From an uncultured archaeon (lineage in GTDB: Archaea; Asgardarchaeota; Lokiarchaeia; Sigyniarchaeales; Promethearchaeaceae): a DNA stretch of 15,058 nt. The position numbers and the translations under genes were made by a program. Below the pieces are notes generated by a model, which was given only the letters and a program-made list of their open reading frames with translations, was not told the origin of the DNA and made no database searches. Shown here one piece after another: positions 1 through 15,058 of this stretch (position 1 is the stretch's first letter; each line of letters begins with the position of its first letter). The DNA is taken from contig CAYRPF010000050.1 of the NCBI GenBank assembly GCA_964426185.1, forward strand, positions 1 through 15,058. The letters run 5' to 3'.

Positions 1-171
1 GAAATCGATTTCAGTCCAATTTATTATTTTTGTGAGAATATTTGTAATTTGTAAATCAAATCGGGGTGTTTAGTCGGCGGGTTATATATAAACTAAAAAT
101 TAAGATATAGGATCACAAAAAAGAATCCAACAATTATCTTAATTTAGGCGGTCTCGTTTTATTTAATTAGG

Positions 172-426
172 ATGATGTCTACTGAATTTAGTATTTCTAG
201 TATTTCTATGCAAGTAAAAACTTTAGCAATACCTTGTTCCAGATGTAGACATCTTCAGAAATTGGAATTTTTGGGGAATGATAGAGTATTTATTCAATGT
301 AGATATCAATCTTTGGAAAAGAACATAACTGAAATGATAAAATTGGGCGGTAGATGTGTTAATTATAGTGAGTCGATCGAGAGCCTACAAGGAATTTTAA
401 AATCTGAATGTGAAGAGCATCAATAA
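172..426 (+). CDS. Small hypothetical protein with CxxC...C...C motif (possible Zn/metal-binding)
   Basis: 84-aa ORF with CSRC...IQC...GRC; TATA-like TTATATATAAA at 82-92; ends 2 nt from the convergent gene's stop; true start may be a downstream ATG. Confidence 0.55.
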   Translation: MMSTEFSISSISMQVKTLAIPCSRCRHLQKLEFLGNDRVFIQCRYQSLEKNITEMIKLGGRCVNYSESIESLQGILKSECEEHQ

Positions 427-428
427 AA

Positions 429-1262
429 TCAGTTGTTTTCTTTCAATTTAGAGATTCGGTTTTTGAGATATTTCACATCATTAATTCTTTTAGGGAATTT
501 TAACAAGAAAGCATTTTTATCTCGCTGTATAATATTCAAACAAGTAGTAAGAAGAGAGAGTGTGTGATTTTTTGTAGTAGATTCAGATGAATTTGCTTCC
601 CGCAAAATGTTTAGATAATCATTCAAAGAATAATCGGTTGAGTTCAATACTTCTTCTACCTTACTCGCTTTCATTTCTTCGGCTTTTCTCTCTTCTTCCA
701 CTTTACGTTTTTCTTCCGCTATTCTTTCTTCTTCTCCTTTACGTTTTTCTTCAATTACAAGAAGGAGATTTTCATATTTCTGTATTCGCGAAAGATCATT
801 CAATTCATTTGATTGTTCAAGTAATTCCTGGGCAATGATTTTCTTTTCTGTGGGAGATCTTGAAGAATCGAGGGAATTAAGTTGCTTTTCTAATTCTTCA
901 ATCCGTTTTATCATCAATTTCTGTTTTTTTGCCCAGTTATCCAGCTGTTTTTTATATTCTTCTTCCGAAATTTTTAGATACAGCAAAAATTCTTGAGTTT
1001 GATTTGTAAAACCCTCAATGGTGAAATGTCGTAGAATTGTAATAGAGGGGTTTCTCTTCAAAACTTGCTCTTCGATACGCGGGATCAAGTTTTTCAAATC
1101 GCGCGGAGCTTCTGATCCCACCCATATATACAACCTCTTCACTCGGAATAAATAAAAAGCAATTATATGAACACTTTCAAACACATCTAAGATATTTTTA
1201 GGCTCGATAAGCTTGATTTCTCCACTTTTTAACAACCGATAAATCAGAAATGGACTTTGCAA
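429..1262 (-). CDS. Gelsolin-like domain protein with coiled-coil/charged C-terminal extension
   Basis: N-terminal ~100 aa with gelsolin-fold motifs LYIWVGSEA and IEG..QTQEF; then heptad-rich helices and an E/K/R-rich tract; TTG start preceded by GGAG RBS. Confidence 0.75.
   Translation of the reverse strand: MQSPFLIYRLLKSGEIKLIEPKNILDVFESVHIIAFYLFRVKRLYIWVGSEAPRDLKNLIPRIEEQVLKRNPSITILRHFTIEGFTNQTQEFLLYLKISEEEYKKQLDNWAKKQKLMIKRIEELEKQLNSLDSSRSPTEKKIIAQELLEQSNELNDLSRIQKYENLLLVIEEKRKGEEERIAEEKRKVEEERKAEEMKASKVEEVLNSTDYSLNDYLNILREANSSESTTKNHTLSLLTTCLNIIQRDKNAFLLKFPKRINDVKYLKNRISKLKENN
701..752. repeat. 36-nt-period intragenic direct repeat encoding EEKRKxEEERxA
   Basis: CTTTACGTTTTTCTTC at 701-716 and 737-752. 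Confidence 0.85.
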
Positions 1263-1277
1263 TTCTACGACACTCCT

Positions 1278-4200
1278 TTATTCAGGTGAACTTTCAAAAG
1301 ATAATAAAGACTTTTCTTGGGGTAATAATGGGAGTCTTTGTAAAATGGAGATTAGGTATGATTGAATATTTTCATTGCTACTTCGCATTACATCTAAAGT
1401 GAAAAATGCCAATTTTACTCCGAAATAATCTTCGAGGATTTTTTTAACAAGTCCCAGACTGTTCATAACTTTATCTAATTGAGCTTGAATTTCCGTTAAC
1501 GGCTGTTTATTTTGAATTAAACAAAAAGCGGAAAGCAATATCATTAAACTGGCCGTATTGTAATCATTTCGTCGGGCCATGCGCTTAGAAAGCTTGATAT
1601 ATTTAATAGATGCCTCAGAGTATTTTTTCTGTTCTAATAAATTGAAAATATCCTGATAATAAGTTCGAATCATTTTTTTCCGTTTTTGCATAATAGTTGA
1701 AAAATCATTTGCTAATTCCGAAATGTCTTGCATCAAGACAATGGCTTGTTGATCGAGTAAATTATCTTCATCAGCAGTTCCATCACTTGAAATTGTGGCT
1801 AAATTACTAAATTCTTCAAATTTTTCACTATCATGCTGAAAATGTTGTGATAGCCTAACAAGAAAAGAGATTTCCCAATCGAATAATGGTAGCTTAGATT
1901 GAAATGCAGAAAAGATATCATTTAACATGCGTTCTGCGTTTGGATTATCCCAATACAGTAAAACAAAATCCAATAATTTTACCGGATCACTTGAAAGAAG
2001 TTCTTCATATTGGGTTTTATACTGAAACATAAATTTTTCAAATTCGCGATAAACTTCTTCTTGACTTTTTACCTTCAGAAGAGTTAGAAATCCCATGATT
2101 AAGGAGATAATGGCATACTCCGGATAATTGCGATTGACCATATTAAAAAACTGCTCTAAAAATGAAAGAGAAGCGTCTTCGTAATCTTGCCTGGCAAAAT
2201 GATCTTGACAATCACCCCAATATTTCAGATCAAACATTTTCCGCCTATTTTTCAATTGGACATTGGGAATGATATTTTCTATCAGTAAATTATAGTTTGA
2301 AGGAATAGGATTTTCTGATTTGACTAGAGTTTTTTGATGATCAGTTAACAGACTGGAAAAATCGATATCTTCTCCAATCAAGGTTTCTAAAATTAGTCGT
2401 TCTTCAGGGAATAGTGCAAATACATTGAAAATTTTTAAAGTTTCTCTAATTTTCTCCGAGTTATTATTTTCAATCATTTGTAAAAAATAATCTATTAATT
2501 GGAATGCGAAAGTTTTTTTGAAAATATCGAAATTAATGCGAGGATTTTTTTCAAATCTATGTAAATCGTGCTTTAATGCAGAAATATTGTGGACCAATAA
2601 ATATAGAAAAGTAATTACTGCAAAATTAATCCCAGCTAGTTCAAATTTCTTACTTGCGGCTAATTCTTCGGCAGTTTCAAGATATTTTTCAATGGCTTTA
2701 TAATACTGCTTCTCTCTGAAAAATTGAATCGCTTCATTATAATAACGCCGTTTTAATCCATTTCGCATCCTTAGTAAATTTTCAGAGGCAATTTGCTGGT
2801 CACGCGCTAGAATCTGCAGTTGAGAGAGCATTTCAGAAAACATTTGCGCCTTTTGGGATTGTTGCACTTTTTCTACTTTCGATCGACTTAATTCAGAAAC
2901 AATTTCGTCGATTTTTGCACAGTAAGAATGAGATAATTGATGGGTTTGAATTTTTTCCGCATATTTCCGCGCTTCGCCATATTCTTGTTTGGAAATATAA
3001 TATTTAACTAATTTGACATAAACTGAATCCAGATCGATTGATTCTTCATCTAAATAGCTTTTAGCTGCAAGTTCGATTTTGTTTAGTAGCCCTAATAGAA
3101 AATTAATACCTTTAGAATCAATTTTATAGGCTAATATTTCTGCATACGCAATTAATTTTTTTAAGTATAGAGTGGCTAATTGTGAAGATTCTTCGTATAA
3201 CAAATGATTACGATACAATTGAATAAATTGGACAATATTTCGTTCCGATTTTTCATTTCCTTCTCCAAATTTAATGCGAGAGAAATAATCTTGAATTTGA
3301 GTAAATTTTGATTGCAAGAAAGTCCGGCGCGGTTTTTCAGGTAAATTGAGAACATTTTCAAGAATACGAAATATTTGTTCATTATTTAGGTAAAAGTCTA
3401 AAAGAACCAACCATGCATTCGTGCTAAAAGAAACTTGGCCATATTTTGTGAACCATTTTGCCATTTGGATTATCTTTTTCTCAATTTTTGAGAAATCTTC
3501 TTCATTTAAGGTTCCTTCAGTCAGTTTTTGTAAATTATCAATTCTTTGCTGAAATCTCTCTCGTTCGAAAAGTATATATCCGTCTAAAATTTTTGTTTTA
3601 TTTGTTAGATCTTCGATTTCTCCCTTTCGGATCAATTCTTGTATTTTTTTTTCAGTTTCCATTCGTAAATTCGTTAATTCGATCTGTAACGGAGTACTAT
3701 TTATTTTTGGGATGATTCCTTCAGCTTTAAGAAAATCGCGTTTCTCAATAAACAATTTTGCCATTCTATATAAGAAATCATCAATGTTTTCAGATGGGAT
3801 ATCGTATGTCTCCCAAATATTGGTTAATTCGTCATAAGTTAACCGTGCAGTATTGACATCGTTATTTTCTAAATTTTTCAGCAAAATGCGTTTTAAGATT
3901 TTAACTACTTTTCTCCCTAATACTTGAAGGGATTCAAAAAGGCCAGCTTTTTGATAACGTTGAAAACAAAGATACAATTGAGATTTGGCATATTCATTTT
4001 GATCATTTTCACAAAGATCATCGGCAAGTTGTGCAATTTTTTCCGTGATTTCTTCTAAAACTGCAATCATTCTTGCATGCTCAAATTTATCGAGTAAAGA
4101 AAATGCATTTTGAAGTTCACCTTGAGCAATCCATGCGTTAATCGCTGATTTATAACATGTTTCCATTAAAGAGCTATCATCTAGTTCTAATTTAACCCAA

Positions 4201-5027
4201 TTTCCTGCCATTTCGTATTTTTCTGCAGCTTTTTCATATTCATTTTTGGAAAATAAATCATTTGCTTCTTCTAGAACTGTTTCTATGTATTTACGTTCAA
4301 ATTGTTTATAATAAGGGGGATTAATCTCGCTAATCAAATTAGCTGCTTTTAAAAATTCACCACTTTCAGCATATAAATTGGCTGCTTGTTCAGCCAAAAT
4401 TAAATAATCCAGAGAATCTGATTGTTTCAAATTATTAACTAATCGTTCACATAAGCGGGCTGCTTCAAAGTAATCAGATTGTTGAACTAATTTATTAATC
4501 TGGGAGTAAAAGAGTGATTGTTGAATCCAAGATGTGGCAATATTGATATTTGCCCAACCTGAGATCACAGTTTGACAAAGATTTACTAAATATTCTTTGA
4601 TTAAACCAGTATCTGAATGAGGCGGAATAAAAACACAAGCCGAAGAATGAAACCAGAGCCAATGTAAAATCCCAGATATATCTCCTTTTAAAAGAGGATC
4701 CATAGTTCTAATAACAATAATTATGGGAAAATCTGTGCGTATTTCTTGCAAAAGATTCAAAACTTCTTGCAATTTTTCGAAATTCCCTTTTTGGTTTGGA
4801 TCCAAATAATAGAGTATACCATCTGCCATTTGTAAAGACTCTTTCCCGTGTTCCTCAAAATTTTTGGGAATTATCAAAGAGAGGTCCACATCATCTTCTT
4901 CAATTTTTAGGAAGGTGGAGTACTGGACATCTTGTCCTTCATCTTTACTTGAAAATCCCATATCATTAAATCCTTGCATAGCTGAAAAGATGTCTCCTAA
5001 AACCGCAAAAGTAAGCATAAATTGCAC
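1278..5027 (-). CDS. Large alpha-solenoid (TPR/SNAP-like) protein with N-terminal degenerate Ras/Rab-like domain and three C-terminal ~175-190-aa repeats
   Basis: 1249-aa ORF, GTG start; N-terminal FAVLGD, ADGILYYLD...NFEKL, PIIIVI; helical repeats such as AANLYAESGEFLKAA and AAEKYEMAG; repeated R.....(Y)Y/W and LPL...E motifs. Confidence 0.7.
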   Translation of the reverse strand: MQFMLTFAVLGDIFSAMQGFNDMGFSSKDEGQDVQYSTFLKIEEDDVDLSLIIPKNFEEHGKESLQMADGILYYLDPNQKGNFEKLQEVLNLLQEIRTDFPIIIVIRTMDPLLKGDISGILHWLWFHSSACVFIPPHSDTGLIKEYLVNLCQTVISGWANINIATSWIQQSLFYSQINKLVQQSDYFEAARLCERLVNNLKQSDSLDYLILAEQAANLYAESGEFLKAANLISEINPPYYKQFERKYIETVLEEANDLFSKNEYEKAAEKYEMAGNWVKLELDDSSLMETCYKSAINAWIAQGELQNAFSLLDKFEHARMIAVLEEITEKIAQLADDLCENDQNEYAKSQLYLCFQRYQKAGLFESLQVLGRKVVKILKRILLKNLENNDVNTARLTYDELTNIWETYDIPSENIDDFLYRMAKLFIEKRDFLKAEGIIPKINSTPLQIELTNLRMETEKKIQELIRKGEIEDLTNKTKILDGYILFERERFQQRIDNLQKLTEGTLNEEDFSKIEKKIIQMAKWFTKYGQVSFSTNAWLVLLDFYLNNEQIFRILENVLNLPEKPRRTFLQSKFTQIQDYFSRIKFGEGNEKSERNIVQFIQLYRNHLLYEESSQLATLYLKKLIAYAEILAYKIDSKGINFLLGLLNKIELAAKSYLDEESIDLDSVYVKLVKYYISKQEYGEARKYAEKIQTHQLSHSYCAKIDEIVSELSRSKVEKVQQSQKAQMFSEMLSQLQILARDQQIASENLLRMRNGLKRRYYNEAIQFFREKQYYKAIEKYLETAEELAASKKFELAGINFAVITFLYLLVHNISALKHDLHRFEKNPRINFDIFKKTFAFQLIDYFLQMIENNNSEKIRETLKIFNVFALFPEERLILETLIGEDIDFSSLLTDHQKTLVKSENPIPSNYNLLIENIIPNVQLKNRRKMFDLKYWGDCQDHFARQDYEDASLSFLEQFFNMVNRNYPEYAIISLIMGFLTLLKVKSQEEVYREFEKFMFQYKTQYEELLSSDPVKLLDFVLLYWDNPNAERMLNDIFSAFQSKLPLFDWEISFLVRLSQHFQHDSEKFEEFSNLATISSDGTADEDNLLDQQAIVLMQDISELANDFSTIMQKRKKMIRTYYQDIFNLLEQKKYSEASIKYIKLSKRMARRNDYNTASLMILLSAFCLIQNKQPLTEIQAQLDKVMNSLGLVKKILEDYFGVKLAFFTLDVMRSSNENIQSYLISILQRLPLLPQEKSLLSFESSPE

Positions 5028-5063
5028 TTTTTTTCCTTCCTAATTCTCTATCACTCGTTATTT

Positions 5064-5133
5064 ATAATACTATATTTATTTCTTTATCCCTTAAAGATCT
5101 TTTAGAAATTTTTAATTACCTATAGTACATTAT
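5064..5133. promoter_or_regulatory. Divergent promoter region with dyad-symmetric candidate operator
   Basis: AT-rich gap between divergent genes; palindrome AAAGATCTTT (5093-5102) and inverted pair TACTATA (5068-5074)/TATAGTA (5121-5127). Confidence 0.5.
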
Positions 5134-5140
5134 CTTGATT

Positions 5141-5578
5141 ATGTCTTTTTCTGAAAGAAAAAATCTTGCACAATGTTTTATTGCAGAATTATCTTCTGAA
5201 ATTAAAATCCCACCAAATATTCATGAACATTTAAAACCGTTAGGTAAAAATTTGGTTGCAGTGATTCCAGGTGATTCTAAGAAACTTTCATTTTTCTTAA
5301 CTGATTGTTCTCGAGTTCTATTTGTGAAACTATTACTGGATAAATCTTCTTTAAACGAAAGCTTCTTTACTTCATTGCGAAAAACACTCCAAGAACTTAA
5401 AATGGTAAATCTTTTCTCTACAGGAATTTGCTTTAAAGATGATATCTGTGTGTGGGAAGGTGTTTTTGAGTTTGATGATAATAGTAATCTTTCCATCATT
5501 CGAGAAAAATTATCACATGTAAAACATGTGAATAAAGCCAATTTCGAAGAAATTGAATTAAATAAAGGTTCCAACTAA
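5141..5578 (+). CDS. AbrB-like N-terminus plus ACT-like domain protein (putative regulator)
   Basis: IKIPPNIHEHL resembles AbrB IxIPxxIRExL; C-terminal beta-alpha-beta-beta-alpha-beta pattern ending IREKLSHVKHVNKA is typical of ACT folds; ATG at 5141 preferred over TTG at 5135. Confidence 0.55.
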   Translation: MSFSERKNLAQCFIAELSSEIKIPPNIHEHLKPLGKNLVAVIPGDSKKLSFFLTDCSRVLFVKLLLDKSSLNESFFTSLRKTLQELKMVNLFSTGICFKDDICVWEGVFEFDDNSNLSIIREKLSHVKHVNKANFEEIELNKGSN

Positions 5579-5579
5579 G

Positions 5580-6251
5580 GTGGTTGGGGTCGTGTCATTC
5601 CGAAGAAACTCTGAAGATAAGATATTTTTGCTCCATCCTACTCGAAGGAAAATCTATAAAATAATATGTGAGAATCCGGGCACATATTTTTACCGATTAA
5701 TGCAACATGGGGATGAAGGGATAAGTAGTGCTACTTTACTATATCATCTTTCCAAATTAGAAGAAGATGAACTGATTCACTCCGCAAAAATTGATGGAAA
5801 AAGGATTTACTTTCCCAAAAATCTTCGAGATTTTGAAACTGAGCGCGCTTATATGTTGTTAAAAAATGACAATGCTCGTAAAATATTTCTATATATATTA
5901 AATCATGAAGGGTGCTTTCAAAATGAAATTGCGCGTGAACTTAACATCCATCATGATACTGTGCGCCATCATGTTGCGAAACTGGTTGATTCTGAAATGA
6001 TTGTAAAAGAAAAGGAAGGGCGCCAAATTCACTTCAAAATTGGAAGATTGGGTAAGGAAATATTGAAAGGTTCAATGGTTATCTTCTCGGAGGCGTACAT
6101 TCGTTTTATCATTTCAAAACTTGCTGATGATTGTCACTTTCCAGAAATTGTTGAACGAACAAATGAGCGGATTGTTATTCGAGTGGTCTGCCCCAATGAA
6201 GATGATATTGAATTGAACATTGATATCTCTGGATGGGCAATTGAAGAATAA
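5580..6251 (+). CDS. Tandem winged helix-turn-helix transcriptional regulator (ArsR-like, COG3398-type)
   Basis: Two HTH units: RRKIYKIICENPG...TLLYHLSKLEE and ARKIFLYILNHEG..QNEIARELNIHHDTVRHHVAKL; start may be GTG 5592 (AGGTGG upstream). Confidence 0.85.
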   Translation: MVGVVSFRRNSEDKIFLLHPTRRKIYKIICENPGTYFYRLMQHGDEGISSATLLYHLSKLEEDELIHSAKIDGKRIYFPKNLRDFETERAYMLLKNDNARKIFLYILNHEGCFQNEIARELNIHHDTVRHHVAKLVDSEMIVKEKEGRQIHFKIGRLGKEILKGSMVIFSEAYIRFIISKLADDCHFPEIVERTNERIVIRVVCPNEDDIELNIDISGWAIEE

Positions 6252-6358
6252 CACGCCGTGAAAGCGGAAAATTCCTTTTAAATCAATGATTTGTTCATGA
6301 TATAAGAAATATAGGTATGAAGCACATCTTTTTTTAAGGTTCTAGCTTTATTAAGGGT

Positions 6359-7069
6359 ATGATAACCGAGGATCTTCGCACCAGAGAATTAACCAATATC
6401 CTTCATGTTTTAGATCGAAACAGTGAGATAGTGCGGGACCACTTGATTAAAAAAATGAAAGAATCCTTAAACATCGGTTCTCGGTTGATAGATAGCGAAT
6501 TGGAAGGGATGGCGGCGGTTTTTCGGCCTATAATAAAATCCTTCTATTCAAATTTAGTGCAAAAAGATTTGGAATACGGAACTATTAAAAGTATTAACGG
6601 AATGATCCGTCTTGCTAAGAAATTAATTAGCGATGGAATAGAACCAAATACTGCTGAATTTGAGCGCAGGTTGGATTTAAAGTTTCCCAGCTATCTTAAA
6701 AATGATCAAACAGGCCGACAATGCAAGCGTTCTCATCCAAATTTTCCACGTTTAAAATCTATTCTTAAAAATACGTTTCGAGCCCAAATTCTGGGAATCT
6801 TACCTTTATTGAAAGTTCAATCTAAAGAGATCTCATATTATGATGAACTTTGTAGAGCTGCGTTTAAAACTGAAGCACGATGTAAAGAAGCTTTACAGAT
6901 GCAGACGCAATCCATGAAAGAAGGATTGAACGTAATTAAAGAAGATTTATCCATTCTGAACATTATAACGGGTAGAGATCTGATTTTCCGTGTGCTCCAG
7001 AAAGGATTTAATAAAAAAATAGATGATTTTAATCGAGAAATTGAATTAATCTTTGCTAGTGAGGCTTAG
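6359..7069 (+). CDS. Hypothetical helical protein
   Basis: 236-aa ATG-started ORF, amphipathic-helix composition, no recognisable motif; 5 nt from next gene. Confidence 0.8.
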   Translation: MITEDLRTRELTNILHVLDRNSEIVRDHLIKKMKESLNIGSRLIDSELEGMAAVFRPIIKSFYSNLVQKDLEYGTIKSINGMIRLAKKLISDGIEPNTAEFERRLDLKFPSYLKNDQTGRQCKRSHPNFPRLKSILKNTFRAQILGILPLLKVQSKEISYYDELCRAAFKTEARCKEALQMQTQSMKEGLNVIKEDLSILNIITGRDLIFRVLQKGFNKKIDDFNREIELIFASEA

Positions 7070-7074
7070 GCTTA

Positions 7075-8319
7075 ATGCCAGCAACAGATAATTTTCGTCA
7101 CCATAACCCCGATGAACCTATAAAAAGGAATCCATTAATTAAAGTCTTTGTATTCTTTGTCGAATTAATGATTGTTTGGCAAGGCTATTATGTCTTTCGG
7201 CTCATTTCCAATCAATTCGAGGTTTTTCTGAATTTTAGTAAAGTTCACCATGGCGTTTTTCTTATGCCTCTTTCATTTTGGTTGGGAGTTCTCTACATTA
7301 TGATACTCTCAAAGTTATTTAACCGTTACATAGTTTTAATCGCAGTAATAAGCGCAGAATGGTTTTTTGAGCAATTTATTTTTGATGTTGTCATTCAGCC
7401 CGTAGTTCTGGGATATTTAGCTTATTTAATTATCATTGAGAGTTTAACTCCATATAAAGGGGGGGATTACTATCAAACGAGTCATTTTTTAAAACAAATT
7501 GGGGTGAAAATTTTATATATTCTCGGTTTTTTACCAATTCTTTATTTTGGATTTATTTTTCAATCTCCGATTCCCTTTTTTTCCTCTGATGGGTTCCAAA
7601 TTCGGTTATATTTGTGTCTTAATTTTCTTTTGAACAATCTTTTTCTTATTATTCCTGCTTGGCTTACCTTTTGGATATTAGATCGAGCATTACAGCCCTG
7701 TTTTCCCCTGGATAAATCTGACAAAGTAATACTTCAAGCACTTCAAGCGGATCAAAAACAGAATAAATATGAAGCGCTCCAAGCTGAAGACACAAATGGA
7801 TCGAGAGATCGGAAATTTTTGGACTTGTACCAGCAAGTTTTACCTCAACCTGGAGAAGTGTATCTTCAAATATTGACTCATCATTCGCTTGAAGATGATG
7901 ATCATACGATTGTTGTCCCTTTAGGAAAAGTGCGGGTTTATTTTTGCACGAGATGTACAGCCATGATATTTGGTGTTATCTTCACTTTCCTACTTTCAAT
8001 GATTTTATTTCATGATTTCAATCTTCCTATTGATACAAATGTAGCTTTTTGGCTGGGAGTCATTCTACCTATTTTTCCGTTATTAGATTGGGGATTGCAG
8101 GCTTTGAAAATTAGAAAAGCGACCACTGCTTCACGATTGATAACCGGGTTTATTCTAGGTGTTTCAATGCAGTTTATTCCCTTTGCAATCGGCGAATCTT
8201 TGTATTACTTACTGGTTGTTGTGGGTTATTTTACTATCTTCTTCTTTTTATATATAATTCGGAGTAAAATGGCTCGAAAAGAAGCTGATGAACAAACACT
8301 ACAAGATTTTGCTAAATAA
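7075..8319 (+). CDS. Multi-pass membrane protein with C-terminal DUF2085-like domain
   Basis: Many hydrophobic segments; THH...HT...FCTRCTA, LLDWGLQ and SRLITGFILG match the DUF2085 pattern (CxRCxG, DxxxQ, RxxTG). Confidence 0.75.
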   Translation: MPATDNFRHHNPDEPIKRNPLIKVFVFFVELMIVWQGYYVFRLISNQFEVFLNFSKVHHGVFLMPLSFWLGVLYIMILSKLFNRYIVLIAVISAEWFFEQFIFDVVIQPVVLGYLAYLIIIESLTPYKGGDYYQTSHFLKQIGVKILYILGFLPILYFGFIFQSPIPFFSSDGFQIRLYLCLNFLLNNLFLIIPAWLTFWILDRALQPCFPLDKSDKVILQALQADQKQNKYEALQAEDTNGSRDRKFLDLYQQVLPQPGEVYLQILTHHSLEDDDHTIVVPLGKVRVYFCTRCTAMIFGVIFTFLLSMILFHDFNLPIDTNVAFWLGVILPIFPLLDWGLQALKIRKATTASRLITGFILGVSMQFIPFAIGESLYYLLVVVGYFTIFFFLYIIRSKMARKEADEQTLQDFAK

Positions 8320-8413
8320 CTGAGTTACAATTTTAAAGTTCGGAGTTTGATGAAAAATATAATTATCTAAAAATAAATTTATTTACGATGCTAACCTTTC
8401 CTCGTTTGCCAGC

Positions 8414-9703
8414 ATGAAATCTAACCTCCAGTTATTAAATTTCTTCCGCAAGTCAAAATCAGAATCAGCAAGTAACCAACTTCCTTATAGAACTTGGCCG
8501 GTATATTTTTTAGCTTTTATGAAAACCTTCTACCAATCTTTATTTTCATTAGCTCTTCCTAATTATTTAATTTATAATGACATCATGGATCCGGATATGG
8601 TCGGAGTTGTTCTTTCCATGACTGCTTTATTTTATATAGTTACTCCTTTTATCGGGCAGTTAGTAGCTAAAAAAATCGGATATCGCAACACTTTGATTAT
8701 TTCACTTTTTTTGAGTGTGATTTCCTATACCACACAAGTGTTATTTTTTACACCTTCAATTCTTATCATTATGCAATTGATTGAAGGGTTATCTTTGGGT
8801 TTATTTTGGCCAAATATCATGATGCAAATTAGTATTTGGCAAGATATTTCTTCTGAAACGCAGAACGAACTTAATTTTAAGCATTTCAACAAAAGTTGGA
8901 ATTATGGATTATTATTAAGTTTCATCAGCGGTTTTGTAATAGTGATTCAATTTCATAATGATTTTATTGCATTAATTGCCTCAGTAGTGTTAATGTTCCT
9001 TACAGTGCCTATCGGGTTTTTTGTGGATTCTGAATCGAAGATTTCTCTTATAAAATCTCAGAAACATTTAAAAGTTCAAATAAATAGGCCAGAAGAAACA
9101 ATAGGACCAGAAGCACATGGTTCAAATTATGCACATTTAGTAATTCCTGCCCTAATTGCTTGGATTTTAAACTTAGGTTATACTACTGCCAAATCCATTT
9201 TCAATTTTAATTTTCCTTATAATCTAAAGGCTGCAGGATTTGGCTCTGAATGGCGTTATGTTTTCATTTTTGGGCAACAAGCTCTACAAATTATTGCTTT
9301 GAATTTAATAGGCCCCATGAATTTGCGGAAGAAAGTCAATTGGGTCAAAGTTTGTCTAATTACAGATTTAATCATGGCTATAACGTTGATATTTATTCAA
9401 AACATCTATTTTATAATTACTGCAACCGTAATCATGGGTTTCTCAACTGGGATTAAGCAAGGCTTCGTGATGAAGGTTAATTTTGATCATTCTGCAAAAA
9501 CAGGGGATTCAAAATATATTAATATCGGCGAGATTATGGCTGGAATTGGATTTGGTGTTACCCCGCTTTGGTTAGGTTTGTTATTAGATAATACTTCATA
9601 TATTTGGAGTTATGTAATTTACTCCCTATTCTTTATACCAATTATATTGTATTTCTTTTTATCTCTCTCGAATATTAAAATTGAGGAAAATAATGGAAAG
9701 TGA
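8414..9703 (+). CDS. Major facilitator superfamily transporter
   Basis: 429 aa, about 12 hydrophobic segments in 6+6 layout with central hydrophilic loop; motif-A-like GQLVAKKIGYRN and QLIEGLSLG. Confidence 0.85.
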   Translation: MKSNLQLLNFFRKSKSESASNQLPYRTWPVYFLAFMKTFYQSLFSLALPNYLIYNDIMDPDMVGVVLSMTALFYIVTPFIGQLVAKKIGYRNTLIISLFLSVISYTTQVLFFTPSILIIMQLIEGLSLGLFWPNIMMQISIWQDISSETQNELNFKHFNKSWNYGLLLSFISGFVIVIQFHNDFIALIASVVLMFLTVPIGFFVDSESKISLIKSQKHLKVQINRPEETIGPEAHGSNYAHLVIPALIAWILNLGYTTAKSIFNFNFPYNLKAAGFGSEWRYVFIFGQQALQIIALNLIGPMNLRKKVNWVKVCLITDLIMAITLIFIQNIYFIITATVIMGFSTGIKQGFVMKVNFDHSAKTGDSKYINIGEIMAGIGFGVTPLWLGLLLDNTSYIWSYVIYSLFFIPIILYFFLSLSNIKIEENNGK

Positions 9704-9718
9704 AAAAGTGAGTATTTA

Positions 9719-10291
9719 ATGGAACAAAAAAAACGGTGCTGGGAAAATATCACCCCATTGATGGAAAAATATCACGATTATGAGTGGGGTACGCCTTTAC
9801 ATAATGATAAGAAATTATTCGAATTTTTGATTTTAGATGGAGCTCAAGCCGGTTTGAGTTGGAATACTATATTGAATAAACGGGAAAACTTCAGAAAAGC
9901 GTTGGACGATTTTGATTATGCAAAAATTTCCAAATATTCGGAAAAAAAAGTGGAAGAGTTGATGCAAAACTCGGGAATCATCCGAAATCGTTCGAAAATT
10001 CAATCTTTTATCACCAATGCCCAAGCATTTATGAAAATTCAACAAGAATTTGGTTCTTTTGATGAATATCTCTGGAAATTTGTTAATGGAGTCCCGATTC
10101 AAAATAATTGGCATTCATGGGATGAAGTTCCTGCCAAAACACCATTATCCGAACAAATCAGCAAGGATCTGAAAAAAAGGGGCTTTAAATTCGTGGGCCC
10201 TACTATTATTTATGCTTTTATTCAAGCTGTTGGAATGGTTAATGATCATTTGGTTAACTGTTTTCGACATGCAGAATTATCTAATCAATAG
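9719..10291 (+). CDS. tag: DNA-3-methyladenine glycosylase I
   Basis: RCW, YHDYEWG, LFEFLILDGAQAGLSWNTILNKRENFR, IIRNRSKI, LKKRGFKFVGPT and VNDHLVNC signature motifs. Confidence 0.97.
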   Translation: MEQKKRCWENITPLMEKYHDYEWGTPLHNDKKLFEFLILDGAQAGLSWNTILNKRENFRKALDDFDYAKISKYSEKKVEELMQNSGIIRNRSKIQSFITNAQAFMKIQQEFGSFDEYLWKFVNGVPIQNNWHSWDEVPAKTPLSEQISKDLKKRGFKFVGPTIIYAFIQAVGMVNDHLVNCFRHAELSNQ

Positions 10292-10314
10292 ATTACGAAA
10301 AAAATAAAAATTTA

Positions 10315-11310
10315 TTAAAATTTGTTGTTGGATAAAAATGTTGTAAAATTTTTACCCAAAATATCCGTTGCTTCTGCCTCGGTAAAATTAATGCTCTTAA
10401 AATCCTCCACTAATGAACTTAAATCTGTGGGATAACGGAAATTTTCCATGATACCGGGTAAACCATTAATATCTGTACCAATTGCAAGATGTGACGAACC
10501 AACTAAAGATTTTATGTGTTGGGTGTGTTGTAACAAATCTGCCCGTGTTTTTACACCATATGGTTGTAAATAGAAAGGCCACAGCCCAATTATTCCTCCA
10601 CCATCTGCAATCTTCTGAATCAAATCATCTGAGATAAAGCGAGGAAAATTGGATTGTACCGTAGCCGCGCCAGTATGGCTGGCGATCACAGGTCGAGTGG
10701 AATGATTAATGGCATCATTTGCCGTTTCTTCACATGAATGTGCTAAATCTATCAGCAGTCCCAACTCATTTAATTCTTCAATTGCCCTTTTCCCGAATTC
10801 GGATAACCCTCCATATTTTTTTGATGGCAGATTCCCTTGACTTTTAAATAATTCAGCTAAAGAAAGAGTAGAATATCCTATACAGTTATCTGCAGAGTGA
10901 ACGATAGTTAAAGCACGTACACCCAATTTGAATATTTCTTTAATTCTTTCTCTTCGATTATTGAGAAAATCACCGCCTTCAACTGCTAACATAATCAAAG
11001 GGCGATTTTCTTCAAGTGCCTCTTGAATCGATTCAGAATTTGAGTATAATATTGCATTTAGCTTTTCTGTTTGGCGGCGTATCTTTTTTAACTGCTTTTT
11101 TACTGCGTTATAAGTATTAAATCCATATAAACCAGTTACCAGCTTATCGCCTACTGCATTAACCACCACGAATGATAAATCAGATTGTGGAAATTGTTGT
11201 AAATTGAATATAGGTGGCATTGTTTTTCGGTTTAAAAATTTGTATAATAAGCGAAAAGGTTGTGGAATTAAATCATGTGCATGAATATGAATATCCGCAA
11301 TATATGTCAT
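10315..11310 (-). CDS. Membrane/renal dipeptidase family (peptidase M19) amidohydrolase
   Basis: DIHIH, AVEGG, GVRALTIVH, GLSEFGKRAIEELNELGLLIDLAH, PVIASHTG, RFISDD, GTDING motifs. Confidence 0.92.
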   Translation of the reverse strand: MTYIADIHIHAHDLIPQPFRLLYKFLNRKTMPPIFNLQQFPQSDLSFVVVNAVGDKLVTGLYGFNTYNAVKKQLKKIRRQTEKLNAILYSNSESIQEALEENRPLIMLAVEGGDFLNNRRERIKEIFKLGVRALTIVHSADNCIGYSTLSLAELFKSQGNLPSKKYGGLSEFGKRAIEELNELGLLIDLAHSCEETANDAINHSTRPVIASHTGAATVQSNFPRFISDDLIQKIADGGGIIGLWPFYLQPYGVKTRADLLQHTQHIKSLVGSSHLAIGTDINGLPGIMENFRYPTDLSSLVEDFKSINFTEAEATDILGKNFTTFLSNNKF

Positions 11311-11358
11311 AAATATAAATCATTGAGAGAGAATTTAAGAATTATTTTATAATTAACT

Positions 11359-13467
11359 CTACTTCTCCTTTTGTTGTTTTTCTTCAAAATATAATTTATT
11401 TTCTTGGGTGTCAAAAATTAATTCATGTAAAATAGAAAGACGCAATTTTTGCAAAAATAGAGGCGTTATTTCATCTACATTTTTAATGGGTTTTAGTTGT
11501 AATTCAATTAAGGATTCTAATTTTCTATGATCGTAAAAAATTGGACTAATTTCATCAGGGTATATGATGCACATTAAGAAGAATGGGTGCCCTTTATTTC
11601 TCGTTTTAATCTGAGTTTGATCAAAAAGAGTTAAACTATAAACTAACGCTTTTAAATTGAGTGTTCCGAACGGGTAAGGCCCAAAAAGTCCAATATGATA
11701 CTTCTTTCCATGACCAAGGCTAACAGGATAAAGCGAGCCTACTAAATTAATTTGTTGCTTGTAACGTGGATCATTAGGATCGATATTATCTACAGCTTGA
11801 ATTAGCGGACCACGAATGTCATCAATTTTATAAGCAACCAGAAATATCTTCTTGAGATCATCCTCTATAATTGCAGGAGTGGTATATTGCGACACAATTT
11901 GTTCGATTTCTTTTAAAGTAATATTGAAGAGAATTTTATGTGCGGTTTCTTCTTTTTGTAGTCGTTGAACATTATTTAATATGAAATTCAATCGATCTCG
12001 AGCACGTTGAGCTTGGATCGTTAATCCACGAGATTCCGCTAGCTGCATAGCATCTGCTAAAAGGCTCTCTGCTTTATTAAATTCAAGTTTTACCGAATAT
12101 AACATTGCATAAACCAAAGAAGCGTTAACATAGAAAGGCATTAATCCTTTTTCAGCTGCTAAGCTCATTGCATCTTGAATATAATGCATCGCCTCATTAT
12201 AACTGGATTCTTCATTATCATTCTCCTTGTATCTAAGCAAACCCGCCTCCGCGAGATATACTAATGTTTGAAATCGCAGTTCAATATGTTTTAATTTTTC
12301 TGTAATTTTCTCAGTTTCATTTAATAGAAATTCAGCTTCCCACAAATTCAATTTAGAAATGTTAATACGAGCGCGTTGTAATAAAACCTTAGCGCGCAAT
12401 GTATCCGATTTTAATTTCCATGCAATTTCATTTGCTTTTTTTAGAATTTTATACGCTTCATGGTAATTTTTTTCTCGGTGATAAATTTCTGCCAATATTG
12501 TTAATATATTCATTTCTGGTTGATAAATTCCAGATTGAGTTATAAAATCCTGCGCTTGCAATAGAAGTTGTTTCGCTTTGTTAATATTTCCACGTCGTAA
12601 CCAAAACTTAGCATATTTTTCCAGCATATCAATATGAGCAAGTTTATCATCTATTTCATCATAAAACACAAGGGCTTGCTCAAAAAGATATTCCGCTTTT
12701 AATATATCTCCTGTATCTGTGCATAAATCCGCATAATTTCTACAGATTAAGGCAATATTCCGAATATCTCCCATTTCTTCGGCGATTTTTAATGTTTTCT
12801 CGTATTCTTTTTTTGCTTGAGTATATTCACCAATCAATTTAAGCGCTCCGGCATAATTTGATCCGAATATTAAAATTCCTCGAAGGCAATCGATTTCAAG
12901 GGCTCTTTCTGTGCAGTATTTATAAATTTCTATGGCTTCTTCAATATTACCTAGATCTTCTTCAATTATTGCTATGTTATTAAAGGCGTTAATTGCTGGG
13001 ACTGGATTTATGGTTTCTGCCATTTTATATGCTTTTTGAAATAGATATTTCGCTTCATCTAGTTTTCCTTGAGAATATCGAATGATACCCAAGCGATTTA
13101 TTGCATATGCTTCTCGACTAGGTAGATTTAAAGTTTGAAATATAGCGATTGCTTGTTCTATCCGTTGGGCAGCATCATCGAAATCTCCACAATCTCGCTC
13201 GATAGTCCCTAACCCCACTAAAGCTTCTGCCTTCTCTTTTTGAAGATTAAGTTCTTCACTTTTTGCTAGAATGTGTTGGAAAAGTTTTTCTGCTTTCTCT
13301 ATTTTCGAATTCAACCAGTAACATGTTGCTAATTCTACTTCAAGCTTAATGCGTTGGACAAGAGTAAGATCTTTTTGAAGATAATCGCTTATTTTTTTTT
13401 CAGCTTCAAGATAATTCCTATTAACAAGCCGCTGAAGTTCACGATATTTCTCTTCAAAAGAATTCAC
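11359..13467 (-). CDS. TPR-repeat protein (MalT/TPR_12-like ~40-aa repeats) with C-terminal longin/uDENN-like domain
   Basis: Repeats such as AYAINRLGIIRYSQGKLDEAKYLFQKA and AFNNIAIIEEDLGNIEEA; C-terminal alpha/beta domain IFLVAYKIDDIRGP...GLFGPYP; GTG start with GAGGTGA RBS. Confidence 0.85.
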   Translation of the reverse strand: MNSFEEKYRELQRLVNRNYLEAEKKISDYLQKDLTLVQRIKLEVELATCYWLNSKIEKAEKLFQHILAKSEELNLQKEKAEALVGLGTIERDCGDFDDAAQRIEQAIAIFQTLNLPSREAYAINRLGIIRYSQGKLDEAKYLFQKAYKMAETINPVPAINAFNNIAIIEEDLGNIEEAIEIYKYCTERALEIDCLRGILIFGSNYAGALKLIGEYTQAKKEYEKTLKIAEEMGDIRNIALICRNYADLCTDTGDILKAEYLFEQALVFYDEIDDKLAHIDMLEKYAKFWLRRGNINKAKQLLLQAQDFITQSGIYQPEMNILTILAEIYHREKNYHEAYKILKKANEIAWKLKSDTLRAKVLLQRARINISKLNLWEAEFLLNETEKITEKLKHIELRFQTLVYLAEAGLLRYKENDNEESSYNEAMHYIQDAMSLAAEKGLMPFYVNASLVYAMLYSVKLEFNKAESLLADAMQLAESRGLTIQAQRARDRLNFILNNVQRLQKEETAHKILFNITLKEIEQIVSQYTTPAIIEDDLKKIFLVAYKIDDIRGPLIQAVDNIDPNDPRYKQQINLVGSLYPVSLGHGKKYHIGLFGPYPFGTLNLKALVYSLTLFDQTQIKTRNKGHPFFLMCIIYPDEISPIFYDHRKLESLIELQLKPIKNVDEITPLFLQKLRLSILHELIFDTQENKLYFEEKQQKEK

Positions 13468-13511
13468 TTAATCTCACCTCTATTCTCACACAATAATTCT
13501 TTTTGGAATCC

Positions 13512-13766
13512 TTAATTCTTTTTGGAAGAGATTTTAAAAAAAGAAACTCCTGGATTATTTGATCTAATGGGGGTAATTATAAAACCTTCTTTCCGAATCT
13601 CTTGAATAAATCTTTTTGATCGGATGTAATTCTTTAAAATATAGCCAGAATGATAACCATGAACAATTTCAATGATATTATCTGTGGAAAGATCCGCCTC
13701 GCGGATGCAATAAAGTATCTCAATCACAGCTTCAATTAGTTCCATCCCATGTAGATCAATTTTCAT
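13512..13766 (-). CDS. Stand-alone Smr (small MutS-related) domain protein
   Basis: IDLHGM, IVHGYHSG..LK and NPGVS match the Smr signature; ATG at 13766 preferred over 13793. Confidence 0.9.
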   Translation of the reverse strand: MKIDLHGMELIEAVIEILYCIREADLSTDNIIEIVHGYHSGYILKNYIRSKRFIQEIRKEGFIITPIRSNNPGVSFFKISSKKN

Positions 13767-13938
13767 TATATTTCCAATTAAATAGTAATGCACTCTAAAT
13801 TTTAAATGGAATAATTCGAAATATTTAATACTTCACTCTTATTCAATTGTAATAAGCTAAAATAATTTGAGTTACTATTTTCGTGAATAAAATGCATCTA
13901 AATCGTTTCATTTCTTGTAAAACTACCTTTACTCGATA

Positions 13939-14100
13939 GCTCACTGCGTCGGGGGATTTAATCTTGCACCCCGTAGTAAGTGAGGATGAAATAAAACGAA
14001 TGCTTTGATTGCCACATGGATTAAACATGCTTCAACGCAAATAATGGGTAATTTTTATTTGTTAATTACCTTCTACACTCTCGCTTGCGTAGTAGTGAGC
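13939..14100. ncRNA. Putative structured non-coding RNA (or MITE-like element), family unrecognised
   Basis: Relatively GC-rich intergenic island with complementary ends GCTCACTGC/GTAGTGAGC and several nested stems. Confidence 0.45.
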
Positions 14101-14314
14101 GCTCAATTTTTATCCATTTAGTATTTATTAATTATAGAATTCTCTTTGAATAAAAAAGTCTGGGATACAAGATGTATACCATATAATTGTCCTAGTTTGC
14201 TTTGGAATTGCCTATATCGCAAACTATACCAAAGATTTTTATATTTTGGGTAATAAATTTAATTTGTTATTGAAATGAAATCGTGATATTGATCTTTCAA
14301 TTCAGGTGAAACCT

Positions 14315-14404
14315 ATGAAAAATGAAATGAAAAATGAAGAATCATTTCCTGTGTGTTTTAATGTATATCCTTTTCCTTTCGGTAGCACTTCTCTCACTTG
14401 TTAA
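14315..14404 (+). CDS. Putative 29-aa small protein MKNEMKNEESFPVCFNVYPFPFGSTSLTC
   Basis: AGGTGA RBS at 14304-14309, 5 nt before ATG; absent from the ORF track (shorter than any listed ORF). Confidence 0.45.
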   Translation: MKNEMKNEESFPVCFNVYPFPFGSTSLTC

Positions 14405-14524
14405 TGGCTAATTTTTACTTCTACATTATCAAATGGACTGTAAATTCTATGCAATATTGTGTAAACATTGCTAAATATGCAAATTCCTTTTTTTTTATTA
14501 GTCTGCAAAAAATTAAAACAAGTG

Positions 14525-15025
14525 ATGAATATGATAAAAATTTCAAACATATCGCCAAACAGAATTCAAAAATTGGGTGCCTTCGTTGTAGGTGCTGTTG
14601 TTAAACAACTTTACCCTAGCATTCGACTAATTTCAGCCCATGCTAGTGATGATGACTTTTATTATGAATTCGGGGTGCAACATCCCTTAAAAAACGCCGA
14701 CCTGATTAAGATCCACAAAGCATTGGATGAATTTATCTCTAGTTCGCCAAAGATTCAACAATTTTCTATCCGGATTGAAGATGCTTATTGGTTGTTTCGA
14801 TCAGAGCCGGAAAAACTTGTTGAACTAGACAAATTAATTAATGAATATTTTGCTCCACCAGTTATCTGTCAAATTAATGAATATTTTGATATATGCTGCG
14901 AGGAAATTCCCGAAATTCTCTTGGATTCAATTGTTATTGAAGAAATTAAAGGAATAATTCCGTCTCAACAATTTGATAATTCACCATGGATTCGTCAGCG
15001 CATTTATGGTTCTGTGCGAGCTTAG
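14525..15025 (+). CDS. Free-standing homologue of the bacterial-type threonyl-tRNA synthetase N2 editing (tRNA_SAD) domain, degenerate active site
   Basis: AVVKQLYP, DFYYEF, DLIKIHKAL, EDAYWLFRSEPEK, YFDIC and QRIYG align by eye with ThrRS AVKxLYP, GFYYDF, DLxxIExxM, EAxxLF..EPYK, FxDLC, QRIYG; start ATG 14525 or 14531 preferred over TTG 14468. Confidence 0.8.
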   Translation: MNMIKISNISPNRIQKLGAFVVGAVVKQLYPSIRLISAHASDDDFYYEFGVQHPLKNADLIKIHKALDEFISSSPKIQQFSIRIEDAYWLFRSEPEKLVELDKLINEYFAPPVICQINEYFDICCEEIPEILLDSIVIEEIKGIIPSQQFDNSPWIRQRIYGSVRA

Positions 15026-15032
15026 TAAAGCA

Positions 15033-15058
15033 TTTTTTATCTTTTTTTCTTTTTTTTT
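15033..15058 (+). terminator. Archaeal-type oligo-T terminator
   Basis: T6, T7 and T9 runs directly after tandem TAG TAA stops. Confidence 0.6.

Follow-up and report, generated by a model that had tools for sequence, protein, structure and literature searches.

A pseudo-GTPase/solenoid scaffold gene and a gelsolin gene are tandem neighbours in a single Lokiarchaeial genus

Two adjacent genes in a 15,058-nucleotide stretch of archaeal DNA, called the window below, encode P0001, a long scaffold protein with a Ras-fold domain followed by helical repeats, and P0002, a small gelsolin protein. The scaffold represents an order-wide pseudo-GTPase/solenoid family that lacks an earlier description, and structural modelling identifies P0002 as an added member of the already described 1DGelX class of gelsolins. 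Comparison across the order showed that their pairing is a genus-specific arrangement, which by itself is no sign that the two proteins act jointly. P0001 and P0002 are probably two independent genes that are tandem neighbours only in this genus.

The window covers the initial 15 kb of contig C50 in an assembly of 3.26 Mb, and the host is a Harpocratesius-type Lokiarchaeial genome. The open reading frame list and translation placed the scaffold gene on the minus strand at 1278..5027 (1249 aa, GTG start, stop codon included) and the gelsolin gene on the same strand at 429..1262 (277 aa, TTG start, stop codon included). Both starts are plausible because the 'MQF' that opens P0001 and the N-terminal strand of P0002 are each kept in orthologues. 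An A+T-rich divergent intergenic region with TATA-like stretches lies 5' of the scaffold gene (5028..5134, no strand assigned). The two genes are separated by a 15-nt spacer (1263..1277, minus strand) with a Shine-Dalgarno-like AGGAG, recognized from the junction itself and from comparison with two genomes of the same genus, G001 (Candidatus Harpocratesius repetitus, a complete genome) and G002. Read on the minus strand, the junction consists of TAA (1280-1278), a single A, GGAG (1276-1273), the ten bases TGTCGTAGAA and TTG (1262-1260), and the spacer holds no run of T. An earlier, sequence-only reading of this DNA had pointed to the shared strand, the 15-nt gap and the GGAG right after the upstream stop, all of which the open reading frame list and the junction sequence bore out.

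The same-strand arrangement and short gap are compatible with co-transcription. In this genome it is plausible because the 15 nt between the genes hold no terminator and the Shine-Dalgarno-like site would allow ribosomes to re-initiate. A TATA-like TTTATTAT (1308-1301) located ~40 nt before the P0002 TTG could also provide P0002 with a transcription start of its own. In G001 the genes are likewise 15 nt apart, and in G002 ~86 nt, with a TATA-like TTTATATAA in the gap. Two of the three genomes of the genus have the 15-nt gap together with a good Shine-Dalgarno-like site, which is the look expected of a true operon and counts against reading the genes as independent. Tight same-strand spacing is frequent in compact archaeal genomes and alone indicates no more than chance. 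The two open reading frames share one frame here (TAA plus five codons), and a read-through fusion was considered; as we read the open reading frame coordinates and the junction sequence, the shared frame is absent in G001, so we take it as a coincidence. A sigma-70 promoter scan, a method inapplicable to archaea, returned fewer sites than shuffled sequences and was discarded.

The surroundings of the scaffold gene were compared in 20 other genomes. A gelsolin gene was found 3' of the scaffold only in G000 (the window's genome), G001 and G002, which all belong to Harpocratesius, one of 19 genera; they make up three of the 59 members of the order in which both gene types occur, and within this genus the whole neighbourhood is collinear anyway. 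A profile built on the gelsolin head found genes in 59 of 61 genomes, with several copies in each, and none of the copies in these 59 genomes was near the scaffold outside the genus. The slot 3' of the scaffold gene is instead filled by a PhzF-type gene in genus g6, by a convergent TFIIB gene in family f3, by a BAR-like gene in Candidatus Lokiarchaeum ossiferum B-35 (G010), and in other genomes by unrelated open reading frames. Orthologues of P0002 that share its C-terminal domain were located 224 kb from the scaffold in G011, between GH57 and ketohexokinase genes, and more than 1 Mb away in L. ossiferum, between alpha-amylase and hexapeptide transferase genes, so that their surroundings are genes of sugar metabolism.

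No fusion of P0001 and P0002 was found, with scaffold-family members reaching at most 1296 aa. Long gelsolin-X proteins (914, 990 and 1362 aa) had no Pfam match, and the 1362-aa protein had no similarity to the scaffold (hhalign probability <1%). The sequence-only reading had proposed a module coupling the scaffold to actin regulation, with synteny across Asgard genomes as the first of its checks. On this check the proposal failed beyond the genus, with adjacency limited to one of 19 genera, P0002 orthologues located elsewhere and no fusion. Since adjacency is confined to one genus, a dedicated two-part system is not supported.

A genuine module would consist of a solenoid that recruits remodellers of actin or membranes, its operon carrying gelsolin in Harpocratesius and a BAR protein in L. 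ossiferum, and its head mimicking Rab/Ras to dock effectors. The tight spacing and Shine-Dalgarno-like site in G000 and G001 speak for this reading, as does the slot directly 3' of the L. ossiferum scaffold orthologue, which holds a gene for a 451-aa BAR-like protein (UYP47554.1) on the same strand. Gelsolin and BAR-like genes are two different cytoskeleton or membrane-remodelling genes in the same slot in two genera, which we judge unlikely to be a random draw, and Lokiactin co-immunoprecipitation in L. ossiferum detected gelsolins, BAR proteins and also an Arf GTPase (PMC13716822); gelsolin-X proteins of this species are UYP46565.1 and UYP46866.1. Further, in family f3 the second gene downstream of the scaffold encodes an Arf/Rag-like GTPase at eight of the eight loci with enough sequence. 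However, the BAR-like assignment is weak, with a FAM92 match (E 5e-4) that did not reach the cut-off and the UniRef name BAR domain protein, and conserved BAR adjacency was rejected when BAR homologues in other genomes, including the sister genome G006, proved not to be beside the scaffold. The C-terminal domain of P0002 is moreover conserved even where the two genes are far apart, and both the single genus with adjacency and the lack of fusions argue the same way. We rate the module as unlikely, with the BAR-like gene as the one hint that keeps it in play.

Several further candidates for a recurrent partnership were rejected. A gelsolin domain hidden in the gene downstream of the L. ossiferum scaffold received an hhalign probability of 0.1%. 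Neither the large neighbours of gelsolin-X genes in family f3 nor the SMC-like neighbour of a P0002 paralogue on contig C6 was related to P0001, so that a recurring gelsolin-X/scaffold-like pair was not recovered. The best homologue of the Arf/Rag-like GTPase in the window's genome is on contig C27, away from the scaffold, and a 702-aa TPR protein encoded in the window had no significant similarity to the TPR protein that accompanies gelsolin genes at other loci. The neighbours that are kept across two families are an orphan protein of 236 aa (6359-7069) and a membrane protein with DUF2085, both upstream of the scaffold and divergent from it; a search of the ESM Atlas with the 236-aa protein found nothing.

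With two independent genes as the preferred reading, each protein was considered in its own right. Direct sequence searches of Pfam, NCBIfam and the PDB with either protein returned nothing usable, the Pfam Gelsolin model (PF00626) stayed below its cut-off on P0002, and a word-index search with P0002 found just one other cluster. An AlphaFold2 model of P0002, made from an alignment with 15 relatives from the order, reached a pLDDT of 87. Its gelsolin-homology domain (residues 1-97; 972..1262, minus strand) has the gelsolin fold, in which a long and a short helix (54-70 and 87-95) pack against a central sheet (strands 5-10, 16-19, 33-38, 43-48 and 78-83), with pLDDT of 85-94. The first Foldseek match in the PDB was Thorarchaeota ProGel (7c2f_B, E 5e-5, TM 0.71), and the top 50 were all gelsolin-family domains, from gelsolin, villin, adseverin and fragmin as well as Heimdallarchaeota 2DGel. 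A profile of the head family likewise matched ProGel 7c2f_B (E 5.4e-5), then Lokiarchaeal 2DGel 7whg_G (E 0.015) and, weakly, adseverin and villin. Foldseek, the family profile and the model thus agree with the earlier assignment of the small protein to the gelsolin fold, and the model holds no second gelsolin repeat.

The remainder of P0002 is helical. Long coiled-coil-like helices occupy residues 100-207 (642..965, minus strand; DSSP helices 100-130, 137-153 and 157-207) and include an ER/K tract at residues ~170-204 (651-755, minus strand), followed by a small C-terminal domain at residues 213-275 (438..626, minus strand; helices 213-226, 231-247, 249-255 and 262-275, pLDDT ~86-92). The orthologues in G001 and G002 are much longer, 628 and 775 aa versus 277 aa, and their ER/K segments extend for hundreds of residues, with EARKAE-type repeats in G001. 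Despite this change in ER/K length, conservation across orthologues persists in the head and in the C-terminal domain, and the latter is kept in family-f1 orthologues whose genes are not adjacent to the scaffold gene. As modelled, the design of P0002 is a head, a variable spacer and an anchor.

This layout matches that of the Thorarchaeota 1DGelX proteins, in which one gelsolin domain is joined to a coiled-coil domain X (Akil et al. 2020, PNAS, PMC7444086); P0002 likewise opens with its gelsolin domain and continues into a coiled coil. Thorarchaeota 1DGelX binds actin with a Kd of 7.7 uM and severs F-actin independently of calcium, and the class has been reported for Lokiarchaeota too (PMC7444086). 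P0002 matches ProGel best in both structure and profile, yet the identity is only ~17%, and unlike Thorarchaeota 1DGelX and ProGel, P0002 carries an extension with a length-variable ER/K tract and a small, conserved helical domain at the C-terminus. In the region of the YxW motif, the ProGel sequence FIDHDEKTIYLW lines up with the family consensus fYvskqkrlyiW, and P0002 reads FYLFRVKRLYIW. P0002 is without the acidic calcium-site residues before this motif, which are needed for calcium control and not for membership in 1DGelX. The replacement of the acidic residues of ProGel fits calcium independence.

The gelsolin fold of P0002 might alternatively serve a role away from actin, as an adaptor between proteins, in the manner of the Sec23/24 gelsolin-like domains or of the Asgard longin-gelsolin proteins. 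The missing match to the Pfam Gelsolin model would suit such a role, as would the basic or hydrophobic residues that P0002 has in place of the ProGel DHDEK before the YLW motif, and in family f3 this type of gelsolin is a conserved neighbour of orphan and TPR-like proteins, not of actin genes. Against this, the best structural and profile matches of P0002 are actin-binding Asgard gelsolins, and its architecture is that of Thorarchaeota 1DGelX, for which the affinity and calcium-free severing described above were measured. The window's genome also encodes Lokiactin (actin homologues with a best E of 1.6e-129), and its gelsolins comprise one canonical two-domain protein plus three or four P0002-type proteins with a single domain. 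We consider the adaptor role improbable, somewhat more so than the module, and favour P0002 as a 1DGelX-type regulator of actin.

The scaffold is the more unusual of the two proteins, with no described family and a single copy in every searched genome of the order: members of ~1090-1296 aa were found in 61 of 61 relatives and 76 of 76 genomes sampled from the order, whereas 225 other Asgard genomes searched with this query yielded none. A literature search found no description of the family, an ESM Atlas search with the scaffold returned its own family only, and the full-length scaffold profile had no sequence match in the PDB. Beyond its head, P0001 consists of ~1090 aa of helical super-repeats, in keeping with the earlier note's expectation of a long helical scaffold after a Ras-like domain. 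The first part (residues ~161-744; 2796..4547, minus strand) contains an internal duplication of ~240 aa, in which residues 341-460 resemble 581-700 (hhalign, 95%). The second part (residues ~745-1249; 1281..2795, minus strand) is made of three tandem super-repeats of ~180 aa, with hhalign probabilities of 98.6% for residues 761-880 against 941-1060, 99.4% for 761-880 against 1121-1240 and 97.6% for 941-1060 against 1121-1240. Forms of ~1090 aa in four genera are without one repeat unit (~892-1089).

As a repeat protein that is probably all-helical beyond its head, P0001 resembles TPR-type alpha-solenoids, and weak TPR_2, TPR_12 and TPR_19 matches occur in a few orthologues (TPR_2 in 3 of 21, best E 1e-4); no Pfam TPR model reached the cut-off on P0001 of the window. 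Unlike TPR-type solenoids, its units are super-repeats of ~180 and ~240 aa, without a sequence match in the PDB. The L. ossiferum orthologue of the scaffold is UYP47553.1, for which the UniRef name is 'Tetratricopeptide repeat protein'.

The head of P0001 (residues 1-160; 4548..5027, minus strand) is a Ras/Rab-fold domain without G1, G3, G4 or G5, as shown by modelling, structural searches, profile comparison and alignment. An AlphaFold2 model of residues 1-200, built with 20 orthologues, had a pLDDT of 88 and a pTM of 0.83, and its elements succeed one another exactly as in small GTPases (b1-a1-b2-b3-a2-b4-a3-b5-a4-b6-a5). A Foldseek search gave at least 500 small-GTPase matches with the top ones all from the Ras superfamily (KRas, Rab11, Ypt7, Rap1; TM 0.70-0.75). 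An independent all-against-representatives structural search matched the head to Rab23 with Z 16.5 (rmsd 2.6 A over 153 residues) and, with Z 16.2, to Sec4, RERGL, the GTPase-like domain of AGAP1 (7eb6_A) and Gem. When a profile of the head was compared with 1.84 billion representatives, 61 proteins were found; 57 belonged to its own family, and the other four were genuine members of the Ras family (Pfam Ras E as low as 1e-48) that matched over nearly the whole domain with E ~1e-4.

At the G1 site, P0001 reads GDIFSAMQG versus GDAAVGKTS in a true Ras match. Across 21 orthologues spanning 15-62% identity, alignment found GK[ST] of the GxxxxGK[ST] P-loop in none, and DxxG, NKxD and SAK were likewise absent; the positions aligned to G3, G4 and G5 are IIPKN, IRTMD and IPPHS in P0001 and vary among orthologues. 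The only motifs retained in these heads are the b1 'hhhhG[DE]' and the b4 'ADG(I/V)'. The G fold is present and the nucleotide motifs are absent, which makes the head a putative pseudo-GTPase and agrees with the sequence-only description of the N-terminus as Ras-like. That the domain retains NTPase activity at a non-canonical site, making P0001 a regulated switch-scaffold, is very improbable: the G fold is fully preserved at high confidence and an Asp near the G4 position is kept in many orthologues, but the P-loop Lys and Ser/Thr, DxxG, NKxD and SAK are missing in all 21 of them.

Compared with Ras/Rab GTPases (PF00071; Rab23, Sec4, KRas), the pseudo-GTPase head shares the complete G-domain topology (Z 15-16.5, 146-157 residues at 2.5-2.9 A), a weak but library-wide significant profile similarity and the b4 ADG(I/V)xxxxD/N; it differs in the loss of the four G motifs, in its fusion to ~1090 aa of helical repeats and in an identity of ~10%. 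Pseudo-GTPases act as interaction modules in eukaryotes, as in CENP-M, the pG1 and pG2 domains of p190RhoGAP and the GTPase-like domain of AGAP. Like these, P0001 has a G fold without nucleotide motifs inside a larger scaffold, and the GTP-binding-protein-like domain of AGAP1 is among the top structural matches of its head. Unlike them, it is archaeal and restricted to one order, its sequence kinship with them is at the level of the superfamily only, and its partner domains are different.

From these comparisons we infer that P0002 binds actin and that P0001 has lost nucleotide binding. The head of P0001 would most likely serve as a fixed docking surface, and its ~1090 residues of super-repeats as a long binding platform. 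The head of P0002 would bind Lokiactin in the cleft where other gelsolin domains dock and, by analogy with Thorarchaeota 1DGelX, cap or sever filaments without calcium control. Its ER/K helix would be a spacer of variable length, and the small C-terminal domain would attach to some partner. The two genes are probably on one transcript as a local arrangement. A more ambitious reading makes the scaffold a Lokiarchaeales-specific cytoskeleton-membrane scaffold whose head and super-repeats recruit gelsolin-X, BAR and possibly the Arf/Rag-like GTPase of family f3, with the gene order in the window as a surviving trace; we regard this as a long shot.

Asgard archaea have a regulated actin cytoskeleton for which few regulators are known, together with many small GTPases and solenoids that are without assigned partners. 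The genus-specific pairing guards against reading an accident of gene order as a eukaryote-like link between coat and cytoskeleton. P0002 adds a clear spacer-plus-anchor design to the 1DGelX class that is testable with Lokiactin, and in P0001 a Ras-fold domain without nucleotide motifs, a device familiar from eukaryotic scaffolds, is built into a scaffold found throughout an archaeal order.

Just two genes beside the scaffold gene are shared between families f1 and f3, two families of the order of which f1 includes orthologues of the window's gelsolin, and both lie on its upstream side. One encodes an orphan protein of 236 aa, with no match in Pfam, PDB or Atlas, and the other a multi-pass membrane protein of the DUF2085 family (414 aa). 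They occupy 6359-8319 on the plus strand of the window with a 5-nt gap and are divergent from the scaffold gene in every case. The orphan is frequently present in duplicate in f3. In family f1 only, two further genes (5135-6251, plus strand) are placed between the scaffold gene and this conserved pair; one is for a protein of 147 aa, the other for a regulator with a double winged helix (HVO_0163-type HTH).

On the downstream side, the scaffold stop and the gelsolin start share a reading frame at their minus-strand junction (1260-1280), where five sense codons follow the TAA. This sharing looks coincidental, because the two genes are in differing frames in the same-genus genome G001. Convergent with the gelsolin gene is a small ORF of 84 aa (172-426, plus strand) without any family match, which is kept at the equivalent site in G001 and a second same-genus genome, G002 (90-91 aa).

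Other genera carry other genes 3' of the scaffold orthologue. In Ca. Lokiarchaeum ossiferum, a 451-aa BAR-like protein (UYP47554.1; L023, 8893-10245, plus strand), called weakly from a Pfam FAM92 match below the cut-off (E 5e-4), is encoded immediately 3' on the shared strand; it is a paralogue specific to that organism, and none of its homologues in other genomes adjoins a scaffold gene. In f3, the second gene 3', beyond a convergent TFIIB gene, encodes an Arf/Gtr1-RagA-like GTPase of ~410-423 aa (L029, 9964-11232, plus strand; equivalents in L030, L031, L033, L035-L037 and L039), a position held at 8/8 loci with enough sequence. Its closest homologue in the window genome is on contig C27.

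The f3 gelsolin-X gene (348-352 aa) sits in a conserved single-strand row, in which orphans of ~530 and ~1120 aa precede it and a ~385-aa, weakly TPR-like protein and a 141-aa protein follow (L052, 3813-11751, minus strand; 12 similar loci in f3). No member of this row showed any relationship to the window scaffold.

Within the genus, the same gelsolin head recurs in a paralogue of 914 aa (window genome, contig C6, 19617-20225; L060, 5977-8718, plus strand), which is divergent on C6 from a 1487-aa SMC-like ATPase gene and has a 916-aa counterpart in G001. The same-genus orthologues of the gelsolin gene itself encode 628 aa (L021, 3095-4978, minus strand) and 775 aa (L022, 2584-4908, minus strand). 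Nearly all of their added length is E/A/R/K repeats of the EARKAE type, and therefore the length of the gelsolin spacer varies several-fold among close species.

Follow-up and report, generated by a model that had tools for sequence, protein, structure and literature searches.

A predicted pseudo-GTPase domain heads a large TPR-like solenoid protein in one Lokiarchaeial order

A 1,249-residue Lokiarchaeial protein carries at its N-terminus a domain with the fold of a Ras/Rab-type small GTPase from which the nucleotide-binding motifs have been lost, and its remaining 1,093 residues are modelled as an α-solenoid. The gene (ORF 1278-5027, reverse strand) lies in the window, by which we mean the whole stretch of 15,058 nucleotides that was analysed, and its features are collected in Table 1. 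As the best explanation of the observations as a whole, we consider it probable that the protein is an order-specific cytoplasmic scaffold with a pseudo-GTPase docking head.

Results

The region 4563-5027 (reverse strand) encodes residues 1-155 of the 1,249-aa protein. As the open frame comprises 1253 aa and the GTG start lies only four codons past the upstream stop, no P-loop is hidden upstream of the start. All segments that an earlier note on this DNA had quoted in favor of a small-GTPase scaffold were recovered from the translation of this ORF, namely FAVLGD (aa 7-12), KIEEDDVDLSL (aa 41-51), ADGILYYLDPNQKGNFEKLQEVLNLL (aa 68-93), FPIIIVI (aa 100-106) and IKEYLVNLCQTV (aa 143-154), as were the sites that it had read as degenerate motifs (GDIFSAMQ, aa 11-18; IIPK, aa 52-55; IRTMD, aa 106-110).

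Table 1. Coordinates of the pseudo-G domain, its motif remnants, the solenoid and the neighboring genes in the window
Feature	Position	Strand	Residues or length; basis
Ras/Rab-like pseudo-G domain	4560..5027	-	aa 1-156; AF2, Foldseek PDB, VIA-align, Atlas, hhalign
P-loop (G1) remnant GDIFSAMQ	4974..4997	-	aa 11-18
G3/Walker B (DxxG) remnant IIPK	4863..4874	-	aa 52-55; hhalign register
Most conserved stretch of the domain, MADGILYYLDPN	4794..4829	-	aa 67-78; end of α2, β4 and next loop
G4 (NKxD) remnant RTMD	4698..4709	-	aa 107-110; hhalign register
Solenoid module 1, TPR-like	3705..4559	-	aa 157-441; AF2
58-residue helix (aa 445-502), module 2 (aa 509-714), 54-residue helix (aa 718-771)	2715..3695	-	AF2
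Three C-terminal helical modules	1281..2705	-	aa 775-885, 912-1063, 1089-1242; AF2
Gelsolin-like N-terminal domain + coiled coil	429..1262	-	277 aa; 15 nt after the stop
fam2, conserved divergent gene	6359..7069	+	236 aa; synteny 10/11 loci
DUF2085 polytopic membrane protein	7075..8319	+	414 aa; Pfam PF09858, E 5.6e-12

The AF2 model of the N-terminal domain (pLDDT 85.7, pTM 0.81) follows the complete small-GTPase order β1-α1-β2-β3-α2-β4-α3-β5-α4-β6-α5, with the elements at residues 2-11 (β1), 13-22 (α1), 33-42 (β2), 45-54 (β3), 57-67 (α2) and 70-75 (β4) in the first half and 82-96 (α3), 102-106 (β5), 117-127 (α4), 131-133 (β6) and 141-156 (α5) in the second. The resulting six-stranded mixed sheet with its antiparallel β2-β3 hairpin and five helices is that of a G domain. 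Foldseek returned at least 500 PDB matches, led by KRAS, MRas, Rab11 and Ypt7 (E 4e-8, TM by target 0.70-0.75), and VIA-align matched Rab23, Sec4 and Ras at Z 16-16.5 and rmsd 2.6-2.9 Å over about 153 residues, with Rab23 best (Z 16.5, 2.6 Å over 153 aa); the Roc domains of M. barkeri Roco2 and of LRRK2 matched at Z 12.8. The nearest Atlas model (row 1) is a Promethearchaeota Ras-family cluster (TM 0.65-0.68). The Ras/Rab-like scaffold proposed in the earlier note is thus borne out by the AF2 topology, by Foldseek, by the Rab23 alignment and by the profile comparison below, and the resemblance of residues 1-155 to small GTPases is far above chance.

Profile comparisons indicate that this likeness is detectable in sequence as well and that the domain is homologous to true small GTPases. 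Aligned by hhalign with the Ras-family GTPases of the same genome, the family scored 93.4% probability (E 2.5e-7), in register from β1 to β5, and the Rab/Rho-type 'hhhLGD' strand β1 and 'GxhhhhD' strand β4 are kept. When all 4,979 ORFs of the genome, 44 of them Ras-family (PF00071) loci, were searched with the family HMM, Ras-family genes made up 10 of the 30 best sub-threshold matches; P0062 (191 aa, with an intact GxxxxGKT) was matched at E 5e-4. Neither Pfam (even to E 10) nor NCBIfam produced a meaningful match for the whole protein or for aa 1-200, Pfam showed no NACHT or NB-ARC, and the N-terminal profile found among PDB sequences only septin Cdc10 (E 0.16) and Gtr1 (E 1.5), both sub-threshold and in the β4-α3-β5 region. 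The Pfam Ras gathering threshold is not reached, the gene falls outside the 44 PF00071 matches of the genome, and homology to the Ras family is seen solely in profile-profile comparison.

The empty Pfam and NCBIfam scans, the sub-threshold PDB matches and a sequence identity of only ~10-16% to the structurally matched GTPases would also suit a Rossmann-like or flavodoxin-like domain that reached the Ras fold by convergence and has no GTPase ancestry, for example a receiver-like domain or a STAND-type NTPase remnant preceding TPRs (MalT/AfsR-type). We regard such convergence as very improbable, as every top structural match is a TRAFAC small GTPase bearing the antiparallel β2-β3 hairpin, the hhalign alignment stays in register, Ras-family genes are enriched among the sub-threshold HMM matches and the β1 and β4 signatures are retained. 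The best 50 structural matches are all TRAFAC-class G domains, mostly small GTPases, with no CheY, flavodoxin, STAND or AAA structure among them; a STAND-NTPase or receiver-domain identity was rejected on this basis. The Walker A motif of STAND NTPases is also lacking.

GxxxxGK[ST], DxxG and NKxD are all missing from the protein, as had been claimed, and the loss extends to the orthologues examined, among which none with intact G motifs was found, even in the most divergent family, f4, which likewise lacks GK[ST]. At G1, the protein retains the leading 'hhhLGD' and has lost the second Gly, the Lys and the Ser/Thr, and helix α1 begins at residue 13 of the AF2 model, such that the phosphate-binding loop is not formed; GxxxxGK[ST], or even GK[ST], occurs within the first 60 aa in none of the 75 family sequences. 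The hhalign register places I52 at the position of the G3 Asp, K55 at that of the Gly and N56 at that of the catalytic Gln, and DxxG is missing in 73 of the 75 members. [NT]KxD is likewise absent from aa 91-150 (0/75), the G4 Asp is not conserved across the family and the consensus after β5 reads FxDxxG instead. The G5 register is less certain, as hhalign stops short of G5, and in a MAFFT alignment with true GTPases ETSAK falls on a variable loop (PPHSDT / ADLGSP) without SA[KL].

Conservation within the domain is inverted with respect to a functional GTPase: the P-loop/α1 region (residues 12-22, mean 0.35), the G4 loop (0.38) and the G5 loop (0.34) score 0.34-0.38 versus 0.58-0.66 for the core strands, so that conservation in the domain is lowest in the loops that correspond to the old nucleotide site. 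The true GTPases of the same genome show the reverse, with their invariant columns falling on the G motifs. In the most conserved stretch (Table 1), D69 and P77 are invariant, and conservation reaches at least 90% at G70 and Y73; it aligns by hhalign to the xxGxhhVhD strand β4 of Rab/Ras, and the sub-threshold Cdc10 and Gtr1 matches cover it. The lost motifs, the modelled loss of the P-loop and the variable pocket loops together suggest that the domain does not bind nucleotide.

Some atypical GTPases and class ii/iii pseudo-GTPases bind via non-canonical residues, and the domain could in the same manner remain a switch that binds GTP, ATP or another phospho-ligand and regulates the interactions of the solenoid. 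Such a ligand-binding switch would fit the invariance of G11, the first glycine of the P-loop, the D, N or E that most members have after it, a conserved D/N-P-N (NPN/DPN) at the C-terminal end of β4 that faces the old nucleotide pocket side of the sheet, and purifying selection over the whole domain. We nevertheless consider it unlikely, since the G1 Lys and Ser/Thr and all of NKxD are absent from 75/75 members and DxxG from 73/75, variability within the domain is highest in the loops that would have to line the pocket and, with α1 starting at residue 13, the model offers no anion hole.

The family is single-copy. Within one Lokiarchaeial order, 137 of the 153 other genomes carry it, with an orthologue (NEF87_003838) in the cultured Ca. 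Lokiarchaeum ossiferum, and every member is annotated as hypothetical. It was found in none of 247 Asgard genomes elsewhere in the phylum, and no N-terminal or solenoid homologue was detectable in sister families of the same class. With the catalytic motifs gone, the N-terminal domain might be a decaying, functionless relic next to a solenoid that alone matters, a reading to which we give next to no credence: relative to the Harpocratesius orthologue, dN/dS is ~0.15 for the G-like domain and ~0.15 for the solenoid, mean column identity is no lower in the domain (43%) than in the solenoid (39%), and the domain is kept full-length in the 137 genomes, which span four families, with truncated variants solely at contig ends. 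Purifying selection and order-wide retention therefore argue for a domain retained with a non-catalytic function rather than for a pseudogene.

Downstream of the domain, AF2 models aa 157-1249 as an all-α, TPR-like multi-module solenoid of 54 helices (pLDDT 83.1, pTM 0.37), in agreement, together with Foldseek and VIA-align, with the fusion to a solenoid put forward in the earlier note; given the pTM of 0.37, the relative arrangement of the modules is not predicted. The first helix of module 1, which holds the invariant W167 (TAW motif), is packed against the G-like domain in the model, and the best matches of the module (Sec17/α-SNAP, LGN and KLC TPRs, Z 10-12) are in the generic range for helical repeats. 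The C-terminal modules are parted by low-confidence linkers (aa 887-906 and 1066-1086). Foldseek searches with the whole solenoid yielded IFT139/TTC21B, Ski3, Ctr9 and clathrin heavy chain (E 3e-6 to 1e-3), generic matches at TM ~0.1. Pfam TPR models match only 3 of 34 members, indicating that the repeats are highly divergent, and the solenoid profile found nothing among PDB sequences. A specific eukaryotic counterpart for the solenoid was rejected, as even Sec17/α-SNAP at Z ~12 has an rmsd of 7-9 Å, which is in the noise range.

Upstream, the pseudo-G gene is almost always divergent from fam2, which is always directly followed by the DUF2085 gene. By a hand comparison of coordinates, about 90 genomes have fam2 on the opposite strand at a distance of 150-300 bp upstream. 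The fam2 protein carries the invariant motif FPxYLKNDQTxRQCKxxHxNY and gave no lead in Pfam, the PDB or the Atlas. Members of f4 are without the fam2/DUF2085 neighborhood, and fam2 also occurs in sister families having no detectable solenoid protein. On gene order, the fam2 protein and the DUF2085 protein are the likely partners of the pseudo-G protein.

On the other side of the gene, sequence supports the gelsolin assignment weakly (a Heimdall 2DGel match at E 1.3 and a YIW.GS motif in common), and a gelsolin operon was rejected as a general feature, being found only in the window and at one locus of a closely related Harpocratesius sp. (L011). The same downstream place is taken by a BAR/FAM92-like gene in L. 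ossiferum and by a convergent TFIIB gene in family f3. Gelsolin-plus-coiled-coil or BAR-like genes recur nearby, which would be the ground for a tie to actin and membrane shaping in the bolder reading discussed below.

Discussion

We propose that residues 1-156 derive from a small GTPase of the Rab/Ras type and that nucleotide binding was lost ahead of the diversification of the order, which would make the domain a class-i-type pseudo-GTPase. It would have retained the G-domain core, the β2-β3 interswitch hairpin and a strongly conserved α2-β4-α3 face, and most likely serves as a constitutive, non-switching head for protein docking. The region of the invariant W125 and W167 probably anchors this head to the ~1,090 residues of TPR-like solenoid, in which five helical modules and two helices, each longer than 50 residues, would offer multivalent binding surfaces. 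If the divergent neighbors, that is the 236-aa fam2 protein and the multi-pass DUF2085 membrane protein, are indeed its partners, the scaffold would sit at the membrane.

The probable evolutionary source of the domain is the Asgard complement of Rab/Ras-like GTPases (Thor-Rab, PMC10933270; 44 PF00071 loci in the present genome), which share the fold and are its closest structural neighbors. These GTPases have intact G1-G5, measure 170-230 aa or come as fusions with longin, roadblock or other domains, and belong to multi-copy families, whereas the pseudo-G protein has no motifs, is single-copy and bears a solenoid of ~1,090 aa. Prokaryotic Roco proteins and the eukaryotic LRRK2 similarly hold a Ras-like G domain inside a large repeat-containing protein, but there Roc is an active GTPase followed by the dimerisation domain COR, while the protein described here lacks both COR and the G motifs, and its repeats are TPR-like instead of LRR. 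Ski3, IFT139/TTC21B, Ctr9 and Sec17/α-SNAP resemble the solenoid as all-α TPR-like superhelices of similar length, but they have no N-terminal G-like domain and no sequence homology to it, and matches to such long TPR scaffolds are generic (TM ~0.1, or Z up to 12 with rmsd above 7 Å).

CENP-M is a eukaryotic kinetochore pseudo-GTPase whose partner, CENP-I, is a HEAT/solenoid protein. The archaeal domain resembles CENP-M as a small-GTPase fold without nucleotide-binding motifs that would act as a structural or assembly element with a helical-repeat protein (PMC10211241 for the role), but CENP-M is a separate eukaryotic polypeptide with a kinetochore function, whereas here the domain is fused, archaeal and the product of an independent loss; CENP-M is not among the best 50 structural matches. 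The pG1 and pG2 domains of p190RhoGAP are likewise G-domain folds in a large multidomain protein, without G motifs and without nucleotide binding (PMC10211241), but they are internal, lie beside a RhoGAP domain, have no solenoid and are confined to metazoa, and no specific sequence relationship to p190RhoGAP was found. The comparison with p190RhoGAP and CENP-M drawn in the earlier note therefore holds as an analogy of independent loss and fails as homology at the family level: pseudo-GTPases of this type are a functional grouping, not a clade.

In several eukaryotic membrane or cytoskeletal assemblies built on solenoids, a GTPase-like subunit acts as the nucleator, such as CENP-M/CENP-I, the dynein light intermediate chain, Arl2/TBCD and IFT22/27 with IFT TPR proteins. 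A bolder reading, which we put forward tentatively and think rather unlikely, sees in the domain a frozen switch, the first pseudo-GTPase recognised in archaea, which would mimic a Rab/Ras GTPase and permanently dock roadblock/longin/effector-like modules or the fam2/DUF2085 pair on a TPR platform of 1,100 residues. Such a protein would be a forerunner, in a prokaryote, of the eukaryotic GTPase-like-plus-solenoid assemblies and would be linked to actin and to the shaping of membranes in the protrusions of Lokiarchaeia. In the papers found, pseudo-GTPases are reported only from eukaryotes, where they act as assembly and interaction modules (PMC10211241). Our literature search encountered an archaeal pseudo-GTPase in no paper and never the combination of Asgard with pseudoGTPase; papers naming both archaea and pseudoGTPase draw no connection between them, and NEF87_003838 is mentioned in no paper nor in the supplements searched of the L. 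ossiferum paper.

Since Ca. Lokiarchaeum ossiferum, which carries the gene, is cultured, localisation and interaction experiments are feasible for the protein, fam2 and DUF2085. If our preferred reading of a scaffold with a pseudo-GTPase docking head is true, the large Asgard GTPase repertoire would already have yielded non-catalytic structural derivatives, and assemblies of a GTPase-like domain with a solenoid would not be solely a eukaryotic invention.

The pseudo-G domain heads a long helical-repeat protein

Translating the window's largest ORF placed the pseudo-G domain at its 5' end, and all peptide strings quoted in the earlier note were found where it had located them. Since the open frame (1,253 aa) adds only four codons between the upstream stop and the GTG start, no motif is hidden by a misplaced start. 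Scans of the 1,249-aa protein against Pfam and NCBIfam revealed no recognised family, and a database search identified close homologues (~1,240 aa) in Ca. Harpocratesius sp., with 64% of the first 500 residues identical, as well as in Promethearchaeota MAGs and, at 40% identity, in Ca. Lokiarchaeum ossiferum (NEF87_003838), every database member of the family being annotated as "hypothetical protein".

Features of the window and of the 1,249-aa protein (aa, residues of the protein; other positions, nucleotides of the window)
Feature	Position	Strand	Detail
Gene for pseudo-G domain and solenoid	1278-5027	-	GTG start, 1,249 aa
G1 (P-loop)	aa 11-18		GxxxxGK[ST] replaced by GDIFSAMQ
G3 (Walker B)	aa 52-55		DxxG replaced by IIPK
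G4	aa 107-110		NKxD replaced by RTMD
G5	about aa 135-140		SAK replaced by variable PPHSDT loop
Helical-repeat modules (five)	aa 157-441, 509-714, 775-885, 912-1063, 1089-1242		AF2
Long helices (two)			58 and 54 residues; AF2
Low-confidence linkers (three)			AF2
Gelsolin-like and coiled-coil gene	429-1262	-	
ACT-like gene	5135-5578	+	147 aa
ArsR/MarR-type double-wHTH gene	5580-6251		starts 1 nt past stop of 147-aa gene
fam2 gene	6359-7069	+	236 aa
DUF2085 gene	7075-8319	+	

An AF2 model of aa 157-1249 was all-alpha (pLDDT 83.1, pTM 0.37), in keeping with the fusion to a solenoid proposed earlier. Foldseek matched this region to the long TPR/HAT scaffolds IFT139, Ski3, Ctr9 and clathrin heavy chain (TM ~0.1), while the best VIA-align match, Sec17/alpha-SNAP on module 1 (Z ~12, rmsd 7-9 Å), is in the generic range for helical repeats. 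Because these structural matches are generic and Pfam TPR models matched only 3 of 34 members, we describe the modelled region as a TPR-like but divergent solenoid and assign it no particular counterpart.

The domain has the fold and ancestry of small GTPases

AF2 modelling of aa 1-156 with 14 orthologues (mean pLDDT 85.7, pTM 0.81) predicted the order b1-a1-b2-b3-a2-b4-a3-b5-a4-b6-a5, which is the exact element order of small GTPases that had been read from the sequence. Foldseek against the PDB returned at least 500 significant matches, headed by KRAS, MRas, Rab11 and Ypt7 (E 4e-8, TM by target 0.70-0.75). In exhaustive VIA-align comparisons Rab23 ranked best (Z 16.5, rmsd 2.6 Å, 153 aa), with Sec4, RasL12, Gem, the AGAP1 G-like domain and Ypt32 also high and Arf-type and Rag-type proteins lower (Z ~12.5); the nearest model in the ESM Atlas belongs to a Promethearchaeota Ras-family cluster.

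Homology beyond this shared fold emerged when a 32-sequence family profile was compared by hhalign with one built from seven true small GTPases (six of the window's genome and P0062, a 191-aa small GTPase of the protein collection): the two aligned with 93.4% probability (E 2.5e-7), staying in register between b1 and b5 with the P-loop ungapped. When the family HMM was run against the genome's 4,979 ORFs, its own gene was the sole match above threshold, yet Ras-family genes, which make up <1% of ORFs, accounted for 10 of the 30 next matches. On the basis of the in-register alignment and this Ras-family share, we rate lower the alternative that the domain is a non-GTPase fold that converged on the same topology. 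Strand b1 (hhhLGD, Rab/Rho-type) and strand b4 (GxhhhhD) are still present in the family. The window's assembly contains 44 Ras-family matches, and such numbers are usual for Lokiarchaeia, which are Asgard archaea. In an exhaustive library search the family profile also reached P0062 (E 5e-4; GxxxxGKT intact), the only bona fide P-loop protein within its reach. The P-loop of P0062 reads GEEEHGKT, its G3 (EIPG) and G4 (SKSD) are degenerate, and this protein may stand for a lineage, already partly degenerate, near the ancestor of the pseudo-G domain.

Nucleotide motifs are lost and conservation is inverted

G1, G3, G4 and G5 positions were assigned by hhalign or alignment with true GTPases, and the absence of GxxxxGK[ST], DxxG and NKxD from this protein held. 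The loss extends to the orthologues: GK[ST] is missing from the first 60 residues, and [NT]KxD from residues 91-150, in all 75 family sequences, a set made up of 53 database representatives and 22 genome loci and reaching to the most divergent family, f4. In the AF2 model helix a1 begins at residue 13, right behind G11-D12, which leaves the model without a phosphate-binding loop. The least conserved segments are the P-loop/a1, G4 and G5 loops (mean majority fraction 0.34-0.38) versus 0.58-0.66 for core strands b1, b4, b5 and b6, and conservation peaks at MADGILYYLDPN, in which D69 and P77 are invariant and which corresponds to the last part of what was the switch II helix, to strand b4 and to the turn leading into a3. 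This pattern is reversed relative to a working GTPase: in the true GTPases, the G motifs themselves are the invariant columns. The pseudo-GTPase reading was correct as to fold, homology and motif loss, and the domain presumably does not bind nucleotide; that it is instead a non-canonical ligand-binding switch we rate lower.

The domain is order-wide and under selection

We searched 400 Asgard genomes (153 others of the window's order and 247 elsewhere in the phylum) and found the domain in 137 of the former (f1 12/13, f2 1/1, f3 121/135 and f4 3/4, by family), at one copy per genome where present, and in none of the latter. No solenoid homologue was found in five genomes of sister families of the same class, a lone match (E 3.5e-4, 44 positions) being too weak and short to count. 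As the domain is order-wide and single-copy, with GK[ST] and [NT]KxD missing from all 75 sequences examined, motif loss is older than the order's radiation. Alignment columns average 43% identity in the domain and 39% in the solenoid, and dN/dS against the Harpocratesius orthologue is ~0.15 for both parts, an approximate value because dS (~1.8-2.0) is near saturation. These values and the retention in 137 of 153 genomes speak against the alternative of a functionless relic, which we rate lower: the domain has been retained ever since motif loss.

A conserved divergent neighbourhood

The solenoid protein is only ~25% identical between f1 and f3. Despite such divergence the 5' neighbourhood is kept in 10 of 11 loci across these families, with fam2 (an uncharacterised protein family), a DUF2085 multi-pass membrane protein and an ArsR/MarR-type HTH gene as conserved neighbours; f4 members are without it. 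Comparing coordinates of domain and fam2 matches by hand, we found fam2 on the same contig and opposite strand, 150-300 bp upstream, in ~90 genomes, the few exceptions being contig ends; in some genomes just a more distal tandem fam2 (0.9-1.5 kb off) was among the matches listed. The DUF2085 gene always lies directly behind fam2. In f1, including the window's genus, the ACT-like and HTH genes are inserted between the divergent pair. The ACT-like product structurally resembles Asgard hypothetical proteins and ACT clusters of the Atlas (TM 0.64-0.78), and the ACT-like and HTH pair, inserted in f1 only, is probably a ligand-sensing regulator.

fam2 carries the invariant motif FPxYLKNDQTxRQCKxxHxNY and gave no lead in Pfam, PDB or Atlas. 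It occurs in 147 of 153 genomes of the order and reaches slightly beyond it, into three sister families of the class (6/7 genomes), with none in 240 genomes of the phylum outside Lokiarchaeia. In f3 it is frequently in tandem duplicate, and in many f3 genomes the second copy has 1-2 in-frame stops (TAA, TAG and TGA mixed) within the match (e.g. G193:C4:298411-299085 and G208:C51:66131-66793), which may reflect a pseudogenised paralogue or a match over-extended across the gap between tandem genes.

The gene 15 nt downstream of the solenoid gene encodes a gelsolin-like N-terminal domain (motif YIWVGSEAP) and, behind it, a coiled coil. Only the Harpocratesius locus shares this gene, and its gelsolin domain was not detected by Pfam (PDB, Heimdall 2DGel at E 1.3 only). 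The Harpocratesius orthologue (L011:11779-13494) is expanded by ~40 tandem EEARKA repeats resembling an ER/K single alpha-helix. Because the downstream place is taken by other genes in L. ossiferum (L012:11887-13242, +; BAR/FAM92-like coiled coil) and in f3 (a convergent TFIIB gene), a gelsolin operon is a genus-level feature at most. The L. ossiferum product (451 aa, internally duplicated coiled coil) scored E 5e-4 and 20 bits against FAM92/CIBAR BAR-domain family PF06730, below the cut-off of 23.6, and is possibly an archaeal BAR-like protein. A second, independent fam2-gelsolin neighbourhood occurs in sister family f5, without the solenoid protein, where a gene for a gelsolin-repeat and coiled-coil protein of 420-452 aa lies in convergent orientation to fam2 (L037:4133-5491, +; L038:6679-7941, -; PF00626 E 1.3e-3, just below cut-off). 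This recurring proximity hints weakly at an actin-related context.

A candidate docking head on a TPR platform

The best-supported reading is that the domain is a GTPase-derived docking head, independent of nucleotide, that sits on a multivalent TPR platform and would probably act at the membrane together with the products of fam2 and the DUF2085 gene. Fold, homology, motif loss, selection, distribution and synteny have been demonstrated here; its binding face, partners and location we infer. Nucleotide-free pseudo-GTPases include CENP-M and p190RhoGAP pG1/pG2 (PMC10211241). By analogy the domain would fit this class functionally if, as expected from its motifs, it lacks nucleotide binding, the class being a grouping by property and not a clade and the Lokiarchaeial motif loss being independent. 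In the literature searched we found no description of a pseudo-G domain joined to ~1,090 aa of TPR-like solenoid, no paper combining Asgard with pseudoGTPase, no mention of the family in the studies of Asgard GTPases consulted, and papers naming both archaea and pseudoGTPase leave the two unconnected. The interest of the finding lies chiefly in the great age and order-wide spread of this protein, its accessibility to experiment in L. ossiferum and its ties to two other conserved unknowns.
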